Shown here one piece after another: positions 1 through 64,000 of a stretch of 64,000 bases of DNA (positions within the stretch are counted from its first letter, which is position 1; each line of letters starts with the position of its first letter). The DNA is from a virus (taxonomy: Duplodnaviria; Caudoviricetes). The notes under the pieces were generated by a model. The model did no database searches, had not been told where the DNA came from, and worked only from the letters and a program-made list of their open reading frames with translations. The stretch lies in the IMG/VR virus record IMGVR_UViG_3300005689_000302, positions 19,204 to 83,203 of that record; one strand, 5' to 3'. The translations under genes were made by a program, and so were the position numbers.

Positions 1-2
1 AA

Positions 3-1256
3 GAGCCGGGGCTGTTCATCGATCGCCACCGCTGCCCGAAGCTCGCCCGGCAAATGAGCACCTACCGCTGGGAGCGCTCGACCGGCGCCGGCGCCAACCC
101 GAAAGCGGCCCGCCCGGTGCCGCTCAAGAGAGACGATGACTGCTGCTTTCCTGCGGGTACGCTCGTCGCGACTCCCGAGGGGGCGACGGAAATTGAAAGC
201 CTGCGCGCAGGCGACGCGGTGCTAACGCATCTGGGCGAAAGCCGAGTCGCTGTTGCCGAAGAAACAGGAGAAGAAGAGCTTTATCGGATTACTTTGATCG
301 ACGGCCGTGTTATAGAATGTACCGCAACGCATCCGTTCGCAACATCAGACGGAGGCTTCGTTGCCGCCTGCGAACTGACGCCGGGGACATTCATTGACAG
401 CCTTCCATCATGCAAGTCCGCGAAGAGATCAACCGAAACGGAAAGCCTCGCGAAGTCATCGAATACGCCGGGCACGTCTGGTATCGATACCCGACTTGCC
501 GTTCATCACCGGCAAGAACGTATTTCCGGCGATGCGAACGACGGGGCGGTCAGTCGGCGAAGATCCGCACGTTCTGGCTTCACAAGCAAGTCTGGATCGA
601 CAACTTCGGAAAGATTCCCCGGGGCAGGGTTGTCCACCACAAAGATGAGAACCCAGCCAATAACAGAATCGACAACCTCGAGTTGCTCACTCCATCCGAG
701 CATTCGAAGCGCCATCGAGCAAACATCGAAAAGGCGATTGACGCCGCTCGTCAGTGGCATGGAAGCAAGGTCGGAAAAGAATGGCACAAGCAGCATGGAC
801 TGCAAACCTGGAACGGTCGCACTTCGAAACTCAAGACCTGCGAATACTGCCGAAAGAGATTCGGGACGAAGGACCGCAAGCGCGCAACGCGATTTTGCAG
901 CGATCAATGCCGAGCCTATTCGCGACGCCATCGCGGCGACGACAACGAAACCAGAACATGCGAATGGTGCGGGTCTGAGTTCGTCGTCAACCGTTTCGCA
1001 AAGACGACATGCTGCTCGAAAAAATGTGGTTGCCGTGCAAGTTGGGCGCGTGGAGCGCGCAAACCGAAGGGCAAGAGTCTTCAATCTGGCGACTGACGAC
1101 GGAACCTACTTCGCCAACGGCGTTCTCGTTTCCAACTGCGACGCCCTCCGCTACATGATTTACTCCGACGTCGGCAACCGCGCTCAAGGGATCCTCGCCC
1201 GCCGCGAGACGCCCCAAGCGCGGCCCGGCGTCCGCTTCAAACGCGTTTCTCGATAG
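3..1256 (+). CDS. terL: Terminase large subunit, C-terminal part (5'-truncated by the window edge), interrupted by an intein
   Basis: Frame is open from nt 3. Removing the intein gives ...PLKRDDDC|CDALRYMIY, matching the DDHxxDALRY end of terminase nuclease domains. Lies upstream of the portal. Confidence 0.85.
   Translation, partial: EPGLFIDRHRCPKLARQMSTYRWERSTGAGANPKAARPVPLKRDDDCCFPAGTLVATPEGATEIESLRAGDAVLTHLGESRVAVAEETGEEELYRITLIDGRVIECTATHPFATSDGGFVAACELTPGTFIDSLPSCKSAKRSTETESLAKSSNTPGTSGIDTRLAVHHRQERISGDANDGAVSRRRSARSGFTSKSGSTTSERFPGAGLSTTKMRTQPITESTTSSCSLHPSIRSAIEQTSKRRLTPLVSGMEARSEKNGTSSMDCKPGTVALRNSRPANTAERDSGRRTASAQRDFAAINAEPIRDAIAATTTKPEHANGAGLSSSSTVSQRRHAARKNVVAVQVGRVERANRRARVFNLATDDGTYFANGVLVSNCDALRYMIYSDVGNRAQGILARRETPQARPGVRFKRVSR
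144..1136 (+). mobile_element. Intein (331 aa, Hint splicing domain)
   Basis: Block A CFPAGTLVAT, block B ECTATHPF, blocks F/G RVFNLATDDGTYFANGVLVSN followed by Cys+1. Penultimate residue is Ser rather than His. Confidence 0.9.
410..1096 (+). CDS. HNH homing endonuclease nested in an alternate frame inside the intein
   Basis: HHKDENPANNRIDNLELLTPSEH HNH motif and C-terminal CxxC/CSxxC Zn-ribbon repeats. Frame is shifted relative to the intein. Confidence 0.88.
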   Translation: MQVREEINRNGKPREVIEYAGHVWYRYPTCRSSPARTYFRRCERRGGQSAKIRTFWLHKQVWIDNFGKIPRGRVVHHKDENPANNRIDNLELLTPSEHSKRHRANIEKAIDAARQWHGSKVGKEWHKQHGLQTWNGRTSKLKTCEYCRKRFGTKDRKRATRFCSDQCRAYSRRHRGDDNETRTCEWCGSEFVVNRFAKTTCCSKKCGCRASWARGARKPKGKSLQSGD

Positions 1257-1263
1257 GTTCGCC

Positions 1264-2286
1264 ATGCCTCGCCAACGCCCGCCGCGACAAGGCGCCCCGC
1301 CGCTGCGCTCGGAAGTCGAACAGCTCGTCGGCGACGTGCAACGCTATTTCCGCGGCGGTTCGACGGTGCGCAGCGCATTCGGTCAGCTCGCCTCGCTGGT
1401 CGCCGAGCTGCTCGGCTTCAGCCGCGGCCAGCGCGGGGCCCCGTCGCGCACCGACATTCAAGACGCGATCGACGTCATGGCCGAAGCGGGCCTCGATCCG
1501 CGCAACGTGCAAGCCGCGGCGGCGACTGTGGGCGGCGCTGGTCGCGCCGGCCAGCCGTCGGCGCCGCGCAGCGGTCCCCAGCCGCTTACCGCCACGCAAA
1601 CCTTACCGCGGCCAGCGCGCGGTTTTCGCGTCGGCGGCACGCCTCCCGGCTCGCCTTCGCTCGATCCGCGCAACCGGCTGCCGCCTGAATTGCGGCTGCC
1701 GCCAGGCGGCGATCGGATCACCGTCCCGGGCGATGCCGACTGGCCGGAAGAGCACCTGATCGACACCCGCGTTATCTCGGCGGCGCTGGTCGATCGACTC
1801 ACTGGCCAACAATCGCTCGAGTGGATCGAGACGCCGCAAAGCTCGAACGTCTACAGCTTCGCCTACGATCACTCGCAATCGATTCTGTACGTCACTTTCA
1901 AGGCGCCGAGCAATCAGCGCCGCCGGCCGCACGTCACCGGGGCAACCTACGCCTACGGTTCGAAGGCGCGGCCGATTCCCGCCCGGATGTACGAATCGCT
2001 CCTGCGGGCCAGCTCCAAGGGTGAATGGGTGTGGGACAAGCTCCGCGTCCGCGGCTCGCGCTGGCGCCACCAAGTGCCGTACATTCTCACCGCCGGCGGC
2101 TTCGACGGCCGGGCCGGCTTCGATGGCGATCCGATGGCGCACTACATTCCGCGGAAGGCTACCGCTCGCGGCTTTCGAGTGCGCACCGTGCCCGTTCTCG
2201 GCTCGGCGCGGCGCCGCGGCGCGATTGGCCGCTCGACGCTGCCTGAGCAAATCGGCCCTGCCTACCGGCAATCGCTCTTGCCGTAG
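1264..2286 (+). CDS. KTSC-domain-containing protein
   Basis: TPQSSNVYSFAYDHSQSILYVTFK...YAY...YESLLRASSKGEWV resembles KTSC. Confidence 0.65.
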   Translation: MPRQRPPRQGAPPLRSEVEQLVGDVQRYFRGGSTVRSAFGQLASLVAELLGFSRGQRGAPSRTDIQDAIDVMAEAGLDPRNVQAAAATVGGAGRAGQPSAPRSGPQPLTATQTLPRPARGFRVGGTPPGSPSLDPRNRLPPELRLPPGGDRITVPGDADWPEEHLIDTRVISAALVDRLTGQQSLEWIETPQSSNVYSFAYDHSQSILYVTFKAPSNQRRRPHVTGATYAYGSKARPIPARMYESLLRASSKGEWVWDKLRVRGSRWRHQVPYILTAGGFDGRAGFDGDPMAHYIPRKATARGFRVRTVPVLGSARRRGAIGRSTLPEQIGPAYRQSLLP

Positions 2287-2343
2287 CGGCCGGCTTTTCC
2301 TTCCTCTTCACCCTCCCCTCTTCACCCTCCGCTCTCCCCCACC

Positions 2344-2709
2344 ATGCGCACCGAAATCTATACCCGTCCCGCGCTCGGCGACGCCGAGAATAAATGCGTC
2401 TTCCGCGGCATTCTGCCGTTCCGGATCGCCGCCGGCGACAAGCTCAAGCTCCGCGCCGAGCACGTCGTCGAAATCGTCCGCGAAGTCGTTTATGACGTTT
2501 CCGAGGGATCGCTGCAGCGCGTGCTACTCACCACGCGAGACGAAGAACGCGCCTATCCGCCGGCGCCGAGCTGGGAAGAGTGGCTCGCCGAACAGCGCGC
2601 CAAGCTCGCCGTCTCGATGGGCTTGCCGACCGCCGCTGAAACAGCCACCGCAACAGCCGCCGAAGCGGAAGCGGCGCCGCCTGAAGTTTCGCCGGCCAGC
2701 GAAGCGTAA
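2344..2709 (+). CDS. Hypothetical protein
   Basis: ORF between the KTSC gene and the portal, with a pyrimidine-rich leader. Confidence 0.6.
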   Translation: MRTEIYTRPALGDAENKCVFRGILPFRIAAGDKLKLRAEHVVEIVREVVYDVSEGSLQRVLLTTRDEERAYPPAPSWEEWLAEQRAKLAVSMGLPTAAETATATAAEAEAAPPEVSPASEA

Positions 2710-2760
2710 TCGCCTGCTGGCTTTCTCTCGACTCTTCCCTCTTCACTCTCGACTCGTCTC

Positions 2761-5700
2761 GTGCTTGCACCTAAAGGCGGCCTCCGCATCAACGGCACTA
2801 CCTACCGCGAAGGCGATCGCGTTACGAAGCGCGACGCCCGCGCGCTGCGCGATGCGCGCCGCCACGCCAAGCTAGGCCAATCGACGCAGCGAGCCGTCGA
2901 TCCGGCGGCGCTGATTAAGGACGTCCCGCCAAACTTTGGGCGGGCGATCCTGCCTCACGTTATGACCTTCAGCGGCATGATGAGCACGCTCTCGAAGGTC
3001 TATCGCAACAGCGACGAAGCGCTGCGCCATTCCGTCGAAAACGCCCACATGATGGTTCAAGACCCGATGGTCATGGGCCCGATCTTGGCGCGGCAAAAGA
3101 TGGTGGCGCTCTACAACTGGCATTTGCAACCGGAAGACGAAGACGACAAAACGCAGCAAGCGCTCTGCCGCGATCTGACGACGATCCTCAACCGCATTCC
3201 GCGGTTTGTCGAATACCGGCGCATTCTGCTGCAAGCGGTCTTCTATGGTCGCTATGCGGTTCAGCATCAGTACAGCTTCCACACGGACAGCAAGCGCAAC
3301 CGCCGAACGATCGTCTCGCACTATACGCCGATCAGCGGCGATAAGCTCGCTTTCCGCTACGACGACGGGCGCGGGGAGTATGACTACAACCAAGTCGGCG
3401 TGAAGGTGACGCCGGCGCTCAATCACCGCGACGTCATCGCCGGCGATCGGGAGCTGGAAGTGACCGGCGACGGGATGGCGTATTTCCTGCAGCCGTGGGA
3501 GCGCTCGCGGTTCGCCGTCCACAAGCATTTGCTGTGGGATGGCGATTATGAGGATCCGCTCTCGGCCGGCAAGATTCACGGCGTCGGCCTGCGCTCCTTC
3601 ATCTATTGGGTCTGGTACCAGAAGCAAGAAGTGCTCGCCCAATTGATGGAGATTGTCGAGCGAACGGGAATGGGCTTCTACGTCTATTACTACCCGATGG
3701 GCAACGCCGCCGCGAAGGCGGAAGTCGAGAAGATCGCCCAAGAGCAAGCGCATACCAACCGGATTATCGTCCCGCATGACCTGGGCGACCCCGACGCCTA
3801 CCGGATCGAACAGATTCCGCCGAACACGGCGGGGATCGAGATTCTGCAAGCGATCGTCACGAATCACTTTCAGAATCAAATCACCAAGTTCGTTCTCGGG
3901 CAAACGCTCTCCACCGACGCGGCGGCAACGGGCCTGGGAAGCGGCGTCGCCGACCTGCACGAAAAATCGCTGCTCAACCTGGCGCGATACGACGCGATCA
4001 ACCTTGAGGAAACGATCACCCGCGAGCTGGTTTGGCCGCTACGGGATTTCAACTTTCCGAAGTATCGCTCGATCGACATCCTCTTCAAAATCGACACGGA
4101 GTCGAGCACGCCGAAAGAAGACCTCGACGCGGCGAAGGCGCTGTGGGATATGGGCGCCGAGCTGAAGAGCGCCGACTTGTTCGACAAGCTCGGCCTCTCG
4201 ATGCCCGGGCCGAACGATCTGAAGCTCTCTAATCCGCAATTGCAGCAGCAAGCCGCCGGCATGATGCCGGGGATGCCTGGAATGCCGCCGGGAATGCCGC
4301 CCGGGCTGCCTGGCGCCGATCCGATGGCTGGCATGATGGGCGGGCCGGAAGAAGGCGGGCCAGAGGATCAGCCGCCGGGCGACGATCCGAGCGAACCGCC
4401 TGGCGGGCCGCCGGCGATGCCGGGCGACGCGGCGCCGCAAGGGCCGGATCTGAAACGCATCTTCGGGCCGATTCTGCACGCCAAGCACAAGCCGGCCGAG
4501 GGCCAGCGCTCGTTGTGGGATGAAGAGAAGCATCCGCGCGACGAAGCCGGGAAGTTTGCGCCGAAGGCTGGCGATAAGTTCACGCTGCCGCCCGTTGGCG
4601 ATCGGAAGCCGATGCCGATGAAGGTTTATGGCGTCGATGATGCGCACGCCTACGCCCAACTCGACACGCCCGAACATAACAAGTGGGCTGAGAAGTATCC
4701 GGCGCCGGGAACCGGTTACGCGAAAGTTCCGCTGCAAAGCTGGAAGCATTTTGTCAACGATCTGAGCGGAAAGCTGCAATTCGACACGCCGAGCGGTAAT
4801 CACGCTGTCGATGCGGTCGCCGCCGGCAAGGGCAAGTGGCTGGGCAAGGGCGACGACGGCGTCGCCTGGCGGGTCGGCGATTGGGTTGTCAAAGCGTCGA
4901 CCACCGTTCCTTTTATTCCCGAAAACCCTGGCCACCGAACGCCCGATGAAGCGGCGGCCATGATGGAGAAGGCGAGCACGGCGCACGAGAAGCTACGGCG
5001 GGCCGGAGTGAAGGGCCTAGTTCCCATCTATCACTTCCGGCACGAAGACAAGCACCTGCAGGTAATGCCGTTTCTGGATACTGAAACGCCCCTGACGGGT
5101 GAACAGCTTTGGCAAATCGAGAAAACGCTCGAGCAAATCCACGCTGCCGGCTATACGCTGAACGATCAGATTCAAGCCGGCGTGATGGACGATGGCAACG
5201 CCTATATTTATGACACCGGCAAGATTCGCCCCGGCGCCGACAACTGGAAGAAGGAAAGCGACCGCGACGAACTACGCGCCCTAAAGAGTCGTCACGGCCA
5301 CCCGGAACCGATCGACGTATGGGATGGAAACAACGACGATCTGGACGCCGAGGACGCCGCCGAAGCGGCCGCGGCCCGCGAAGACGACAAGCGCCGCTAT
5401 GGCATGGCGATGCGTTACGCCAAGCAAGCGAGCCTGTGGGACGAAGAGAAGCATCCCCGCGAAGACGACGGCAAGTTCGCCTTTACCTCGGGTCCGGGCG
5501 GCGGATCATCGCCCGCCAAGAGCAAGCCGGCCAGTCTCTTCGGTGATGATGACGCCGGCGACGATGAACCGTTCACCCTCGGCGCCGCGCCGAAGAAGGC
5601 AAAGCAAGGCGGGCGCTTCGAAGGCAAAGGAAAAGAAAAGCAGCCGCCACTCTTCTCGGGGCTGAACGCGCTGCCTGGTCAGAAAGATCTATTCGACGAT

Positions 5701-8700
5701 CTGGACAAACCGGCGCCGCCGGATCCTTTGAAAGCCCCGCGCGAAGCCGCGCCGCCGCCGAAGCTCGTCAGCGAGCCGCCGCCGGCGCCTGCGCCCACCG
5801 CGACCGAATCGCTCGCTCCGATCAGCTCGAAGAATTACGCGCCGCATGTGTACGCCGGCCTCAACAAGCTGTGGGACGCCGGCGGGACGGCCTACGTCAA
5901 CACGCATCTGAAAACGACGCGGATCGCGCCGAAGGATCGAGACGCGATCAAGCTCACGAGCAAGGGCGGTCTATACCTGCGCCGCGGCAAACATTGGGAT
6001 GCGATCACCGGCGACGTACTCGATCGCCTGGGAAGCCAAGTCGGCCTACCGTCGAGCTACGATCTGCACAAGCAAGAATGGGACGCCGAGCACAAGAACG
6101 CCCGCTACGGCGGCAAGCATCCGGGCGAACTACACGACGCCGAATTTCTCGATCACGCCGAAACGGAGAAGCGCCATCGGGCCAACTATTTCGACGCCGC
6201 CGGCAATAAGTTCGCGAGCAGTCGCGAGACGCCGGCCGAATATGTCGACCTCCCCATCGGTTCCTGGCGGAAGGATCGCAGCTTTAGCGGCCTCTACGGA
6301 AACAGCATCGATCAGCTCGTCGAGCTCGATCCGAACCATTTGGAGTTGCCCGAGGGGGACTACGCCGCCAATCCGAATTTCAACCCGGAAGGGCGACGAT
6401 GGGATGCGGAGCGATACGCCGATTGGATCCGCGAGGGGAAAACCCCGCCGCCGATCAGCGTGCTCGAAATGCCCAATGGATCGCTGAAGGTTAGCGATGG
6501 CCACCGCCGCGCCGCCGCCGCCAAGATGACCGGCCAGCCGATTCGCGCCTGGGTCAATTGGGCGGCCGATACCGGCAAGAAGGATTACGAAGGCAAGCCG
6601 ATCCTGTCGGGGATGACCGATCAGCTCGCCGCGCGCGAGCACGCCGGCGAAGTCGAACCGCATAGCGGCCTGGGCTGGGGGCATGAGGGCGTTGTGAAGC
6701 GGGCGGGGCCTGAGCGACACGCCAAGCCTCGCCCCCTCGACGACTTTGCCCTGCGCAACTTCGCCGAGCGGATCCGCCGCGGCGATCAGCACGGCGCCCG
6801 CGATCTGCTCGTCCGGGCCGGCTTCGATCCGCTGACGCTCGACGCCTATTGGGGAATGATCGTTAAGTCAGTGGTGGGCGGAACTGCGCCGATCAAGCAC
6901 GCCCGCGATCTTCGCGCCGCCATCACCGCCGCGGCTGACGCCACGAATACAGATCCGAGCGACGCCCAGCGCGAAGCCGGCAACTATCCCAAGGGCAAAC
7001 TGTGGCTGCACGGCCTCGAGCTGACGATCGAGAACCCGAAAGGCTCGAAGCGCCGGCCGGAGTGGAAGCCGCTGGCGGCCCACTACGGCTACATTCGCCG
7101 CCACGAAGGCGCCGACGGCGATCAAGTCGATTGCTACCTCGGGCCCCATCCGGAAAGCCAGCTCGTCTTCGTCATCGATCAGCCGAAGGCCTCGGGGCGC
7201 TTTGACGAGCATAAGGTGATGTTCGGCTGGACGAACCTCCGCGACGCGCGAAAAGCGTACGCCGACTGCTATCAAGCCGGCTGGAAAGTCGGCCCGATCA
7301 CCGCCCTGACGATCGAGCAATTCAAAGACTGGCTCGAGTTCGGCGACTTGTCGAAGCCGATCGGCCGCTACAAGCCGGCGAAATACGCCCGCTCGATGGC
7401 GTCGGTGCTGCGCTACGCCGAGCGATCGGAAGAACGCGGGCAAGGCCGCGGCCAGCCTGGCAATCGCGGGCAGTTCGGCTACGCGCCCAAGCGGAAGAAA
7501 ACGATCGGGCAAGGCCAGCAAGAGTTCCATTGGGTGACGATCGACGGAACGCACGTTGCGATCAACGATGCGACCGGGGCGATCGAAAAGGGTCCGAAGG
7601 CGCTCGTGGGTAAGACGCTCGGCGGGCCGAAGAAACAGAAGGGGCTGTTTGACGACGACGATAAGCCGGCGAAAAAGGCGGAAGAGAAGCCCGAAGAGAA
7701 ACGGGTCGAAGCGCCGCCCGAAAAGAAACCGCCCGAGGTGCCGGCGACGATCGAAGAGCTTGACGACGACGTTGTCGACGACGATGACATCGAAGCGGGG
7801 GACGATAGCGTTACCGATCGCCTCAAGTCCAGCGTAAACGCCTTTCTCGACGACAAGCCCGATGGCTCGTGGCGGGATTGGATGGATGAGCGCGGCACGA
7901 AACATTTGCTCGACGAATTAGACGGCGGCGATGATAAGCTTCGCGGGCGATTGGAGTATGAAGCGTTTGAGCTGTTCGCTTGGAGGGAGCCGAAGGAGAA
8001 GGATCAGCCGGCGGGCGAAACGGCCGACGATGTACTCGAGCCTTTCGCAGAATCTCCGGAGCCAGCCGCCGACGCGTCGCCTGAGCCGGCTCTGCCCGCC
8101 GAGCAATCTGCCACACCCTCTGCCGCTCCCGCGCCAAAGCCTGCCGCGACGGCCAAGTCAAAGGGCGCCCGCGCCGCCGCCCGCGCGAAGTTGATGGAAG
8201 ACTTCGGCGAAAAGATCGGCGGCGCTCGAAAGGAAACGGCGCGGCCTTCCAATCGTCCGAAAGTCGAGAAGCCCGCCGACGAACGGCCCGCCTGGGCGCG
8301 GCGCTACAACATTTCCCAAATCACCAAAAGCACGAAGCCCGGCGAAGAGGGGAAGTGGGCGATCTACGACACGAAACAAAAGACCTGGTCGGGCCAGCCG
8401 AAGCAAGTCGGCGGCGGCATGTTGTTTGATTCCAAGGAGGATGCCGAGAAGAGCTTGCCGCTGTACGAAGTATCGCGCAGCCACCGCGTCTACGCCTACA
8501 CGCCGAAGGGCGCGACCGAAAAGCAGTTCGGCATTTTCCGCAAACTGGGCGACCGAAAGACGCCGCTCGTCAAAGGCGGTTTTGCCTCCGAACAGGAGGC
8601 GATGCAACATATGGCGGCGAATCCACACGATGTTATCGGTCACAAGTTTCCGCGATACGAAAGCTACCAGTACCTCGATCGCGTCGAACGCAAGGGCGGG

Positions 8701-9897
8701 AAAGAGCATCGCAAGGGCGACGTGAAGCCGGCCGACTTTCAAAACGCCTTCAATTTCCGCGGCGGTGAGTTCGGCAACTGGCAATCGGGCAAGGATGGGC
8801 AAACCTCGCTCAATCACGCCTACGACGCCCTGCACGATCTGGCCGACGTGCTGGGAGTTCCGCCGAAAGCCGTCTCACTCAACGGCGATCTGGCAATCGC
8901 TTTCGGGGCGCGCGGAACGGGCGGGAAAGACGCCGCCCGCGCCCATTACGAGCCCGAAAAGCGGGTTATCAACCTGACGAAAATGTCCGGCGCCGGCACG
9001 CTGGCGCATGAGTGGCTGCACGCGCTGGACCACTACCTCGCCAAAGAGGCCGGCTCGAAGAAACACACGACGACGGGGCTTGGCTACAGGGAGAAGCTCC
9101 GCGACGATCTGCACGCCGCGATGAAGGGCGTTCACGACGCGTTGATGACGAAGACGGTCGAAGAAGGATTCTCTGACGAAAAGACGGGCAAGCAACGCGA
9201 CGCGGCGCACGAGAACCTTGCCGAGCAACTGAAGAACATCGAGCAACTGTTTGACTACTACGGAAAGAAGAAGCCGTTCACGCCCGAGCAACAAAAGCAA
9301 TGGAACGAGCTTAAGGGCAAGATTCTCGCGGGCGATGTGGGCAAGGCCGGCTACCTGCCGAGTAAATCGCAATATGGCGGTCCGCCGACGTTTGAGAATC
9401 TGCATCAACTGAACCAGCTCTACAAGGCGCGCACCGGGCGCAGCTTCCATACGAGCGATCAAAACTCCTATGGCCACCGGCTCTATTGGGCGGCCAAGCA
9501 TCTTGTTGATTCCAACGAAGCGGTGGAAAAGGCCAAGCAAGGCGCCACGCAACAGCGGAAAGCCAAGACGGATTTCTTTCATGCGGCCGTCGATTTGGAC
9601 AAGACGCGCGCCAGCGACTATTACACGCTGCCCGAGGAAATGATGGCCCGCGCCTTCGAAGGCTACGTCATGGACAAGCTGGCGGCCAAGCAACAAAAGA
9701 ACGATTACCTCGGCGGCAAGGCTGACAATCGATTCTATGAGGCTTACGGGATGAAGCCGTTCCCCGAGGGCGACGAACGCAAGGCGATCAACGCCGCCTT
9801 CGACAAGCTATTCACCACGCTCAAGCACGAATCGCGCAGCGACGAACGCGGCGAACACGCTCGGCTGTATTCCAAGTTGCGCGAACGGGTTTCCTAG
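2761..9897 (+). CDS. DUF935 (Mu gp29-like) portal fused to polyvalent-protein domains (kinase-like, ParB-like, inorganic pyrophosphatase-like, LPD5/LPD1-like zincin)
   Basis: Portal-like N-terminus (to ~4250). Kinase-like LGKGDDGVAW..VVK..YDTG. ParB-like PPPISV..DGHRRAAA. PPase-like GNYPKG..IENPKG..YGYI..DGDQVD..DEHKVM. DFGEKIGGARK, FRGGEFGNW, LAHEWLHALD, EMMARAFE. Confidence 0.85.
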   Translation: MLAPKGGLRINGTTYREGDRVTKRDARALRDARRHAKLGQSTQRAVDPAALIKDVPPNFGRAILPHVMTFSGMMSTLSKVYRNSDEALRHSVENAHMMVQDPMVMGPILARQKMVALYNWHLQPEDEDDKTQQALCRDLTTILNRIPRFVEYRRILLQAVFYGRYAVQHQYSFHTDSKRNRRTIVSHYTPISGDKLAFRYDDGRGEYDYNQVGVKVTPALNHRDVIAGDRELEVTGDGMAYFLQPWERSRFAVHKHLLWDGDYEDPLSAGKIHGVGLRSFIYWVWYQKQEVLAQLMEIVERTGMGFYVYYYPMGNAAAKAEVEKIAQEQAHTNRIIVPHDLGDPDAYRIEQIPPNTAGIEILQAIVTNHFQNQITKFVLGQTLSTDAAATGLGSGVADLHEKSLLNLARYDAINLEETITRELVWPLRDFNFPKYRSIDILFKIDTESSTPKEDLDAAKALWDMGAELKSADLFDKLGLSMPGPNDLKLSNPQLQQQAAGMMPGMPGMPPGMPPGLPGADPMAGMMGGPEEGGPEDQPPGDDPSEPPGGPPAMPGDAAPQGPDLKRIFGPILHAKHKPAEGQRSLWDEEKHPRDEAGKFAPKAGDKFTLPPVGDRKPMPMKVYGVDDAHAYAQLDTPEHNKWAEKYPAPGTGYAKVPLQSWKHFVNDLSGKLQFDTPSGNHAVDAVAAGKGKWLGKGDDGVAWRVGDWVVKASTTVPFIPENPGHRTPDEAAAMMEKASTAHEKLRRAGVKGLVPIYHFRHEDKHLQVMPFLDTETPLTGEQLWQIEKTLEQIHAAGYTLNDQIQAGVMDDGNAYIYDTGKIRPGADNWKKESDRDELRALKSRHGHPEPIDVWDGNNDDLDAEDAAEAAAAREDDKRRYGMAMRYAKQASLWDEEKHPREDDGKFAFTSGPGGGSSPAKSKPASLFGDDDAGDDEPFTLGAAPKKAKQGGRFEGKGKEKQPPLFSGLNALPGQKDLFDDLDKPAPPDPLKAPREAAPPPKLVSEPPPAPAPTATESLAPISSKNYAPHVYAGLNKLWDAGGTAYVNTHLKTTRIAPKDRDAIKLTSKGGLYLRRGKHWDAITGDVLDRLGSQVGLPSSYDLHKQEWDAEHKNARYGGKHPGELHDAEFLDHAETEKRHRANYFDAAGNKFASSRETPAEYVDLPIGSWRKDRSFSGLYGNSIDQLVELDPNHLELPEGDYAANPNFNPEGRRWDAERYADWIREGKTPPPISVLEMPNGSLKVSDGHRRAAAAKMTGQPIRAWVNWAADTGKKDYEGKPILSGMTDQLAAREHAGEVEPHSGLGWGHEGVVKRAGPERHAKPRPLDDFALRNFAERIRRGDQHGARDLLVRAGFDPLTLDAYWGMIVKSVVGGTAPIKHARDLRAAITAAADATNTDPSDAQREAGNYPKGKLWLHGLELTIENPKGSKRRPEWKPLAAHYGYIRRHEGADGDQVDCYLGPHPESQLVFVIDQPKASGRFDEHKVMFGWTNLRDARKAYADCYQAGWKVGPITALTIEQFKDWLEFGDLSKPIGRYKPAKYARSMASVLRYAERSEERGQGRGQPGNRGQFGYAPKRKKTIGQGQQEFHWVTIDGTHVAINDATGAIEKGPKALVGKTLGGPKKQKGLFDDDDKPAKKAEEKPEEKRVEAPPEKKPPEVPATIEELDDDVVDDDDIEAGDDSVTDRLKSSVNAFLDDKPDGSWRDWMDERGTKHLLDELDGGDDKLRGRLEYEAFELFAWREPKEKDQPAGETADDVLEPFAESPEPAADASPEPALPAEQSATPSAAPAPKPAATAKSKGARAAARAKLMEDFGEKIGGARKETARPSNRPKVEKPADERPAWARRYNISQITKSTKPGEEGKWAIYDTKQKTWSGQPKQVGGGMLFDSKEDAEKSLPLYEVSRSHRVYAYTPKGATEKQFGIFRKLGDRKTPLVKGGFASEQEAMQHMAANPHDVIGHKFPRYESYQYLDRVERKGGKEHRKGDVKPADFQNAFNFRGGEFGNWQSGKDGQTSLNHAYDALHDLADVLGVPPKAVSLNGDLAIAFGARGTGGKDAARAHYEPEKRVINLTKMSGAGTLAHEWLHALDHYLAKEAGSKKHTTTGLGYREKLRDDLHAAMKGVHDALMTKTVEEGFSDEKTGKQRDAAHENLAEQLKNIEQLFDYYGKKKPFTPEQQKQWNELKGKILAGDVGKAGYLPSKSQYGGPPTFENLHQLNQLYKARTGRSFHTSDQNSYGHRLYWAAKHLVDSNEAVEKAKQGATQQRKAKTDFFHAAVDLDKTRASDYYTLPEEMMARAFEGYVMDKLAAKQQKNDYLGGKADNRFYEAYGMKPFPEGDERKAINAAFDKLFTTLKHESRSDERGEHARLYSKLRERVS

Positions 9898-9950
9898 CGC
9901 CTTCGCGCCGCGTCTTTTCTGTTTTTTCTCTTTTCGAAGTGTCCAGCCTC

Positions 9951-12900
9951 ATGACCGGCAAACGGTCGTCTCAATATCCGTCCGCGATTCGCTACGCTGC
10001 CGAGTGGCGTGAAGAAGATCACCCGCGCAACGAAGACGGCGAGTTCGTTGAGAAAGACGGCGGCGTCGGCGCTGCGCTCGGCGACGCCTACGAAGGCGAC
10101 GGCGGCGACGACTCGTTCGACTTCGGCCCCGACGACGCCTACAGTCCTGGCGATGGCGAAGCGTTGCAGCTCGGCCCCGACGACGCCTACAGTCCTGGCG
10201 ACTCCTACGAAGGCGACTTTGAAGCGGGCGAGCCTGATACCTCGTTCGACTTCGGCGCCGACGAACCGCCGAAAGCGGGCGGAAAGGTGGCGCAAATTGT
10301 CGACGACGTGCTCGACGACGCCTTCGGGGGCGGCGAAAGCGCCGAGGAACAGCCGCGGCCGGGCGATACCTTCACTTCGCGCGCCACTGGCGCGACCTAT
10401 CCCGCAACGACGCCGAAGCAAGTCGCCGACCTGATCGATCGCCTCAAGGCGATGGACGCCGGCCGGCGCGAGCGCGTAGCGACGGAAGACGACGAGCCGG
10501 AGCTCGACGCCGACGCGCTGGGAATCGACGACGAGGATCAAGAGCTGGACGCCGGCGACTTGGGAATCGCTGGCGTTCCGGAAGACGACGAGCCGATCGA
10601 CCTGGAATCCGTTCCGGAAGACGACGAGCCGATCGATGCGGAAATCGTTCCTGACGCTGACAAGCCGCCGGTCGCTTATCCGCCCGCTGGCGCTCCTGGC
10701 GCCGCTGCCGGCCCTGCCGCCAGCAACCAGCCGGCCGCGGCCCGGCGTCGCCTGACGCTCGAAGCGGTCGCCAAAATCGCCGAGAAGCTCAATACCTACC
10801 TCAAGACCGGAAAGTTCGACGAAGAGGATTTGCGGCGCCTGGGGCAATCGCTCGCCGAGCGCTTCAATCCGCGGCCGGCCCCGGAAGATTCGCCGGCGGC
10901 GGTTGTCGCCGAGCATTTGGATAAGGCGCCGGGAATCGTTGGCGACGCGCTCCGCGCTTTGCACGCCTCGCGGGAAGTGCAGCGCACCGGGCGCACCGAC
11001 AACGCCGACCTGCACGGCGATTATGCGCGGCGCGTCTATCGACACTTACAATCGGTCGCCCGGGAGGGGGACGGGTTCGGCGAAGTCTATGACTTGTCGG
11101 CCGAGCTCGGCCCGGGCGCCGTTGGCTACGCTTCGCCGGCCGGCGTGCTGGCAATGCTTCCCCCGCGGTTCAAGGGGCAAGGCTGGGACGTACGCTACGC
11201 GGCGCAGCCGCCAGGAAGCGAAGCGCGAGCGCCGCTGCCGCAAAAGCCCGACGCCAAGGGGAAGCAGCCGAAGCAACCGAAGGCCCCGCCCGTCGTGGGT
11301 TCGACGCCACCGAAACCGCCAGCGCCGCCGAAACCGCCAAAGCCTACGCCGGCGCCAAAGCCACCGAAGCCCGCGCCAGCGCCAAAGCAACCGAAAGGCC
11401 CCAAGCCGCCGCCCGTCGTCGGATCGGTCCCGCCGAAGCCGCCGAAGCCGCCGAAGGCCCCCAAGCCGGAAAAGGCGCCGAAAGAACAGCGCACGCGAAG
11501 CGAGCATCTTTTGATGGGGAAAATCTCCAAGCTCACCGAAGACCCGGAAGAGCAACGCGCAATCTACGACGCCGCCCGCGAGCTGCACAACATGCGGCAA
11601 AACGAAATGAGCGACCTGCTGCAAGCGCGCAACGATCTTTTGCCGTACAGCAACAAAATCGACAACGCCGCCTTCATCCGCAACCTGCAGCGGATCATGG
11701 CCAAGGGCGGCGACGAAGAAACGCTGATGAAGACGCCGCTCGGCCGGCGGTGGGATCAACTGCTCGAGCGGGCGCAGAAGGATTACCCGCACCTTCTCGG
11801 CGGCGGCAAGCGGAAGCTCGACCCGTCAAGCGCGCTGATGGATTTGCTTTCCAAGCCGGCGACGGAGTTCGAAATCCCGCCGCTGCACTCCGACGAATCG
11901 CTGGCCGAGGCGGTCAGCTTCATCCAAAGCCAAGCCAACGAACCGGAGTTTGTTCCGGATCCCGCGCTGGATGCGGTTCCGTTTGCGCTCTCGCGCGCGA
12001 CGGTGATTCGCTATCGGCGGTGGGCGATGTCGGCGCTCGGTCGCTATCGGGCGGCGCGGGCGGCGGCGCGAAAATACTCGAAAGAGTGGAAGGAATCGCA
12101 GCATCCCCGCGAAGACGACGGGAAGTTTGCCGAGAAGGATTCCGGAGCGCATAATGGCGGCGCCATGAACGCCAATCTGCCAATCGCGACGCCGCCTAAT
12201 GACTCCGTTAACGACTCGCGCCTCGTTGCCGGCGAAACCATTCCGCGCGGAGAATCCTACGACGACGCTCTTGCGATTTACAACGCCTGGCAAAAGCGCA
12301 ATCCCCGGCCGCCCGCCTTGTACGAAGCGAAGCTGCCGGAGATTCCCAAAGGCACGCCCGATCGTGCGCGACTCAAAGCCGAGCAAGAGGCCCCTTACAT
12401 CGCGGCGCAGAAGGAATACGAAGCCAATCTTCAAGCGGTGAGTCGCCTGAGCGGATACGCCGAACACTCGCTGGCGAAGCACAAAGCCGAGCAAGCGGCT
12501 CGCGAATCCCAAAGCGCCGCCAAGCACGCCGACAAACTAAAGGCGCTCGCATGGGCGCAAAGCCACGCCGGAAAAAACCAATACGCGCAGCAAGCGATCG
12601 ACGACATTCGCCGCGGCGACGATCCGCTGCGCTCCGTTCATCGCGCCTGGTATCCCGGCGCCGCGCAGTATGCGATCAAGCAGCTCAAGAAGCTCGGCGC
12701 CAAGCGCGAGCACACGAGCGAAAAGAGCGCTTCGGCCGGTTCGGTCTATTACGGCTTGCCGGATGGGCGACGCATTCGGATCAGCGATCACGAACTGCCG
12801 TTGACGGAGGAACGCCAGTGGAATCGCTCGCAAGGGATTCGCGGCCGGTGGCGGGAAATCGTTCTCGATCGCGTCATTCCTCCCGAGGAAATCGACGCGA

Positions 12901-13373
12901 TGATCGACGATGCCGTAACGGGTGGGAACGACGATGAAGAGTTTGTCGAGAAGGACGGCGCGGCGCATAATGGCGACGCTATGAATCTCACTCTCTATCG
13001 CGCTACAGACGATCCGATCATTGTTGGTTCGGCTAGTTTCTCTACCTCGCGCGAAGCGGCGGAAGCGTATTTGAATAATCCCGGCTTCGGCGGTTCGACG
13101 TTGTATCGAGCGGATGTTGAAATCGACCCGGATACGCTGCTCGACGTTTTCGATATGGACACCGAAGACGCCATTGAAGCCATTCGAGAAGTTGCCGACC
13201 TGCCGCATCCCGGCGCCATCGGTGCCGACGAATGGGTGCCTCGCATCGCTGAAACGCTTCGCGACGCCGGCATTGAATGGGTGCGCGTGAGGGAAAGCTA
13301 TCCCGTTGACAGCGAAACCTACATTTTCGTTGGCGGCGACGATCCGGAGCTAGAAGAAGCGACGGACGAATAG
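9951..13373 (+). CDS. Second polyvalent/virion-internal polyprotein with acidic and Pro/Lys-rich linkers and a C-terminal ADP-ribosyltransferase-like module
   Basis: Two W-x-E-x-x-HPR-x-x-DG-[KE]-F motifs. C-terminal LYR...SFSTSREAAEAY...ESYPVDSETY resembles the ART R-S-E pattern. Confidence 0.6.
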   Translation: MTGKRSSQYPSAIRYAAEWREEDHPRNEDGEFVEKDGGVGAALGDAYEGDGGDDSFDFGPDDAYSPGDGEALQLGPDDAYSPGDSYEGDFEAGEPDTSFDFGADEPPKAGGKVAQIVDDVLDDAFGGGESAEEQPRPGDTFTSRATGATYPATTPKQVADLIDRLKAMDAGRRERVATEDDEPELDADALGIDDEDQELDAGDLGIAGVPEDDEPIDLESVPEDDEPIDAEIVPDADKPPVAYPPAGAPGAAAGPAASNQPAAARRRLTLEAVAKIAEKLNTYLKTGKFDEEDLRRLGQSLAERFNPRPAPEDSPAAVVAEHLDKAPGIVGDALRALHASREVQRTGRTDNADLHGDYARRVYRHLQSVAREGDGFGEVYDLSAELGPGAVGYASPAGVLAMLPPRFKGQGWDVRYAAQPPGSEARAPLPQKPDAKGKQPKQPKAPPVVGSTPPKPPAPPKPPKPTPAPKPPKPAPAPKQPKGPKPPPVVGSVPPKPPKPPKAPKPEKAPKEQRTRSEHLLMGKISKLTEDPEEQRAIYDAARELHNMRQNEMSDLLQARNDLLPYSNKIDNAAFIRNLQRIMAKGGDEETLMKTPLGRRWDQLLERAQKDYPHLLGGGKRKLDPSSALMDLLSKPATEFEIPPLHSDESLAEAVSFIQSQANEPEFVPDPALDAVPFALSRATVIRYRRWAMSALGRYRAARAAARKYSKEWKESQHPREDDGKFAEKDSGAHNGGAMNANLPIATPPNDSVNDSRLVAGETIPRGESYDDALAIYNAWQKRNPRPPALYEAKLPEIPKGTPDRARLKAEQEAPYIAAQKEYEANLQAVSRLSGYAEHSLAKHKAEQAARESQSAAKHADKLKALAWAQSHAGKNQYAQQAIDDIRRGDDPLRSVHRAWYPGAAQYAIKQLKKLGAKREHTSEKSASAGSVYYGLPDGRRIRISDHELPLTEERQWNRSQGIRGRWREIVLDRVIPPEEIDAMIDDAVTGGNDDEEFVEKDGAAHNGDAMNLTLYRATDDPIIVGSASFSTSREAAEAYLNNPGFGGSTLYRADVEIDPDTLLDVFDMDTEDAIEAIREVADLPHPGAIGADEWVPRIAETLRDAGIEWVRVRESYPVDSETYIFVGGDDPELEEATDE
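12127..12155 (+). promoter_or_regulatory. Intragenic sigma70-like promoter 1
   Basis: TTGCCG-N17-CATAAT with an in-frame ATG at 12165. Confidence 0.55.
12943..12971 (+). promoter_or_regulatory. Intragenic sigma70-like promoter 2
   Basis: TTGTCG-N17-CATAAT with an in-frame ATG at 12981, same geometry as promoter 1. Confidence 0.55.
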
Positions 13374-13474
13374 ACCTTCCTAGTACGCCCGAAAACCGCG
13401 CGCACGTCGTCGTCTGCCTAGCGGCCGAAAGCGATTAAACGCTTCGCGCCGCCCCTTGTCCTGCCTGTTTCATC

Positions 13475-13714
13475 ATGCCCGAACAATCTCCCGCGTCTGC
13501 GCGCGCCGACCGCCGCGACGAACAACGCCGCCTCGTGCTTGCCGAGTGCGTCGGCTTCCTCGACGGCTCGCTGGCCGATCGTTTGGTCGCCGGCTACTAC
13601 GGCGAAGTGTCGGTCACGATTAAGATTGCCGACGGCGTGCCGGTCTGTATCCTCACTTCGGCTCCCCAAACCAAGCAGCTCAAGTGGCAAGCAACTCCCC
13701 CGAGCACGCGCTAG
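13475..13714 (+). CDS. Small hypothetical protein
   Basis: Protein-like ORF (GYYGEVSVTIKIADG). Confidence 0.5.
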   Translation: MPEQSPASARADRRDEQRRLVLAECVGFLDGSLADRLVAGYYGEVSVTIKIADGVPVCILTSAPQTKQLKWQATPPSTR

Positions 13715-14139
13715 TTAGCGACGCCTGGCGGATCCTCGACGCGCTCGACCTGGCCGAAATCGACCGAAGGATTGAATTTCTCGAAACGGCGCTCGTCGAA
13801 TACAAGTCGCTCGCCGCCATCAAACGGATCGAAGCCCGCCGGCCGGCGGGGCTGGTGTATCCGCCGCTGACGATCCCGCTCACCGACCTGGACGCCGCCG
13901 CTCGCGGGCGGGCGCCGCGCCGCTCGGCCGATGAAATGATCGAGCTGGTGTCGGCGTTTCTCGACGGCGGGCCGCGGAAGACGGCCGACATTGCCGCCCA
14001 CGTCGGCTGCAAGCGGGCGACGATCGAACAACACTTATCGAGCTATCACCATCGGGTCTATGTCCGCGTCGGCCGCGGCTTGTGGGCGCTGCGCCATCCG
14101 CGGCCGGCGACAAGCGACGCCGCCACGATGCCGGCCTAG
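13684..14139 (+). CDS. Winged-HTH DNA-binding protein
   Basis: C-terminal GPRKTADIAAHVGCKRATIEQHLS...RVGRGLWAL. Confidence 0.55.
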   Translation: MASNSPEHALVSDAWRILDALDLAEIDRRIEFLETALVEYKSLAAIKRIEARRPAGLVYPPLTIPLTDLDAAARGRAPRRSADEMIELVSAFLDGGPRKTADIAAHVGCKRATIEQHLSSYHHRVYVRVGRGLWALRHPRPATSDAATMPA

Positions 14140-14188
14140 CGTTCGACACGGTTCGACGCTCGCGAAAAAGCGTTTCTCTTTTTTTTGT

Positions 14189-14217
14189 TTGTCCGAAGGC
14201 GATCGACCTTCTACGAT
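14189..14217 (+). promoter_or_regulatory. Candidate promoter for the head genes
   Basis: TTGTCC-N17-TACGAT after a T-tract, upstream of the protease gene. Confidence 0.5.
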
Positions 14218-14328
14218 TCCACTGACTGAGGCGCTCGGCGCTCTTCCCCCTCTCGCCGTCGCCTGCCGCTGAAAGCCGTCGCTCCTGCGCGACTCGCTGC
14301 TCGTCTTTTCCCGCCTGCCTCCCGCCTG

Positions 14329-15957
14329 ATGCCGCTCGCGCCTGCCCTGGGCCAGCCGGCCCCGCGCCTCGCGCGTGCGTCCGCTGCTGGTCCCGCCGCC
14401 GACCCCCTCGACTCGCTGCGTCCTACCGCGCTGCTCGACAACGCGGAAGACGCCGGCGAGTTCGTCGTGATTGACGGCGTGCCGATCTTCGACGCTCACG
14501 TCGGGGATGACGGCACGGAATACGACGAGCGCCTGCTCGCGCAAATCGCCGAGAACAACAACCGCCGGATTCGCGATACGGGCGACTTTTGCCCGCTGGT
14601 GATTGGGCATACGCCCGAGGATCCCAGCTCGGATAAAGACCCGCCGCTGGTCGGCATGGCCGGCCCGTTCAAGGTCGGGATGTTCGGCGACGAGAAGCCG
14701 CGGCCGTGCATCTTCGCCAAGTTTTGGGTCTGGAAACACAAGCTGCGCCAGTTCAAGGAACACCCGCGGCGCAGCGTGGAGCTCTGGCCGGAGAACGCGC
14801 CCGAAGAACGGTTCTTCGACCCGATCGCTCTGCTCGGCGCGGAAACGCCGCGGCGGGCGCTCGGCCTGGCCTACGCCAAAGCGCAGCCGGGCCGCAAGCA
14901 GCCGATCCGCTACGAAATGGCCGCCGCTGCGGCCCCAAGCGGCACGAACACCTTTTTGCCGTCGGGCGGCCTCGCCAAGCGCGACGCCGGCGACGAACCC
15001 ACCAAATATCAACAGGCGCCCGCCATGCCTTTCTCGCCCGAAGACGTCCAGCAATTGGTCGAAGCCCTCAAGCCGACGATCCAAACGCTCGTCAGCGAAG
15101 CGATGCAAGCCGTTCAAAATCCCGAGCCGGATATGACCGGCCTGGATGATGACTTCGGCGGCGATGACCTGGCCTTCAGCGAGCCGGGCAACCTCGATCC
15201 GATGGCCGACCCAATGGCCGATCCCGCTGGCGATCCGATGGGCGATCCGCTCGCCGGAGGCGACGCCGGTCGGGAAGACGCGAGCCTCAACGATGAAGGC
15301 CTGGACGATGTCGGGCCGGGCGACGGATTCGATGACTCTGGCCTGGAAAACGACGCCGATCCGATCCCGGCGGAAGATGAGGATCCCGAACGCTATGCCA
15401 ATATGGGCGCCGCCACCGCGGGCGCTCCGCTTGCCAACCTTATGAACAAAGCAGCTCCCGTCGGCCCGAACAAGTTTCAGAAACAGCGCGACGAATGGAA
15501 GCTGCGCTACCAGAAGGAAAAGGCCGGCCGCGAACAGGCGATCGCCGAGCGCGACCGCTACAAGAAGGAGCGCGACGAAGCGCTCAAGGCGCAGCGCTAT
15601 GCGAAACGCCTCGCCGACGCGATCAACCTGCGCAACGAAGGCTACACGCTCGAGCCGGAAGAAGAAGTCGGCGATTTTCTGCACCTGAGCGATGCACAGT
15701 GGGATAGCCACGTTGCCCACGCTCGCGTCCGCTATCAGAAGGTGCCGCTGGGCACGGTCGCCATTCCGCGCGATGAAGCGATGGAATACGCCGCTCGCGA
15801 ACAGCGCGCCCGCTTCGCCGAGAAGGCGGAAAAGGTCGCCACGCGCTACCAGAAGACGCCGGGCAAGAAGCATATCACTTACGCCCACGTCCTCAAGCAC
15901 ATCATCGCCAACAAAGGCCAGCTCAACGAAGAGCTGCTGGCGCAAGAAGTCGCCTAG
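14329..15957 (+). CDS. Mu-like prohead protease with C-terminal scaffold
   Basis: PLVIGHT...RRSVEL...IALLGAETP protease-like region, acidic linker and helical charged C-terminus. Lies upstream of the capsid genes. Confidence 0.75.
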   Translation: MPLAPALGQPAPRLARASAAGPAADPLDSLRPTALLDNAEDAGEFVVIDGVPIFDAHVGDDGTEYDERLLAQIAENNNRRIRDTGDFCPLVIGHTPEDPSSDKDPPLVGMAGPFKVGMFGDEKPRPCIFAKFWVWKHKLRQFKEHPRRSVELWPENAPEERFFDPIALLGAETPRRALGLAYAKAQPGRKQPIRYEMAAAAAPSGTNTFLPSGGLAKRDAGDEPTKYQQAPAMPFSPEDVQQLVEALKPTIQTLVSEAMQAVQNPEPDMTGLDDDFGGDDLAFSEPGNLDPMADPMADPAGDPMGDPLAGGDAGREDASLNDEGLDDVGPGDGFDDSGLENDADPIPAEDEDPERYANMGAATAGAPLANLMNKAAPVGPNKFQKQRDEWKLRYQKEKAGREQAIAERDRYKKERDEALKAQRYAKRLADAINLRNEGYTLEPEEEVGDFLHLSDAQWDSHVAHARVRYQKVPLGTVAIPRDEAMEYAAREQRARFAEKAEKVATRYQKTPGKKHITYAHVLKHIIANKGQLNEELLAQEVA

Positions 15958-16005
15958 CGGCTCGTCGCCAACCACCATTCACTGTTTCGGGTATCGCACA
16001 CATCG

Positions 16006-16051
16006 AGCCTGCTTTTGTTCCGCCTCGCGGCGGATGAAGGCGGGCTTTTTT
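16006..16051 (+). terminator. Long hairpin followed by a T-run (terminator or processing site)
   Basis: AGCCTGCTTTT...TCCGCC-TCGC-GGCGGA...GAAGGCGGGCT then TTTTT. Confidence 0.45.
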
Positions 16052-16068
16052 CGTTTTGGAAGTGACTC

Positions 16069-16464
16069 ATGGCAAAAGAAGGTTTGCTCGTAAAGGCCGG
16101 CGGCGACATCAACCCGAGCCGTTTCGTGACCGGCAACGGTTCGTATACGGTCGTGGAAGCGAACGCCGCCGATCAGAAGATCGTCGGCATTTCGCAAGAG
16201 GGAACGAAAGTCGCGCCGCAAACGGGCGCTTCGACGCTGGCCGCCGAAGACGGCGATCAGCTCCGCATCTTCACCGCCGGCGACATTTGCCTTTTGGAAA
16301 TGGACGCCAGCGGATGCACGGCCTGGGACTACCTCAAGCCGGACAACGACGGTAAGGGCGACGTCGCCAGCTCGGGCGATCCGGTCGCGGCGCTGGCGCT
16401 GGAAACCGTCTCTGGCGGCGAAAAGGCGCACGTCATCGTCCTGCCGCCGTTCGATATGGGCTAA
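16069..16464 (+). CDS. Capsid decoration/cement protein (DUF2190-like)
   Basis: 131 aa beta-rich protein (AGGDI.P.RFV, IVGIS, AAEDGD) immediately before the MCP. Confidence 0.7.
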   Translation: MAKEGLLVKAGGDINPSRFVTGNGSYTVVEANAADQKIVGISQEGTKVAPQTGASTLAAEDGDQLRIFTAGDICLLEMDASGCTAWDYLKPDNDGKGDVASSGDPVAALALETVSGGEKAHVIVLPPFDMG

Positions 16465-16602
16465 GCGGCCCCGCGCCGCTGACAACTTCTTCCTGGGTAT
16501 TGAACAAATCAAGCCCGTCGCCAAGCGCGCTGCCTGTCCGGCAACCGCGCACGCAACGGGCTTGGCGACGGGCGCTCCTCTTCTCTCTAAGGAACGCTTC
16601 GC

Positions 16603-17640
16603 GTGCCCGCTTTTCCTTCGCAATACAACACCTACCTGCCTTCGACGGAAGCGACGAAGCACCTGGTCGTCGACTATTCGCGGAATCCGAATTCGTTCGC
16701 GCTGCCGAGCTGGGCGCAGTACGTGAAGGTTTCCAAGAACGTCGGCCGTTACATTGAAATGACGGTCGAAATGGCCGGCCGGCTGTTGTCGACCGACGGC
16801 GCCGATCTGATGTGGGCCGACGGCGCCGATGAACCGGCGGGCAACGGCAACGTCGAGTCGTTCGACTTCAAGCCTTACCTGACGCAGCGTTTCACGTCGG
16901 CGTACAGCCTGGGCGATCTCTCCGTCGAGCAAGCCGAGTGGGACATTCTCGCGCAGCACGCCCGGATCCACGCACAGCGGATGATGACCTTCCGCACGCA
17001 GAAGGCGGTGACGCTGATTCAAACCAGCGGCAACTGGCCCTCGGGCAACACTAGCGCCGTCAGCTCGATTTCCGGCGTGACCGGCAAGCACGACGTTTCC
17101 ACCACCGCCCGCCGCGACATCAAGCGCTCGCTCGATTACGGCGCCGACGTGATTCGCAAGGCCACGCTCGGCGCGGTCAAGCCAGAGGACTTGATCTTCC
17201 TCGTCTCGCCGGGCTATGCTCGCAAAATCGCCAACTCGCAAGAGATTGTCGATTACATCAAGGGCTCGCCGGCGGCCGAGAAGGACGTCAAAGAGGGCCT
17301 CGGCCCCAACTCGCAATACGGGCTTCCCACTACGCTGTATTCCTACCCCATCCGGGTGGAAGACGCAGTCAAAGTGACTTCCCGCAAGGGCGCGACGAAA
17401 GCGACGTCGTACATCATGAGCGATAGCTCGCCGGTCTTGCTGTCGCGCGTCGGCGGCCTCGAAGGCGTCGAAGGCTCGCCGAGCTTCTCGACCGTCACCG
17501 TCTTCCTGAAGGAAGAAATGACCGTCGAAAGCAAGCACGATCGCGACAATCGCCGCCACAAAGCGCGCGTCGTCGATGACTTCGACGTCAGACTCACTTC
17601 CGGAATTTCGGGTTTTCTCTTTACGTCGGCTTGTGACTGA
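16603..17640 (+). CDS. Major capsid protein
   Basis: 345 aa, AAGGA RBS, position after protease and decoration genes, Mu/E-like capsid character. Confidence 0.8.
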   Translation: MPAFPSQYNTYLPSTEATKHLVVDYSRNPNSFALPSWAQYVKVSKNVGRYIEMTVEMAGRLLSTDGADLMWADGADEPAGNGNVESFDFKPYLTQRFTSAYSLGDLSVEQAEWDILAQHARIHAQRMMTFRTQKAVTLIQTSGNWPSGNTSAVSSISGVTGKHDVSTTARRDIKRSLDYGADVIRKATLGAVKPEDLIFLVSPGYARKIANSQEIVDYIKGSPAAEKDVKEGLGPNSQYGLPTTLYSYPIRVEDAVKVTSRKGATKATSYIMSDSSPVLLSRVGGLEGVEGSPSFSTVTVFLKEEMTVESKHDRDNRRHKARVVDDFDVRLTSGISGFLFTSACD

Positions 17641-17643
17641 AAT

Positions 17644-18816
17644 TCAGTCAGAGACAAGTTGAAGCAAAGGAGAAAAGTCGTTGTCAAGAATGTGACGCGG
17701 GTAGATTTCTATCAACTTGGCGCCGCACTCCTGATAGCGACTGCACTTCAGCGATTTCGTCTGCTCGTATTTTGTGGAGTTCGTGACGCCCCACACTTCA
17801 ATGTAGGTGTCGCCCACAAGAAAATCGCCTCGGTGATTCGACTTCCAAGGAACCTTCGGTTCTGTTCGATGAAGAATGCCGTGGCTGTAAAGCCAGTTGC
17901 AGACAGCTCGCTCTAGCCCTGAACGAACAACGTGATTGTCGTCGCATTTCAGGCGCCTTCCCCAGCCCTCGTAGCGATTGCGAATGCCTTTCTGTTTTAG
18001 GCGCGAACTGACTATCCGGTCTGTGGACCCTAAAGCGCGAGAGATTTCCTGAACTGTCATTCCTGAGTCATAGAGTCGAACGATTTCATCGACTGGCACT
18101 TCGATCCAGTTTGGATTGTCGGGGCCGTGAAAACCGGCGAATTCATGCGAGTAGGCGGATCGAGGTTTGGTCGCCGCGCCCATCGCGTGAAGTCGATAGA
18201 TGATGCCCGCCGGCGAAACGCCGTATCGTTCAGCAAGAACGAAGCTGCTGTCGCCGGCAAGATACTCGGCAAGAATCTGCTGATCGTCCAACTTGTCGCT
18301 CTTCGGGCGGCCAGTTGGAAGGCCGGAGCAATTCCTGTCTCGATAGCGGGATGCAGTCGCTAGGTGAAGGGCGTGACCTCGCTCGCTTTGGGCGTAGCGT
18401 TTCCTGCGTTCCTTCACTTCCGGCCGACGTTCGTATTCGAGTCGTTTCGCCTTTCCCTCGGGTGACTGCCGATAAGCCTTGCCTCGCTCATTCTCGCGCT
18501 GGCGAACGCCGTCCTTCAACCGATGGCGCCGCTGGGCAATCCGGGCTTGCTGGCGATTGTATTCCTCGACGGTCGAGCCGAGCTCGGCCGCGACGCTGAC
18601 CTTTGACCGCTTCGGCTTCACGCCGAGACGCCGATTCCGTTCCGTTTCATAGATTCGCTTGCACGGTCGGCAAAAAGAGAACACGCCCGACTTGGCGCGT
18701 CGAGACGGCGGGAAATCGCCGATCGGCTTGGTTTGTCCGCATCGCGGACAGAGTTTTGTAATCGGCTTGTCCCTGTGACAAGCGGCGCATTGCGCGGTAG
18801 GCTCTGAGACAGCCAT
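17644..18816 (-). CDS. Free-standing homing endonuclease-like protein (Zn finger, HTHs, PD-(D/E)xK nuclease)
   Basis: CxxC pairs at the N-terminus, two HTH-like segments, RSGLE...GDFLVGDTYIEVWG nuclease motif. Antisense, lower GC, abuts the MCP stop. Confidence 0.7.
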   Translation of the reverse strand: MAVSEPTAQCAACHRDKPITKLCPRCGQTKPIGDFPPSRRAKSGVFSFCRPCKRIYETERNRRLGVKPKRSKVSVAAELGSTVEEYNRQQARIAQRRHRLKDGVRQRENERGKAYRQSPEGKAKRLEYERRPEVKERRKRYAQSERGHALHLATASRYRDRNCSGLPTGRPKSDKLDDQQILAEYLAGDSSFVLAERYGVSPAGIIYRLHAMGAATKPRSAYSHEFAGFHGPDNPNWIEVPVDEIVRLYDSGMTVQEISRALGSTDRIVSSRLKQKGIRNRYEGWGRRLKCDDNHVVRSGLERAVCNWLYSHGILHRTEPKVPWKSNHRGDFLVGDTYIEVWGVTNSTKYEQTKSLKCSRYQECGAKLIEIYPRHILDNDFSPLLQLVSD

Positions 18817-18926
18817 GATTCGCCCTTTCTTCGGAAGGGTGGTTGTGGTGAGAGCCGCCAGTGGTGCGTCAACACCTTGGCGGCTCGCTTCATTTTAGCG
18901 GCCGTGCAGCAAAAGCAAGTTTTCGC

Positions 18927-19436
18927 ATGGCCGCTTTCGCCACTTCCGCCGATATGCTCGCGCGCTACGACGCGCGATCGCTCGGCGACTTGTGCAGCGA
19001 CAACGGCGAACCGGTGACGGCGGCGCAGCTTGCCGCCAACTCGAAGATGACGACGGCGCTCGCCGACGCGACGGGGCAAATGCTGGCGGCCTGCCTTCGC
19101 GGCGGCCGCTACACGGCGGCCGACCTGGCCGGCCTGACCGACGAATCGCTGAGCTACCGCAACCGCATCTGCTGCGTGCTGGCGTTCTGGAACCTATGGG
19201 ACCGGAAACCTTACACGAGCGACGAAGCGCGGAAGGCGGCGAAAGAGGAAGCGAAGGAAATGCTCGAAATGCTCCGCACAGGCGAGCAGATCTTCGACGT
19301 CGCCGCCACGATCGCCGCCAGCATCCCCGACGTCGACACCGTAACCAACGTCGAAATCGCCACCTGGAATCTACTGCCCGATCAATGCCGGCATGGCCGG
19401 TATTACCCGCGGCGGCGCACGTTCAACAACCGCTAA
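18927..19436 (+). CDS. Head-tail adaptor (Mu gp36/DUF1320-like)
   Basis: MAAFATSADMLARYD...ALADATG...GRYT...ICCVLA pattern. Follows the MCP. Confidence 0.75.
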   Translation: MAAFATSADMLARYDARSLGDLCSDNGEPVTAAQLAANSKMTTALADATGQMLAACLRGGRYTAADLAGLTDESLSYRNRICCVLAFWNLWDRKPYTSDEARKAAKEEAKEMLEMLRTGEQIFDVAATIAASIPDVDTVTNVEIATWNLLPDQCRHGRYYPRRRTFNNR

Positions 19437-19551
19437 GGCGGCTCAAGGGGCGCGGCGGCTACGCGCAGTCAGCGGGATCATGCGGCCGCTGATGGGCGCC
19501 GCCGCGACCCTTGGCCGCTTCTCTCCTTCCGACTTCTGACGTTTTTTTCTT

Positions 19552-20022
19552 ATGGCCATCGAACACGTCGTTTCCGGCCCGGTCATCGTCACCTTCGACG
19601 CGGTGCCGCTCGGCTACTCCCGCGACGGAGTGCGCGTCGAGATTGCGCCGCGCTGGCTGGACGTGCATAGCGACGACTTCGGCGGCGAAGCGGGCGCGCC
19701 GAGCGATTCGCAGTTGATGGGTGCGATGGCCACGATCACCGCCGAGTTGACGAAGTTCGACGCGGCGCTCGTCGCCGCTTTAACGAGCTTCGAAGAATCG
19801 GGCACGGCCGGCACGCTGCCGACGCTCGGTTCGTTCGTCCGGCAAAGTCAGCTTGCCGCGACGCTCCTGCTGAACGGCTCGATTCAAGACTGGACCTTCG
19901 CCACCGCCTTTTTGCGGCGGCCGATGGACTTCAACGCCGGCATGCGCTACCAAACGTGGACGATGGGCTGGGAAGCCTGGATCGACGCTGCGGCGACGCG
20001 CGTCTTGCTGGCGCTGGCGTAA
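19552..20022 (+). CDS. Tail tube (major tail) protein
   Basis: LGYSRDGVRVEI...SDDFG...ATITAEL pattern. Precedes the chaperone and TMP. Confidence 0.75.
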   Translation: MAIEHVVSGPVIVTFDAVPLGYSRDGVRVEIAPRWLDVHSDDFGGEAGAPSDSQLMGAMATITAELTKFDAALVAALTSFEESGTAGTLPTLGSFVRQSQLAATLLLNGSIQDWTFATAFLRRPMDFNAGMRYQTWTMGWEAWIDAAATRVLLALA

Positions 20023-20053
20023 CTGTTTTGTTCCTCTTCTCACCGATCACCGC

Positions 20054-20587
20054 ATGATCTTTTCCTTTCTTTCGCGCCTCTTCCGGCGCGGCGGTCACAC
20101 CGAGCGCCAGCGCGCAATCTTTTCGTTTTGGGACGGCGCGCGCCTGAAGCGCGTCGATCCGCTCGTCGTGCATCGCGCGATGTGGTCCCACCCGACGTGC
20201 CGTATCGAAGCAGACTTCAAGGCGGCCGACAACGGCGACAACGAAGCGTTCGATCGGATCATCGCCATGACGCGCGAAATCTTTGGCGTCTCGGCGTGGA
20301 GCGAAGAGACTGAGGGCCTGACGATCGGCGAAACGCGGGCGCTGCTGCTCGAGTTTCTCGCCTATGTCGATGTCAAAAAAAAAGCGCCCGAGAGCTTGCC
20401 GCCTGCGTCGCCACCTTCGGCCTCGGAATCATCCCCGGCGGAATCGAGCGACTCGATTACGGAACCCGCGTCGGACTCATTTTCAACCAAGACTCTATTG
20501 AACGGCGCCGAGCTTACTATCAGCTCGAAGCGTTCGCGCAAGCCTTGGGAGGTGGAGCTCTTGGAAAAGAGTGGTTTGACGCCCTAG
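20054..20587 (+). CDS. Tail assembly chaperone (frame-0 product)
   Basis: Between tube and TMP. Contains an A9 slippery run. Confidence 0.75.
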   Translation: MIFSFLSRLFRRGGHTERQRAIFSFWDGARLKRVDPLVVHRAMWSHPTCRIEADFKAADNGDNEAFDRIIAMTREIFGVSAWSEETEGLTIGETRALLLEFLAYVDVKKKAPESLPPASPPSASESSPAESSDSITEPASDSFSTKTLLNGAELTISSKRSRKPWEVELLEKSGLTP

Positions 20588-20664
20588 CGCTCTCCGACGA
20601 AGAAGCCGAAGCGCAGCACAAGCGCGCCTCGCTCAATTACGCGCTGCGCAGCGGCGGGCGATAG
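20374..20664 (+). other. Programmed -1 frameshift site and extension of the tail chaperone
   Basis: C-AAA-AAA-AAA at 20374-20383. The -1 frame is open for 93 codons (SARELAACVATFG...ALRSGGR) to TAG 20662-20664. Confidence 0.75.
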
Positions 20665-20717
20665 CGTGCTTTCCTGCCGCCTCCGCTCTGACTTCTGGCC
20701 TCTGACCTTTCCTTCCC

Positions 20718-21980
20718 TTGCCTCTTCCCGCACTTGCCGCCGCGCTCGCACGCGTCGCCGGGCCCGTTATCGCCCGCGCGGGGCCCGCTCTCTCACGCGC
20801 TCTTGGTTCGGGCGGATCGGCCGCCAGCCAAGCGGCGGCGAAGGCGGGCACGAGCGCCACGGCGAAGGCCGGCGCACAAGGCGCCACGCGCGGCTCTCTC
20901 TCGCAATCGCTCGCGTCCGGCACTCGCCAAGCCTCGTCCACGGCCGGCGTCGTCAATCCTGCCGGCAAAGCGGCCGCACAGAAGCCGGCCACCTTCGCGC
21001 AAGCGCTAGAGATTGTCCAGTCGTTTACCGGCGGCGGTTCATCGCCCCAAGCCTCGTCCACGGCCGGCGTCGTCAATCCTGCCGGCAATAGTGGCTCGTC
21101 GGCGGCGGGCGGATCGCCTGGCGGCCCCTCGCCCGCGCCTTCTCCCGGATCGCCGCCTGGGCCTGGCCCTTCGCCTGGCGGCGGCGGCGCGCCTCCTGGT
21201 CCTGGCGGTTCTGGCGGTGGCGGCAATCCGCCCCCTGGTCCTGGTCCTGGCCCGGCGCCTGGCCCTTCGCCTGGCGGCGGCGGCTTCAATTTTGGCTCGC
21301 TCGGCAACTGGCTGGTCAACAACGGACCGCACGCGGCCCGGATCGCGCAGCACGCGATCGGGATCGGCGGTCAGCTCGGCCAGCACGCCGTCAACGCGGT
21401 GGCGGGGCCGGCCGAACAGCGCGTTTTCGGGGAAGCGACCGACGCCCTCGAGCGGATCGCCCGCGCCGACTTCCGCGTGCTGCTCGAAATGCCGGCGAAT
21501 ATGCGCCGCTGGGCGGAAGCCCTGCTCGACGGCCGTCGCGAGCTGATCCGCTTCAACTCGACGATGGCGGCGACGTTCGCCCGGGCCGAAGCGCGACGCC
21601 TCGAGCGGAACATCGATAGCGGCCGCCGCACGGCCGGCACGACGGAAAACCTTTCCGACGCGCTCGAAGATCTGAAGGACACGATCCAGCCGTACGGCGA
21701 CGCCACGACGAACGCGCTGCAGGCGATTCTGGCGTCTTTGGTGCGCACCACCGACAACACCCTGAAAATCGCCCAAGTCGCCAGCCCGGCGCTCGTCGTC
21801 GTCCAGTACATCGCCAAGAAAATCAACGAATGGTCGGAAAAGGGCGGGGTCGGCGACGGCTTCGACGCCTTCCTGATGGATGTCGATTCGCGGCGCCGGC
21901 CCGTCGGCGGCGATGTTCCGCTTCGTGAACGGCTGCGGATGGCCCGCGCCGCCGCGGCGCCGAGACGGAGACGCTCCTAG
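20718..21980 (+). CDS. Short tape measure protein with a Gly/Pro-rich insert
   Basis: Follows the chaperone frameshift. Ala-rich helical regions and a 42-bp direct repeat (20927-20968, 21047-21088). Confidence 0.6.
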   Translation: MPLPALAAALARVAGPVIARAGPALSRALGSGGSAASQAAAKAGTSATAKAGAQGATRGSLSQSLASGTRQASSTAGVVNPAGKAAAQKPATFAQALEIVQSFTGGGSSPQASSTAGVVNPAGNSGSSAAGGSPGGPSPAPSPGSPPGPGPSPGGGGAPPGPGGSGGGGNPPPGPGPGPAPGPSPGGGGFNFGSLGNWLVNNGPHAARIAQHAIGIGGQLGQHAVNAVAGPAEQRVFGEATDALERIARADFRVLLEMPANMRRWAEALLDGRRELIRFNSTMAATFARAEARRLERNIDSGRRTAGTTENLSDALEDLKDTIQPYGDATTNALQAILASLVRTTDNTLKIAQVASPALVVVQYIAKKINEWSEKGGVGDGFDAFLMDVDSRRRPVGGDVPLRERLRMARAAAAPRRRRS

Positions 21981-23701
21981 TGGCCACAAACATTACTTAC
22001 AACGGCGTCACGATTCGCGACGTACTCACTGAGGACGTCGATTACACGAACGAGAACGACAAGACGGGCGTCGATCCCATCTTCACCCGCGTTCGCCTCT
22101 CGTTCCATTGCGTCTTGCACGATCTGCCGCAAGCGACGCTTGGCGTTTCGCACGGATCCAACATCGCCGCCAACCTGAATAGCCTGGTGCGGAAGCTGAT
22201 GCTGCCGCGCCAGCGGTTCACGATGACGATCGGCGGCCGAACGCTCTTCGACGTCCAGCCGGCGCACTCGAAGCTGGAAGGACCGCTCAATGGCCGCGAC
22301 GTGAACAACGGACCGAAGCCGAGCGTGAAGGTGCTGAAGATTCTCGGCGACCGAACGGCGCGGATCCGCTTCTCGATCGAGCTGGCGATTCCCAATTGCG
22401 GAAGCGCCGGCGCGGGCTATCTCAACCTTCGCTACTGGATCGCCGACGACATCGACGGCAATTGGCGCACAACGCGCATTTACCGCGGCCGGCTGCGCGT
22501 GGCCAGTAAAGCCGTCACGCCGCACGCCTTCCGAAACGTCGTCATGCCAAGCCTGGTCGCCGGTTTCCGCCGCGACGCGATCAGCCTCCGCGAAAGCGAC
22601 GATGGCCTCGAGCTGGACTTCGAAATCCGCGACATTGAGCAATACGCCTCGGCGCCGTTCCCCGCCACGAAATGGCGCGGCAATCATATGGTCGTTTCGC
22701 CGTACGACGGCTCGGCGCTTTGCGAAAGCGAACTGCGCGTCGAGCTGGAAGGGCCAAACAGCGTTCACAAGACGCGCTTGGTTGCGCTCGCCGCCAGCAT
22801 CATCAACAAGAAGCTCCACTACCTGGAACGGCGTGCCTCGATCATGCCGATCTACATCGCTTTCAACGAAGACCTGGCGGAAAACAAAGTCGACGCCGTC
22901 GCGCGGATCCGGCATATCGGCGAATATTGGGCCTATGCCGTCGAGCTTGGCAACCTCGGCAACTTCCTGCCGCCCGACGTCAACGCGGCGACGGGGCCTG
23001 GCGGGCAGTTCATCTACTACGATCCCTACCGCTCGCCGACGCCCGTTCCGACTGCCAGCCTGGCGGGGATCTTCCTCTCGTTCGTACAAACGCCCTGCGC
23101 TCCGGCGCAGATGCCGCAAGTGCAAACCGGCCAGCTCCAACATCCGTCGTACGGCGGGCAGGCGCTAGGGCCGGCGATCAGCATCACCTACGGGCCGCTG
23201 CCGGCCTGGCAACCGAATATCAGCCAATCGCACAAGAAGGCGGCCTACGCGACTTACCGCGCGCAGTCGCAGATCGAAGTTACCGGCGGACAGCTCGCGT
23301 TGCCGGTGGCGCGGCAAGCCGCCGCCAAGCTGCAAGACACGGTGGCGCTTGTAACGCTCCATCCGGGCGTTGCGCGGCGCACGGTGATTATCGACGCCGA
23401 GCGGATCGCCGAATGGCCGCAACTGCCGAAGCCGATCGACTTCAGCGATGAAAACGGGATCAAGCATACGGTGCTCGATCACGACGTCGAACCGGAAGCG
23501 CCGCCGCTGGCCGGCGACGTGCGAACGAACATCTTCAAGGCGAGCATGACGATCATCTATGCGATGAGCCGGCCGCCGCGGGCGGGCGAATCGCTGCCGG
23601 TCGGCAACCTGCCGTATCGCACGCCCGAGGGCGGCGCCTCGCCGACCAACAAGATTCCTTACCCGTACTTTGAGGATCCCAAGGGTCTAATCGCCAGTTA
23701 A
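21980..23701 (+). CDS. Virion tail protein (distal tail/hub-like)
   Basis: Overlaps the TMP stop. Beta-rich, 573 aa. Confidence 0.5.
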   Translation: MATNITYNGVTIRDVLTEDVDYTNENDKTGVDPIFTRVRLSFHCVLHDLPQATLGVSHGSNIAANLNSLVRKLMLPRQRFTMTIGGRTLFDVQPAHSKLEGPLNGRDVNNGPKPSVKVLKILGDRTARIRFSIELAIPNCGSAGAGYLNLRYWIADDIDGNWRTTRIYRGRLRVASKAVTPHAFRNVVMPSLVAGFRRDAISLRESDDGLELDFEIRDIEQYASAPFPATKWRGNHMVVSPYDGSALCESELRVELEGPNSVHKTRLVALAASIINKKLHYLERRASIMPIYIAFNEDLAENKVDAVARIRHIGEYWAYAVELGNLGNFLPPDVNAATGPGGQFIYYDPYRSPTPVPTASLAGIFLSFVQTPCAPAQMPQVQTGQLQHPSYGGQALGPAISITYGPLPAWQPNISQSHKKAAYATYRAQSQIEVTGGQLALPVARQAAAKLQDTVALVTLHPGVARRTVIIDAERIAEWPQLPKPIDFSDENGIKHTVLDHDVEPEAPPLAGDVRTNIFKASMTIIYAMSRPPRAGESLPVGNLPYRTPEGGASPTNKIPYPYFEDPKGLIAS

Positions 23702-24144
23702 GAATCGGCGCCGACCATCGTCCATGTAAAGACTTCGCCGCTCTTGGGATGCAGATAAAAATCGTACGTTTTCGCGCCCTGCCACCGCCAGCGCAGCGTC
23801 GCGCGCACGACGACGACTTTCGTCCCGGGCGCTACTCCCTTGCTCGACAACAGTTCGGGGCGATAGTCGGGAATTACCGATCGCACGCCCTCGAAGCGAA
23901 TATCGTCGGTCGGCCCGACATACATGCCGTTATGGGCGGCGATGTACTCGAGCACTTCCCGTTTCGCTGCGGCATGACCGCCGCCGCCGCCACCGCCGGC
24001 CAGCGCGAGCATGGCGACGAGCGCCACGCACGCCACGCCGCCGCCGGCGATCACTGGCGGCTTGGCGTACCACGGCTTGACGGGCGCTCGCCGAACGCCT
24101 GGCTTGGCGGGAATGAACGCGGGCGGCGGTTGGGTGGTGGTCAT
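23698..24144 (-). CDS. Antisense membrane-anchored accessory (moron-like) protein
   Basis: Pro-rich basic N-terminus, hydrophobic IAGGGVACVALVAMLALA segment, Gly linker and soluble domain. Confidence 0.6.
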   Translation of the reverse strand: MTTTQPPPAFIPAKPGVRRAPVKPWYAKPPVIAGGGVACVALVAMLALAGGGGGGGHAAAKREVLEYIAAHNGMYVGPTDDIRFEGVRSVIPDYRPELLSSKGVAPGTKVVVVRATLRWRWQGAKTYDFYLHPKSGEVFTWTMVGADS

Positions 24145-24369
24145 GGCTCTGTGCTTCGAAGGGGCGAGACAAGCGCGAAAAGCAAATACCGATCCCTCCA
24201 CTCTACGCGCCGGCGCGGGGCGACTCCAATCTGCGCGGGCGTTCAGATATGGGCAAAGTCAACACTAAGACGGCTGGCGGTTGTCTGATCCGACGCCGCG
24301 GCGAACAATAAAACATCCCACCGCGGCGCCTGCTCGGCGCGGCTGCTCTTCTCTCGTCTCTCGCGATTC

Positions 24370-25989
24370 ATGACGCTCGCCTTCTCCACGTTCTTTGCGC
24401 GCGCCGGCAAAGCCTTCCATGCGGTAAACACGCTGTTTACCGCCGAAGGAACGACGGTCGAAGACGAAGTCGAAGATTACGTCGATAACTTCGCCACGCC
24501 AATAGAGCAAAATCAAGCGGCGGCCAACGTCTATCCGGCGCTTGTCGCCTGGCAGGCGGGCGGCTCGTCGCTGGTGACGGCGCTCTCGTTAAGCGTGCAA
24601 AGCTACCTCCGCGAGCTGGTCAAGGCCGACAATCCCCAGCCGAGCGACGACGCCTTAACGTCGGTCCGCGAGCTGATCCGGCAAATGCTCGCCAATAGCG
24701 AAAGCGTCGACGCCTCCACCGTCGCCGCCAGCGTGGCCTACGGCGGAAGCAACGTCGGCACGGGCGCGGTCGTCGCCAGCGTGAAGCGCGCCGACGGGAA
24801 AACAAACGAACATTGCCTGGCGGAAACGATCGAGTGCGAAATCCTCGATACCGAAGCGCTCGCCTTCAGCGCGCTCGGCGAAACGCCGGCCGACATCAAC
24901 TCGCACCTGTGGCCTGACGGCTCGGGCGCGAGCGCCAGCTTGACGATCGTCGATTCGGCCAGCGGAACGAACCTCGTCACCAACGGCGGCTTCGAAGATG
25001 AGGACGAGAACCTCGAGCATCTGCCCGAAGGGTGGATCGTGTCGGTCGGCACGCTCGGCACGACGCTGAAGCTCTCCGACGTCGAAATCCAAACGGTCGC
25101 GATCAGCGGCACGCCGACCGCCGGCTACTACCTGCTGCACTTCACGAATAGCGCCGGCAAGGTGCAAACGACTTTGCCGCTGGCCTTCGACGCCACCGCC
25201 GGTGACGTGCAAGCGGCGCTCCGCGAGCTGATCGGCCTGGAAGAAGTCGAAGTCAGCGCCAGCGGCACAAGCCCCAATCTGACGCATACGATCACCTTCG
25301 TTGGCGTCACCAATCCGGGCCAGCTCACGAGCACTAGCGGCCTAACTGGCGGCACGCCGGCGATCGCGCACAACACGACGACGGCCGCCAGCGCTAACGT
25401 CATGCGCGGCGCCCGCTCGCTCGAGCTGGACAGTGACGGATCGCAGCTTACGACGATTCAGCGGCCGGTGGCGGTCGCCGCGCAAACGCAATACGGCGTC
25501 TGCGTCTGGATGAAAACCGATTCGGCGCCGGCCGCGGGCGTGATTACGATCGACCTGGTCGATGGGATCGGCGGCTCGGTCATCGCCGACGACGAAGGAA
25601 CGAACAATTCGTTTACGGTCGATTGCACGGCGCTTACCACGAGCTTTGTCGCCAAGACGGGATCGTTCCGCCTGCCGGCGAACCTGCCGCCGATCGTGCT
25701 CTTGCGGATCCGGATCACAACGGCGATCAGCAACACAAGCTCGGTCTTCCTCGATGAAGCCTGCCTGGCGCCGATGGCGTCTCTGTACATCGGCGGGCCG
25801 AGCGCCGCCGCCTTTCAAGGGCCGGTGACGTTCGAGAAGGGCGACCGGGCGACGATCACGATCACCAACGATCGGGCCGGCGCTTTGCACGAGCACATGA
25901 ACCGCGTTTTCTCTTTGCGGGAAAACGATCTGCTTTTGCCGACCGATAGCGGCGGAAGCGAAACGCAAGCCGATAGTTTGATCGGCTAG
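24370..25989 (+). CDS. Virion structural protein with a carbohydrate-binding-like domain
   Basis: NLVTNGGFE..GW...YGVCVWMK CBM-like pattern. Confidence 0.55.
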   Translation: MTLAFSTFFARAGKAFHAVNTLFTAEGTTVEDEVEDYVDNFATPIEQNQAAANVYPALVAWQAGGSSLVTALSLSVQSYLRELVKADNPQPSDDALTSVRELIRQMLANSESVDASTVAASVAYGGSNVGTGAVVASVKRADGKTNEHCLAETIECEILDTEALAFSALGETPADINSHLWPDGSGASASLTIVDSASGTNLVTNGGFEDEDENLEHLPEGWIVSVGTLGTTLKLSDVEIQTVAISGTPTAGYYLLHFTNSAGKVQTTLPLAFDATAGDVQAALRELIGLEEVEVSASGTSPNLTHTITFVGVTNPGQLTSTSGLTGGTPAIAHNTTTAASANVMRGARSLELDSDGSQLTTIQRPVAVAAQTQYGVCVWMKTDSAPAAGVITIDLVDGIGGSVIADDEGTNNSFTVDCTALTTSFVAKTGSFRLPANLPPIVLLRIRITTAISNTSSVFLDEACLAPMASLYIGGPSAAAFQGPVTFEKGDRATITITNDRAGALHEHMNRVFSLRENDLLLPTDSGGSETQADSLIG

Positions 25990-26026
25990 GCTCTTCACTC
26001 CTTACTCTTCACCCACCACTCGACTC

Positions 26027-26326
26027 ATGGGCCTTGTAGGTCAACTGATCGGTCGCGCTCGCGACGTCTCGAAGGAAATCGCCGAGGCGCATGCCGCCGG
26101 TCGGCTCTCGAAGAAGGACGTCGCCGCCGTCATGCACGGCGTCGCCGAGGCCTTCGACGAAAACCGCGATCTGTTTCTCGAAGCGGTCCGGGCCGCGGGG
26201 GCGGAAGTCACTTCAGCCTATCCGCCGGCCGATCCGCCAGCCGCCGAAGCGCCCGCGGAAGAACCGCCGGCCGATCCTCCCGCGGAAGCCGATAGCGCGC
26301 CCGCCGACCCGCCAGCCGCCGAGTAA
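26027..26326 (+). CDS. Hypothetical protein
   Basis: ORF with a pyrimidine-rich leader and Pro/Ala/Glu tail. Confidence 0.5.
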   Translation: MGLVGQLIGRARDVSKEIAEAHAAGRLSKKDVAAVMHGVAEAFDENRDLFLEAVRAAGAEVTSAYPPADPPAAEAPAEEPPADPPAEADSAPADPPAAE

Positions 26327-26382
26327 TTCGCCGGCTGTCGCCGCTTTTCTAGCCACTCGTCACTTTTCACTCATGGTTCGTT

Positions 26383-27222
26383 ATGTCCATCATCGTTGAA
26401 CACGGCTTTGATATTTCCGGCTTGCTCAAGGATCGCCCGAAAGCGCCGGTCGTCGGCACGCGCTACTTTCCGACCGATGTCGGCGACCAGTTTGTCTACA
26501 ACGGCGCCTTCTGGCAACCGCAACGCTCGCTCTCGCGGCGCACCAGCCGCTTGTGGATCGCTGGCGAACGCGGCAAGCCGTCGCTGAATGCCGACATTCA
26601 GAACGCCGCCGAGTCAACGCGAATGATCGCCGACCCGGACTTCGAAGTCTTGGGTACGAACATGACTTCGGCGCTCTCAACCTTCAACGCCGAAGGCGGG
26701 ATCAACCTCACCACCGCCGGCGCCGACAACGATCAAGCGATCTTGCTGCCACACCTGGACGCCAACCAATCGTCGTGGACGAGCTGGACGTGGGGCTCGG
26801 ATAAGGCTTCCTACTGGATGCTTCGATTCAAAACGGGCGCCTCGATCGCCGCGGCGATCATTTGGGCCGGGCTGAAGCTCACCAACACGCCGACCACCGC
26901 CACCGACAACGATCAAGCCTTCTTCCGCTATCAGAACGGCGTCAACAGCGGACGGTTTCAGGCGATCTACTCGATCGATGGAACCGACTCGGCGAACGAC
27001 TCCGGCGTGACGGTCGCCGCGGCGACCGAATACGTCTTGGAAGTCGCGATCGACGCCAGCCGCATTGCGCGGTTCTTCATCAACAACACGCTCGTTCTCA
27101 CCAGCACCGCGCTCAAGGATGCGACCGACTTTATCCCGTACCTGGGCGTGCAAGCCTCCGGAGCCGCCGGCGCGAAGGCAGTCACCGTCTACGGCCAGTA
27201 CATCAGCCGGACTTCCGGCTAG
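26383..27222 (+). CDS. Putative virion structural protein
   Basis: Beta-sandwich-like T/A/G-rich protein in the late operon. Confidence 0.55.
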   Translation: MSIIVEHGFDISGLLKDRPKAPVVGTRYFPTDVGDQFVYNGAFWQPQRSLSRRTSRLWIAGERGKPSLNADIQNAAESTRMIADPDFEVLGTNMTSALSTFNAEGGINLTTAGADNDQAILLPHLDANQSSWTSWTWGSDKASYWMLRFKTGASIAAAIIWAGLKLTNTPTTATDNDQAFFRYQNGVNSGRFQAIYSIDGTDSANDSGVTVAAATEYVLEVAIDASRIARFFINNTLVLTSTALKDATDFIPYLGVQASGAAGAKAVTVYGQYISRTSG

Positions 27223-27273
27223 TCGGCTGCTGTCTGACGCGCTGTCCTTCGACCTCTGACCTCTGGCTTCCGC

Positions 27274-27765
27274 ATGGCTCGCACCAACGCCGATCCCGAG
27301 CTGATCCTCGAGCGGATCGCCGCTCGGCTGATCGATCAGCTCGAAGGCGTCTCGGCCGCGAATTGCTTCGCGGTCCTGGCGCCGACGCGCGACGCCGTGC
27401 CGAACGCCGCCGACTTCATTTACCACGTCTCGCTCGTTTCGGGGCAATTCGACTCCGGGGCCTTCGATGGCGGCGGGAATGAGCAAGCGACGGTTCACGC
27501 GCAGCTTGCGGTGACGATTTGGAGCACGCGCGACCTCGATCAAGTCGGCCGCGATCGGAAGTTCCTCGTCGACCCGGGGCTGGGGCTGTTGCCGAAGGCG
27601 AAGAAGGTGTTGCTGGCGCTCTCTGGCCATGACCTGGAAGATGAAAGCGGCAACGAGCTGCTCGATCAGCCATTTTTCCCCGCCGACTTCCATATTGAAC
27701 GCCTCGAGCGAAACCTCGGCTCGATTCAAATCGGCTTCTCGATCGTCTTCGATTGGGATCTGTAG
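27274..27765 (+). CDS. Tail terminator/completion-like protein
   Basis: 163 aa with ILERIAARL N-helix and C-terminal F(S)IVFDW strand pattern. Confidence 0.5.
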   Translation: MARTNADPELILERIAARLIDQLEGVSAANCFAVLAPTRDAVPNAADFIYHVSLVSGQFDSGAFDGGGNEQATVHAQLAVTIWSTRDLDQVGRDRKFLVDPGLGLLPKAKKVLLALSGHDLEDESGNELLDQPFFPADFHIERLERNLGSIQIGFSIVFDWDL

Positions 27766-27832
27766 GCCGCTCTGCCGGCCATTTTCCATTCTCCGTTTTC
27801 ACTTCTCCATTCGGCCCCTGGCCGCTGATTTC

Positions 27833-29794
27833 ATGGCTTCTCGCTCCATCGTCCCGCGATTGTTCGCCTGGTCGGCCTTGCTCTTGCTTGGCTTGCCGCT
27901 GCTGGCCGTCCAGTCGTGCTCTTACGCCGCGAATCCGCCGGCGCCCGTTCAGCAACTCTCGACGGCGACGAACTCGACGCCGGCGCCGCTGTCCGAGGCG
28001 CAAGTCGAAAGGACTTGCCGCGAAATCCGCGAAGCGTTCGAAAAGGGCGGGCCGCTGGTCAGTTGTTGGAACGTGCAAGCCGGCTGGAACCTGACGCAGC
28101 AAGTGGCGTGGATCAAGGCCGGCAACCATTATTTCCCGACGATCTACGTTCCGATCATCACACAGAACGCCAATAACCCGCTCCGCTGGGAGCGGTATCT
28201 CGAAGAGCACCGCGACGCCCTCGAGTTTATCCGTCAGCATCGGCTACCGATCACCTGCCGCTGGCACAACTGGGGAAGCGACTTTACCGAAGTCGCTCCC
28301 GAAAATCGCGGCCCGTTCGAAGAATCGCCGCTGATTCATCGCCTTCGTGAAGATGGCTCGCTCGACTCGATTCCCGTTATCGACCCGCTCGGCCCGCTCA
28401 AGCCGTGGAGCGACGAAGGGAAGGCCATCGCCACTTCGCATTTTCTCAATGCCCTGGCCGCCTTCTATCCCGACTGCCCGCGTCTCTACTGGCTGGAAAA
28501 CAACGAAGCGAGCGTCGGCGAAGTGGGCACTTACACCGCGCCGACCAGCGAACGCGACGAGTGGCGGTTTCCTTTGCGAGTGTGGAAAGACAACCTGCCC
28601 GCTATCTCGCTTCGCATGGCCGATCATGCCGCCGCCCACCCCGACGCGAATCAGCTCGAAGTGACGATCCATCGGGCGATGCGGGAAAAGTACGAAGCGC
28701 TCACGACCGCGCTCTTGGAGCACGCGCCAGCACAATGGCGCGGCCGGATTTACAGCGGCGGCTATGCCGGCATGAACCCGGCCGCCGGCCTCAATCGTCA
28801 GCCTTTCGATCACCGCCGCCCTCAAGAAGACTTCGCGCATAGCCCTTTCTCGCCCGCAATTTGGCAGTTCACCGAGCCGAGCGACCGCGTCTATGACGAC
28901 GGCTCGGGCAGTCCGTGGAACTGGCACGACTGGCTGCGCTCGCCGCATGCGCTCAACCACAATAACGGCCCGCTCACCCGCTACCTTGCCGCCACACGGC
29001 CGCTCTGGCATGAGGATCGATCGTTTTGGCTTTCGCCGACGCGCGGCCGCGCCGCCGCCAAGCCCGATGAAGACGGCAACCCCGAGCACGGCGGCTACGT
29101 GCTTCCCGATCGCCTCTTCGGCTTCGCGCGCGTCTGTCTCTGGTCCGATCGACCGAAGGGCCGCGCGACGAATCTTCGCTGGTTCGCTTCTAGCAGAAAG
29201 CAGCTCGGCGACGAGTGGTATGCGAGCGATAAAGACCCGCCCGAGGTGCGCGGCCTCACCGAATACGATTACTTCGCCCGCGTCCAGCAAGCGGTCGACG
29301 AAGTGTGGAGCGATCCGCGCTTGCTGCGCTTTTGGCGCGAGTCTGACCCGGTAATCAACCCCGATCCGGCCCTATGCGACTGGCGACTGCCCGACTCGAT
29401 CGACGGCCATTCCGTCATCGACGATCGCTCGCGCGTCCTCTATACCGACGCCGATCCGCCGCGCTTCGATGCGACCGGGAAGGACCTCTGGCGCGAGAGC
29501 GACGGCCGGATGGAGCTCAAGGTTTTCTCGCAAGGCTACAAGCTCGGCGAGAGCTATTTGCTCATCGCCTACAGCCCGCGCGAGCTTCGCGAAAACGTCA
29601 CGGTGCAAGTTCCCGGCCTCGGCCCTGTCACAATTCCGCTTGTCGGCCCCGAGGGTGTCTTTCACTTTGCTGGCGCTGAGCTTCCCGAGCCCCACCCCGA
29701 TCCCATCCCCGACCCGCTTCCCCCGCCGACCGATCGCACCCAGCGCGCCGCCGCCTTGCTGCGCGAAGCGCTGGAGCTTCTCGAAGCAGACTAG
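27833..29794 (+). CDS. Signal-peptide-bearing protein, possibly glycoside-hydrolase-like
   Basis: MASRSIVPRLFAWSALLLLGLPLLAVQSC signal/lipoprotein-like N-terminus. Trp/Asp/Glu-rich body. Confidence 0.5.
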   Translation: MASRSIVPRLFAWSALLLLGLPLLAVQSCSYAANPPAPVQQLSTATNSTPAPLSEAQVERTCREIREAFEKGGPLVSCWNVQAGWNLTQQVAWIKAGNHYFPTIYVPIITQNANNPLRWERYLEEHRDALEFIRQHRLPITCRWHNWGSDFTEVAPENRGPFEESPLIHRLREDGSLDSIPVIDPLGPLKPWSDEGKAIATSHFLNALAAFYPDCPRLYWLENNEASVGEVGTYTAPTSERDEWRFPLRVWKDNLPAISLRMADHAAAHPDANQLEVTIHRAMREKYEALTTALLEHAPAQWRGRIYSGGYAGMNPAAGLNRQPFDHRRPQEDFAHSPFSPAIWQFTEPSDRVYDDGSGSPWNWHDWLRSPHALNHNNGPLTRYLAATRPLWHEDRSFWLSPTRGRAAAKPDEDGNPEHGGYVLPDRLFGFARVCLWSDRPKGRATNLRWFASSRKQLGDEWYASDKDPPEVRGLTEYDYFARVQQAVDEVWSDPRLLRFWRESDPVINPDPALCDWRLPDSIDGHSVIDDRSRVLYTDADPPRFDATGKDLWRESDGRMELKVFSQGYKLGESYLLIAYSPRELRENVTVQVPGLGPVTIPLVGPEGVFHFAGAELPEPHPDPIPDPLPPPTDRTQRAAALLREALELLEAD

Positions 29795-29798
29795 GTAC

Positions 29799-30566
29799 AT
29801 GGCAGAACTACTCCTAAAAACCGACCCAGGCAGCGGCTACGAAGCCGGCGACATTCTCTGTGCGTTCAACGCGCGGCGGATTCGCTGTTGTCATGCCGAG
29901 CAAATCTGCCATTACCGCAAGGCGAACCGCAACGGCAGCGGCTTGATCGTAGCCTCGGAAGTTGCCCGCGATTGGTACGAAGCGACTCATCAATATCGCT
30001 TTGAGCGGGTGTCGGCGACGGAGATTGAGCGAGTCACGATTGCCACTGGCGACCGTGAGCGATTGAGCGACAAGCCCAACGAGAAGGGTGAAGCAATCGA
30101 CGTTCGGCTTTATATCGCTCGCCGAAAGCGACAAACGTTCTGCCCGCTGTTCGGTGAAGACGGACAAGAGTTCTGGTACGGCGGTCGGATCGACACCAGC
30201 AATACTAAGCTCACGCTCGTTTGGAACGCGATCCAAACCAAGACGCCGCTTCGAGAAACCAACTTCCAACGCTGGCCGATGGGCACGCAAGAGCTTCGCT
30301 CGCATCTGGCAATTCGCGTCAATGAGTTCGACGACGCGGAAGCGGAAACGCTCGTTTCGTCTGAGGTTGATGATAGCAACCCCGATGAGCCAGTCGTCGT
30401 TCAAAAACGCCGTCATCGCATTGACTGGGAAACACGGCTCTCGCTCACCGCTGCACAACGCCAGCAAGTGAGAGACAAGAGCCAATCGTTCGATTTACGC
30501 GAAGTTCGGCAATATACCCGCACTTCGATTGTCACCGTCAAAGCATCAAGGATTCAAAGGGGCTAG
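29799..30566 (+). CDS. Hypothetical tail-region protein
   Basis: ATG 29799 just after the upstream stop. Lower-GC segment. Confidence 0.6.
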   Translation: MAELLLKTDPGSGYEAGDILCAFNARRIRCCHAEQICHYRKANRNGSGLIVASEVARDWYEATHQYRFERVSATEIERVTIATGDRERLSDKPNEKGEAIDVRLYIARRKRQTFCPLFGEDGQEFWYGGRIDTSNTKLTLVWNAIQTKTPLRETNFQRWPMGTQELRSHLAIRVNEFDDAEAETLVSSEVDDSNPDEPVVVQKRRHRIDWETRLSLTAAQRQQVRDKSQSFDLREVRQYTRTSIVTVKASRIQRG

Positions 30567-30568
30567 TT

Positions 30569-30979
30569 ATGCTAATTTGGGTTTGGACTCGGAATGACCA
30601 ATCGGGAATTCTCGATGGAGAGTTTCGCGATGGCGACATTGACCACGCGAAGCCCGATAGCTTCGAGCCGTCAATTGGCTCGCAAGAAAAACTGTCCTGG
30701 CTCATCGTCAAAGTCCCCGATCCGCCGAACATGATGGCGTTCATCAACGCTCTGGAAATTCCCGAATACGCTCCAGGCCCCGAATTGGATGACGGCCCGC
30801 CCGTTCGTCGCCGTCGCGTCTATCGCCTCCCGTGGCGCAACAAGCTGAGCGCCGCCGAAGTCGCGATCAAAGAAGCGGCGACAAGCAATCTGCCGGAAGG
30901 CGCTACCAGCGGCGGCGGAACCGTCGTCAACGGCGTCGTTTCTGGGTTGTTCAGCGTTTCCGATTTCGTTCGCAAATGA
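30569..30979 (+). CDS. Hypothetical tail-region protein
   Basis: Tightly packed ORF in the lower-GC segment. Confidence 0.55.
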   Translation: MLIWVWTRNDQSGILDGEFRDGDIDHAKPDSFEPSIGSQEKLSWLIVKVPDPPNMMAFINALEIPEYAPGPELDDGPPVRRRRVYRLPWRNKLSAAEVAIKEAATSNLPEGATSGGGTVVNGVVSGLFSVSDFVRK

Positions 30980-30982
30980 CAC

Positions 30983-32161
30983 GTGCCTTTTTTCAAGTTC
31001 ACAGTCACCGACACGTTAGAGCGCATCCTTCAAGGCGTCGAAGAGTTGCTTCGCGTTGCAGGTCGCTTGCCGGGACAACCAGCTAATTTACCTGCCGTGC
31101 CTACGATCACCAAAAGCATCGGGACCAGCAGCCGCGACTATTCGACGATCACCGCTTGGGAGGCTGATCTGGATAATGGCGCTGTGTACGCCTCTGGCGA
31201 CACCGCCCTGGGCGAGTGCTACGACGATTCAGCGTTCGATGAAACGCTGGCGATCAACGGCGGCGGGACGGTGGGGTTAGCGGATCGCATTTTGAGCGTT
31301 GCGTCTGGCGAGCGACATACGGGCGTTGCCGGAACGGGCGCGAGAATCGTGCGAACTGGTAACGGCGGCATCAACATCGCCAGCGGTGCGCCTTCTACGA
31401 TTCGCTGGCTTGAGTTCGATATGAACGGAAACTCTAATTCCAGCGGGCAGGGAGTCGCCGATCAGAATGCCAGCGGCAGCAACTTTGAGCATTTGCTGAT
31501 TCACGACGTGCTCGGCAATCCGGCCTCCATGGTCGGTATTCGCCTGAACAGCGCTGGCAGCGCCGTTCGCTGTATTTTGTATGACATCTCCAACAATGGT
31601 TCGTCGTCGTTTCGCCTTATCTACGGGATCATCAACAATTCCAATGTTGACGCCAACGCTTTGAACTGCACCGTTCACTCTGTGACCGCGCCGAGTGTTG
31701 GCGGATCAAGCGAGCTAACCGGCGTTCAATTTCGCAGCACGTCAGGGCAAAACACACAAAACAACATCATCACCGACTGCACCGGTAGCGCTGGCGCATC
31801 GCCGAGATGCCTCAATGGTGGCGCAACGACAGACCACAATCTCACCTCCGACGCCACGGCAACCGGAACCGGCTCGCTCACTAACAAAACCGCCGCCAAT
31901 CAATTCGTTTCCACCGTCGGCGGCAGCGAAGATTTGCACCTGAAAACCGGGGCCGACGCCATCAACGCCGGCACCGATCTAGGCACGTCGCCGACGAACG
32001 TGAATATCGACATCGACGGGCGCGACGTGGACGCCGAAGGCGATACTTGGGACATGGGGGCGGATGAGTTTGTCTCCGTTGGCGGCGCTGGCGCTGGGAT
32101 GATCTTTGGCGGCTTGGCGTTTGGCGCTGGCCGAATTCTTGGAGGGCTTGTCCTCGCATGA
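30983..32161 (+). CDS. Right-handed beta-helix (pectin-lyase-like) tail spike/fibre
   Basis: Repeating N/G/I beta-helix rungs and C-terminal DLHLKTGADAINAG...DIDG...WDMGADE. Confidence 0.65.
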   Translation: MPFFKFTVTDTLERILQGVEELLRVAGRLPGQPANLPAVPTITKSIGTSSRDYSTITAWEADLDNGAVYASGDTALGECYDDSAFDETLAINGGGTVGLADRILSVASGERHTGVAGTGARIVRTGNGGINIASGAPSTIRWLEFDMNGNSNSSGQGVADQNASGSNFEHLLIHDVLGNPASMVGIRLNSAGSAVRCILYDISNNGSSSFRLIYGIINNSNVDANALNCTVHSVTAPSVGGSSELTGVQFRSTSGQNTQNNIITDCTGSAGASPRCLNGGATTDHNLTSDATATGTGSLTNKTAANQFVSTVGGSEDLHLKTGADAINAGTDLGTSPTNVNIDIDGRDVDAEGDTWDMGADEFVSVGGAGAGMIFGGLAFGAGRILGGLVLA

Positions 32162-34131
32162 TCGACTTAGGGCATATCCGACCGGGGCGCACGATTCGCA
32201 TCCCGTTCAACACCTTCGACAAAGACGACGGTTCGTCAATCACAATGACGAACTACGCGGTGACCGACATCCTGATCTACAAGGATGGCTCGACGACCGA
32301 GCGCGCTTCGACGAGCGGCTTTACGGCCACAACCGACTTCGACACAAAAACCGGCAAGCATTTGGCGGTCATTGACTTGGCGGACAATACGACCGCCGGC
32401 TTTTTCGCTTGCGGCTCGGAATATCTCGTCGCCATCGACGCGATCACCGCCGACGGCGTGACTTCGGGCGGCTGGATCGCTCGCTTCCGCATTGGCTATC
32501 CCGATGCGGTTCTCAATACAACCATTGCTTCGCTCTCGTCGCAAACCTCATTCACGCTCACCGAGGGACCGGCCGAAGACGATGCGCTCAACGATATGTG
32601 GGTCGTGATTCACGACGTAGCAAGCGCCGTTCAGTGGGGGCGGGCGATTATCGCGGACTACACCGGATCGACGAAAACGGTCACGCTGGCGGCCGGAACG
32701 ACGTTCACCGCGGCGGCCACAGACAACATTTCTGTTATGGGTCCGGCGCCGCTGCGGCCAACCGTCGCCGGCCGCACGCTCGATGTTTCCACTGGCGGCG
32801 AAGCGGGTATCGATTGGGCAAATGTCGGTTCACCGACAACAGCAGTCAACCTTTCGGCGACGACGTTCAATCTGGTCAACACGGCGACGACGCTTACCAA
32901 CTTGCCAGCGATCACGAGCAACTGGCTCACCGCAACCGGCCTGGACACGACCGCCGTTGAAGAGCTTCGCAACGCGATCACTGGCGGCGCGTACGCGCTT
33001 GATACTGACGCGAACGGCCGCCCCCGATTCGCTGACGGAACGGGCGCTGGCGAGTTAGATACCTCGAGCGGTCACGTCACGCTCGCGGATGCGTCACTCA
33101 CAACGGCGAAGCTCGGGGCGTTTGAACTGGCGAAGACCACCAACATTACCGGCTTCAACGATCTATCGGCGGCGCAGGTCAATACCGAAGTCGATACGGC
33201 GCTCGCCGACATTCATTTGGATCACTTGCTGGCGGCCGATTACGATCCCGCCAGCAAGCCGGGCGTGGCGACGGCGCTTCTCAATGAGCTAATTGAAAGC
33301 GACGCTGGCGTCTCGCGATTCACCGCCAACGCGCTCGAACAAGCGCCATCCGGCGGGGGTGGCGGCGGCGACGCGACCGAAGCGAATCAAACGACGATCA
33401 TCGGACACCTGACGGACATTAAAGGGGCGACGTGGGCGAGCACCGACTCGCTGGAAGCGATCCGCGATCGCGGCGATGCGGCCTGGACGACGGCGACCGG
33501 TTTTTCGACGCACTCGGCCGCCGATGTGTGGAGCGCCGGCACGCGCACGCTCACCGCGCTCGGCTTCACGCTCGCCGCTTCCGACCTGGCCAGCGGGATC
33601 ATCACCAGCGCCAAGTTCGCCGCTGGGGCGATCGACGCCGCGGCCACCAGCGCCGACTTCATCACGGAAATCCGCAACGCGATTACCGGCGGGGCGTACG
33701 CGCTTGATACCGACGCGAACGGTCGCATTCGTAATGTCGTCGGCACGGCCGCCGGCGAATTGAACCTGGCCAGCGGCAATGTCGAACTGGCCGACGGCTC
33801 GCTCGTCACCGCCAAGCTCGGAACATTCGTCCTCGCGAAAACCACCAACATCACCGGCTTCAACGATCTGTCGGCCTCGGCGGTCAACGCCGAAGTCGTC
33901 GATGCGATCGCCACCGATACCTACGGCGAACCGTCGCAAGGCGCGCCCGGCGTCACGCTCTCGCTGGCCGACAAGATTGGCTACCTCTTCACCGGCTTCC
34001 GCAATCGCAAGACGCAAACGTCGACCGAACAAACGACGTACGCCGACGACGGCACGACGGCCCTCTTCAAAGCGAACGTTTCCGACGACGGCACAACGTG
34101 CGAAGTCGGCGAATTGGTCACCGGCGCCTAG
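32158..34131 (+). CDS. Tail fibre-like protein with an internal duplication
   Basis: T/A/G-rich. ~225-bp duplication (32968-33192 and 33673-33897). Confidence 0.6.
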   Translation: MIDLGHIRPGRTIRIPFNTFDKDDGSSITMTNYAVTDILIYKDGSTTERASTSGFTATTDFDTKTGKHLAVIDLADNTTAGFFACGSEYLVAIDAITADGVTSGGWIARFRIGYPDAVLNTTIASLSSQTSFTLTEGPAEDDALNDMWVVIHDVASAVQWGRAIIADYTGSTKTVTLAAGTTFTAAATDNISVMGPAPLRPTVAGRTLDVSTGGEAGIDWANVGSPTTAVNLSATTFNLVNTATTLTNLPAITSNWLTATGLDTTAVEELRNAITGGAYALDTDANGRPRFADGTGAGELDTSSGHVTLADASLTTAKLGAFELAKTTNITGFNDLSAAQVNTEVDTALADIHLDHLLAADYDPASKPGVATALLNELIESDAGVSRFTANALEQAPSGGGGGGDATEANQTTIIGHLTDIKGATWASTDSLEAIRDRGDAAWTTATGFSTHSAADVWSAGTRTLTALGFTLAASDLASGIITSAKFAAGAIDAAATSADFITEIRNAITGGAYALDTDANGRIRNVVGTAAGELNLASGNVELADGSLVTAKLGTFVLAKTTNITGFNDLSASAVNAEVVDAIATDTYGEPSQGAPGVTLSLADKIGYLFTGFRNRKTQTSTEQTTYADDGTTALFKANVSDDGTTCEVGELVTGA

Positions 34132-34181
34132 CGCTCTCTCTTTTCTGACACTCCGACCTCTGACCTCCGACCTCTCTTCTT

Positions 34182-34532
34182 ATGAACGCCCTGCTCGAAG
34201 AACTGAAACAACACGAAGGCGCGATGAAGGCCCTCGAAGAACAAGCCAACGAGCACGAAGCGGCGGCTCGCAAATGCCGCGCGAAGCGGATGGAAGCCAA
34301 GCAGCGGATCGCCGAGCTCAACGCGCAGATTAACGACGCCAAAGTCGTTCACGCCGTGCAAGGCTCGCTCGCCGCCGCGGAAGCCGCCCGCCAAGACGCC
34401 GAGAAGGCGAAAGCCGAAAGCGCGACGGTGCTCGAATCGCTGAAGGCGAAGGAAAGCAAGCTCGACGAGCTGCTCGCCAAGCTGGAAGCCGCGCCGCCGG
34501 CGGAAAAGTCGCCTGAAGCTCCCGCCGCCTAA
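34182..34532 (+). CDS. Coiled-coil hypothetical protein
   Basis: A/E/K heptad-rich. Confidence 0.6.
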   Translation: MNALLEELKQHEGAMKALEEQANEHEAAARKCRAKRMEAKQRIAELNAQINDAKVVHAVQGSLAAAEAARQDAEKAKAESATVLESLKAKESKLDELLAKLEAAPPAEKSPEAPAA

Positions 34533-34540
34533 AGTAAGCC

Positions 34541-34798
34541 GTGGCTCTCGACACTCGCGACAAGCGCGACTCGGCAATCCATATCGGCTTGCCGTGGCGC
34601 GCCCGTTTTCCCGTTCCCGACGGCTCGATCAACGCTGGCGATCGGCTGCACTTTGCGCGGCTGTACCGGGGGATCGCTGCGGCGACGCCCACCGTTGCCG
34701 AGGCGCTGACTTTCCCGCTGCTGCACGGCGCCGACAACCGCTTTCCTGATTTGCACGGCGCCGACAACCGCTTCCCGCTGCTCTACGGATTTGATTAA
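34541..34798 (+). CDS. Small hypothetical protein
   Basis: MALDTRDKRDSA start and LHGADNRFP repeated twice. Confidence 0.55.
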   Translation: MALDTRDKRDSAIHIGLPWRARFPVPDGSINAGDRLHFARLYRGIAAATPTVAEALTFPLLHGADNRFPDLHGADNRFPLLYGFD

Positions 34799-34801
34799 GC
34801 G

Positions 34802-35158
34802 ATGTCGGCCAATCAAGAACAGACCGAAAACTTCACGCGCGGCGACCGCCGAACGCCGATCGGCCGCACACTGGCCCAAGGCGGCGCGGCGATCGACGGT
34901 ACCGGGCTGACGCTGGAAGCGCGGCTGGTGGCCGAAGACGGCGAAGAGATTCACGACTGGACGAGCACCGGCGTCTCGTGGAATCCGGCCAGTGAAGGCA
35001 AGGCGCAGTACGAATTCCAGTCGTCGGTCTGGTCGTCGATCGCCACTCACGGCGGTTACGAATACTTCCTCTGGTTTCGCGTCACGGCCTCGGGCAAGAC
35101 CGACGTTTTCCCCTGCGACGGCCGCAAGCTGCGGATCCTCGTCAACGAAGCGGACTAG
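34802..35158 (+). CDS. BppU-N-like Ig-fold tail protein
   Basis: FTRGD..TP..TL..G..ID.TG...GKAQY.F...G.YE..WFRVT..GKT..FP pattern. Confidence 0.55.
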   Translation: MSANQEQTENFTRGDRRTPIGRTLAQGGAAIDGTGLTLEARLVAEDGEEIHDWTSTGVSWNPASEGKAQYEFQSSVWSSIATHGGYEYFLWFRVTASGKTDVFPCDGRKLRILVNEAD

Positions 35159-35208
35159 CGCCGTGCGGCCTCTGACGTTCTGACCTCTGCCCTCCGACTT
35201 CTTCTCTC

Positions 35209-36894
35209 ATGCCCGCCTCTTACGCTGGCGTCGATCTGCTGCTTGGCGATCCCGGCGGTCAACTGCAAGACTGGCTCGACCGCAATCTGCCGATCGGCGA
35301 CGCATCGCTGTTCTGCGCCGATCCGCTCGGCTCGCTCGTTCGCTGGAACGGGCGCCGTTCTCAAGGGCCCAATGGCGGGATTGAGACGCCGAAGTGGCCG
35401 GCCTGCCCGCGGTGGGCGCTCAACTCGCTCTGGTGGCCGACCGGCGCTAGTCGCTTCGCGATCGGGCTCTTTCTCACCGATACAACGGGCCTGGCGAAGA
35501 TTCTCGGAAAGCTCGAAAGTTCGGGCGGCTCGGCCAAGCTCAAGCTCTCTGACGGTCGGGTGAACCTCGAGACGAGCATGTATTTGTTGCCGCCGCGGCC
35601 GCTGTCGGCGCAAGAGTTTGGCAACTCGTTCTTCCTCCTGCCGCTGGTCGATGAGCGCTACCTGTGGCGCTGGAAGCAAACCGATACGTCGTTCGTCTTC
35701 GACGAGTCGGCGACCTGGTCGGATGTTATCTCGGCGATCGGGATGGAAATCGGCACGGTGTCGTTCGAAGCGATCCATGCCTCCTACGTCCGGCCCGATC
35801 CGCATGAGCTCTCCCGCCGCGCCGAGAACGCGGCGGTGCTGCTCGACGCCGTCGCCGAATCGATCGGCCAGCGGTTCGTGCGACAACTCGACGGTACGCT
35901 CGAGTGCCGGACATGGGATGTCTTCACGACGACGCTCAACCGCAACGAGCGCGGCAAGAAGCTCCTGCCGCTGGCGGGCCACGCCTTGGAAAAGGGCGTT
36001 CCGGGGATCCGGCCGGCGGAAGTGCTTGTCGTCTTTCGCAAAGCGAAGGGGAGCGTTCCATACGCCGACGGCGACGTTCACGTCGTCACCGAAAGCGGCG
36101 CGCAGTACGTTTCCGGCTCGACGGTCGTCGGCGGCAAGGTTTTTTACACAACGGCGCTGGCCGATTTTTCCAGCGAAGGCGGATCGCCCGACAACGCGGC
36201 GGCCGTCAATGCGCTCGCCTCCAAGATTGCCGCCGATTATTACGCCAGCCTCGAGCGGCCCTACGATCGTTCGTACGGCGGCCTGGCGGAATGGACGCTG
36301 ACCGGCTTCGACGATTTCATCTGGTGGCGGCTTGGATCCCAAGACGGGCCGAATCCCGGCGAATATGCCGCCTATACTCGCGTCTGCTCGCCGGCCTATG
36401 ACTTCAGCGCTGGCGAATTGCTGCATCAGTTCGACGACATTCAGCCGACGCCGGTTGGGACATTCTTTGTGCGGCTGAACGCCGGCGAAACGCTCGACGC
36501 CGGCGGCACGGCCGAGGGGCAACCGCTCGTCTGGAACGGCTCGGCCTATGCGGTGACGGGCCAAACGGTGACGGTCTATGATCCGCTCGGCAACGCGGCG
36601 GCCGTCGAAGGCGACGATCTGGTCTGTGTGCTCGACTCGAGCAACCGGGTAACGGTGCTGAGTTCCTCGGGCGGGGTGCGATTCTCGCAATACGAGCTGC
36701 AAGAGGATTGGGGCGCGACGACGGCCGATCAAGCGACTTGCGACCGGCTCGACTTGTTTACCGGAACGCTTGCCGAAGAGGACGTGGTCGTCTATTCGCG
36801 GCCGGAAGGGATGTTCGACGCGCTGGAGCAAGGCGATAAGCTGTTAGGGTTCAAACAGGACGGCAAGCATTATGCCGTCGCCGCGCCCTGCTAG
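35209..36894 (+). CDS. Tail tip/hub protein
   Basis: 561-aa ORF in the tail cluster. Confidence 0.5.
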   Translation: MPASYAGVDLLLGDPGGQLQDWLDRNLPIGDASLFCADPLGSLVRWNGRRSQGPNGGIETPKWPACPRWALNSLWWPTGASRFAIGLFLTDTTGLAKILGKLESSGGSAKLKLSDGRVNLETSMYLLPPRPLSAQEFGNSFFLLPLVDERYLWRWKQTDTSFVFDESATWSDVISAIGMEIGTVSFEAIHASYVRPDPHELSRRAENAAVLLDAVAESIGQRFVRQLDGTLECRTWDVFTTTLNRNERGKKLLPLAGHALEKGVPGIRPAEVLVVFRKAKGSVPYADGDVHVVTESGAQYVSGSTVVGGKVFYTTALADFSSEGGSPDNAAAVNALASKIAADYYASLERPYDRSYGGLAEWTLTGFDDFIWWRLGSQDGPNPGEYAAYTRVCSPAYDFSAGELLHQFDDIQPTPVGTFFVRLNAGETLDAGGTAEGQPLVWNGSAYAVTGQTVTVYDPLGNAAAVEGDDLVCVLDSSNRVTVLSSSGGVRFSQYELQEDWGATTADQATCDRLDLFTGTLAEEDVVVYSRPEGMFDALEQGDKLLGFKQDGKHYAVAAPC

Positions 36895-36903
36895 GGGTTC
36901 TCT

Positions 36904-39426
36904 ATGCCGCAAATCAACGTCGATTGCCGGATGGGCGCCGCGTACAACGCCTGCTGCGAGCTGTTCAGCGATTCATTCGACGGCACCAACGCGACGGTCG
37001 GCAACGGCTGGACAGAAGACGACGCGGCGGGCTGGTCGCGCGACGCCGGGGAGCTCGTCGCCGGCACGGGCGCGATCTTCTGCTATCACGCCATCGACGC
37101 CGGCCCGCCCGAGCACTCGATCGAAGCCCGCGTCAAGTTCTCGGCCGTCGGCCAGCGGGCGGCGATCCTGGCCCGCTTCAATCTCAATCTTGGCTGCTAC
37201 CTCTCGCTGGAAGTGGAGCTCGACTCGGCAGACTGCGCGATTCTGCGGCTGAAGAACAATAAAACGTGCGACGGCGGAAGTGACGAAACGCTTGCGCAAG
37301 CGGCCGTTGTTGGCGTGACGCTCGACGAATGGCATACCCTCGAGCTTTGCTACCGGGCCTTTGGCGAGCAAGACGAAGCGCAACTCTATGGGGAGCTGAT
37401 TACGGCCGCCGGCGATCGCGTCAAGCTGGCGGCGACGACGACGCTTCCTGATGCGGACCCCGACGATTACGCCAATGTCGGCGTGCTTGTCGACGGCGCG
37501 CTCGACGCGGCGCAAATTCGCTTTGACGATTATGTCGTCGAAGCGACCGAAAGCGAAACGAGCGAATGCTGCACCTACTGCTACTATGGCCGGCCGTATG
37601 ACTGCCTTTTGTTGGCGGACGGCTTCGACCGCGACGACGCCGACAACCTCGGCTGCTTGTGGGGCGGCTGCGAGAACGGATCGATTGTTAGCAACGAAGC
37701 GCTGTTCGAAACGCCGAATACTTACTGCGCCGCCAACTATTTTTCCTCAATCCCCGCCTGGTCAATCGTCGTACTCGTCAAGGGCGACGACGACGACGAC
37801 GAGCCGCGCGGCCTGGTGGCGATCGTTGACGACGACAACTACCTCTTCGCGCAGCTCACTGTTGACGGCGCTTGCGGAAACCTCAAGCTCTTTCAGCGCT
37901 CCGGCGGAACGAATACGCAACTTGGAAGCTCCATACCGATCGCTACGGCCGTTCCCGACGCCTGGCATATCCTGCGCGTTTGCTGGGATGGGTCGCACCT
38001 GTGGGCGCATGTAACGACGGCCGCCGGGGAGGAAGCCTGGTATCGGCAAGCGGTGCAAATCGACCCTGGCGCAATCACGAGCCTCGGCGGTATCGGCGTC
38101 GGGGTTGTGACGTCGGCAGTTCGTTTCGACGATTTTCAGCTCGAAATGATGAAGGGCGTTTTTGCCCAACTCAAGCACGTCGACGACTGCGAAGACTGCC
38201 GGCCCGATCCGCTCGACTGCGTGATTCATCAAGACGTCTTCACGCGCGACGATAGCGACGACGCCGGCTGTTATTGGGAGGAAGTCAGCGGCGATCACGA
38301 CATTGTCAGCAACGCCTTAGAGACGATGACGGCCGGCGTCGTCATTAGCCGGCTGCCGAACGTCTACGGCAACTCCGACGCATATTTAACGGCGACCGCC
38401 ATCGCGCCAGACGACGCCGATTCCGCCGTTTTCATCGTCGATTATCTGGACGCCGACAATTACCATTTTGTGCGCGTGCGCTGGGGCGTTTCGGGGATCG
38501 GCAACGCCGACGGCGACTTCATGCTCTATAAACGCGAAGGCGGCTCCAATACGGCGCTGCTCGATGATCCGGTGACGGTGGGGAGCCTGGCGGGCGGCGA
38601 TCAGGCCAGCGTGACGATCTGCTTTGGGGATGGGCTGTTTGAGGCGATCGTTCAAGGGGCAAGCGCGAACACCGCCGGCAACGCCAGCGCCGAAACGACG
38701 GCCGTCGGCGGCGACCGCGGCGGCCTCGGCGGCGATCAGGCCGGCGTGCGGTTCACTGGCTTCAGCTTCGAATATCTCTTTGGCGAAGAAGGCACGACGA
38801 ACTGCGAACGCTGCGTGACCAGCGGAACATGCGAAGATTTTTGCGTTGACAGCGAAATGCCGACGCAGCTCAAGGTAGTGCTCGACTTTCCCATTATTGA
38901 TTTTGAGCACTCGATCGCCACTTTTTGTGATGGCGGGCTCGCCGACGAGTGCCCGCTCGACGCCGACGAGATTCCGCGGACTTGGTATTTGGATCGCACA
39001 ACATCCTGCGTATGGTGTAAATCGATCAACTTGGCGGCCCGCGACTGCTCGACGTTTGCCGGCAATCCGCTGAGTACCTTCGTAAATGTCACTGTCTCGG
39101 CGACGATCGACGCCTCGGGCTTGACGGTGACGGTTCGGATTTGCGACTCGCTTTCCGACGAAGGCGATCAATGCGAAACGGAAACGCCCTGCTCGCCGCT
39201 TACCGGTCAATTCGGCTGCATCAACGGCCTCTGGACGTTTTTCCGCCCGTTTGTGCTTGGCGGCGACGACCTGGGAACGATTCCCGCTGAGGGCCCGGAT
39301 AACGGCGGCCTCTGTATGGAGTGGGCCGACCTGGAAGTTCCTCTCTTCGACTTCACGCAAGTATCGGCCAATCAATGCTGCGCGATCGATCCCGAACCGG
39401 AATTCGTGTATGTCTCGGCGGTCTAA
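36904..39426 (+). CDS. Cys-rich tail/receptor-binding protein with repeated lectin-like modules
   Basis: Three repeats of DxF.RDD..WxE..G modules separated by Cys-rich linkers. Confidence 0.55.
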   Translation: MPQINVDCRMGAAYNACCELFSDSFDGTNATVGNGWTEDDAAGWSRDAGELVAGTGAIFCYHAIDAGPPEHSIEARVKFSAVGQRAAILARFNLNLGCYLSLEVELDSADCAILRLKNNKTCDGGSDETLAQAAVVGVTLDEWHTLELCYRAFGEQDEAQLYGELITAAGDRVKLAATTTLPDADPDDYANVGVLVDGALDAAQIRFDDYVVEATESETSECCTYCYYGRPYDCLLLADGFDRDDADNLGCLWGGCENGSIVSNEALFETPNTYCAANYFSSIPAWSIVVLVKGDDDDDEPRGLVAIVDDDNYLFAQLTVDGACGNLKLFQRSGGTNTQLGSSIPIATAVPDAWHILRVCWDGSHLWAHVTTAAGEEAWYRQAVQIDPGAITSLGGIGVGVVTSAVRFDDFQLEMMKGVFAQLKHVDDCEDCRPDPLDCVIHQDVFTRDDSDDAGCYWEEVSGDHDIVSNALETMTAGVVISRLPNVYGNSDAYLTATAIAPDDADSAVFIVDYLDADNYHFVRVRWGVSGIGNADGDFMLYKREGGSNTALLDDPVTVGSLAGGDQASVTICFGDGLFEAIVQGASANTAGNASAETTAVGGDRGGLGGDQAGVRFTGFSFEYLFGEEGTTNCERCVTSGTCEDFCVDSEMPTQLKVVLDFPIIDFEHSIATFCDGGLADECPLDADEIPRTWYLDRTTSCVWCKSINLAARDCSTFAGNPLSTFVNVTVSATIDASGLTVTVRICDSLSDEGDQCETETPCSPLTGQFGCINGLWTFFRPFVLGGDDLGTIPAEGPDNGGLCMEWADLEVPLFDFTQVSANQCCAIDPEPEFVYVSAV

Positions 39427-40612
39427 CAAGGCGGATCCGCTTTCCCTCTTTATCTGCCCGAAGTGCGGCCTGCGGGACAATCTCTCGGCGCGCGACTTTC
39501 CCGTTGTCTGCCGCTGCGGCGTCGTTCATAAGTCGAATCCCGCCGAGAAACCGCTTGGCGTCGATCGGCCGCTGCCGTCACTCGCCAAGCGACTGACGGC
39601 CTACGAAATCGCCGTCCGCGAGCACAAGAAGCAAGGCGAGCCGTCGCGCAGCGACGAAGAAGTCGCCCGCATCTTTGAGGACGCCTGCCGACCCTGCGAG
39701 CGCTTCAACGGCAAGAGCTGCACGCTCTGCGGCTGCAGGGTGAATAAGAGCCCCTCGGCATTGCGGAACAAGATCCGCATGGCGACCGAAGTCTGCCCGA
39801 TCGGCCGCTGGGGCGATTTTCCCTTTGGCGGGCCTGCCAAGTATCCTCGGCCGACGGTTCGCCACCTGCTCTATCACGTCTGCCCGCTCGATGCTGAGGC
39901 TGATCCGCATCAAGGTTGGCGCCAGAACCTACGGCAACTCTTTGCCCGCTGGGATCTGTTCAATGGCCGGCGGATTGTGGCGATCGTACATGGCGAGCGC
40001 CTCGAGCCGGTCGACCGAGTGCTCGAAGAGTTCTACGCATCGGTCTGGAATGGTTTTGACGTTGTCGTCCTGCCGAACGATCCCGAGCTGCGGGAAGCGG
40101 CGACGTTTCCGACGCTGCTCGCCTCGCTCGAGCCTGGTTGTTATCCGCCCCCGGCGCCGCTCGAAGAGCAAGCGATCTTCTTTGCTCATACCAAGGGCAA
40201 TTCAACCGAAGGCAACCGGCAAGGGGCGATCTTCTGGCGCAACGCCATGTATCATCACTTGCTCGACCGGGCCGACGAGTGTTTGGATCGCCTGGCCGAC
40301 TTCAAAGCCGTCGGCACGCACAAAATGGTTTGGGGCGACCACCCGACGCCGTATCCGTCGGGCCTTCAGGCGGGCCGCTGGATGTTCGCCGGCACGTTCT
40401 GGTGGCTAAGAGCGGATTTCGTCTTCGGCAACGAACGCTGGCGAGACATTCCCCGCGATCGCTACGGCGTGGAAGCGTACCCTTCGACGCTTTTTTCTTC
40501 CGAGGACGCTCATTCGATGTTTCAGTTGTGGGCGCCGTATCGCTTCCCGACGCCGAATCCCTACAAGCCGGGCCTCTACCATCAGGATCGAATCGCCGAC
40601 GGTCCGCTATGA
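39410..40612 (+). CDS. Cys-rich Zn-binding N-terminus fused to a glycosyltransferase-like domain
   Basis: CxxC...CGC...K.RM...CP.GRW followed by FFAHTKG...WRNAM...FAGTFWW. Confidence 0.5.
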   Translation: MSRRSNKADPLSLFICPKCGLRDNLSARDFPVVCRCGVVHKSNPAEKPLGVDRPLPSLAKRLTAYEIAVREHKKQGEPSRSDEEVARIFEDACRPCERFNGKSCTLCGCRVNKSPSALRNKIRMATEVCPIGRWGDFPFGGPAKYPRPTVRHLLYHVCPLDAEADPHQGWRQNLRQLFARWDLFNGRRIVAIVHGERLEPVDRVLEEFYASVWNGFDVVVLPNDPELREAATFPTLLASLEPGCYPPPAPLEEQAIFFAHTKGNSTEGNRQGAIFWRNAMYHHLLDRADECLDRLADFKAVGTHKMVWGDHPTPYPSGLQAGRWMFAGTFWWLRADFVFGNERWRDIPRDRYGVEAYPSTLFSSEDAHSMFQLWAPYRFPTPNPYKPGLYHQDRIADGPL

Positions 40613-40974
40613 ACGACTTCCCAGCGCCGAAGAAGTTGAAAATCGGGCTCGACCTCGATCAGACGATCTACGGCTTCCCTGAGTTCTTCGCCGCATTCAT
40701 TCCGGCGATGCACGCGGCCGGCCATCGGCTGTGCGTCACGAGCAACCACCTGCGCAGCCGCTGGCCGGAAGATTGCGAGCGACTTCGCGCCCTTGGCATC
40801 GACCCCGATATGCTCGATCCTCATTTGATGCAGCAAGGCCCGGTCGACCACGGCCGGGCGCACAAGCGATGGATGGCGAAGCACGTCGACTTCATGTTTG
40901 ACGATATGGTCGGGTTCAATGAGATAACGAAAACGGTCGTTTTCGTCTGTCCGCACGAGAAGGCAATCGATTGA
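40609..40974 (+). CDS. HAD-superfamily hydrolase-like protein
   Basis: IGLDLDQT DxD motif and C-terminal MFDD. Confidence 0.65.
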   Translation: MNDFPAPKKLKIGLDLDQTIYGFPEFFAAFIPAMHAAGHRLCVTSNHLRSRWPEDCERLRALGIDPDMLDPHLMQQGPVDHGRAHKRWMAKHVDFMFDDMVGFNEITKTVVFVCPHEKAID

Positions 40975-42047
40975 TGAATATCCTGGTCACCGGCGGCGCC
41001 GGCTTCATCGGAACGCATCTATGCGGCGACCTGGCTCGCCGTGGGCATAAGCTGACGGTCGTTGATTGCATCGACGATCAGGCGCATCGCGAGTCGTTGA
41101 ACACGGTTCGCGATCTGCCCTGTGCTCTGTTTTGGCAAGGCTGCGCCGGCGACTGGCAAGGCGACTCGCATTTGACTTACGACGCCGTCATTCACCTGGC
41201 GGCCAAGGTCGGCGTCGGTCAATCGGCCTACGAGCAAGCCGAATACGCTTTCTGCAACACCCTCGATACGGCGAAGCTCCTCGAGCGGCTCGACGATCGG
41301 ATCAAGGCGGGCCAGCGGCCGAAAGTGCTTGTCGTCGCGAGCTCGATGAGCGTCTACGGCGAGTCACCGGCGGGCTTCGACGGAACGAACACAATGACGA
41401 GAGGGCCGGTCGGCTGCCGGGAAGACTTCGAACGTCCCAGCCCGCGCAGCGTCTACGCCCTCACCAAATACGATCAAGAGCGCCTCTTCCTCTTCTTCGG
41501 CCAGCGGCACGACATTCCGACCTACGCCCTGCGCCTCTTCAACGTCTATGGGCCCGGGCAATCGCTCGCTAATCCGTACACTGGCGCCATCGCCAACTTC
41601 GCGACGCGGATCCTCAACGGCCGCCCGCCGCTGGTCTATGGCGACGGCAATCAAACGCGCGATTTTGTCTATGTCGCCGATGTCGCCGACGCTTTCCGAC
41701 ACTTCGCCGAGTGCGGCGCCGAGGGGAGCGGCCCGTCGTCGGGCGTCTATAACGTCGGAACGGGGCGGCGGTGGCGGATCGAATTAGTGGCGACCGCGCT
41801 CGCGCGCCTGCTTGGTCGGCCCGATCTGTTGCCGACGATCGACGGCCGGCGGCGTGTCGGCGATGTCCAGCATTGCTTCGCCAGCGCGAAGAAAACGGCC
41901 GAAGTCGCCGGCTGGGCGGCGCGGGTGGATTTCATGGCCGGGCTCGAGCGGTACGCCGAATGGCTGCTCACCCAACCGAAGCCGGAAGACAGGAGCGATC
42001 AAGCGGTTGCGGAGTTGGAAGCGAACGGGTTATTAGTTACTCCGTAA
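40971..42047 (+). CDS. NAD-dependent epimerase/dehydratase (extended SDR)
   Basis: ILVTGGAGFIG, VIHLAA, SSMSVYG, YALTK, LRLFNVYGPGQ, RDFVYV. Confidence 0.92.
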   Translation: MMNILVTGGAGFIGTHLCGDLARRGHKLTVVDCIDDQAHRESLNTVRDLPCALFWQGCAGDWQGDSHLTYDAVIHLAAKVGVGQSAYEQAEYAFCNTLDTAKLLERLDDRIKAGQRPKVLVVASSMSVYGESPAGFDGTNTMTRGPVGCREDFERPSPRSVYALTKYDQERLFLFFGQRHDIPTYALRLFNVYGPGQSLANPYTGAIANFATRILNGRPPLVYGDGNQTRDFVYVADVADAFRHFAECGAEGSGPSSGVYNVGTGRRWRIELVATALARLLGRPDLLPTIDGRRRVGDVQHCFASAKKTAEVAGWAARVDFMAGLERYAEWLLTQPKPEDRSDQAVAELEANGLLVTP

Positions 42048-42375
42048 CCGCCTGATGCTCTCCGCACCAATCACGATGATTTGTGGTCGGCTGTAGCCAG
42101 ACGTCATCCCCTGCATCGTCATGGCCAATAAAGCTAGGCGGGAACCGTCGACAATGGCCGATGTACTCCACTATTTCTAACGCGAACGCGATTCCATCCT
42201 CTTCGCGGAAGTATTCTTTGGCCTGTTGCTTGCTGTACCTCCAAGTTGGATCTTCAAACGGATCCCAAAACTTGCAGTTGCGGCACGAATCTACCTCGGG
42301 CAACGATTTAAGCCACCTTTCGCGCTCTTCATCCGAAAGGTAGCCTTCTTCGCTTCGTTCGCTTGCGTCAGTCAT
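42037..42375 (-). CDS. Small Cys-containing phage protein
   Basis: CRNCKFW...GHCRRFPP...DWCGEH. Confidence 0.65.
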   Translation of the reverse strand: MTDASERSEEGYLSDEERERWLKSLPEVDSCRNCKFWDPFEDPTWRYSKQQAKEYFREEDGIAFALEIVEYIGHCRRFPPSFIGHDDAGDDVWLQPTTNHRDWCGEHQAVTE

Positions 42376-42430
42376 CGCGGATTTCCCTTGCTATCCCGGG
42401 CGTCAAAATAACCGATTGGCGAAGCGGCTG

Positions 42431-43441
42431 CTACGCCGAAGCCGACCTGCGCCGGCTCATCGCCGCGATCGCGTCGTCGCAAATCCGCTCGGCCGCGGCG
42501 ACGGTCGCCGGCGCCAAGCCCATCGATCGCAGTTTCTTCCGCTCGGCGGTGATTCGCCCGGCGTGGTCGCTCGTCTCGATCAACCCGCGGAACGCCTCGA
42601 GAAAATCGGCGTCGGCCTGCTCGTCGACGTCGTAGACCGCCCGGCGATCCGCTTCTTCTTTAAGCAACCGCTCGCGCTGCGCCGCCAGCTCGTCGTAACG
42701 CGGTTTGCAAAGCGCCACGGCGGCGGCGTGCGTCGGCTGGCTGATCTTGCCCGCTGACAAGTCTTCCTCGATCGACCGCCGGACCTTCGACGCGCAGCCG
42801 GGCGTCTTGCAGCTCGCCAGTTTCGCCTTGATGTCGTCGATGTAGGCGTCCCATACGCCGTGGGGCGGGCCGGAAAATGGCTGCTGGCGGCCGGTCGCCG
42901 GCGGGGAAGCGGGCTTCTCCGACCGCTGGCTTGCCGGCCGCTGGCCCTCTGGCCTTCTGTTCTCTCGCTGATTCCCCGGGCCGCCTGGCGGCAAGCCGTC
43001 GTGGTAGCCGAGATAGACGTCGGCGCAGCATCCCAGCGCCGCCAAACACTTCCCGAGGGCGTCGGTAATCGCCTTTTTGTAGGCGTCGTCGGCGTCGGCC
43101 TCGATCGCCGTCCCGCCGATCGTCGATCCGACCTGGTGCTTCTCGCCATCGGGCCCGCGCCACCAGACGCCGATCTGCACGAAGACGAACGGCCGCTGCT
43201 CGACGCGCTCGGCCTGCGTCTTGGCGTCTCTGATCGTCACCGGGAAGTCTTCGCGCCAGCGGTTTTCAATCGTCCAGCCCCAGCCTTCGCCGGCCGGGCC
43301 GAAAGCCTCTGTCATCTTCTGCATCCGGTATTCGGCTTTGATGTTCATCCCGCGGTAGCGCTTGCCGGCGATCGGCTTGATGTGCGCGGGGTCGGTGGCG
43401 GCGAGCTGGTCCCAATAGCGGGTGTTGGCGTTGGTCGTCAT
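42431..43441 (-). CDS. Rad52/Sak-like single-strand annealing recombinase
   Basis: YRMQKMTEAFGPAGEGWGW...GGT...DDAYKKAITDALGKCLAALG..ADVY. Confidence 0.8.
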   Translation of the reverse strand: MTTNANTRYWDQLAATDPAHIKPIAGKRYRGMNIKAEYRMQKMTEAFGPAGEGWGWTIENRWREDFPVTIRDAKTQAERVEQRPFVFVQIGVWWRGPDGEKHQVGSTIGGTAIEADADDAYKKAITDALGKCLAALGCCADVYLGYHDGLPPGGPGNQRENRRPEGQRPASQRSEKPASPPATGRQQPFSGPPHGVWDAYIDDIKAKLASCKTPGCASKVRRSIEEDLSAGKISQPTHAAAVALCKPRYDELAAQRERLLKEEADRRAVYDVDEQADADFLEAFRGLIETSDHAGRITAERKKLRSMGLAPATVAAAERICDDAIAAMSRRRSASA

Positions 43442-43503
43442 GGTTTTGTCTCTCGAAGGGGCTAGGGTAACTGAACGCTTGGACAAGAGCGGTCAAACGG
43501 GTT

Positions 43504-44304
43504 TCAAAACAACATGTGCTGCACGCTCGCCGCCTTGGCGGCGGCCAGCATCGCGGCGGGAAAGAGATAACCCGGCTCGGTCAACGGCGCGGGTGCGAAG
43601 TCGTCGACGCTGGGCGAAACGATCGGCGCCGCGGGCGGAGCATCCGGCGCCTTCGGCTCGAGACGGCGAAGCTGCTTTCCGTCCCAAACGAAGTCTTCGA
43701 CGACTCGCGGCACGATCACCGGCGGCGCGACGGTGGGCAGGATCGGCGGCTGGTCGGGCGGCATGTGCTCGATCGCCGCCTGTCCCAATCGCCGAGTGGC
43801 GTCGATTACCGTCGTCAACGCGCCCCATATCGCCGGATAGCTCGCCTGCTGTTGGCGGCACGTCCTGAGAATCTGCGAGCGGATCGCCGCCAGCGACGCC
43901 AGCGAATCGGCGGCGCGGGCGCTGTGGCCGACGTCGCGGCTCCAAGCCGCCTCGTCCTCGAGGATCGGCTTGCCGGCCGCGGCGCCGTGCAGCTCGGCCG
44001 CTTCCTTCTTCGCTTCGCGAGCGGCGTGAATGCTCGCCGTTCGCAGCTCGATCCACTTCTCGCGGCGCTGGCCGTAAAGGTGCTTCGGGCAAAGGTACTC
44101 GCCCATATCGCGAAGGGCGGCGGCGTCATTGGCCGCCCGTTCCTCGGGCGTCATTGCCGCCAGCCGGGCGATCGTTTCGATGTTCAAGGCGTCGAGCTGC
44201 TCGGCGGTGTCGCCGAAGCGTTCGTCGTACTGATTGGCGATGGCCTGGTCGGTGTGGCGTTTGGCCCAATAGTCGCGGCTGGCGCGGTGGCGGTCGTAGG
44301 GCAT
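43504..44304 (-). CDS. Hypothetical protein
   Basis: Protein-like ORF in the leftward operon. Confidence 0.55.
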   Translation of the reverse strand: MPYDRHRASRDYWAKRHTDQAIANQYDERFGDTAEQLDALNIETIARLAAMTPEERAANDAAALRDMGEYLCPKHLYGQRREKWIELRTASIHAAREAKKEAAELHGAAAGKPILEDEAAWSRDVGHSARAADSLASLAAIRSQILRTCRQQQASYPAIWGALTTVIDATRRLGQAAIEHMPPDQPPILPTVAPPVIVPRVVEDFVWDGKQLRRLEPKAPDAPPAAPIVSPSVDDFAPAPLTEPGYLFPAAMLAAAKAASVQHMLF

Positions 44305-44416
44305 GGTCGTGTCGGTGTTGGGGGAAAGAAAAGAAAACCCGGGCGGCGGGGTCGGCCGGCGCGTGCGCCGACCGATCCCCAGCCGCCGGCCCCTGTGCGG
44401 GGTCAGAAGACAAGCT

Positions 44417-45004
44417 CTAGCGATCGCGCAGCCGCGCTTGCAGCCGGCGGTATTCCTGAAGGAACTGGATCCGGGCCGATTCGCAATCGAGCGGATCGTC
44501 GTACGGTGATTCCAGCTCTTCGCGCGTCTCGCTGTGGTCGACGGCGGCGACGACGTCCAGTTCCCAGCGGCCGGCGATGCCGATCCCGGCGTACTCGTGG
44601 ATCGCCCATCGAACGCGATCTTCGATCCGGCGCCAGCGCTCGCCGAGCATGTGCTTCAGCGGCGTCGGGCAATCGCCCATGTACGCTTCCGCTGCGTCGT
44701 GAAGCAATCCGATCATCGCCAGCCGATCGCCGCGGTGCGCCAGCCGCCACGAGACGCGCAAGCTGTGCTCGGCGACGGTGTGCGGGCGGTCCAAGTGGCC
44801 GTTCGCCCGGCAAAGCCGGGACAAGCTCATCGCAATATCCTCGATCCGCACGTCGGCCGGCGTCGGGCCGGCTAGATCGAGCACGGCGCCGGAGTGCGTC
44901 GTGAAGCCGTGAAGCGCCTTGGCGGGCGGTTTCCGCTCTGGCCAGGCGGCCGGGGCGTAGCTTTTGGGATTGCCTGAGCGAAGCGTTTCGGGCAAAGTAA
45001 TCAT
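44417..45004 (-). CDS. HD-domain phosphohydrolase (YfbR/YfdR-like nucleotidase)
   Basis: IEDIAMSLSRLCRANGH..TVAEHS...LLHDAAEAYMGD.PTPLK. Confidence 0.85.
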   Translation of the reverse strand: MITLPETLRSGNPKSYAPAAWPERKPPAKALHGFTTHSGAVLDLAGPTPADVRIEDIAMSLSRLCRANGHLDRPHTVAEHSLRVSWRLAHRGDRLAMIGLLHDAAEAYMGDCPTPLKHMLGERWRRIEDRVRWAIHEYAGIGIAGRWELDVVAAVDHSETREELESPYDDPLDCESARIQFLQEYRRLQARLRDR

Positions 45005-45082
45005 ACCGATGCTCTTTCGAAGGGGCTAAGGTTTGGCCGTCGGCGTGGACAAGACGCCGGCGGCCGTTTGTGTTTCTTGGGG

Positions 45083-45298
45083 TTATTTGCCGGCGCGGTG
45101 GCGGGCGGTGGCGATCATCTGGCTCAACTGATCGCCGTGCTCGCGGGCGACGGCGAATTCGTACTGGTCGCCGCTCTCGCCGAGCAGCCGGCAAGCGAAC
45201 CAGTAGCCGCAATTGACGAGCTCGCCCGCCAGGCTGGCGGCGATCGACTCGTCGCGAACGATGCGGCGGGTTTTGGCTTTGGGGGTCGTAGCGTTCAT
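45083..45298 (-). CDS. Small hypothetical protein
   Basis: 71-aa ORF with the shared leader motif. Confidence 0.55.
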   Translation of the reverse strand: MNATTPKAKTRRIVRDESIAASLAGELVNCGYWFACRLLGESGDQYEFAVAREHGDQLSQMIATARHRAGK

Positions 45299-45333
45299 CG
45301 GGGCGGCTTTCGAAGGGGCTAAGGGTTGGGGTT

Positions 45334-45525
45334 CTAAAAGGGAAGTCCGTCATCGACTCGCGGCGCCGGCCGCTCGACGATCGGAAGTGGGCAACCGCTG
45401 GCAAGCCACCATCGGCGATCCGCCTCGTTGTCGTAGCGGCTTTCGGTGTCGGGATCCAAGCCGGAATAGGTGTCTTGAATCCATTCGCCAGATTCGACGT
45501 CGTCGGGGTGAATGTAAAAACTCAT
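45334..45525 (-). CDS. Small hypothetical protein
   Basis: MSFYIHPDD...DDGLPF. Confidence 0.5.
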   Translation of the reverse strand: MSFYIHPDDVESGEWIQDTYSGLDPDTESRYDNEADRRWWLASGCPLPIVERPAPRVDDGLPF

Positions 45526-45762
45526 GGCCGTGTCTTTCTTAAAGGGTTTCGGGGCTGTGCATCCGCCGCCATGCGGCGAGCAGTTCTTCGAATGCCTCGC
45601 GGGCGGCGACTTCGGCCCGCTGGGGCTCCATCCAAGGGGCGGCCCGAACCGCGTCGTCGGGATGGGCGTTAATGAAATCTGCCGGAAGCCTTCGAGCTGT
45701 TCGGAGAACGCTTCTTGGGTGGTCATTCTTTCCATGAGTCTTTTCCTTTCCGCGTTGCGGTG

Positions 45763-45841
45763 ACTTGTACTCTGTACAAGTATAGCGATGCTTGTACTCT
45801 GTACAAGTGCCATTCGAAAAAAACTTGTACGCAGTACAAGT
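45763..45841. promoter_or_regulatory. Three palindromic operators overlapping the leftward early promoter
   Basis: CTTGTAC-N3-GTACAAG at 45763-45781, 45791-45807 and 45823-45841. The - strand reads TTGTAC-N16-TATACT. Confidence 0.8.
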
Positions 45842-45905
45842 GGGGCTAAGAAGAGTCTTTCGACGGAAATCGGCGCGAGCGTGAAGAAATAGCCGATCTG
45901 GTCCG

Positions 45906-46127
45906 TCAGTCAGCGTCGCGTTTGGTCTTGGCGACTTCCTGCTCAAAAACCTCGAACCATTTGATGCTCGGGCGGCCCGGCGTGCGATGACGTACGGAAG
46001 TGGGCGGCTGCTCCCAAGACTGCGCGGTGCTCAGCGCCACATTGCATTTTGCCGCAAATTCCTCCTGCGTTAGCTTCAGTGATTCGCGGAGCTTGCGAAT
46101 CTGCGCGGGCGTCCATTGCTTGCTCAT
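45906..46127 (-). CDS. XRE-family HTH repressor (73 aa)
   Basis: QIRKLRESLKLTQEEFAAKCNVALSTAQSWE. Flanked by operators on both sides. Confidence 0.85.
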   Translation of the reverse strand: MSKQWTPAQIRKLRESLKLTQEEFAAKCNVALSTAQSWEQPPTSVRHRTPGRPSIKWFEVFEQEVAKTKRDAD

Positions 46128-46134
46128 GCGTGCA

Positions 46135-46193
46135 TTGTACGCAGTACAACACGCAAGGCCACATCTTGACGCTTGTACAGCGTACAAGATACT
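46135..46193. promoter_or_regulatory. Two further operators and a rightward promoter
   Basis: TTGTAC-GCA-GTACAA (46135-46149) and CTTGTAC-AGC-GTACAAG (46172-46188), the latter lying between TTGACG and GATACT. Confidence 0.75.
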
Positions 46194-46243
46194 AACTGTC
46201 CACTTCGCCGCCGCTTTTTTTCTCGATCGCCTACAATACCCGC

Positions 46244-46489
46244 ATGATCCTCAACCCTAACCGCGTCGCCGTCGGCGCCAATCGGCACTACGGCCTGAAG
46301 GTCGGCGACGTCGTCGAATACCGCGGGCTCAACCTTCGCTTTGCCTGCCGACGCGGCGTTGTCGTTCATCTGTTCGCCAGCGACAACAATCGCGCGAGCG
46401 TGCTCTTCGACGGCGATCAAGAGCCAACAATAGTCGTCGCCGAGTGGTGCAAAGTCATTGGCCGCAACGGTTTTGAGTGCGTTCAATAG
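46244..46489 (+). CDS. Small hypothetical protein (SH3-like beta barrel)
   Basis: LKVGDVVEY...GVVVH pattern. First ORF after the rightward promoter. Confidence 0.5.
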   Translation: MILNPNRVAVGANRHYGLKVGDVVEYRGLNLRFACRRGVVVHLFASDNNRASVLFDGDQEPTIVVAEWCKVIGRNGFECVQ

Positions 46490-46526
46490 ACGCCTGCTCG
46501 GCCCTCTCGGGCGGTTCATTTTTCCC

Positions 46527-46571
46527 CGGATTCTCAGTCCGAGAACGGGGGTTCGACTCCCCCAGGGGGTG
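46527..46571 (+). other. attP core: 3' half of tRNA-Glu(CUC)
   Basis: Anticodon arm CGGA-TTCTCAG-TCCG, variable loop GAAC, T-arm GGGGG-TTCGACT-CCCCC, acceptor 3' strand AGGGGGT-G. No 5' half. Upstream of the integrase. Confidence 0.75.
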
Positions 46572-46740
46572 CTTTGTTTGGCGCGAAATGCGCGTGGCTG
46601 ATCGTGTCTTCGGACTACAAATCCGAAGACCTCGGCGTCAGCGCGCCCCGCGCCGCACAAAAAAAATTTCAGCCGGGATCTCTCTTCGACGTCGCACGTT
46701 GTAAGGGCTTGTGTAGCAACTTGTTCCGGCTGAAATCGAC

Positions 46741-46774
46741 GCCCCGCGAAGCCGCGCGCTTCGCGGGGCTTTTT
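46741..46774 (+). terminator. Intrinsic terminator
   Basis: GCCCCGCGAAG/CTTCGCGGGGC 11-bp stem followed by TTTTT. Confidence 0.8.
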
Positions 46775-46806
46775 CATTTCTTGCCGCTCGGCCAGCGCGC
46801 GCAAAC

Positions 46807-46834
46807 TTGACAAGCTCGCCGCGATCAGTACATT
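46807..46834 (+). promoter_or_regulatory. Candidate promoter upstream of the integrase
   Basis: TTGACA-N16-TACATT. Confidence 0.5.
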
Positions 46835-47439
46835 GACCTTCGCTACACAAGCACGGCGCCGCTTGGATGGAAACATCAAAGGCGCCAACAAAGGTGCGAC
46901 TCCTACGATTCACAAGCTCTAACGGGTTCTTCCCCGTTACCTCGGGCCTGCCTCTGGCTTCCCCGGCCGCTTGGCGTCGTTTCAGTCGCTGTTCGGATTG
47001 AAAACGACGCGACCGCTTTCCGCACCTTTCGCGGTTCGGTCGCGGAACACACCAGGTCAGGTTCGAGCGCCGCCGCGCGTTCGCGGTTCAGTCGCCGTTC
47101 GCCGGCGCGAGTGTGCATCCTCGCGCCGGCGGCGGTTTTCTGACGCTGCGTTTCCTCGCGCGCCTCGCTCCAAACCGCACGGCCTGCGCAAGCGGCGGCG
47201 GGTATCCGCTATTCCGCTGGGAAGTCTTGGAGCTTCGTTCATGGACTGGCTGGCGACTGGTACGTTGGCGACACACGTCGCTTGGCTCGCGGAATCCCCG
47301 AAGTGGGATCGGCGACTGCCGAGCGGTTTCCTCGTCAACGTGGCATCGCGTCGGACCGCGAGAAGCAAGGACCGAATTTCGCGCAGACCCGCTGTAAGGG
47401 AGGCTTGGAGCGAGTCGGGTAGGCGCTGGAGAACTCTTT

Positions 47440-48453
47440 ATGAGCTCCTGTCTCACGGTACGCGCTGGGCAAGATCGCTCGCTCCGTGCGCTTTACGAAG
47501 CGAGCTACCGGCCGCTGCGTCACCTTGGAAAATCGAAGGCCACGATCGCCGAGACGCGCTGCCAGCTCAATGTCTTCGACAAGTTCTTCGCCGAACGGCT
47601 GGCGAGTCAGCAAGCCGCGTCTCGGCCGGCGTCGATCGACGATCTGTCCGACGAACTGCTTGCCGATGCGATGGCGTGGCAAATCGATCGCGGCCGCTCG
47701 GTCGCCACGGCCAACAAGCTCTATCGCGTCCTCAAGAGCTTGTGGCGGTTCGCCCGCAAGAAGAGGCTGCTCGAGTCGCTGCCCGAGCTCGATCCGATTC
47801 CCGAAGAGAAACGCGAGCCGCGCACCTGGACGCTGGCGGACTACGAAGCGATTCTTACGGCGGCCGATGCGCTCGTCGGCTACGTCGGCGAATTGCCGGC
47901 GGCGCTCTGGTGGCGGGCGCTGCTGTTGACAGTCGTCAACACGGGCGGGCGAATCTCGGCGGTGATGGCGATCCGGTTGGTCGACGTCGATCTGGCGCGG
48001 CGGGAAATCCTCTTGCGGGCCCACAATCAGAAGCAGCGCTGCGATCAGCGGTTCGAATTGCAGCCGACGGTCGTCGTGGCGCTGCGGGCGATTGGGGCGG
48101 GCGATCCGCACGGCGACACGCGCGAGTTTCTCTTCCCCTGGCCGCTCGATTGCGGCAACGAAGGGCGCCAGTGGCGATCGCTGCGGCGGCATTACCGGCG
48201 GCTGCTCGATGCGGCCGGCCTGCCGAGCGGGCGGCGCAATCTCTTCCACAACCTGCGGGCGTTTACGGCGACGATTCTCGCCGACGCCAAAGGGGAAGAG
48301 TTTGCCCGCGACTATCTCGGCCATTCGCACGCCAGCGTCACGCGGCGGTATCTCGACCGCGCGCAAATGAAAACCAAACGCTCGGGCGTGGCGCACCTGC
48401 CCGAGCCGAAGCTCTCGCCGTCGCTGCGGATTCATGCCGGCGACGCCGGCTAA
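47440..48453 (+). CDS. int: Tyrosine recombinase/integrase
   Basis: NTGGRIS (Arg I), FHNLR (HxxR), LGH, RRY catalytic Tyr. Confidence 0.92.
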   Translation: MSSCLTVRAGQDRSLRALYEASYRPLRHLGKSKATIAETRCQLNVFDKFFAERLASQQAASRPASIDDLSDELLADAMAWQIDRGRSVATANKLYRVLKSLWRFARKKRLLESLPELDPIPEEKREPRTWTLADYEAILTAADALVGYVGELPAALWWRALLLTVVNTGGRISAVMAIRLVDVDLARREILLRAHNQKQRCDQRFELQPTVVVALRAIGAGDPHGDTREFLFPWPLDCGNEGRQWRSLRRHYRRLLDAAGLPSGRRNLFHNLRAFTATILADAKGEEFARDYLGHSHASVTRRYLDRAQMKTKRSGVAHLPEPKLSPSLRIHAGDAG

Positions 48454-48645
48454 GAGCGGCGATTTTCTGCGTCAACCGGCCGCGCGTCGGCCGAGGGGTG
48501 TTCGACGTGTCCCTCGGTCGGCCGCGGTCGTTCTTTGTTTCGTGCCGGCTGCTGCGCCGGCCGGTTTCTCCGCGCTTGCCGCAACCCCCGCTGCGATGCG
48601 GCCGGCAAGCGACCGGACTAGGAGCGGTGTTGGAAAGGATGTTGT

Positions 48646-48990
48646 ATGTCTCTCTCGAAGAATGGGTTGTCGGCAAGCGGCGGTACGGTAGGAATCGGCG
48701 GCGGCGATCGCGACACGCGCATGCGCCACGCAGCGGCAAGCGGCGAACGTCCGCTCCCGCGAAACGGCGGTCGGCGGCCGAAGACGCCCGACCCGACGCC
48801 GGCGGAAATTCGCCAGCGGGCGGAAGCGATTCAAGAAGAATGGAGCGAAGCGACGCGCCTCCTGCGTCTCGTCTCGCGGCCGGCGGCCTGGTCGCCGCCG
48901 CGGGTGCGACTGTGCGACGACTTCACGATCGAGCTGCTCGGCTTGGCCGCGGGCCTGGGCGGCGACGCGTATGGAGACGCCGCCGCATGA
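48646..48990 (+). CDS. Hypothetical protein
   Basis: PTPAEIRQRAEAIQEEWSE motif. Operon packing. Confidence 0.5.
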   Translation: MSLSKNGLSASGGTVGIGGGDRDTRMRHAAASGERPLPRNGGRRPKTPDPTPAEIRQRAEAIQEEWSEATRLLRLVSRPAAWSPPRVRLCDDFTIELLGLAAGLGGDAYGDAAA

Positions 48991-49238
48991 CAAAAGAACT
49001 TCGTTTGCAGCGCGACGGGCATCTGTTCGTTCTGCGCTATGACGACTCGCGGCCGTGCCTGGCGGTGCAAGCGTGCTTGATGTGGCTCGGCGACCTCGAG
49101 CTGCCGTTTCGCTTCGGCGACCTGGCGAACGTCACCCGCTACGTCCGGGCGACAACGCCGCGGCTGGTGGCGCCGGTGCCGCCGATCGCTTTATCCGAGC
49201 TCGACGTATGGGAGCGATTCTGTGGCGACGATCGTTGA
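48987..49238 (+). CDS. Hypothetical protein
   Basis: ATGA overlap with the upstream ORF. Confidence 0.5.
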   Translation: MTKELRLQRDGHLFVLRYDDSRPCLAVQACLMWLGDLELPFRFGDLANVTRYVRATTPRLVAPVPPIALSELDVWERFCGDDR

Positions 49239-49563
49239 CTTCCATAAGCGCGGCCTCGTGCATTGGGCCGGATCCTATCGGCTCGTGGGCGGCGCTGGGC
49301 TGGCATTCAGCATTTGCGGGAAGGCGCAAGCGTTTGTTGACGCCGGCGACGATCCGAACGGGGATGATCGCTACGACGAGCTGGGCGGCGGGCACGAAAT
49401 CACTTGCGACGAGTGCCTCCGCGGATACATCGCGGCGACGATCCGCAACAAGCCGATTCCACCGCCGAGCGCTAACGACGAAGCGATCGCCGCCGAGGCG
49501 ACGGAAGTTTCTATTTCCCTGGGGCAAGAAGGAGTATTTGAGATATGGCCATTCGCGAGTTAA
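49222..49563 (+). CDS. Hypothetical protein (CxxC)
   Basis: ITCDEC. Operon packing. Confidence 0.5.
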   Translation: MATIVDFHKRGLVHWAGSYRLVGGAGLAFSICGKAQAFVDAGDDPNGDDRYDELGGGHEITCDECLRGYIAATIRNKPIPPPSANDEAIAAEATEVSISLGQEGVFEIWPFAS

Positions 49564-49886
49564 AGCTCGAAACACTGCCGCTGCTCGACAACGGCCGCGT
49601 TGTGGAAGCGCTCCACCAAGCGCTCAAGCGGGCGGCGCTCGACTGTGAGGATCGGCCCGGCGAAAAGAAGTCGCGGCTTGTAAATCTGCAAATTGAGATT
49701 TCGCCGCATCTGGACCAAGACGGGTTGTTTGACACCTGCGATATGCACGCGCAAGTCAAGGAAACCTTTCCGACGCGCAAAACGCGGAAATACAACCTCG
49801 GCTACCGCAAAGGCGGAATGCTGACGTTCAACGATTTATCCCCCGACAACTTCCATCAAACGACGATCGATCAGGACGAGGACTAA
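49545..49886 (+). CDS. Conserved phage protein, probable partner of the DUF2303-like gene
   Basis: AAGGAG RBS. LDNGRVVEALHQAL...SRLVNLQIEI. Confidence 0.65.
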   Translation: MAIRELKLETLPLLDNGRVVEALHQALKRAALDCEDRPGEKKSRLVNLQIEISPHLDQDGLFDTCDMHAQVKETFPTRKTRKYNLGYRKGGMLTFNDLSPDNFHQTTIDQDED

Positions 49887-49889
49887 GCC

Positions 49890-50651
49890 ATGCTGCAAGA
49901 GCTATTTGAGAAACTAACCTCCACGATCCGCCAAGCGGATTTGGCAAAGGTCATCGAATTTGATGAGCGTACGAAGATCGTTCAGCAAGGCGACAAGCTC
50001 GAGTGGCGCAATGTTGAGGCGAAGCCGCGGTCGCATGAGGTCGAAACATTTGCCTCGTTCGTCGACGCGGCGAAAAATTGGGGGGCGGCGAAAGGCGTCG
50101 TGTGGCACAAGCGAAACAGCGTCGAGTTAGTGGCGAATGACCAAGACGATCGTCTCGATCGCATTTGCGCCACGCTCACCGACACCGCTCCGTTTGAGCT
50201 TCTTGAAACTCTGGCCGCTGAAAAACGCTGGATGCCGCATCGCGATTTCGTGTTGATGCTGCGCCACGATCTGACCGACGTTTTCGACGTCGAGTTCGTT
50301 CGCGCCGTTCGCTCGATCGACTTCCAAGCGCATGATGGCGCGATTTCGACGGTGGATCGCGGCCGCGATACCCTTGGCCGGAGCGTCGACGCTGTGGTCA
50401 GCAATATGGAGTCGCTCGATCGCTGGGAGCGAGTGTTCGCGAAAGTCGATGTTTATGAGGAGCGCGATTGGTTTGTTAAACGGAGCGTCGAATGCATGTT
50501 CGATGTCGATCCGACGACGCGCAAGCTCATGCTTCGGCCGATCGCCGGGCAGATAGAAAACGCGATCGACGACACGCATCAAGAGATTCAAACGGCGCTG
50601 TCTTCAGCGCTCAAGGAAGCGAAGATTCCCGTTTTCCGCGGAAATCATTAG
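49890..50651 (+). CDS. DUF2303-like protein
   Basis: SFVDAAK...FVLMLR...SIDF...IPVFRG pattern, paired with the upstream ORF. Confidence 0.55.
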   Translation: MLQELFEKLTSTIRQADLAKVIEFDERTKIVQQGDKLEWRNVEAKPRSHEVETFASFVDAAKNWGAAKGVVWHKRNSVELVANDQDDRLDRICATLTDTAPFELLETLAAEKRWMPHRDFVLMLRHDLTDVFDVEFVRAVRSIDFQAHDGAISTVDRGRDTLGRSVDAVVSNMESLDRWERVFAKVDVYEERDWFVKRSVECMFDVDPTTRKLMLRPIAGQIENAIDDTHQEIQTALSSALKEAKIPVFRGNH

Positions 50652-50954
50652 GAAGCGCGCGGCCCGCTCTGGCCGCCGAACGGTGGGTCGCCGCGTTGTG
50701 AAAGCGAGACGCGGCGAGACATCGACGAGCCCGCTGGCCCGGTGCGTGGCGGGGCGGTTTGTCCTTCCCCTTTCGTGGCTTCTTAGGGAAGGCCGGCCGC
50801 CGAAATACGGCCGTGGAGGGAAGTAGCAGATGCTCCGCTCTGGCCTTTCCGGTCCGTCGGCGGCTGTCATACGACGCCGGCGGACCGGAAGGCTGGGCGG
50901 GGCCTGAGTCGGCCATTTTCAATTTTCCATTTTCAACTTTCCATTCGATTTCTC

Positions 50955-51299
50955 ATGCCCACCCAACTCGCCAAGCGTCCCGCCTCGCGGGAGTCGGTTC
51001 ATCCCCAAATGGAAGCGCTCGTCGCTTCATTCCCCTGCCTGCGCAAAGCCGTTGGCGGCTCGCCGTGGGATGCGTTTCGCTTCGCCCGCTGGGCGACGCA
51101 AACGGAGCTCTCGCCGGCCGATCGGCAAGCGGCCGCCTTTGTGCTCGCCGTCTGGAATGGCGGCGACGAAGACGGGGCCTGGTGGAACGAGAAGCCGTAT
51201 GGCGTCGGGCGGTTCGACCTGGTGCTGGCGACGGCGCTGTGGGATCGCCGGCATAAAGAGGCGTTTGGGAAGTGGTTTGCGAATCCGTTTTGGCCGTGA
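50955..51299 (+). CDS. Hypothetical protein
   Basis: AAFVLAVWN..FDLVLA..WD..H..AF..W..NPFWP. Confidence 0.65.
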   Translation: MPTQLAKRPASRESVHPQMEALVASFPCLRKAVGGSPWDAFRFARWATQTELSPADRQAAAFVLAVWNGGDEDGAWWNEKPYGVGRFDLVLATALWDRRHKEAFGKWFANPFWP

Positions 51300-51344
51300 A
51301 AGAACTTATGTATTTACGGAATGCGATCGTCGGGAATCCGCGGC

Positions 51345-51552
51345 CCTCATTGTTAGTCGGCTACCAACCGACGTCAGGGACTCGCAACCCTGAATGGCGA
51401 GCAGTCGAACGGCCCAGAGCGCCGATCGAGCCTCTCGCCGGAGTCCAAGAGTCGCCGCAAGGCGAGACCGAAAAGGCTTCGGATGATATGGACCGAGGCA
51501 ATTCCTTCCCGGAGGGCCGCGGTTTTCCGGCGATCGCTTCCATCTTTTTTTT
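51345..51552 (+). ncRNA. tracrRNA-like structured RNA
   Basis: Several hairpins (one GCAA tetraloop), loop CTCGCAA (51381-51387) and GCAATTCCTTCCCGGA (51498-51513) complementary to the repeat 3' half. Ends in T8. The 5' boundary is approximate. Confidence 0.75.
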
Positions 51553-51576
51553 GTCCATGTTCTTAAGGATTTCCGA

Positions 51577-52128
51577 ATGACCAGAAAAATGACCAGCAGT
51601 CAGAAGCACGCCGAGCTCAAGCGCCTGTCGAAGGAGATTCATACGAACATCTTCCAGATGGCGCGGCTCGCCTCGGAACTGCTCGATGACATCGAATACG
51701 TCGACTCTTGCGGCGGAGAAGGGGCGTTGCTCGACCAGCTTCAGCAAAAGGAGTTTTCACACTTTGGCGGTTCGCCGTCGGTGGCGCAGTTGGTGCGCGC
51801 CTATCGGGCGAATGGAAAAGAAGAAGCATGGCGTCAGCGCGGCTTCAACGTCTGGGCGATGATCGAACTGGCCAACCCACCGGCGGCGCGGACCAGTGGC
51901 GCCAGCTCCAATGGCCAGCCTAAAAAGTCGGTTAAGGAATTGGAGGCGACACTTGCGGAGCGCGAGGCGGCTTTCGGCAAGGAACGATCCACGAGCGAAG
52001 CGACGATCGCAGAGCTGCAAGCCAAGGTAGAGGTGTTAGAGAAAGAGAATCGTCAACTTCGCAGACGAATTGAAACGCTGGAGCGCGACTTGAACGAGCG
52101 AGCCAGTCAGCAAGCGGCGATGGCGTAA
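51577..52128 (+). CDS. Hypothetical protein with a C-terminal coiled coil, inside the CRISPR locus
   Basis: Helical N-terminus and IAELQAKVEVLEKENRQLRRRIETLE leucine-zipper-like tail. Confidence 0.75.
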   Translation: MTRKMTSSQKHAELKRLSKEIHTNIFQMARLASELLDDIEYVDSCGGEGALLDQLQQKEFSHFGGSPSVAQLVRAYRANGKEEAWRQRGFNVWAMIELANPPAARTSGASSNGQPKKSVKELEATLAEREAAFGKERSTSEATIAELQAKVEVLEKENRQLRRRIETLERDLNERASQQAAMA

Positions 52129-52145
52129 GGCGTTACGTCGAGACC

Positions 52146-52775
52146 GTTGCGCGAGGCATGGGTTCGGGAGGGAATTGCGAGAGAGCGAGTCCCCGGAAGG
52201 AGTCCGCCTAAGTTGCGCGAGGCATGGGTTCGGGAGGGAATTGCGAGTGCAGCCATACGGCACGCGCCCGGTGATCGGTTGCGCGAGGCATGGGTTCGGG
52301 AGGGAATTGCGAGTTGTCGCGGCGGGGAATGATCGGTGCGCCGGTTGCGCGAGGCATGGGTTCGGGAGGGAATTGCGAGGAAAATGCGGTCCGGCTCCGG
52401 AAGTGGTCAGTTGCGCGAGGCATGGGTTCGGGAGGGAATTGCGAGAAATGGCCCGCGTGGGGGCACACTTCGCGAGTTGCGCGAGGCATGGGTTCGGGAG
52501 GGAATTGCGAGAGCAGTTCGTCGGCCCACTTCTTCATATTCGTTGCGCGAGGCATGGGTTCGGGAGGGAATTGCGAGTCAAGATATTCGCTCAGGCAATC
52601 CGGGCGCGTTGCGCGAGGCATGGGTTCGGGAGGGAATTGCGAGTACCTGGTCATCTGGAACTCTTGGGAACGAGTTGCGCGAGGCATGGGTTCGGGAGGG
52701 AATTGCGAGCGCCAACGCGGTTAGAGAAAGATCGATTTCGTTGCGCGAGGCATGGGTTCGGGAGGGAATTGCGAG
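52146..52775 (+). CRISPR. CRISPR array: 10 identical 36-nt repeats GTTGCGCGAGGCATGGGTTCGGGAGGGAATTGCGAG and 9 spacers of 30 nt
   Basis: Repeats start at 52146, 52212, 52278, 52344, 52410, 52476, 52542, 52608, 52674 and 52740 (66-nt period). Spacers are unique. Confidence 0.98.
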
Positions 52776-52852
52776 TATTCCCAGTTTTGACCGCGTTTGC
52801 GTAACGATATTGGTTCGAAAAAAAAACGCCATCACCATAAGGAAATCCAGCG

Positions 52853-54085
52853 ATGCAATCGATCACATTACTTCGTTTGAAAGTGGAGCCGCGCCACGCT
52901 GCCGAGCTCGCTGAGATAGGAGAGCTTTGTCGACGCGGCCGAAACGCCGCGGTGACGGACTGGCTCTTGCGCCAGCATGGCCTTCCGGAAAGCGACCGCC
53001 AGAGGAAACGTCTGCGGGCGATGTCGGCCAATGAGCGAGACAAACTACTAGCTCGCGGCCTCGATCCCGACGTGCAGCAAAAGAGCGAAAACGCCAAGCT
53101 CTACGCCGCGGTCACTGAGAAAATTCCCGAACTGAGCGGCGCCGTCGCCTCGGTGATCGCTAATTCAGTCGCCTCCTCGTTGTCGAAGCGAATCGATTGG
53201 CGGCGCGGTTTCGATCAAGAGGGAAAACGGCGGCGGATGCGTGACGCGATTCTAGCCGGCGACGACAGACCTCCGTTCACCACTAAACGCGAGATACCAG
53301 TGGTGGGAAAAAAGGCGAGCGTTGCTTTTGACGACACGCTCTCGGTATCGATCCAGCGGCCGACGCAAGCAATCGAATGCCTCACTCTCGGTTTGAGTCT
53401 TCGTCGCTTGCCTGCGCCCCACAAGAAGCTGTTGCGAGCGCTGGCCTCGGGCGCGCGGAAGCTCACCGACTCGAAGCTGGTGATGAAGGATCAGGAGTGG
53501 TTCTGGCACGTTACCTTTTTCGATGAGCGGGAGCGACTGTCGGATGCGCGGGCGGAGCTGTACCCGGTGCTCGCGGGCGAGAGAACGAAATCCTTCGATC
53601 CGTTCCTGCGGATGGAGTTTCCGGAAGACCGCTGTTGGTATGTGGGCGACGGCGCCTATTTGCGGGCGCAGACGCGGCGCTACATCGGACTGCGAAAGCA
53701 GATTGGCTGGCGGTATCGTTTCGGCCATGGTCGGGGGCACGGACGGGAGAAGGTCGACGCCGCCATATCGCGGCGCTACGAACAGGAGCGCAACATGCGA
53801 TCGGAGGTTCTTTGGCGATCGATAAACGACGCGCTTCGCGTTTGCGAGCGTCGAAATTTTGGCGTGCTGGTTTATCACGAGCCGAGCCTACCGCTGCGGG
53901 AAAAGTGCTGGTTTGCCCGCAACGATCAGGGGCTGTCGATCGACTGGAATTGGACGAGTTTTCGCCAACGGCTGATCAATGCGGCGGCTAGGCGGCGGGT
54001 GGAAGTGATCGTTGAACCGTGGAAGCTGAAGGAGGCGATGGCCGATGCCAAAAAGAGAAGCGATTCGCAAGATGATGCCGTGTGA
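52853..54085 (+). CDS. Miniature type V (Cas12f/TnpB-like) effector, RuvC-degenerate and lacking the Zn finger
   Basis: WED/REC-like N-terminus (CRRGRN, ILAGDDRPPF), AELYPV where GxDxG is expected, GHGRGHGR, VLVYHE(343), WNWTSFRQRL..A..V.V, then ends without CxxC or RuvC-III. Lies 77 nt after the array with an AAGGA RBS. Confidence 0.75.
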   Translation: MQSITLLRLKVEPRHAAELAEIGELCRRGRNAAVTDWLLRQHGLPESDRQRKRLRAMSANERDKLLARGLDPDVQQKSENAKLYAAVTEKIPELSGAVASVIANSVASSLSKRIDWRRGFDQEGKRRRMRDAILAGDDRPPFTTKREIPVVGKKASVAFDDTLSVSIQRPTQAIECLTLGLSLRRLPAPHKKLLRALASGARKLTDSKLVMKDQEWFWHVTFFDERERLSDARAELYPVLAGERTKSFDPFLRMEFPEDRCWYVGDGAYLRAQTRRYIGLRKQIGWRYRFGHGRGHGREKVDAAISRRYEQERNMRSEVLWRSINDALRVCERRNFGVLVYHEPSLPLREKCWFARNDQGLSIDWNWTSFRQRLINAAARRRVEVIVEPWKLKEAMADAKKRSDSQDDAV

Positions 54086-54344
54086 GGTCTGCGCGGCTGA
54101 GGTGTCGATGGGAGGCGAGGCGTTGATTGAGGCGAGCGAAGGAAAGCGGACGGTTTTGTGTGGTCGCTGCCGCCGGTACGTTTCTTCGTCGCGCTGCCGA
54201 GTCTCTCAATTACCGTCCGAGGCGTCGGCTCCGGCCGTTGGACTGGCGAGGAAATCCGGCAAAAGCGCCAAGCACAAGCGGGGCCTAGCGAGCTGTCCAC
54301 TGCGCAGAATGTTGTAACCATCTGACGAAACCGCCAAACCACGG

Positions 54345-55436
54345 ATGGCCAAGCGCCGACCAACCATCGACCCCAACAACCGACCGCTCTTGGCGGAAGC
54401 CGAAGAGCAATCCCGGCGGAATTGGGCGTTGATCCGGTTGGCGCGGCTGCCTGTGTCGGCGGCGGAAGTTCGCTTGGTGCGACGGTTGTTGGAGCGGGTC
54501 TTCGCCATGAGCTCACGATTTCCGTGGCAGGTAACCAACGAGCAACTGGCCGAAGACTTAGACGTTGGCGTCCGAACGCTGCAGCACGCCAAAAGCGTGG
54601 CAAAGCGCCTCGGCGTCCTAAAGATCGAAATGGATTGCGGGTCTGGTGGTCGGCGCGCGGATCGTTTGAGTGTCAATCTCGATGGCTTGCGCGCCTACCA
54701 GAAGCAGCATGAACCGCCATGCGAAATCGGCGCGGCGCCGCGCAAAGTTCGCATGGCGCCGCGCAAAGTTCGCATGGCGCCGCGCGAAAACAGCGCGGCC
54801 TATAAGGAAAGGTCCAGTTCCTCTTCCAGTATTAGTTCCAAAGAACCTTCCCCTTCAGTTTCCAGCGATCCCGCCGCGAAGCGCTCCGTTCCCGAGGCCG
54901 CGGAAGACTGGCAAACCGTGGAGGGGGCTCTTGGAAAGCTGGGGATGGAAGCGGCCGGCCGCTGCGCGGCGATGGCTCGGTGGAAAGGATACGCGCTGGC
55001 GGAAATGCAAGCGCTGATCGCCTATTGGCAAGAGCATCCCGGCGCGTGGCGCATCGGCGCGCTGTGGTCGCGGATCGAGAACTCGGCCGCCGGGCGAGCG
55101 ATCGCCGAGGGCTGGCCGCCGATGGATGAAAGCTACCTCCGGCAAGCCGAATGGCGGGCGCGCGTCGAGCGCGAACGCCAGCAAGCGGCGGCGGAAGTGG
55201 CGAAGGACGTGGCGCGGCGGGCGGAAGCGCAAGCGAAGCTGGCCGAGCTGCAGGCCCTCGAAGCGAAGCACCTGCCGGGCCTCGAAGCGCTCGACCGGGA
55301 ATCGCTGCTCGCGCTGGCGGGCGAGCTGTTCGGCGACGGTCTGCTCTTGCAGCGGTTTGAAAAGCTCGGCCTGGCCGACGACTCGCTGCGGTGGTTGTTG
55401 ATGGAACGATTGGATAAGCGGGGCTCTGGCCCCTGA
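54345..55436 (+). CDS. Replication initiator (N-terminal wHTH)
   Basis: VTNEQLAEDLDVGVRTLQHAKSVAKRLGVLKIE HTH and a Ser-rich linker carrying tandem repeats. Confidence 0.7.
   Translation: MAKRRPTIDPNNRPLLAEAEEQSRRNWALIRLARLPVSAAEVRLVRRLLERVFAMSSRFPWQVTNEQLAEDLDVGVRTLQHAKSVAKRLGVLKIEMDCGSGGRRADRLSVNLDGLRAYQKQHEPPCEIGAAPRKVRMAPRKVRMAPRENSAAYKERSSSSSSISSKEPSPSVSSDPAAKRSVPEAAEDWQTVEGALGKLGMEAAGRCAAMARWKGYALAEMQALIAYWQEHPGAWRIGALWSRIENSAAGRAIAEGWPPMDESYLRQAEWRARVERERQQAAAEVAKDVARRAEAQAKLAELQALEAKHLPGLEALDRESLLALAGELFGDGLLLQRFEKLGLADDSLRWLLMERLDKRGSGP
54734..54789 (+). repeat. Tandem 21-bp repeats (candidate iterons/origin)
   Basis: GGCGCCGCGCAAAGTTCGCAT twice plus a partial third copy, inside the initiator linker. 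Confidence 0.6.
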
Positions 55437-55456
55437 CTCTTTCCCGAAAGGACTCC

Positions 55457-55666
55457 ATGCTCGTACTCGCACGACGCAAGCACGAAGAGATTTACTTGAA
55501 CGCCGGCCGGCCGGATCAAATCACGGTCGCCGTGCTCGACCTGGCCGGCGGCAAAGTTCGGCTTGGGATCGACGCCCCGGCCGACTGCTCGATCTTCCGG
55601 CGGGAAGTGTGGGAAGCGATCCAGCGCGAAGAGCTGCACAAACAAGAACTGAAAGGCGAAGCATGA
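55457..55666 (+). CDS. csrA: Carbon storage regulator CsrA-like protein
   Basis: MLVLARRKHEEIYL...VRLGIDAP....IFRREV. Confidence 0.88.
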   Translation: MLVLARRKHEEIYLNAGRPDQITVAVLDLAGGKVRLGIDAPADCSIFRREVWEAIQREELHKQELKGEA

Positions 55667-55986
55667 GTATCGTCATCTTCAAATCGCCGAGTGACCTGTT
55701 GATCGAGCAAGAAGCGGAAGCGCTCCAAGACTTGTGGGAGTCGGCCGTTCGCTGGCGGGCCTTCCATCGCCAGCTTTGCACGCAAATCGACTGCGACGCC
55801 GAACTGGCGATCGTCGCCACGATCGCGCACCTGGTCGGCGTGCAAGCCTCGCTGTCCAACGGGGAGGCGATCGTCAAGAAGCTTTCCTCGCTCGAAGCGA
55901 AGGAAGCGATGGCCGGCGATGCGAAGAAGGCGATGGCGGCGTCTCTGGAAGACTTTTTGAAGAAGCTCGGGGAGGGGAAGAAGTAG
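55663..55986 (+). CDS. Hypothetical protein
   Basis: ATGA overlap with csrA. Confidence 0.55.
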   Translation: MSIVIFKSPSDLLIEQEAEALQDLWESAVRWRAFHRQLCTQIDCDAELAIVATIAHLVGVQASLSNGEAIVKKLSSLEAKEAMAGDAKKAMAASLEDFLKKLGEGKK

Positions 55987-55988
55987 CG

Positions 55989-57083
55989 ATGTCTGACAAA
56001 TCCAAAATCGAATGGACGGATGCAACTTGGAATCCAGTCCGCGGGTGCGAGAAGGTTTCTCCCGGCTGCCGCGGCTGCTATGCGATCCGCACGGCGCTGC
56101 GGTTCTCCGGGCCTGGTCAGCCGTATGAGGGCCTGGTAACGAGCGATCCGCCGAATTGGTCGGGCGTCGTGCGGTTCGTTCCCGAGAAGCTCGCCGAGCC
56201 GTACGAGTGGCGCCGGCCGCGGCTGATCTTCGTGAACAGCATGAGCGATCTGTTTCACGGCGCGGTGACGCGCGAACAGATTGCCGCCGTGTTTGGGGTC
56301 ATGGCGCTATGCGGGCATCATACCTTTCAAGTGCTTACCAAGCGGATCGAGCGAGCGGCGGCGCTGTTGCCGCGGTTGTCGCTCGACGAGTGCCTTGACG
56401 CTGTGGCGGCAAGCGGGGCGCCGTTCCGATCGGCCAAAGCGTCTCGAGCGGTCGCCGAGGAAATGCGCAAGCTCGGGCGGGATCCAAGCGCGGAAGAATG
56501 GCCGCTGCCAAACGTCTTTGTCGGGCCGTCGATCGAGAATCAGGAAACGGCGGATGAGCGGATGCCGCACGCCTGCAGGATCGCCCAGGCGGGTTGGCGG
56601 GTGATGGTGTCGGCCGAGCCGATGCTCGGGCCGATCGATTTGCGGCTGTCTTCGGGCGGCGTCCCGCTCAATTCATTTGGCGTGCCGGTTGGCCCTTGCG
56701 GTTATTACTGCGATGAGCGGGTCGGTCATGTCGACCATCAGTCGCAGCGCATCTCCTGGCTGATCGTCGGCGGCGAATCGGGAGACGACGCGCGGCCGCT
56801 GCATCCGCAATGGGCGCGTTCGCTACGCGATCAATGCGCGGCGGCGGGCGTGCCGTTTCTCTTCAAGCAATGGGGCGAATGGGCGCCAGCGCTCGATCAC
56901 GACGTCGGCGCCGCGCGGGAAGTGCGGTTCATGTCGCAAGACGGTAGCTATGTGCCGCACGCGTCGGGCCTCGGCAAGCCGAGCGTGGCGTTTGTCGCGC
57001 GCGTCGGCAAAGCCAAGGCCGGCCGACTGCTCGACGGCCGCGAGCACAACGAGTTTCCCAGCGTGGGGGCGGTGACGGCATGA
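55989..57083 (+). CDS. DUF5131 / phage Gp37Gp68 family protein
   Basis: SKIEWTDATWNPVRGCEKVSPGCRGCYA, IFVNSMSDLFH, FQVLTKR, WLIVGGESG, PFLFKQWG. Confidence 0.9.
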   Translation: MSDKSKIEWTDATWNPVRGCEKVSPGCRGCYAIRTALRFSGPGQPYEGLVTSDPPNWSGVVRFVPEKLAEPYEWRRPRLIFVNSMSDLFHGAVTREQIAAVFGVMALCGHHTFQVLTKRIERAAALLPRLSLDECLDAVAASGAPFRSAKASRAVAEEMRKLGRDPSAEEWPLPNVFVGPSIENQETADERMPHACRIAQAGWRVMVSAEPMLGPIDLRLSSGGVPLNSFGVPVGPCGYYCDERVGHVDHQSQRISWLIVGGESGDDARPLHPQWARSLRDQCAAAGVPFLFKQWGEWAPALDHDVGAAREVRFMSQDGSYVPHASGLGKPSVAFVARVGKAKAGRLLDGREHNEFPSVGAVTA

Positions 57084-57331
57084 ACAAATACGAACGGGCA
57101 ATTACCTCGATCAAAGGCGGCGCCTCGATCGCGGTTGACGTCTACTGCGTTCTGGAAGCGTTCCGGGTGACGTGCCCCGCCCGCCAGCACGCCATCAAGA
57201 AGCTGCTCTGCGCCGGCCTTCGGGACAAAGGAACGGCTGAACAGGATTTGCGCGAGTCATTAGCGGCGATCGAGCGGGCGATTGAGCTGGAAGCGTCGCG
57301 ACTCCATTTCATCGAAAGTACGACGCCATGA
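57080..57331 (+). CDS. DUF3310-like small protein
   Basis: VDVYCVLEAF..C...HAIKKLL.AG.R.KG...QDL.E. Confidence 0.6.
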   Translation: MNKYERAITSIKGGASIAVDVYCVLEAFRVTCPARQHAIKKLLCAGLRDKGTAEQDLRESLAAIERAIELEASRLHFIESTTP

Positions 57332-57828
57332 AACTCTTCGCCGTCAACCAAACCGAAGAATCCGACCTGAAAATCGGCCTCATCACCCGCTTCGACATTA
57401 AGGATCTGTCGAGCACGGAAACGTATATCCGCCGCTGGTCGCTGTGGCTGCCTTTCGGCTGGTCGCTCAAGCTGCACGCCATCGAGCAAGCGGACCACGA
57501 TCGCTGCGAGCATGACCACCCTTGGTGGTTTTGGCGGTTCGTCATGAGTGGCGGGTATTGGGAAACCGTCACCGACGCCGCGGGCCGAACGCGCGAAGTC
57601 TATCGACGCCCGGGATCACTGTCCTACTGCGGGCGGGCCTTTCGCCATCGGATCATCGAGCTGCCGAAGGGGCGGGCTTGGACGCTGCTCTTGTGCGGCG
57701 GCCGGCGGCGCGAGTGGGGATTCTTCACGAAAAGCGGCTGGGTGCCGTGGCGGAAGTTCGTCGCTGAGGCGCGCGAGCGTCGCGTGTCGTGGTGTGAAGA
57801 TGGGTATGAGGCGAAGGTGAAATCGTGA
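57328..57828 (+). CDS. Cupin-like phage protein
   Basis: LH....D.....HDHPW...SGGYWE...FRHRI. Confidence 0.65.
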   Translation: MKLFAVNQTEESDLKIGLITRFDIKDLSSTETYIRRWSLWLPFGWSLKLHAIEQADHDRCEHDHPWWFWRFVMSGGYWETVTDAAGRTREVYRRPGSLSYCGRAFRHRIIELPKGRAWTLLLCGGRRREWGFFTKSGWVPWRKFVAEARERRVSWCEDGYEAKVKS

Positions 57829-58280
57829 ACGTGCAACAGAAAACAGCTTTGGCCTATCCGTGCTACTTCGGCTTCGAAACGGCGCAGCGCCGCTACGGCT
57901 GGGTGCTCTCGCCGCGCGATCAAACGAGCCTCGTACTGACGGTGAATACTGGCTACGAGTGAATTGAAGAGGGATTCGGCGGGCCGGTCTGGCACGCCAG
58001 CGTAGCGGGGAATCAAAGCGAATCGCGTCTCGAACGCCTGGCGAGAAAGGCCCTCGAAGGCGTCGGCGATGCGACTCGCGGCGAATGGAAGGATTGGTCG
58101 GGCTATGCGATGCACCTGCGGCGACGGTTGTCGGAAAGCGAACAGCGGATCGTCGGCGACGCGATCGACCTGCGCGGCACGCCGGAAGGATTCGCACGGT
58201 TTGAAGCGATTTGCGGCCAGCTCGTGCCGCGGGCGGTGAAGGTGGCTTTGAAAGAACTAGGAGTAACAAACGATGGCTGA
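57825..58280 (+). pseudogene. 151-codon ORF with a single in-frame TGA (pseudogene or recoded gene)
   Basis: GTG 57825, TGA at 57960-57962, then the same frame stays open and protein-like (GPVWHASV...HLRRRL) to TGA 58278-58280. Confidence 0.6.
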
Positions 58281-58644
58281 AACGTTCGATCAATGGGCGC
58301 TCGTGGAAATCATGGGTCACGATCGCTACGCCGGCCGGGTGACGGAGCAAGTTATCGGCGGCTGCGCCTTCGTCCGCGTCGATGTGCCGGAAGTCGTCTC
58401 GGATCAACTCCTGCTCGATACGGGCAAGCCGGAAGTTATCGCGCCGGGGTTTTCCAAGCTCTTCGGGCAGGGGGCCATCTTCTCGATCACGCCGGTATCC
58501 GAGGAAATCGCGCGGAAGATGGCTGCCAGCTATCGGGCTTCGCCGATCAAGGCGTTTGAAATGCCGTCGGCGCCGCGGATTGGTTCGCGGTTTGGTGACG
58601 GATCGCGGAATTATGACGACTCCGAAGACGATCTTTACGGGTGA
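58273..58644 (+). CDS. Conserved phage hypothetical protein
   Basis: WALVEIMGH..YAGRVTE...FVRVDVP. Confidence 0.7.
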   Translation: MAETFDQWALVEIMGHDRYAGRVTEQVIGGCAFVRVDVPEVVSDQLLLDTGKPEVIAPGFSKLFGQGAIFSITPVSEEIARKMAASYRASPIKAFEMPSAPRIGSRFGDGSRNYDDSEDDLYG

Positions 58645-58647
58645 CGT

Positions 58648-59061
58648 ATGAAGCTCTCCAACCTCCCCATCTACGAAACCCACGCCCCCGAGTCGATCGG
58701 CGCTTGGGTGTCGCGGATCGTTCGCCGCAACCTGGCTGACTGGCCGCTGTGGCCGGGAGTCTGCTCGATCGCCGTCCATCACGACGCCCGGTCGATCGAG
58801 TATGTCGCCGGCCGGCCGCCGCGCCGCGATAAGAACGGCAAGCGGCTGCCGCCGAATCCGGAAGACACCTATTTCCGCTTCACGGTCGACGGCGACGGCT
58901 TTCTGCTGAGCGAAGCGCGGATTGCGATGTCGCAGCGCGGGCTGGGGAATGGGCAGGCGCTGTGGCGCTGCCTGACGGGCGTGGCGCGCGATCTGGGCGC
59001 GACGCGGTTGTCGATCAGCGATGAGGCGATTGAAGGGGTGAATGAAAGGGAGGGGGTATGA
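58648..59061 (+). CDS. Hypothetical protein
   Basis: Operon packing. Confidence 0.55.
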
Positions 59062-59795
59062 ACTGCTACCGCTGCAATTCGTGGCCGTGCGATTGTCGGG
59101 ATGGCTGCATGGTGATTCATGGTGATGGCGTTATCTCTTTGGCAGAGATGGAGAGCGAATCTGTTGCGACCATCTTTACCGACCCGCCATATTCAAGCGG
59201 AGCAAGGCAGACGGCGATGATGCGTTCTCGCGGATCCATGCGTCGCAAAGAGGGGCCGCACGCGAAATGGATTGGCGGTGACAACTTGAGTTCACACGGG
59301 TTTGCGATGCTCGTTCGTTTGTTCTCGGCTGAATGCTTTCGCGTGGCGCAAGTCGGCGCGCATCTGTTCTCGTTCATCGATTGGCGGCAATGGCCGACGC
59401 TCGCGGGGTCGATCGAGAGTTCGGGTTGGTCGATGCGATCGTGCTTAGTCTGGGATAAGCAATCGTTTGGGATGGGCAATGGCTTCCGCCAGCAAGCGGA
59501 GTTCGTCGTTCACGCCTCGAAAGGCGTCGCCGACAACTTCATTCGGCATGACTTGGGCACCGTTTTCTATTGTCGCCGCGATCAAGACGATCTGCACCCA
59601 ACCACCAAGCCGCTTTCGGTTGTTCGGGAAATGCTGAGCGCTGTGCCTGACGGGCGAATCCTGGATCCCTTCATGGGCAGCGGCACAACCCTTCGCGCCG
59701 CGAAAGATTTGGGGAGAAAAGCAATCGGCATCGAGATCGAAGAGCGCTACTGCGAGATTGCCGCGAAGCGATTGGAGCAGGAGGTGCTTTTCTAA
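59058..59795 (+). CDS. DNA N6-adenine/N4-cytosine methyltransferase (beta class)
   Basis: TDPPY precedes HPTTKP and [11 protein letters not shown]. Confidence 0.9.
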
Positions 59796-60166
59796 TGATC
59801 GCCCCCAAATTCACCCGCCAACGAAGCTGGACCAGCGGGGACGACGCCTTGCTGCTTGCCTCACTCGACTCGCTCACCGTCGATGAGCTGGCCGCCAAGC
59901 TGAACCGAACCGAGCAAGCGGTTCGCTCGCGGATCAACCACCTCGGCCGCTCCCTGCGCCGCGACGGGCCGCTGCCGGCGTATCAACAGTCCGACGCGGG
60001 CGCGGGATACATGCCGACGTCGGCGCAAATCGAAGCGGAATGCGTGAAGATTCGCGAAGGCTGGAATGAGACGTCGCTCGTCACGCGGATCGTCGATGAC
60101 CGAACCAGAGCGATCGTCGCCGGCGAATCGACGCCGCCGGTCTATTCGGAAAGGGATTGGCGATGA
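59795..60166 (+). CDS. Myb/GcrA-like HTH protein
   Basis: WTSGDDALL...ELAAKLNRTEQAVRSR. Confidence 0.65.
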   Translation: MIAPKFTRQRSWTSGDDALLLASLDSLTVDELAAKLNRTEQAVRSRINHLGRSLRRDGPLPAYQQSDAGAGYMPTSAQIEAECVKIREGWNETSLVTRIVDDRTRAIVAGESTPPVYSERDWR

Positions 60167-60309
60167 GTGCGGAGAACACGGCGCAGTTCGACGAATGGGA
60201 ATTGCCGATCGGCACGTGCGCCGACTGCGGCGCCGAGCTGTTCGCCGATGAGGACGACGGCTCGGGGTGCTGTACGGCGTGCCAGTGGGAACGGGAAGAA
60301 GAGGAATAG
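60163..60309 (+). CDS. Small Zn-ribbon protein (48 aa)
   Basis: CADC...CCTAC. ATGA overlap. Not in the ORF track. Confidence 0.5.
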   Translation: MSAENTAQFDEWELPIGTCADCGAELFADEDDGSGCCTACQWEREEEE

Positions 60310-60314
60310 CGACG

Positions 60315-60545
60315 ATGGCGAAAACAACCTGGCGCCCTGGACCAAAGCACGCCGAGCACGACGGCCAGCGGCCGGCCGGCACGATTTGGATATTGGCGAT
60401 CGACGACGGCGGTCGAAAGCTCTCGCGCCGCTACATCAACGATGCGAAGACGATGGGCGTCTGGTGGAAACGCGTGCGCTGGTGGATCCGCGAAGCGGAT
60501 TTGCCCGTCGATTTGCCCGAGGAACTGAGCCACCCCCGCCCCTGA
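60315..60545 (+). CDS. Hypothetical protein
   Basis: Operon packing. Confidence 0.5.
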   Translation: MAKTTWRPGPKHAEHDGQRPAGTIWILAIDDGGRKLSRRYINDAKTMGVWWKRVRWWIREADLPVDLPEELSHPRP

Positions 60546-60585
60546 CCATTCAACACCTTTCGACACTCTAAAAGAGGAAAAGCGC

Positions 60586-61122
60586 ATGCCCGCCCCGCTC
60601 GCCGCCAAGATGAACCGCCCGCCGGCCAAGCCGCCTGAGCAACCGTTGGATCCGCCGAAGAGCGTACAACTGCTTGAGGCTGCGATGGCCAAGCACAAGC
60701 ACAAGCACAAGCAGAAGCGGAAGAACAATTCCCCCAGCGCCCGCCGTTACAAGCTGCGGATGTACGATCGGATCGCCTGCCGCTCGCCGGAAGTCTTGTT
60801 GCGCACGATCGACGAGCGCGGCCTCGATGCGGAGCAATCGCTCGAGCTGCTCAAGACGTTCGCCAAGACGTTGCGGCGGATGGCGGAAAGCCACGACAAC
60901 GAACCGCCGTTTATCGACCGGGCGATGGCGCGGGCTTGTGAAGGGCTGGGGATCGAGCCGCCGGCGGCGTATGAAGCCAAGCGGCGAAGCAAACCCTGTC
61001 CCGATTGCGGCGGCTCGGGCGTCTTCAGCCGGGAAGCCGGCTCGATCGACGGGGTTTATTACGACGCGATCGATGGAGCCGACTGTGCGACCTGCGACGC
61101 CAGCGGGGAGGTCAACGCATGA
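60586..61122 (+). CDS. Hypothetical protein with a C-terminal DnaJ-type Zn motif
   Basis: CPDCGGSG...CATCDASG. Confidence 0.55.
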   Translation: MPAPLAAKMNRPPAKPPEQPLDPPKSVQLLEAAMAKHKHKHKQKRKNNSPSARRYKLRMYDRIACRSPEVLLRTIDERGLDAEQSLELLKTFAKTLRRMAESHDNEPPFIDRAMARACEGLGIEPPAAYEAKRRSKPCPDCGGSGVFSREAGSIDGVYYDAIDGADCATCDASGEVNA

Positions 61123-61676
61123 TGCACCAAGCCCTCTCCTGCGGTCCGGTCGTCAAACGGGAAACGCTCACGCTTTATCAGAGCGCCCTGGTGGGCGGTA
61201 AGGAGCGTTACGTCGATTTTCAGCAAGAGATTCTTTGGGTGCGCAAGTCCGAGAGTCAAATCTTTCTGACGCACCGCGGCGCGATCGTGGACGGGCTATC
61301 GACTTACAACGATTTCTACGGGTTCATGGCTTCGCCGATCAGCGCCCTCGGCGAAGTAGAGTCTCGCCGCAAGCTGCTCCATATCGAGATAGGCGACGTG
61401 CTTTGCCTGGAAGTGCGAACGAAGGTCGCCGATCAACCGCTCATCGCCGACGATACGAAAGACGGCCGGGAGTGGAACGCTACGGCCGACCGCAAGAAAT
61501 ACTTCCAAGCGGATCGGGAATGGCTCACCAAGCCGGGATTCGATCCGAAGTTCGGCTACTGGCGCCTGGAAGCCGCCGTCGTGGTCGAATCGGAGCTGGT
61601 GTACACAACCGCCGACGGCGACGAAGGGAAGATAGCGGCGTTTGTGGAGCGGATGAAAGCGGAGTTGCCGGCATGA
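61119..61676 (+). CDS. Hypothetical protein
   Basis: ATGA overlap. Confidence 0.6.
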   Translation: MMHQALSCGPVVKRETLTLYQSALVGGKERYVDFQQEILWVRKSESQIFLTHRGAIVDGLSTYNDFYGFMASPISALGEVESRRKLLHIEIGDVLCLEVRTKVADQPLIADDTKDGREWNATADRKKYFQADREWLTKPGFDPKFGYWRLEAAVVVESELVYTTADGDEGKIAAFVERMKAELPA

Positions 61677-62122
61677 AACCTACTAAACATCAATCCCGCG
61701 TGCTGGCCGCCCTGCTGGCCCTCGAACGCCGGCACGATTGGCTGTGGTGGGATCGCGATGCGATAGGATCGGTGGTAGGCGCCGGCGGCTATCACAACAC
61801 GATCCAAGTCTCGACGATCGCCCGCCTTAAAGACGATGGTCTGGTTCAATCCGAGCGATCGAGCTGGCCGATGGAAGTCGTCTCTCGTATTCGCTGCGGT
61901 TGCGGACTGCATCACTGGGGCCTGACCGAAAAGGGGCGATTGATCGCCGAAAGGCTGGTTATTCACTGGCCGGCGCACTCTCTCGAAGCGGTCGATCGGG
62001 TTTACCTGCGGCGATCTTTCGAAGATGAAGTCGAAAGAGCGGAGCGGATTGCTTCGCGCAGTCAAGAGCGGTTGGAGCAATATCGGCGGGCGGCGATGGT
62101 ACGTCCGGAGGAATGGGAATGA
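61673..62122 (+). CDS. Winged-HTH-like hypothetical protein
   Basis: STIARLKDDGLV...WGLTEKG. Confidence 0.5.
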   Translation: MKPTKHQSRVLAALLALERRHDWLWWDRDAIGSVVGAGGYHNTIQVSTIARLKDDGLVQSERSSWPMEVVSRIRCGCGLHHWGLTEKGRLIAERLVIHWPAHSLEAVDRVYLRRSFEDEVERAERIASRSQERLEQYRRAAMVRPEEWE

Positions 62123-62505
62123 GCAAGAACAAGTACAGCGGCGCCGGCCTGCGCGAGTTGTTTCAAAACAACTTCAATTGCTACGCCGACACGAAGGACG
62201 AATCGGTCGTCTTGGCGATGGATGAAGACAAGTTCGTCGAAGTGGTGAAGAAGCATTTAATCGGCCGGGAAGCGACGCTCGTTCGCAAGTCGATTTGGCG
62301 ACCTGGCGGCGCCCGCGGGGCGCATCCCCTCGAGGCTTACAACGCTGTGCTGATCGTCGCCTGGATTGCGGAGCTCGAAGGCCGACGCAACGAATTCGTG
62401 CTGCTCGACCGGCCGATGATCGAGAAGCCGGCGTTTTGGAAACGCGTCCATTTGTGGCTGCCGATCGGCAATACGATTCCAGCGGAGTTGAAACAATGGC
62501 CCTGA
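62119..62505 (+). CDS. Hypothetical protein
   Basis: ATGA overlap. Confidence 0.55.
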   Translation: MSKNKYSGAGLRELFQNNFNCYADTKDESVVLAMDEDKFVEVVKKHLIGREATLVRKSIWRPGGARGAHPLEAYNAVLIVAWIAELEGRRNEFVLLDRPMIEKPAFWKRVHLWLPIGNTIPAELKQWP

Positions 62506-62807
62506 ACGAAAACGATTCGCCCGGGTGGCGAAAGTTTGGAACGATGAACCGCGTCGCTCATTACTACATTGGCGGCCGGTCGATCTGCCGCTATCGGCAT
62601 GGATACGTTGTCGTCAATAACGGGACGATCAAGCCGCTGCCGGCTGGGGCGCAGTTTGACAAGTGCAAGGATTGCGAGCGGAAGATGGCGCGGCCGTCGG
62701 TCGCGCAGCGGATCGTCGATGGCTTGCGCGAATTTACTGAGGCGCTCGCCAGCGGCGAACCGATTGAGAAGCGGTTTCGATGCACTTCTATCAAGAGGCG
62801 GAAATGA
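62496..62807 (+). CDS. Small Zn-binding hypothetical protein
   Basis: AHYY..GRSIC...CKDC. Confidence 0.55.
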   Translation: MALNENDSPGWRKFGTMNRVAHYYIGGRSICRYRHGYVVVNNGTIKPLPAGAQFDKCKDCERKMARPSVAQRIVDGLREFTEALASGEPIEKRFRCTSIKRRK

Positions 62808-63181
62808 GCGACTTCGACCCCAACCCGAGCGAAGAGAGAAACGAAGAGCCCGTCGACAAGCCTTGCCGCGTCACGATCGAAATTGGACACGACATTACGC
62901 AGCGGGAGCGTCGCGTATGGGGAAGCGACAACGTGGCGATGGCGCTCGCGGATTGCATCGGGGATGCGAATTTACCGAGGCCGGCCCGGCTCGTGGCGCA
63001 AGTGGTGCGCGATCTATTTGAGGATGGGCGTATTGCTTTTCCCGACGAACTGCCCACCGATGAAATCTGGCTGGCGATCGACAAAGCGGAAATGGCGTTT
63101 AAGGACGCCGCTTATGGCGTGATGGAGGCGTGGGAGGCGCGGGATAAAGTAACGCACAGTTACCGTTCACAAGTTCCATGA
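62804..63181 (+). CDS. Hypothetical protein
   Basis: ATGA overlaps on both sides. Confidence 0.55.
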   Translation: MSDFDPNPSEERNEEPVDKPCRVTIEIGHDITQRERRVWGSDNVAMALADCIGDANLPRPARLVAQVVRDLFEDGRIAFPDELPTDEIWLAIDKAEMAFKDAAYGVMEAWEARDKVTHSYRSQVP

Positions 63182-63690
63182 AAACGCTTTTCGACAAATC
63201 CGACGCCCAATTCTCCCCCTGCCGAACCTGGCGATATGCCCTCTGGCGAACCTGGGATTGGCAAGGCCACGCGAACGTCTGCATGTTCATCGGCGTTAAT
63301 CCATCGACGGCCGACGAACGCAAGAACGATCCGACGGTCACGCGCTGCATCAACTTCGCGAAAAGCTGGGGCTACGGCGGCCTGATCATGATGAACCTCT
63401 TCGCCTTCCGGGCGACGAAGATTCGCGACTTGTGGAAAGCGGCCGATCCGATCGGACCGGGAAACGACGAAGCGTTCGGCTATCAATCCTCTCGCTGCGG
63501 GCTGATCGTGGCGGCCTGGGGCGCGAAGAGCGATCGGCGGATGGCGCCGCGGGCGGCTGTCATTCCGGGGCTGGTCGGCGGCCGGCCGCTGTATTGTTTG
63601 GGAAGGACGGCGGAAGGCCATCCGCTCCATCCGCTGTTTGTGCCTGGGGATCGGAAACCGGTGATTTATTCGGGGGGGATAGCAGCATGA
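63178..63690 (+). CDS. DUF1643 family protein
   Basis: FSPCRTWRY.L.R.W...NPSTADE..DPT..RC..FA..WGYGG...NLFA.RAT...HPL. Confidence 0.88.
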   Translation: MKTLFDKSDAQFSPCRTWRYALWRTWDWQGHANVCMFIGVNPSTADERKNDPTVTRCINFAKSWGYGGLIMMNLFAFRATKIRDLWKAADPIGPGNDEAFGYQSSRCGLIVAAWGAKSDRRMAPRAAVIPGLVGGRPLYCLGRTAEGHPLHPLFVPGDRKPVIYSGGIAA

Positions 63691-64000
63691 CGGCAACAAC
63701 GCACAAGGCGAAACGTCTCGACAAACTAACTGAGGCGCAAATCGCACGCTTCCCGGAATTCGTCGAAAAGTGGACTCGCATTGGCCTGTCGACCGATCCA
63801 GCCGACCGTCAGCGCGCCGAGGCCGGCATTCGACTGGCGTATCAGTGCGCCGGACTTGAACCGCCGAAAGCGATCGTCTGGTGTGGATCGCCTTTGTCTC
63901 AAGGACTGACTCGCGCGTTGGTTTTCGGTCTGAAAGACGTGGAGGTGAATATAGGGGCCAGCGTTGGGGACAGCGTTGGGGACAGCGTTCGGGCCAGCGT
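63687..64000 (+). CDS. DUF6745-like protein (3'-truncated by the window edge)
   Basis: KWTRIGLST.PADR..AE..I..AY..AGL..P...WCGSP followed by SV(G/R)(D/A) repeats. Confidence 0.7.
   Translation, partial: MTATTHKAKRLDKLTEAQIARFPEFVEKWTRIGLSTDPADRQRAEAGIRLAYQCAGLEPPKAIVWCGSPLSQGLTRALVFGLKDVEVNIGASVGDSVGDSVRAS

What the first reader, a model, noticed from the sequence alone, without database searches (positions are those of the whole stretch)
144..1136. Terminase intein whose homing endonuclease is encoded out of frame
Seen: the intein frame is open throughout, but its middle (~aa 90-315) is S/T/R-rich and not domain-like. An overlapping frame (410-1096) encodes a clean HNH plus Zn-ribbon protein with its own ATG, and its stop lies within intein block F. 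Established: intein endonucleases are normally in-frame domains. Inference: a dual-coding element in which homing and splicing are translated separately or via a frameshift. The intein sits at the terminase catalytic DDxxxD motif and has Ser instead of the penultimate His.
Basis: partly seen in the sequence, partly recalled or inferred. Interest (0 to 1): 0.75.

Follow-up and report, generated by a model that had tools for sequence, protein, structure and literature searches.

The report
Terminase intein with overlapping HNH gene
The DNA-packaging gene of this uncultured phage carries a self-splicing protein insert (an intein), and a complete HNH nuclease gene is written one base out of step inside it; the layout is real and kept by selection, but it has been in the literature since 2015 and 2025, so this is one more example.

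Summary
The large terminase gene (terL) of this 83-kb IMG/VR phage carries a 331-aa class-1 intein (window 144-1136) in its nuclease motif KRDDDC|CDALRY. A 228-aa HNH_3 plus double zinc-ribbon ORF (410-1096) lies inside it in the -1 frame, and the terL frame stays open. AlphaFold folds the HNH ORF well (pLDDT 86). In the intein frame only aa 1-90 and 290-331 fold, as a mini-intein (Z 20.8 to gp41-1); aa 91-289 are disordered.

Fourteen independent loci share the layout, including phages TJE1, phiCDHM19 and Highwayman. All have 0 stops in the intein frame, against 4-16 in eight free-standing or split-intein homologues. In the ten loci tested, the intein-frame peptide is no more conserved than HNH conservation alone predicts. 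The element sits in unrelated terL families, and 38 of 42 relatives of this terL lack an intein.

Best reading: a mini-intein carrying a separately initiated homing-endonuclease gene, with selection only against stops in the overprinted linker. A frameshift is unlikely.

This is not new. Brucella phage Tb is annotated this way (noted in 2015), 2025 papers describe out-of-frame intein endonucleases, and this scan already reported the layout in at least 43 other genomes.

The parts
3..143 (+). End of the terL N-extein. The gene starts upstream of the window, at L001:135. This part ends in ...PLKRDDDC.
   Evidence: 873-aa ORF. Terminase_6N match at 2e-4. 52-56% identical to intein-less terL genes in L041-L048.
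144..1136 (+). Class-1 intein, 331 aa, in the terL frame: Cys1 ... Ser330-Asn331, followed by +1 Cys.
   Evidence: Pfam Hint_2 at 1e-7 and Intein_splicing at 1.4e-6. Boundaries. GC is 54-58% against about 69% in the flanks.
144..413 (+). N-terminal splicing half, intein aa 1-90. Block A is CFPAGT; block B is TATH with His63.
   Evidence: pLDDT 85-94. His63 and Cys1 are invariant in alignment A2. Part of the Hint fold match, Z 20.8.
414..1010 (+). Overprinted linker, intein aa 91-289. It is stop-free, 41% Ser+Thr+Arg, not conserved and predicted disordered.
   Evidence: pLDDT 27-38. Composition. Its identity to homologues equals the null expected from HNH conservation.
1011..1136 (+). C-terminal splicing half, intein aa 290-331. 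Block F is VFNLATDDGTYFANG; block G is VLVSN.
   Evidence: pLDDT 81-94. Conserved in A2.
395..397 (+). TGA that closes the HNH frame 4 codons upstream of its ATG.
   Evidence: frame open from 398.
410..1096 (+). Nested HNH endonuclease ORF, 228 aa, in frame -1 relative to terL, with its own ATG. It overlaps intein aa 89-318.
   Evidence: HNH_3 at 3.6e-14. phrog_15471 at 7e-35. Homologues up to 49% identical over 100% of the length. AlphaFold pLDDT 86.2. Best PDB match is I-HmuI.
575..706 (+). HNH catalytic core, ORF aa 56-99 (...VVHHKDENPANNRIDNLELLTPSEH).
   Evidence: H76, H77, D79, N81, N84, N85, N89 and H98 are invariant in A1. Coordinates.
839..910 (+). First CxxC...CxxxC zinc ribbon of the HNH protein (C144, C147, C163, C167), FCS-like.
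   Evidence: Cysteines invariant in A1. Weak profile match to FCS zinc finger 2l8e. Coordinates.
959..1030 (+). Second zinc ribbon of the HNH protein (C184, C187, C201/202, C206).
   Evidence: Strand-strand-helix unit in the model.
1137..1256 (+). terL C-extein (CDALRYMIYS...) with its stop codon.
   Evidence: It aligns with the DALRY tails of intein-less relatives.

Best explanation
terL is interrupted, inside the last conserved motif of its RNaseH-like nuclease domain, by a mobile composite element with two parts.

- A class-1 mini-intein of about 130 residues is built from intein aa 1-90 and 290-331. It splices itself out of the TerL precursor and restores ...KRDDDC-CDALRY....
- A free-standing-type HNH homing-endonuclease gene is nested between the two halves in the -1 frame.

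Ribosomes reading terL pass through the HNH gene in the wrong frame and make a 200-residue disordered linker. That linker has no function of its own except to contain no stop codon. The HNH protein is made separately, by internal initiation at its own ATG (410).

During mixed infection the HNH is expected to nick or cut intein-less terL alleles at or near the DDxxDALRY coding site. Repair from the intein-carrying genome then copies the intein and HNH together. The intein makes insertion into an essential gene harmless, and the nuclease makes it spread.

What is shown here:
- the architecture;
- the fold of both products;
- selection on the HNH sequence;
- selection against stops in the intein frame;
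- sporadic distribution across unrelated terL families.

What is inferred: separate translation, splicing activity and the cleavage target.
For: Architecture and domains.

Folds:
- The HNH ORF has pLDDT 86.2 from only 8 sequences. The only PDB sequence relative is the homing endonuclease I-HmuI.
- In the intein frame aa 1-90 and 290-331 have pLDDT 81-94 and superpose on the gp41-1 intein (Z 20.8, rmsd 1.2 A over 123 of 127 residues). aa 91-289 have pLDDT below 40.

Selection:
- 0 stops in the intein frame in all 14 nested loci; the ten first examined have 4-32 in the third frame. Eight free-standing or split homologues have 4-16 stops in the same frame.
- The synonymous-permutation probability of no stop ranges from 0.0006 to 0.48 per locus.
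- The window's HNH uses 0 GTG among 9 Val codons and 1 CTG among 7 Leu codons, against 25% and 44% in the phage's other genes.
- Identity between loci is 30-51% in the HNH frame and 13-32% in the intein frame, which equals the null expectation of 15-28%.

Mobility:
- The intein has 54-58% GC in a gene with about 69% GC.
- HNH identity to other loci is 34-48% while the N-exteins are unrelated; TJE1's is 26% over 50 aa.
- 38 of 42 terL relatives lack any intein, including the eight listed first (52-56% identical, L041-L048). They read DDxVDALRY or DDCCD at the site.

Expression:
- A start codon follows the nearest upstream in-frame stop within 10 codons in 7 of the 10 nested loci first examined.
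- GGAGGG or AAGGAG motifs lie 6-8 nt upstream in L039 and L011, and GGAG in L006.
- There is no slippery heptamer in 11 of 12 loci.

The same HNH family also occurs as a free-standing gene next to terL (PAE1, CL2, EauM-23, BP10, Shemara, L008) and between split-intein halves (Vibrio phage 1.238.A, L010).
Against: - There is no expression, splicing or cleavage data for any member.
- The window has no Shine-Dalgarno or promoter-like motif before the HNH ATG. The other genes I inspected in this phage also lack one, so this is weak evidence.
- For the window alone, the open frame is only marginally improbable (P 0.056 to 0.48).
- The penultimate intein residue is Ser, not His.
- A 200-residue disordered insert could slow splicing.
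- The HNH family is always linked to terL, which would also fit a packaging role.
- The HNH tree is unresolved, so the order of events (free-standing to nested, or the reverse) cannot be read from it.
Confidence: 0.75

Rival explanations
1. Recoding. Ribosomes translating terL shift -1 near position 400, and possibly +1 back near 1090. The HNH would then be made as an in-frame intein domain, or as a TerL-IntN-HNH fusion, rather than from its own start codon.
For: - The frame relation is the same in all nested loci: HNH = terL frame -1.
- The window has no visible ribosome-binding site before the ATG.
Against: - The HNH frame is closed by a stop 1-10 codons before its start codon in 7 of the 10 nested loci first examined. 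Any shift would have to occur in that very short stretch.
- 11 of 12 loci have no X XXY YYZ heptamer there.
- Several loci have good Shine-Dalgarno motifs at the right spacing.
- The HNH stop lies inside block F, so a return shift would delete part of the splicing domain.
- The same HNH family is expressed as an ordinary free-standing gene elsewhere.
Confidence: 0.05
2. Relic. The HNH was once an in-frame or free-standing nuclease and is no longer translated. Only the open terL frame matters now, and the HNH ORF persists by inertia.
For: - The homing cycle predicts frequent endonuclease decay.
- A mini-intein without HNH exists at the same site (L078), and L011 looks decayed.
- No expression signal was found in the window.
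Against: - The ORF is intact in 14 loci at 30-50% identity, with invariant catalytic and zinc ligands.
- The amino-acid constraint lies in the HNH frame, not the intein frame.
- The fold is confident.
- An unselected 228-codon ORF would not stay open across such divergence.
Confidence: 0.07
3. Packaging helper. The HNH works with terminase in DNA packaging, as the HK97-type HNH proteins do (Kala et al. 2014). Its constant linkage to terL would then be functional rather than selfish.
For: - Every homologue found lies in or next to terL or terS.
- The 2015 brucellaphage paper raised this idea for its own nested HNH.
Against: - The domain is HNH_3 with an I-HmuI-like layout, not the small PF01844-type packaging HNH.
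- 38 of 42 relatives of this terL have no intein and so no nested HNH, which is not expected of a required packaging factor. A free-standing copy elsewhere in those phages was not looked for.
- Its location in inteins and between split-intein halves is the classic homing-endonuclease habitat.
Confidence: 0.1
4. Artefact. Two compensating frameshift errors in the assembly turned an ordinary in-frame HNH intein into an apparent dual-coding one.
For: The record is a single metagenomic assembly.
Against: - The same frame relation is seen in 14 independent assemblies. They include isolate phage genomes sequenced by different groups.
- Codon usage is shaped to avoid stops in the intein frame.
Confidence: 0.01

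Closest known systems
Brucella phage Tb/Pr (Perisivirus) terL intein with a nested out-of-frame HNH gene (NC_019446 gp07/gp08; noted in Virol J 2015, PMC4422536)
   Same: - It is a terminase large-subunit intein whose frame stays open.
- A 228-aa HNH ORF with zinc ribbons lies inside it, on the same strand and in another frame.
   Different: - The HNH family and domain order differ: zinc ribbons first, HNH last. Only the 30-aa HNH core aligns (E 2e-5).
- That intein sits in the N-terminal third of TerL (about residue 175; likely the ATPase part, not checked), not in the nuclease motif.
- The relative frame is the other one: Tb's HNH is terL +1, here it is terL -1.
- It looks like an independent origin of the same layout.
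[quoted passage not shown]
   Same: - The homing endonuclease is in a separate frame of the intein's middle.
- The in-frame middle has no recognisable structure, while the out-of-frame product folds.
- Many cases are in terL.
- The authors propose that a free-standing endonuclease invaded a mini-intein.
   Different: - The nuclease there is endonuclease VII-like.
- That survey found HNH only as an in-frame domain.
- Hosts are actinophages only.
- Here a single HNH family shows nested, split and free-standing states.
ShiLan-type out-of-frame HNH insertions in phage DNA methylase genes (Arsenault et al., Genes 2025, PMC11855218)
   Same: - A hidden HNH ORF lies out of frame inside a host gene whose frame stays open.
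- There is no obvious ribosome-binding site.
- Internal initiation is proposed.
   Different: - There is no splicing domain there, so the insert stays in the host protein as a loop.
- Here a complete Hint domain flanks the HNH and should remove the junk peptide.
Fractured genes: split inteins separated by a free-standing homing endonuclease gene (Dassa et al. 2009, PMC2677866)
   Same: - An endonuclease gene sits between the N- and C-terminal intein halves of an essential phage gene, terminase included.
- The 3' end of the endonuclease ORF overlaps the start of the downstream intein part.
- The best structural match of this intein is gp41-1, which I take to be the split intein of the gp41 fractured gene in that paper (from knowledge, not checked).
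   Different: - In the window the intein frame has no stop, so TerL is made as one chain and splices in cis.
- The endonucleases in that paper were GIY-YIG or Vsr-like, not HNH.
- Relatives L010 and Vibrio phage 1.238.A do show the true fractured form with this HNH family.
I-HmuI-type HNH homing endonucleases (PDB 1u3e)
   Same: - HNH_3 catalytic core and an elongated multi-module layout.
- I-HmuI is the only PDB sequence match (E 5.8e-4) and the top Foldseek match (probability 0.97).
   Different: - From general knowledge, I-HmuI is encoded in a group I intron and binds DNA through NUMOD and helix-turn-helix modules.
- This protein has an N-terminal beta domain and two FCS-like zinc ribbons.
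- The global TM-score is low (0.23-0.27).

Membership tests
Class-1 intein (Hint superfamily) | Hint fold of the splicing domain | tested here: met
   The AlphaFold model of aa 1-90 plus 290-331 superposes on the gp41-1, NpuDnaB and Mtu RecA inteins: Z 19.8-20.8, rmsd 1.2-2.0 A, 123-128 residues. Pfam Hint_2 scores 32.9 bits against a cut-off of 28.4.
Class-1 intein (Hint superfamily) | Nucleophile at residue 1, block B TxxH, C-terminal Asn, and a +1 Cys/Ser/Thr | tested here: met
   Cys1, T60-A-T-H63, Asn331 and +1 Cys. C1, H63 and N331 are invariant in A2.
Class-1 intein (Hint superfamily) | Penultimate His (block G), usual but not obligatory | tested here: not met
   - Ser330.
- Ser is also found in L003, L005, L006, L030, L032, L039, L053 and L070.
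- His is found in L007, L009, L034, L094 and L095, and Lys in L078.
- From established knowledge, inteins without this His can splice, so membership is not excluded.
Class-1 intein (Hint superfamily) | Protein splicing activity | not testable with these tools
   Inferred only: terL is essential, and the frame is kept open in 14 loci.
HNH_3 / I-HmuI-like homing endonuclease | HNH (beta-beta-alpha-metal) catalytic motif above the family threshold, with catalytic residues intact | tested here: met
   HNH_3 scores 52.5 bits against a cut-off of 24.8. H76/H77, N89 and H98 are invariant in A1.
HNH_3 / I-HmuI-like homing endonuclease | Sporadic, horizontally inherited distribution tied to a conserved target gene | tested here: met
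   - 38 of 42 terL relatives are intein-less.
- The element occurs in unrelated terL families.
- Its GC content differs from that of the host gene.
HNH_3 / I-HmuI-like homing endonuclease | Site-specific cleavage or nicking of the element-free allele | not testable with these tools
   No biochemical data exist for any member I found.
Non-canonical intein with an out-of-frame, same-strand homing endonuclease (Brucella phage Tb; Gosselin et al. 2025) | Complete endonuclease ORF on the same strand, in another frame, inside the intein, while the extein and intein frame stays open | tested here: met
   The HNH ORF covers intein aa 89-318, with 0 stops in the terL frame.
Non-canonical intein with an out-of-frame, same-strand homing endonuclease (Brucella phage Tb; Gosselin et al. 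2025) | The in-frame middle lacks structure, while the out-of-frame product folds as a nuclease | tested here: met
   pLDDT below 40 for aa 91-289, against 86.2 for the HNH ORF.
Fractured gene / split intein (Dassa et al. 2009) | A stop after the N-intein half and a separate gene for the C-intein half | tested here: not met
   The window's terL frame is continuous. The feature is met only in relatives L010 and L033.
Terminase-associated packaging HNH (HK97 gp74 type, Kala et al. 2014) | Small PF01844-type HNH required for terminase cleavage | tested here: not met
   A Pfam scan at E up to 1 returns HNH_3 only, not PF01844. The protein is 228 aa with two zinc ribbons. A functional requirement could not be tested.

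The most novel reading that the evidence does not exclude
This one HNH family, always tied to terL, survives in all three stages of endonuclease-intein association:
- free-standing beside terL;
- between the halves of a split intein;
- nested out of frame in a contiguous intein.

A mini-intein without HNH also occupies the same site. If the states are connected by repeated transitions, the family would be a natural series showing how mini-inteins capture free-standing homing endonucleases (the 'splicing first' model). It would also show that the +1 frame of an ORF can be cleared of stops by synonymous changes alone.
Probability: 0.4. Interest if true: 0.5.

Novelty: new member of a known kind. 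Interest (0 to 1): 0.35.

Why it matters
- **Annotation.** Gene callers report either one long terL or a lone HNH. Records for TJE1, phiCDHM19, Highwayman and MD07 list only terL over the HNH. The junk linker can be mistaken for a decaying endonuclease domain.
- **Overlapping genes.** This is a clean natural case of two overlapping frames under very different selection: amino-acid constraint in one, only 'no stop' in the other. It is replicated in 14 loci from 31% to 56% GC, so it could serve as a test set for methods that detect overlapping genes.
- **Intein evolution.** It adds a widespread HNH case to the 2025 proposal that inteins acquire endonucleases by invasion of free-standing genes.
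- **Tools.** The mini-intein tolerates a 200-residue disordered insert and lacks the penultimate His, which may interest protein engineers.
- **This phage.** The finding is ordinary selfish DNA in an essential gene.

Tried and rejected
- **A single-sequence search for terL relatives** found nothing. An alignment-based search worked.
- **Scan of bacterial and archaeal genomes.** It used a single pattern and gave only two full-length hits, so no host or prevalence estimate was made from it.
- **HNH phylogeny.** No well-supported branches were obtained, so the number and direction of free/split/nested transitions cannot be inferred.
- **Allele pair.** Acinetobacter phages Highwayman (nested) and BP10 (free-standing) share a 51% identical HNH, but their terL genes are only 27% identical, so they are not an intein-plus/intein-minus pair.
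- **Promoter scan of 1-1400.** No sigma-70-like site was found. This says little for a probable planctomycete phage.
- **Slippery-site scan.** It was negative in 11 of 12 loci, so programmed frameshifting was set aside.
- **Classical dN/dS.** It was not attempted because all pairs are saturated (50% amino-acid identity or less). An identity-versus-null test was used instead.
- **The 2026 cyanobacterial dnaX preprint** on an out-of-frame intein endonuclease could not be opened. Only its title and the start of its abstract were seen.
- **Sequencing artefact.** Rejected because the layout recurs in independent assemblies.
Full report
**Where the window lies.** The window is bases 19204-83203 of an 83,203-base IMG/VR virus record. 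It opens inside the large terminase gene. The full terL ORF is 873 aa (L001:135-2756). Its N-extein gives a weak Terminase_6N match. An intein-less relative, 53% identical, matches Terminase_6N plus the RNaseH-like Terminase_6C domain right up to the motif where the insert sits.

**Checking the observation.**
- The terL frame reads ...PLKRDDDC | CFPAGTLV ... GVLVSN | CDALRYMIYS.... This gives a 331-aa intein at 144-1136 with Cys1, block B T-A-T-His63, C-terminal Asn and +1 Cys. Pfam finds Hint_2 (1e-7) and Intein_splicing (1.4e-6).
- The -1 frame contains an ATG-initiated 228-aa ORF at 410-1096, closed upstream by TGA at 395-397. It matches Pfam HNH_3 (3.6e-14). It also matches PHROG 15471, a family of free-standing phage HNH endonucleases, over nearly the whole profile (7e-35).
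- The ORF overlaps intein residues 89-318, and its stop falls inside block F (VFNLATDDG).
- The intein's middle (aa 91-289) is 41% Ser+Thr+Arg, against 22% in the splicing parts.
- The whole intein has 54-58% GC in a gene whose flanks have about 69%.

**Which frame makes a real protein.**
- AlphaFold2, given only eight sequences, folds the HNH ORF with mean pLDDT 86.2: an N-terminal beta domain, the HNH core, a helical linker and two zinc-ribbon units.
- The only PDB relative by sequence profile is the homing endonuclease I-HmuI (E 5.8e-4). It is also the top Foldseek match (probability 0.97).
- In the intein frame the model is sharply two-part. Residues 1-90 and 290-331 have pLDDT 81-94, and residues 91-289 have 27-38.
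- The confident parts superpose on mini-inteins: gp41-1 at Z 20.8 and rmsd 1.2 A over 123 of 127 residues, NpuDnaB at Z 20.1, and Mtu RecA at Z 19.9.
- The intein is therefore a mini-intein of about 130 residues with a 200-residue unstructured insert. That insert is exactly the stretch that encodes the HNH in the other frame.

**Is it more than chance?**
- For this window alone the evidence is moderate. If the HNH codons are redrawn from the phage's own codon usage, the intein frame is stop-free in 5.6% of trials (mean 2.1 stops). With uniform synonymous codons the figure is 0.6%. Permuting the ORF's own codons gives 48%, because that ORF already avoids the dangerous codons: 0 GTG among 9 Val and 1 CTG among 7 Leu, against 25% and 44% in the phage's other genes.
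- Only NTA or NTG codons followed by A or G can create a stop in this frame. So it can be cleared almost entirely by synonymous changes.
- The family settles the question. Searches with the HNH protein found the same layout in 13 further independent loci, with the HNH in frame -1 inside a terL intein whose frame is open.
  - Seven are IMG/VR contigs: L003/L004, L005, L006, L007, L009, L053 and L070.
  - Four are phage genome records from GenBank: Tetrasphaera phage TJE1, Clostridium phage phiCDHM19, Acinetobacter phage Highwayman and Rhodobacteraceae phage MD07.
  - Two are metagenome-assembled genome contigs: L094 (Coprococcus) and L095 (a betaproteobacterium).
- GC in the ten loci first examined ranges from 31% to 56%. 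All 14 have 0 stops in the intein frame, and those ten have 4-32 in the third frame.
- Eight homologues that are free-standing or lie between split-intein halves have 4-16 stops in the equivalent frame.
- Multiplying the conservative per-locus permutation probabilities over ten loci (my arithmetic) gives about 5e-14.

- I aligned the HNH proteins of ten nested loci and read the same codon columns in both frames.
- Identity between loci is 30-51% in the HNH frame and 13-32% in the intein frame.
- When synonymous codons are permuted while the HNH proteins are held fixed, the intein frame is expected to be 15-28% identical. Observed values lie within about two standard deviations of this in 14 of 15 pairs (z -1.1 to 3.5).
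- So amino-acid constraint lies in the HNH frame. In the overlap the intein frame is constrained only to lack stops.
- Outside the overlap the roles reverse. The splicing halves are conserved (intN 31-53%, intC up to 61%), while the HNH tail that overlaps block F is not.

**Mobility.**
- The composite element sits in terL genes that share no detectable similarity. For example TJE1's N-extein is 26% identical over 50 aa, while its HNH is 48% identical.
- The insertion point is always the same short motif, D-[HD]-x-x | C-D-A-x-R-Y or a close variant.
- An alignment-based search recovered 42 relatives of this phage's terL. Thirty-eight have no intein, including the eight listed first (52-56% identical). 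They read, for example, KRNDDCVDALRY or KKGDDCCDVTRY at the site.
- Three relatives carry the nested HNH intein, and one (L078) carries a 148-aa mini-intein with no HNH.
- This patchy pattern, together with the composition difference, is what a homing element produces.

**How the HNH is probably expressed.**
- In 7 of the 10 nested loci first examined, a start codon follows the nearest upstream in-frame stop within 10 codons.
- Several loci have Shine-Dalgarno-like motifs at working distance: GGAGGG in L039, AAGGAG in L011 and GGAG in L006.
- The window has none. The two downstream genes I looked at lack one too, and no sigma-70-like promoter was found.
- A -1 slippery heptamer in the entry region is present in only 1 of 12 loci.
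- Separate internal initiation is therefore the better-supported route. It remains an inference.

**Other states of the same family.**
- Homologues stand free between terL and the portal gene (Pseudomonas phage PAE1, Lactobacillus phage CL2, Exiguobacterium phage EauM-23, Salmonella phage Shemara, L008) or upstream of terS (Acinetobacter phage BP10).
- In L010 and Vibrio phage 1.238.A the terL frame stops after the N-intein half. The HNH gene follows, and a separate ORF encodes the C-intein half plus the C-extein. This is the 'fractured gene' layout of Dassa et al. 2009.
- A maximum-likelihood tree of 22 HNH proteins is unresolved, so I cannot say how often or in which direction the states changed.

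**Comparison with what is known.** The layout is not new.
- GenBank record NC_019446 (Brucella phage Tb) annotates terL as 'intein present' with a nested 687-nt HNH gene.
- The Tb case looks independent of this one. It has a different HNH family and domain order, a different site in TerL and the other relative frame.
[quoted passage not shown] They propose invasion of mini-inteins by free-standing endonucleases.
- The same group described out-of-frame HNH inserts without an intein (PMC11855218).
- A 2026 preprint title reports an out-of-frame endonuclease in the cyanobacterial dnaX intein. I saw only its title and the start of its abstract.
- This scan's earlier notes report the same terL-intein-HNH layout in at least 43 other genomes.
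- I found no paper describing this particular HNH_3 plus double zinc-ribbon family at the terL nuclease motif.

**Verdict.** Separate translation is favoured over frameshifting. The finding is a further member of a known kind of non-canonical intein. Its interest lies in how widespread and cleanly replicated the family is, not in the window itself.

Noticed in passing
L005:1185-2357 (intein) and L005:1381-2217, minus strand: The same contig's terL has a second intein at the Walker A motif (GGNA|C...HHN|SGKT). Its open middle holds a 279-aa ORF on the opposite strand that matches HNH_3 (3e-9) and HTH_23. This is an antisense HNH inside an intein. The 2025 preprint reports antisense LAGLIDADG and Vsr-like genes but not HNH.
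   Followed up: partly
L078:3577-4020 (approximate): A 148-aa mini-intein with no endonuclease (CLPAGELI...GILLKN|C) sits at the same terL site, in a relative of the L003 terL. It is either the empty precursor or a product of HNH loss.
   Followed up: partly
L033 (Vibrio phage 1.238.A, NC_055735:5900-6800) and L010:3761-4449: Here terL is truly split. The N-part with the N-intein half ends in a stop, then comes the same HNH family as a separate ORF, then a small 'hint domain protein' ORF carrying the C-intein half and the C-extein. The HNH is not annotated in the RefSeq record.
   Followed up: partly
L011:3905-4689: The frames are mixed. The HNH N-part is in one frame, the HNH C-part is in frame with terL, and the C-intein half with the C-extein is in the third frame. 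This may be a decayed or mis-assembled copy, or an intermediate.
   Followed up: no
L030 (TJE1), L032 (phiCDHM19), L034 (Highwayman), L039 (MD07): The public records of these phage genomes annotate only one long terL over the nested HNH ORF. The HNH gene is missing from the annotation.
   Followed up: yes
window 1264-2286: The gene immediately after terL encodes a 340-aa protein, rich in Pro, Arg and Ala, with a KTSC domain (Pfam 3e-6).
   Followed up: no
window 410-1096: The HNH ORF avoids NTG and NTA codons: 0 GTG among 9 Val and 1 CTG among 7 Leu, against 25% and 44% in the phage's portal and terL genes. This is a visible footprint of stop avoidance in the overlapping frame.
   Followed up: yes

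Follow-up and report, generated by a model that had tools for sequence, protein, structure and literature searches.

The window analysed here is a 64,000-nucleotide stretch (positions 19,204 to 83,203) of a temperate phage from bioreactor sludge (IMG/VR record IMGVR_UViG_3300005689_000302), whose whole record spans 83,203 bp and is rated 100% complete by CheckV, which bears out the phage setting proposed in an initial annotation of the sequence. On the + strand lie, in this order, a tracrRNA-like RNA, a 183-aa ORF, a CRISPR array, the ORF of a 410-aa effector and a small Zn-ribbon ORF (Table 1). Cas1 and Cas2 are absent from the complete 83,203-bp record, as had been stated for the window, and the accompanying statement that cas4, tnsB, tnsC and tniQ are missing holds for the 20 neighbouring ORFs between 42.4 and 63.7 kb, among which Pfam finds no Cas4, tns gene, transposase, AAA-regulator or TniQ family. 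Neither rpoE nor an HTH gene occurs among the neighbours of the effector, and neither the complete phage nor any of four related virus records scored above cut-off with Sigma70_r2. As part of the overall explanation developed below, we think it quite probable that these features form a phage-encoded, type V-F-derived CRISPR module that lacks adaptation genes.

Table 1. Features of the module, with positions counted from the first nucleotide of the window
Feature	Position	Strand	Evidence
tracrRNA-like structured non-coding RNA	51318..51552	+	fold, covariation, anti-repeat; ends inferred
accessory protein, 183 aa, coiled-coil-like	51577..52128	+	co-conserved homologues, AlphaFold
CRISPR array, ten 36-nt repeats and 30-nt spacers	52146..52775	+	repeat spacing, related arrays
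effector, 410 aa, Cas12f-like WED-REC-RuvC (predicted)	52853..54085	+	profile, AlphaFold, Foldseek, VIA-align
small Zn-ribbon protein, ~81 aa from ATG at 54072	54072..54317	+	homologue alignment, conserved position

The repeats of the array are ten identical copies that start GTTGCGCGAGG, end AATTGCGAG and recur at exactly 66 nt, with ten different spacers, a regularity that cannot arise by chance; the effector ORF begins 77 nt past the last repeat, and both array and distance are as first annotated. The 3' end of the repeat, TGCGAG, is conserved family-wide, and L001, L005, L012, L013, L014, L017, L019, L020, L031 and L033 each have, beside the homologous gene, a related array whose repeats end in TGCGAG, TGAGAG or TGTGAG. 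At least 10 loci besides this one show array linkage, in a rearranged gene order but with the components retained. The related arrays span 3-14 units, and solo guides, consisting of a solitary repeat and guide, occur only in L003 and L007, which suggests that these two loci are used for fixed regulation and not for interference with many targets. The arrays of L001 and L002 differ solely by one duplicated unit, and hence provide no evidence of new spacer uptake.

The 277-nt gap preceding the 183-aa ORF (51300-51576) folds far better than shuffled sequences (z -4.8). Its conserved core of three helices spans 51372-51451, and the anti-repeat at 51498-51513 is the best anti-repeat match within 12 kb; a long, locus-specific stem (51318-51348 paired with 51512-51541) closes the structure, and a U-run occupies 51544-51551. 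The three helices are common to eight loci, with 92.9% of cells paired and compensatory change in 12 of the 21 pairs, levels reached by none of 500 shuffles; slid controls remain at 47% or less. A covariance model of this structure (R1) finds one copy in each related virus record and scores 83 bits against L001, which was left out of model building. Across the loci the anti-repeat co-varies with the repeat of its own locus, and the duplex of anti-repeat and cognate repeat is predicted at -24.7 to -30.4 kcal/mol, compared with about -17 for shuffled repeats. Rfam holds no family for this intergenic RNA. Fold, covariation and computed anti-repeat pairing thus support its designation as a tracrRNA-like element with provisional ends, in agreement with the tracrRNA posited in the initial annotation.

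The effector itself matched nothing in Pfam, NCBIfam or PADLOC, and a single-sequence search of the PDB returned nothing useful. A family profile, built from 135 metagenomic relatives and compared with PDB chains, recovered Cas12f (9nzq, E 1.3e-21), AsCas12f (E about 1e-17) and the nuclease-dead dCas12f 9n9c (E 9.5e-13). The AlphaFold model (pLDDT 95.5) matched AsCas12f in Foldseek (E 3.5e-17), and VIA-align superposed it on AsCas12f (7wju_A) with Z 21.6 and an rmsd of 4.4 over 337 residues, and on dCas12f (9n9c_A) with Z 20.7 and 313 of 346 residues aligned. Cas12k fell below Cas12f at Z 15, TnpB reached Z 14 against 21 for Cas12f, and Cas12m gave Z 10-12. By profile homology and predicted structure, the effector is a relative of Cas12f with a WED-REC-RuvC fold, and the Cas12f/TnpB-like affinity first proposed for it is well founded.

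In the HMM alignment the RuvC-I segment LGVDMG of Cas12f falls on residues A234-V239 of the effector (P0001), which read AELYPV, and Y237 occupies the position of the RuvC-I Asp; none of the 135 relatives examined, out of about 160 representatives found, has an Asp there. The Cas12f IGHG motif aligns with G295-H296-G297, and the RuvC-II Glu with E343, which is retained in the effector and kept in 110 of 135 family members. The protein terminates where the Cas12f Zn finger begins and RuvC-III is thus missing; all 135 relatives likewise stop before the Zn finger and RuvC-III, and in no member does the C-terminal tail contain a CxxC. The GHG and Glu343 landmarks, the AELYPV replacement and the early end of the protein had all been read correctly from the window. 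E343 is therefore the sole survivor of the Asp-Glu-Asp triad; we count its retention against a fully dead site. Judged from this alignment, the effector most likely binds DNA by means of an RNA guide and does not cut it. A compact D-E-D site made up of D266 (in GDG), E343 and a DLxNAA motif, mutated to R373 in the window copy, was considered and rejected because its columns are not conserved family-wide and because the Cas12f alignment puts RuvC-I elsewhere.

A conserved ORF of ~80-90 aa (listed ORF start 54045), missed by the initial annotation, starts inside the end of the effector gene and overlaps its stop codon, an arrangement that suggests translational coupling. The predicted product is a Zn-ribbon protein with a CxxC, 22 intervening residues, a CxxCRRY and a basic tail containing ...RKxGxxAK...LASxPLxR, for which neither Pfam nor the PDB gave a sequence match. 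All four Cys are invariant in an alignment of the window ORF with its homologues from L003, L005 and L007; the gene occupies the same position in L003, L005, L007, L012, L013, L014, L016, L017, L020, L021 and L022, and L031 has a similar gene. Long effector homologues (e.g. P0121, P0102) carry a related tail (ARVSE...APLAKG) fused at the C-terminus. At this locus a separate downstream ORF sits exactly where the Zn finger of the Cas12f polypeptide would follow, and the sequence TARVSQ stands after the second CxxC at about the Cas12f RuvC-III distance, by an eye reading with no alignment behind it. Such a placement could mean that the Zn-ribbon protein is the detached C-terminus of Cas12f (Zn finger and RuvC-III), which rejoins the 410-aa protein as an active DNase. 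A split nuclease of this kind is nevertheless very improbable, in view of the RuvC-I Asp missing from every one of the 135 effectors, the lack of any invariant acidic residue in the Zn-ribbon proteins, the lack of similarity to Cas12f C-termini in PDB searches and the tail of the long relatives, which has no Zn finger.

For the 183-aa accessory protein AlphaFold (pLDDT 89.6) predicts an N-terminal domain of helices spanning residues 7-99 and, beyond it, a single long, coiled-coil-like helix (116-182). Searches of Pfam, NCBIfam and PADLOC assigned the protein to no family, a single-sequence search of the PDB returned nothing useful, a fold search there found no counterpart, and its protein-atlas matches fall below reliable scores. 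Homologues with 29-48% identity adjoin the effector or the tracrRNA in L001, L003, L005, L007, L013, L016, L019 and L023, a co-conservation that upholds the accessory ORF of the initial annotation; L022 retains a C-terminal fragment at its contig edge, and the distant locus L031 also has a homologue (hhalign probability 98.8%). The coiled-coil and Zn-ribbon genes are co-conserved with the effector down to 26% effector identity, so that two small proteins are co-inherited with it across very divergent loci. The effector family comprises about 160 clusters at 50% identity and is purely metagenomic, all recovered loci lying on virus records or unclassified metagenomic contigs. A one-motif protein scan of 185,579 prokaryote species genomes (one per species) found no relative, a tracrRNA-motif screen of prokaryote species genomes returned only chance GC-rich matches, and neither the effector protein nor the array was matched among GenBank phages.

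Two of the spacers, 5 and 7, find a matching sequence with a single mismatch on other contigs of the phage's own metagenome; these contigs are 3,409 and 14,478 nt long and stand at 60x depth compared with 16x for the phage. The 5' flank of the two protospacers is CGT[GC]G, ending in G, from which we would offer a PAM as a weak guess drawn from two sites; the protospacer flanks do not occur in IMG/VR. Searches of IMG/VR with 22-nt prefixes of spacers 1, 2 and 6 were negative, as were those for matches of at least 17 nt between the spacers and the phage's own genome, for cross-targeting among the related loci and, within its 32-kb record, for a second site of the L007 solo guide. Spacers 3 and 6 have 13-nt, 5'-anchored matches in the phage's own genome, which are rarer than in shuffles, have differing flanks and lack a preceding G; we set them aside as probable noise.

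A dead effector encoded by a phage together with its own tracrRNA also resembles the II-C2 proposal, cited in PMC11656645 and PMC12669027, according to which a phage-encoded dead Cas9 acts as a decoy. By analogy, the effector and tracrRNA would serve as an anti-CRISPR that titrates crRNAs or tracrRNA away from a type V-F system of the host. This we regard as exceedingly improbable, since the phages carry multi-spacer arrays of their own, the repeats co-vary with their own tracrRNA, the spacers match other contigs, and the protein scan and tracrRNA-motif screen described above revealed no related system among the 185,579 prokaryote species genomes.

The recombinases of these phages raise another explanation. 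In three of four virus records a recombinase, either a tyrosine integrase or a similar enzyme, is encoded 0.5-3 kb upstream of the tracrRNA, and inactivated TnpB/Cas12f has been described as repeatedly associated with integrases of phages (PNAS 2023), so that the module might choose an integration site by RNA guidance for the recombinase nearby. We give this next to no credence: the integrase is 24 kb away in the record that holds L007 (G002), there is none near L003 or L031, ten different spacers misfit a single attachment site, and Tn7 or Mu transposition genes are absent from among the neighbouring genes.

The explanation that we favour, and consider quite probable taken as a whole, is that a dead Cas12f with a dual RNA and two partner proteins acts as an RNA-guided roadblock. 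The array would be transcribed from the + strand, and each crRNA would comprise a repeat-derived 5' handle and a spacer, with repeat positions 18-33 base-paired to the tracrRNA. This dual RNA would be loaded by the effector, which probably dimerises in the manner of Cas12f; on matching DNA the effector would open an R-loop but make no cut, and the complex, once bound, would keep the target from being transcribed or replicated. One or both of the Zn-ribbon and coiled-coil proteins probably dock on the truncated RuvC lobe, where they could conceivably stabilise binding or supply a downstream activity. The site near the integrase would suit a function that is early or tied to lysogeny and is directed at competitors or at genes of the host; the initial annotation had likewise suggested silencing or binding directed at host defence or competing phages, a role that the module may have.

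The output of the module would be silencing or recruitment. In the latter case the dead effector would address the site, and the coiled-coil protein, the Zn-ribbon protein or both would bring host machinery (RNA polymerase, a replication factor, a nucleoid protein) to it, switching genes on or triggering another reaction as sigma-E does for the dCas12f of Bacteroidota. Both partners are conserved as strictly as the effector and a pure roadblock would need neither; the overlap of the Zn-ribbon start with the effector stop, the fusion of its tail motif to the effector in some relatives, the partner domain that fills the truncated RuvC in the published dCas12f system, and the solo-guide loci L003 and L007, which resemble fixed regulators, point the same way. 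However, neither partner contains a recognisable sigma factor, HTH or enzyme domain, and arrays with 3-14 diverse spacers, together with the matches to foreign contigs, look more like interference than like control of a few fixed promoters. On this evidence we judge recruitment unlikely and retain the roadblock as the preferred reading.

Naturally dead, truncated Cas12f proteins (dCas12f) have been reported before, among them a cluster associated with CRISPR that was recognised by bioinformatics (PMC13472631, PMC10691335), and the novelty of the present module is smaller than the initial annotation claimed. The dCas12f of Bacteroidota is an RNA-guided binder that drives transcription with sigma-E (Hoffmann et al., Nature 2026; PMC13472631; structures 9n9c/9n9m), and a partner domain complements its truncated RuvC (bioRxiv 10.1101/2025.06.10.658880). 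The window effector has in common with it the Cas12f fold, a shortened C-terminus from which part of the RuvC site is gone, the loss of the RuvC-I Asp, small size (410 aa, compared with 365 aa for dCas12f) and, probably, dependence on a partner protein. The two systems differ in that dCas12f has an operonic rpoE (sigma-E) with a C-terminal extension, uses a single omega-like guide RNA with neither tracrRNA nor array, and resides on Bacteroidota chromosomes, whereas the window system is without rpoE, has coiled-coil and Zn-ribbon partners, combines a separate tracrRNA-like RNA with multi-spacer arrays, and resides on phages. The putative CRISPR-associated dCas12f cluster (PMC13472631, Extended Data Fig. 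1a,b; Chitinophagaceae MAG) is closer in layout, with a predicted-dead Cas12f likewise beside arrays, a conserved upstream non-coding RNA and, as here, repression as the proposed function. Its description is bioinformatic and comes from MAGs of bacteria, the target lying upstream of an efflux operon, with no phage context, coiled-coil or Zn-ribbon partner reported; this sets it apart by description, and it may belong to the same family.

Among active enzymes, Cas12f1 (AsCas12f, Un1Cas12f1, SpCas12f1, OsCas12f) provides the best profile and fold matches and resembles the window system in its miniature size, its 36-nt repeats and its long structured tracrRNA, which carries the anti-repeat towards the 3' end. 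It differs in that its D-E-D RuvC site is intact, a Zn finger follows at the C-terminus, DNA is cut and the genes are usually not phage-borne. Cas12m (V-M), Cas12k (V-K CAST) and TldR are RuvC-impaired relatives from type V or TnpB that bind DNA under RNA guidance without double-strand cleavage, and the judgement that their arrangements do not fit this locus stands. Cas12m, of about 600 aa, keeps its Zn finger and has no tracrRNA, unlike the window effector; Cas12k works with Tn7 genes, and no tnsB-tnsC-tniQ neighbourhood appears in the 20 ORFs searched; TldR has one fused omega-RNA guide downstream, no array and TnpB ancestry, in contrast to an array and tracrRNA at the window locus and an effector nearer to Cas12f than to TnpB in fold and profile.

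What is new here is a phage-borne form of dead Cas12f with a tracrRNA, an array and two previously undescribed partner proteins. A large metagenomic family thereby uses the same truncated scaffold as the sigma-E dCas12f, in another manner; this form offers a tractable case for what phages do with programmable DNA binders, is a likely intermediate on the path from Cas12f to regulator, and provides tool builders with a very small natural dCas that may have recruitment partners of its own. We entertain, tentatively and at less than even chances, the further idea of an independent, virus-specific line of dead Cas12f in which the Zn-ribbon protein and coiled-coil adaptor complete the RuvC lobe and couple multi-guide recognition to a new output, such as recruitment of host polymerase or replication factors or occlusion of rival phage genomes during lysogeny. 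Were it true, the module would represent a new class of RNA-guided effector complex, and its effector, at 410 aa, a natural dCas scaffold in which handles for recruitment are already built in. By profile scores, which are not a tree, the window effector lies closer to active OsCas12f (1e-21) than to 9n9c (1e-12).

The module is carried by a single virus record of 83,203 bp, 100% complete according to CheckV, that comes from a bioreactor-sludge metagenome study and of which the window spans bases 19204-83203. On re-reading of the sequence, the coordinates given for the array, ORFs and upstream gap in the initial annotation were all correct. Downstream of the module follow a 363-aa ORF of unknown function, a CsrA homolog, DUF5131, a DNA methylase and small HTH proteins. 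Taken together, the integrase, DUF5131, methylase and DUF1643 mark the phage as temperate, with cargo of anti-restriction type surrounding the module. A recombinase occurs 0.5-3 kb upstream of the putative tracrRNA in three of four virus records, so that the module lies where the lysogeny and early regions of temperate phages meet. Searches for the adaptation proteins Cas1 and Cas2 and for sigma-70 region 2 found none of them, either in the complete phage or in four virus records related to it.

Features of the module and its surroundings, in window coordinates
Feature	Coordinates	Strand	Remarks
tRNA-Glu	46501		upstream neighbor of module
Tyrosine integrase	47440-48453		followed by unknown ORFs, then module
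Predicted long stem of RNA	51318-51348 with 51512-51541		brackets the element
U-run	51544-51551		3' bracket of predicted element
Accessory ORF, 183 aa	51577-52128	+	ends 17 nt before first repeat
CRISPR array	52146-52775	+	ten identical 36-nt repeats, exact 66-nt spacing, ten different 30-nt spacers
Effector ORF, 410 aa	52853-54085	+	starts 77 nt past last repeat
Zn-ribbon ORF	54072-54317	+	ATG overlaps effector stop codon
363-aa ORF	54345-55436		directly downstream of module
DUF5131 (phage Gp37/Gp68-like)	55734-57083		E 7e-82
N6/N4 DNA methylase	59058-59795
DUF1643	63178-63690

Searched as a single sequence, the 410-aa effector had no match in Pfam, NCBIfam, PADLOC or PDB sequences. A word-indexed search gave 20 relatives (40-51% identity), and exhaustive searching with HMMER gave 160 representative clusters (380-550 aa), none bearing a Pfam name. 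A family profile built from 135 of these clusters matched, among solved Cas12f chains, OsCas12f (9nzq, E 1.3e-21), SpCas12f1 (2e-20), AsCas12f (about 1e-17), the 'nuclease-deactivated Cas12f' 9n9c (9.5e-13) and Un1Cas12f1 (3e-9), and a TnpB at 1e-3. The AlphaFold model built on the 135-member alignment (pLDDT 95.5) placed AsCas12f first in Foldseek (E 3.5e-17), and VIA-align gave Z scores of 21.6 for AsCas12f, 21.4 for SpCas12f1, 20.7 for dCas12f 9n9c (313/346 residues), 15-16 for Cas12k, 14 for TnpB and 10-12 for Cas12m. Profile and model thus bear out the TnpB/Cas12f-like assignment made from sequence, and show a predicted Cas12f fold for the 410-aa protein.

The residue assignments proposed earlier for the active site are likewise backed by HMM alignment: the RuvC-I 'LGVDMG' of Cas12f lies opposite A234-V239 (AELYPV), so that the catalytic Asp position is Y237; 'IGHG' aligns to G295-H296-G297 and the RuvC-II Glu to E343; and the protein ends where the 'TSQxCxxCG' Zn finger begins. 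Among the 135 relatives, none has Asp at the RuvC-I position (16 have Glu, the rest T, W, V, R and others), none has CxxC in its C-terminal tail, and 110 have Glu in the E343 column. These alignments show that the protein and the 135 relatives lack the RuvC-I catalytic Asp, the Zn finger and RuvC-III. A compact D266/E343/D373 triad was ruled out, those columns being unconserved in the wider family.

The 277-nt gap upstream of the accessory gene (51300-51576) folds more stably than shuffled sequences (z = -4.8) and contains an element conserved in eight independent loci. In seven of these it directly precedes the accessory gene; in L001, a related locus, a 178-aa ORF intervenes. RNAalifold predicts three helices; across the alignment of all eight loci, 92.9% of cells pair and compensatory change occurs in 12 of 21 pairs (0/500 shuffles were as good, and slid controls gave 27-47% pairing). 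A covariance model from the other seven loci recovers L001, outside the seed, at 83 bits, with exactly one hit in each virus record. The first-hairpin loop is a conserved ACUCGCA, complementary to the conserved repeat 3' end UGCGAG. An anti-repeat that varies between loci lies 45-75 nt past this loop (77-80 nt upstream of the accessory ATG in the window, L005 and L019) and, in the window, L001, L005, L013 and L019, fits the repeat of that same locus. Duplexes with cognate repeats reach -24.7 to -30.4 kcal/mol, versus about -17 for shuffled repeats, and in 5/5 loci no other repeat does better than the cognate one. The element is thus what would be expected of a Cas12f-type tracrRNA; the tracrRNA originally proposed is upheld computationally by covariation and by an anti-repeat that co-varies with each repeat.

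Among related loci drawn from IMG/VR, JGI metagenomes, Logan and NCBI assemblies, related 36-37-nt repeat arrays adjoin the homologous gene in ten (L001, L005, L012, L013, L014, L017, L019, L020, L031, L033), always ending in TGCGAG, TGAGAG or TGTGAG. Most loci have the array downstream of the effector gene; the window has it upstream, and L001 and L031 have arrays to either side. The array of L017 (1067-1510) is degenerate (repeats 63-95% identical to each other, irregular spacing of 35-131 nt), much like the 'omega-RNA-like arrays' reported at sigma-E dCas12f loci. L003 (5958-6000, 7472-7545) and L007 (6460-6575) have only solitary repeat-like units: in L003 one stops 7 nt before the effector start codon and downstream there is a full repeat, 10 nt and a half repeat, and in L007 a single repeat and guide precede a terminator hairpin. 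These units look like a step towards fixed single guides. In sequencing run X2, a second sample, a 9.3-kb contig joins the first and last window repeats (52144-52739), skipping 594 nt, most likely by assembly collapse of identical repeats rather than as a real one-repeat allele.

The accessory ORF had been recognized beside the array and effector, and homologs (29-48% identity) adjoin the module in nine loci; L031, whose effector is only 26% identical, also has one (hhalign probability 98.8%). The initial annotation missed a fourth component, a conserved Zn-ribbon protein of about 90-107 aa whose ATG overlaps the effector stop codon in eleven other loci as well. Its pattern is CxxC, 22 residues, CxxCRRY, then a conserved basic tail (...ARVSQLPTE...LGLRRKxGRGAK...LASxPLxRCG); searches of Pfam and PDB sequences gave no match, and the aligned proteins contain no invariant acidic residue. 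Both small proteins are shown to be co-inherited with the effector. Long effector homologs such as P0121 and P0102 carry a fused C-terminal tail (ARVSE...GHxxAPLAxG) that resembles the second half of the Zn-ribbon protein, without the Zn ribbon, which is indirect evidence that effector and Zn-ribbon protein act together. The C-terminal 50-75 residues of P0080, P0092, P0098, P0102, P0121 and P0146 share a motif, G-x-x-G-H-x-x-A-P-L-A-x-G, similar to the separate protein's tail, through which a partner may dock.

We propose that crRNA:tracrRNA would guide the effector to an R-loop on matching DNA without cleavage, and that the bound effector would block the target from being transcribed or replicated. 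The Zn-ribbon and/or coiled-coil accessory protein might dock on the truncated RuvC lobe, since in the dCas12f-sigma-E-RNAP structure the partner's C-terminal domain 'complements the partially truncated' RuvC (bioRxiv 10.1101/2025.06.10.658880). In rival explanations the module would recruit host machinery, form a split nuclease, act as an anti-CRISPR decoy or guide the integrase.

No long spacer match was found in the phage itself, related loci or GenBank phages, nor in IMG/VR for three spacers tested. When contigs of four runs were compared with the locus, two from X2 (3,409 and 14,478 nt) matched 'G + spacer 5' (52445-52475) and 'G + spacer 7 + G' (52577-52608), each with one mismatch. Their flanks are unrelated to the array and not found in IMG/VR, and both contigs have about 60x depth versus 16x for the phage; protospacers therefore exist within that community, carried by something that outnumbers the phage. 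Both protospacers follow CGT[GC]G, which with two cases is no more than a hint of a PAM; the reported motif of Bacteroidota dCas12f is a single 5'-G (PMC13472631). Spacers 3 and 6 have perfect 13-nt matches, anchored at the spacer 5' end, in the phage's own genome (1278-1290 and 47648-47660, both minus strand), a pair seen in 0/60 shuffled sets; the first position falls within the terminase region and the second within the integrase gene. Their flanks differ and neither is preceded by G, so they are probably noise.

A naturally dead, C-terminally truncated Cas12f is already published (PMC13472631; structures 9n9c, 9n9m), and an origin of dCas12f from Cas12f via RuvC-III loss was proposed earlier (PMC10691335). 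Among the publications consulted, there is no account of a phage-borne family, of a separate tracrRNA with multi-spacer arrays, or of a coiled-coil or Zn-ribbon partner. These are the features that look new here, and the phage-borne family is accordingly seen as a variant of known dead Cas12f. A dCas12f cluster next to CRISPR arrays, known from bioinformatics only, is reported from bacterial MAGs (PMC13472631); the present family may belong to the same clade or stem from an independent loss. No relatives emerged from GenBank phages, nor, with each prokaryote species represented by one genome, from a protein scan with a single motif or a tracrRNA-motif screen.

Within the 363-aa ORF, positions 54715-54785 hold 2.5 perfect tandem copies of a strongly palindromic 21-nt unit, GGCGCCGCGCAAAGTTCGCAT, encoding a repeated APRKVRM; the ORF could thus be a replication or regulatory gene with iterons or an operator inside it. 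In two divergent phages, the dead-Cas12f module is followed at a distance of 1.1-1.4 kb by a gene for an RNA-binding regulator of the CsrA family (window 55457-55666, Pfam E 4.5e-18; L005 8304-8495), and CsrA-like genes have been reported near another exapted TnpB (PNAS 2023).

Follow-up and report, generated by a model that had tools for sequence, protein, structure and literature searches.

What is encoded in the 277 nt that separate a 114-aa ORF ending at position 51299 from a 183-aa ORF at 51577–52128, and how is it related to the CRISPR array and the Cas12f-like gene that lie downstream? A first-pass annotation had flagged an interval in this gap as a + strand tracrRNA candidate with two anti-repeat segments. 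The window, i.e., the whole 64,000-nt stretch of DNA analyzed, comprises bases 19204–83203 of an 83.2-kb IMG/VR virus record rated complete by CheckV. It carries a tyrosine integrase gene (47440–48453 (+); PF00589, E 6e-13), a tRNA-Glu(CTC) gene about 0.9 kb upstream of it (46501–46572 (+)), a gene for a 2395-aa polyvalent phage protein into which a Mu-type portal is fused and which also contains an InPase domain and LPD1 (2710–9897 (+)), and a gene for a DUF5131 protein. The integrase beside the tRNA gene, the portal-bearing polyvalent protein and the DUF5131 protein together identify the window as part of a temperate phage, with a host of 62.6% G+C. Neither Cas1 nor Cas2 nor a TNB domain (PF07282) was found in the whole 83-kb phage. 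A 755-aa ORF at 46971–49238 (+), considered as a possible large effector, was rejected, its Arg/Ala-rich translation being read in the wrong frame over the integrase gene. Elsewhere in the window, a 363-aa ORF (54345–55436) with a weak PHROG match to a replication-initiator O-like protein contains a perfect 21-nt tandem repeat of 2.5 copies (54734–54785), which encodes a repeated APRKVRM motif.

Folding of the + strand from 51328 to 51556 gave a minimum free energy of −102.5 kcal/mol (z = −3.87), compared with z = −2.30 for the − strand. The putative tracrRNA gene extends over 51328–51552 (+), about 225 nt, of which about 205 nt form a structured body that is followed by a tail and a T8 run. 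The body is closed by a terminal head-to-toe stem, P0, in which 51328–51348 pairs with 51512–51532 (20 bp, two G:U). The 5' strand of P0 places the start of the element at 51328, about 17 nt upstream of the previously assigned 51345, while the T8 in which the element had been said to end is indeed found at 51545–51552, separated from the 3' strand of P0 by 12 nt. Enclosed by P0 are the hairpin P2 (TCAGGG/CCCTGA, 51374–51393), the stem P3 (GGCGAG/CTCGCC, 51396–51439), which in turn encloses a helix, P3a, with a CCAA-type loop, and an internal H-type pseudoknot (51443–51499) formed by the helices PK1 (51443–51447 with 51489–51493) and PK2 (51476–51481 with 51494–51499), with a lineage-specific insert hairpin at 51452–51465 inside the pseudoknot region. 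The loop of P2, CTCGCAA at 51381–51387, is a short anti-repeat against the repeat 3' end TTGCGAG, exactly as first annotated, and a long anti-repeat occupies 51500–51513. All other hairpins listed by the first-pass annotation are present in the sequence, although one of them, CCGAA/TTCGG, competes with the PK2 helix, the relatives speaking for the pseudoknot. Consensus scans scored neither a sigma-70-type promoter nor a classical terminator in the window, and Rfam contained no match to the RNA element.

Related loci were collected by BLAST, motif search and a covariance model. In L010, a 73.6-kb relative, the intergenic sequence that precedes the homologous operon includes a stretch alignable to window positions 51370–51520, and altogether the RNA element was found in 12 distinct related metagenomic phage loci, once per locus and only on the strand of the effector gene. 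It lies upstream of the effector gene in all of these loci except L028, where it lies downstream, and in L010 an unrelated 178-aa gene is inserted between the element and the following coiled-coil gene. A T-run follows P0 in about seven of the 12 loci, and a near-consensus promoter just upstream of the element was seen only in L012. Searched by its core pattern, the tracrRNA returned nothing from 185,579 reference genomes and only two contigs from IMG/VR, both among the loci already found.

The covariation for which the first-pass annotation had proposed to look was found both within the RNA core and with the repeats. Within the core helices, both bases differ between loci in 12 of 20 pairs, pairing is retained in 93.8% of cells (77.5% in shuffles), and the covariation score is 0.47, as against ≤0.09 in controls with the partners slid by 1–3 columns. 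For example, GGCGAG/CUCGCC of P3 is replaced by GCCGAG/CUCGGC, GGUGAG/CUCACC or AGCGAG/CUCGCU in other loci, and the outer stem pair of P2 covaries as CG in eight loci and GC in four. PK1 and PK2 are both present, with differing sequences, in nine loci, in each of which the 3' strand of PK2 is at most 1 nt away from the anti-repeat. P0 is found in 12/12 loci with 15–27 bp, although its sequences are unrelated between loci; the mean duplex free energy is −44.4 kcal/mol for strands of the same locus and −18.5 kcal/mol for strands combined across loci. Over the 12 loci the P0 stems hold 25 G:U pairs, which become mismatches if read on the other strand. On this comparative evidence the element is a conserved, structured RNA whose ends are predicted to be clamped by a long head-to-toe stem.

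The segment GCAATTCCTTCCCGGA (51498–51513) is complementary to repeat bases 18–33 with two G:U pairs, and is the sole off-array match in the 64-kb window at ≤2 mismatches, where 0.05 would be expected for a fixed 16-mer; the 16-mer was, however, picked post hoc from about 21 repeat sub-windows, so that its uniqueness count alone is weak. The 16-bp duplex proposed earlier is therefore borne out in its site, its complementarity and its two G:U pairs, but not in its full length, since the relatives assign 51498–51499 (GC) to the internal pseudoknot helix and leave a conserved long duplex of 14 bp, formed with repeat positions −19 to −6 and including both G:U pairs. With this duplex extending no further than repeat position −6, the final 5–7 bases of the repeat stay available to the P2 loop. 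Its free energy in the window, flanks included, is −28.8 kcal/mol.

In a register test, the 12 nt after the pseudoknot were compared with positions −17 to −6 of the repeat of the same locus in the 11 loci with an array or single repeats. Standard pairs form in 127 of 132 cells at this fixed register, 10 of 12 positions are occupied by 2–5 different pair types, and 11 of the pairs are G:U. Each tracrRNA pairs best with its own repeat (10–12 of 12 positions, as compared with an off-diagonal mean of 7.4/12), and none of 100,000 permutations reassigning tracrRNAs to repeats reached the observed sum, a count that is uncorrected for the relatedness of the loci. The tracrRNA and the repeat belong to distinct loci, the distance between them reaching 2 kb or more, and the changes are compensatory. 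The G:U pairs of the intermolecular duplex and of P0 would become A·C on the other strand and thus hold for + strand transcripts only, in agreement with the orientation that the first-pass annotation had derived from the wobbles. We conclude from these alignments that the long anti-repeat of 12–14 nt directly 3' of the pseudoknot is the predicted pairing partner of repeat positions −6 to −19.

The second contact would be made by the P2 loop. In 10–11 loci the loop sequence CUCGC stands opposite a repeat end GCGAG; L036 combines a CUCUC loop with a half-repeat, the sole repeat-like unit of the locus, ending in GAGAG. In the window the short duplex would have 5–7 bp, with the loop bases at 51381–51387, and the loop CUCGC(AA) is thus the predicted complement of the last 5–7 bases of the repeat, next to the spacer, and would form a pseudoknot with this 3' end of the repeat. 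Both anti-repeats announced by the first-pass annotation hence stand at fixed places and covary with the local repeat across the 12 loci compared. The repeat alone has no significant self-structure (z = 0.33), again as first annotated, and an unstructured repeat is expected in tracrRNA-dependent systems. Co-folding of the tracrRNA with a repeat-spacer unit by RNAcofold did not return the anti-repeat duplex, a result that is uninformative because, with P0 closed, this duplex is a topological pseudoknot and is excluded by nested folding.

The CRISPR array itself (52146–52805 (+)) is built from 30-nt spacers alternating with a 36-nt repeat present in ten identical copies, and ends in a spacer with no repeat behind it; as previously pointed out, the protein gene at 51577–52128 lies between it and the RNA element. 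For none of the ten spacers did the rest of the phage genome contain a full-length counterpart, the best match outside the array measuring 16 nt, and a search of IMG/VR with spacers 4, 6 and 8 returned no exact match of 24 nt. The 16-nt match belongs to spacer 7 (52578–52607) and lies at 44967–44982 (−) in a YfbR-like HD-domain gene; it covers spacer positions 9–24, is flanked by mismatches and misses the repeat-proximal end, and is probably due to chance (BLAST E 3e-4 for one spacer against an 83-kb genome). For the arrays of L010 and L014, likewise, nothing convincing was matched in the records from which they come, which are 63–70% complete. The first, 36-nt spacer of L035, in contrast, is perfectly matched in its own contig (L035:562–597 (−) and L035:6437–6472); the self-match falls in the 3' end of a DUF5131 gene, with a 5' flank on the protospacer strand of ...GATCAGA. 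Such a self-target is tolerable only with a non-cutting effector.

Full arrays are found in the window, L035 and L010, arrays of one spacer in L012 and L016, and half-repeats abut the tracrRNA in L014, L033 and L035; in several relatives, a half-repeat placed right after the element runs into the ribosome binding site of the next gene. Single half-repeats (L014:5450–5470, L035:4390–4405, L033:811–830, L016:4945–4970, L036:2405–2425, L044:1499–1516) correspond to the 3' part of the repeat that pairs with the tracrRNA, have a GCGAG-like end, and occur after the tracrRNA, before gene starts and at distant sites, such as one at about 39.4 kb in G002 with a terminator behind it. They may represent guide units that stand alone, or remnants of arrays that have since moved. 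At L033:811–1650, beside the tracrRNA, full repeats, half-repeats and unequal spacers are intermixed in a very irregular array that recalls what has been described for relatives of dCas12f as 'irregular omegaRNA-like arrays'. A conserved inverted pair, CTCGCAAG ... (C/T)TTGCGA(G/C), was also observed at the 3' end of the small Zn-ribbon ORF, just upstream of the arrays (L014:7340–7405, L022:2600–2665, L023:1410–1470, L028:2830–2900); it shares words with the tracrRNA loop and the repeat end, and is absent as such after the Zn-ribbon ORF of the window.

Directly after the array lies the gene for a 410-aa protein (P0002, 52853–54085 (+)), which we regard as a Cas12f-like effector predicted to be nuclease-dead. 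It has no match in Pfam, NCBIfam, PADLOC or PHROGs, and its profile retrieved nothing from the 185,579 reference genomes, whereas about 20 close homologues of 380–450 aa are present in metagenomes. An AlphaFold2 model built from the homologue alignment (pLDDT 88.8) retrieved Cas12f structures first in Foldseek (AsCas12f, E 8e-16, TM 0.61–0.64), together with the solved natural dCas12f 9n9c (TMt 0.71), and placed TnpB, Cas12g, Cas12m and Cas12k below Cas12f. Consistent with this, the family profile matched AsCas12f among PDB sequences (E 1.4e-7) in the bridge-helix/RuvC-II region, with a GHGRxK motif in both, and dCas12f 9n9c with E 6e-5. According to the model, the protein is thus predicted to have the Cas12f/TnpB fold with WED, REC and RuvC domains.

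The RuvC-II glutamate, E343, is invariant in the effector family, but no conserved acidic residue is found at the position aligned to the RuvC-I aspartate (GIDLG in AsCas12f), and the protein ends about 45 aa past RuvC-II, before the TNB zinc finger and RuvC-III; no CxxC pair exists in its 410 residues. With the RuvC-I aspartate, the TNB and RuvC-III missing, the effector is therefore predicted to be nuclease-dead, and the complex would probably bind DNA without cutting it, for silencing or recruitment. A full HMMER scan returned 390 clusters at 50% identity related to the effector, and among the matches listed and checked the alignment extends to the match's own C-terminal end, so that the relatives look like a sizeable family of truncated proteins.

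Two further genes accompany the effector throughout the family. The 183-aa protein encoded between the RNA element and the array (51577–52128 (+)) is a predicted coiled-coil protein whose gene adjoins the tracrRNA or the effector in all loci examined, with 35–47% identity and an invariant motif YVD..GGE...EF.H. Against Pfam it gave only coiled-coil noise; a weak protein-atlas lead to DUF3102 (score 0.81) was not adopted, and a predicted complex of effector and coiled-coil protein scored 0.00, which speaks neither for nor against binding. The second is a small Zn-ribbon ORF of 90 aa (P0024, CxxC...CxxCRRYV; 54045–54317 (+)), detected by tblastn with the homologues from L014 (E 6e-9) and L012 (E 5e-5), which in most relatives sits between effector and array. 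Its similarity to TNB is not significant, and searches of this ORF and its neighbors against Pfam, NCBIfam, PADLOC and PHROGs gave nothing beyond coiled-coil noise. No sigma-factor genes or domains were found among the neighboring ORFs scanned.

Taken at face value, a 16-mer complementary to a repeat might be an accident of a GC-rich intergenic region in which hairpins are incidental, and by our estimate a match at two mismatches with about 21 sub-windows to choose from would be expected about one time in 64 kb, both strands counted. Chance of this kind is refuted by the conservation of the element, by its restriction to one strand and by its covariation, internally and with the repeats, in 11–12 loci, and we give it a negligible probability. 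Alternatively, the element might be mainly a structured 5' UTR that acts in cis on the coiled-coil/effector operon, as a leader or attenuator with a terminator-like stem and U-run at its end, its complementarity to the repeat being secondary or regulatory rather than guide-forming. In nearly all loci the next gene downstream of the element is indeed the coiled-coil gene, P0 with its T-run resembles a very large terminator hairpin, and the half-repeats that lead from the element into a ribosome binding site in several relatives would suit such a role. However, the 178-aa gene intervenes in L010, the element comes after the effector in L028, and a pure leader would have no need of two segments that track the repeat in register over 11 loci. 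We thus regard a leader function in place of a guide function as improbable, though the two roles are compatible with each other.

The RNA might also act on a foreign system, as a phage decoy or hijacker that pairs with host type V-F crRNAs or loads a host Cas12f. A precedent exists in a phage-borne inactivated Cas9 accompanied by a tracrRNA matching host repeats, for which anti-CRISPR mimicry has been proposed (PMC10910872), and the absence of adaptation genes from the phage would fit. Yet the RNA of the window matches the phage's own array, the phage has a Cas12f-like gene of its own, and RNA, array and effector gene occur together in all loci; moreover, the absence of the effector family and of the tracrRNA core from the 185,579 reference genomes means that no known host system with such a repeat is at hand. 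A decoy is accordingly, in our estimation, slightly less probable even than the leader. What the strand-specific covariation with the local repeats argues for instead is that 51328–51552 (+) encodes a Cas12f-type tracrRNA, a reading that we hold to be very likely on comparative grounds.

In the mechanism that we propose for this tracrRNA, the array would be transcribed on the + strand, and each repeat-spacer unit would anneal to one tracrRNA molecule through the two duplexes. The resulting tracrRNA:crRNA hybrid, probably trimmed by host RNases, would be bound as a guide by the 410-aa Cas12f-like protein, and the complex would bind matching DNA without cutting it, acting as an RNA-guided silencer or recruiter in which the coiled-coil and Zn-ribbon proteins may participate. 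By this means the temperate phage could control genes of its host, of rival phages or of its own.

The type V-F1 Cas12f1 systems (AsCas12f1, Un1Cas12f1, SpCas12f1) provide the closest comparison, sharing with the phage locus a structured RNA of about 200 nt and an unstructured repeat. The Cas12f1 guide combines a long duplex with a short pseudoknot duplex (PMC11246509), and in SpCas12f1, whose tracrRNA has 156 nt, the 5' end of this RNA is proposed to pair with the stem-5 region in a head-to-toe stem (PMC12255294). Likewise, the phage tracrRNA would pair with the repeat in a long duplex close to its own 3' end and, through an upstream segment, in a short duplex of 5–7 bp at the repeat 3' end by the guide, predicted to form a pseudoknot, and would have a head-to-toe stem; with these three elements it would work like a Cas12f1 tracrRNA. 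The first-pass annotation had invoked pseudoknotted guides of both Cas12f and Cas12k, of which the parallel to Cas12f holds, while the guide of Cas12k has been described with a triple helix (PMC11246509). A miniature effector with the Cas12f fold and the grouping of tracrRNA, array and Cas12f-family gene, repeated as the same trio in the related loci, are further common features. The phage tracrRNA, which has no detectable sequence or Rfam similarity to its Cas12f1 counterparts, differs from them in that a protein gene intervenes between its gene and the array; the locus is phage-borne, lacks Cas1, Cas2 and Cas4, and contains two conserved accessory genes. In contrast to Cas12f nucleases, the effector has neither the RuvC D-E-D triad (the RuvC-I Asp and RuvC-III being absent) nor the TNB zinc finger.

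Natural dCas12f proteins are C-terminally truncated, mostly sigma-E-linked and guided by a single chimeric RNA, with no tracrRNA found, although some are encoded near CRISPR arrays (PMC13472631). Like the sigma-E-associated dCas12f, the phage effector is truncated at the C terminus, with loss of part of the RuvC site, and is expected to bind DNA without cleavage. The sequence similarity of the two is remote, and the phage locus has no operonic rpoE (sigma-E with CTD) among the neighboring ORFs scanned but retains a tracrRNA of full size, encoded separately, together with arrays holding up to 10 spacers. TldR, Cas12m and Cas12k are likewise RNA-guided members of the RuvC family that bind DNA but do not cut it, and some TldRs are prophage-encoded. 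In contrast to the phage system, TldR uses a single guide of the omegaRNA type and has no array, Cas12m processes its own crRNA and has no tracrRNA, and Cas12k is tied to Tn7-like transposons and has a triple-helix guide (PMC11246509); in Foldseek, TldR, Cas12m and Cas12k all ranked below Cas12f for the phage effector. The combination of a predicted nuclease-dead Cas12f-like protein with a tracrRNA of full size and an array of several spacers distinguishes the phage system from these relatives.

According to a published scenario, Cas12f loses RuvC-III and its array shrinks to a half-repeat beside the tracrRNA, with which it is then fused (PMC10691335), and the half-repeats beside the tracrRNA in some of our relatives resemble the intermediate stage. 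Tentatively, and with a little less than even confidence, we suggest that these loci form a distinct phage-borne V-F-like branch, in which a dead, RuvC-III-less Cas12f relative with a full-size dual-RNA guide, multi-spacer arrays and the coiled-coil and Zn-ribbon proteins would serve temperate phages as a programmable multiplex silencer or recruiter of genes, and whose members with one-spacer arrays and tracrRNA-abutting half-repeats would be intermediates on the way from Cas12f1 to single-guide dCas12f/omegaRNA systems.

For a 410-aa relative of Cas12f, the analysis supplies a natural tracrRNA whose docking sites, pseudoknot and head-to-toe stem have been mapped by covariation, which suffices for the design of a single guide with which this very small natural protein could be tried as a CRISPRi-type tool. 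With full arrays, one-spacer arrays and half-repeats side by side in one family, the published scenario of Cas12f collapse becomes directly testable. Lastly, the finding that temperate phages keep complete guide modules for a protein predicted not to cut raises the question of what these phages silence.
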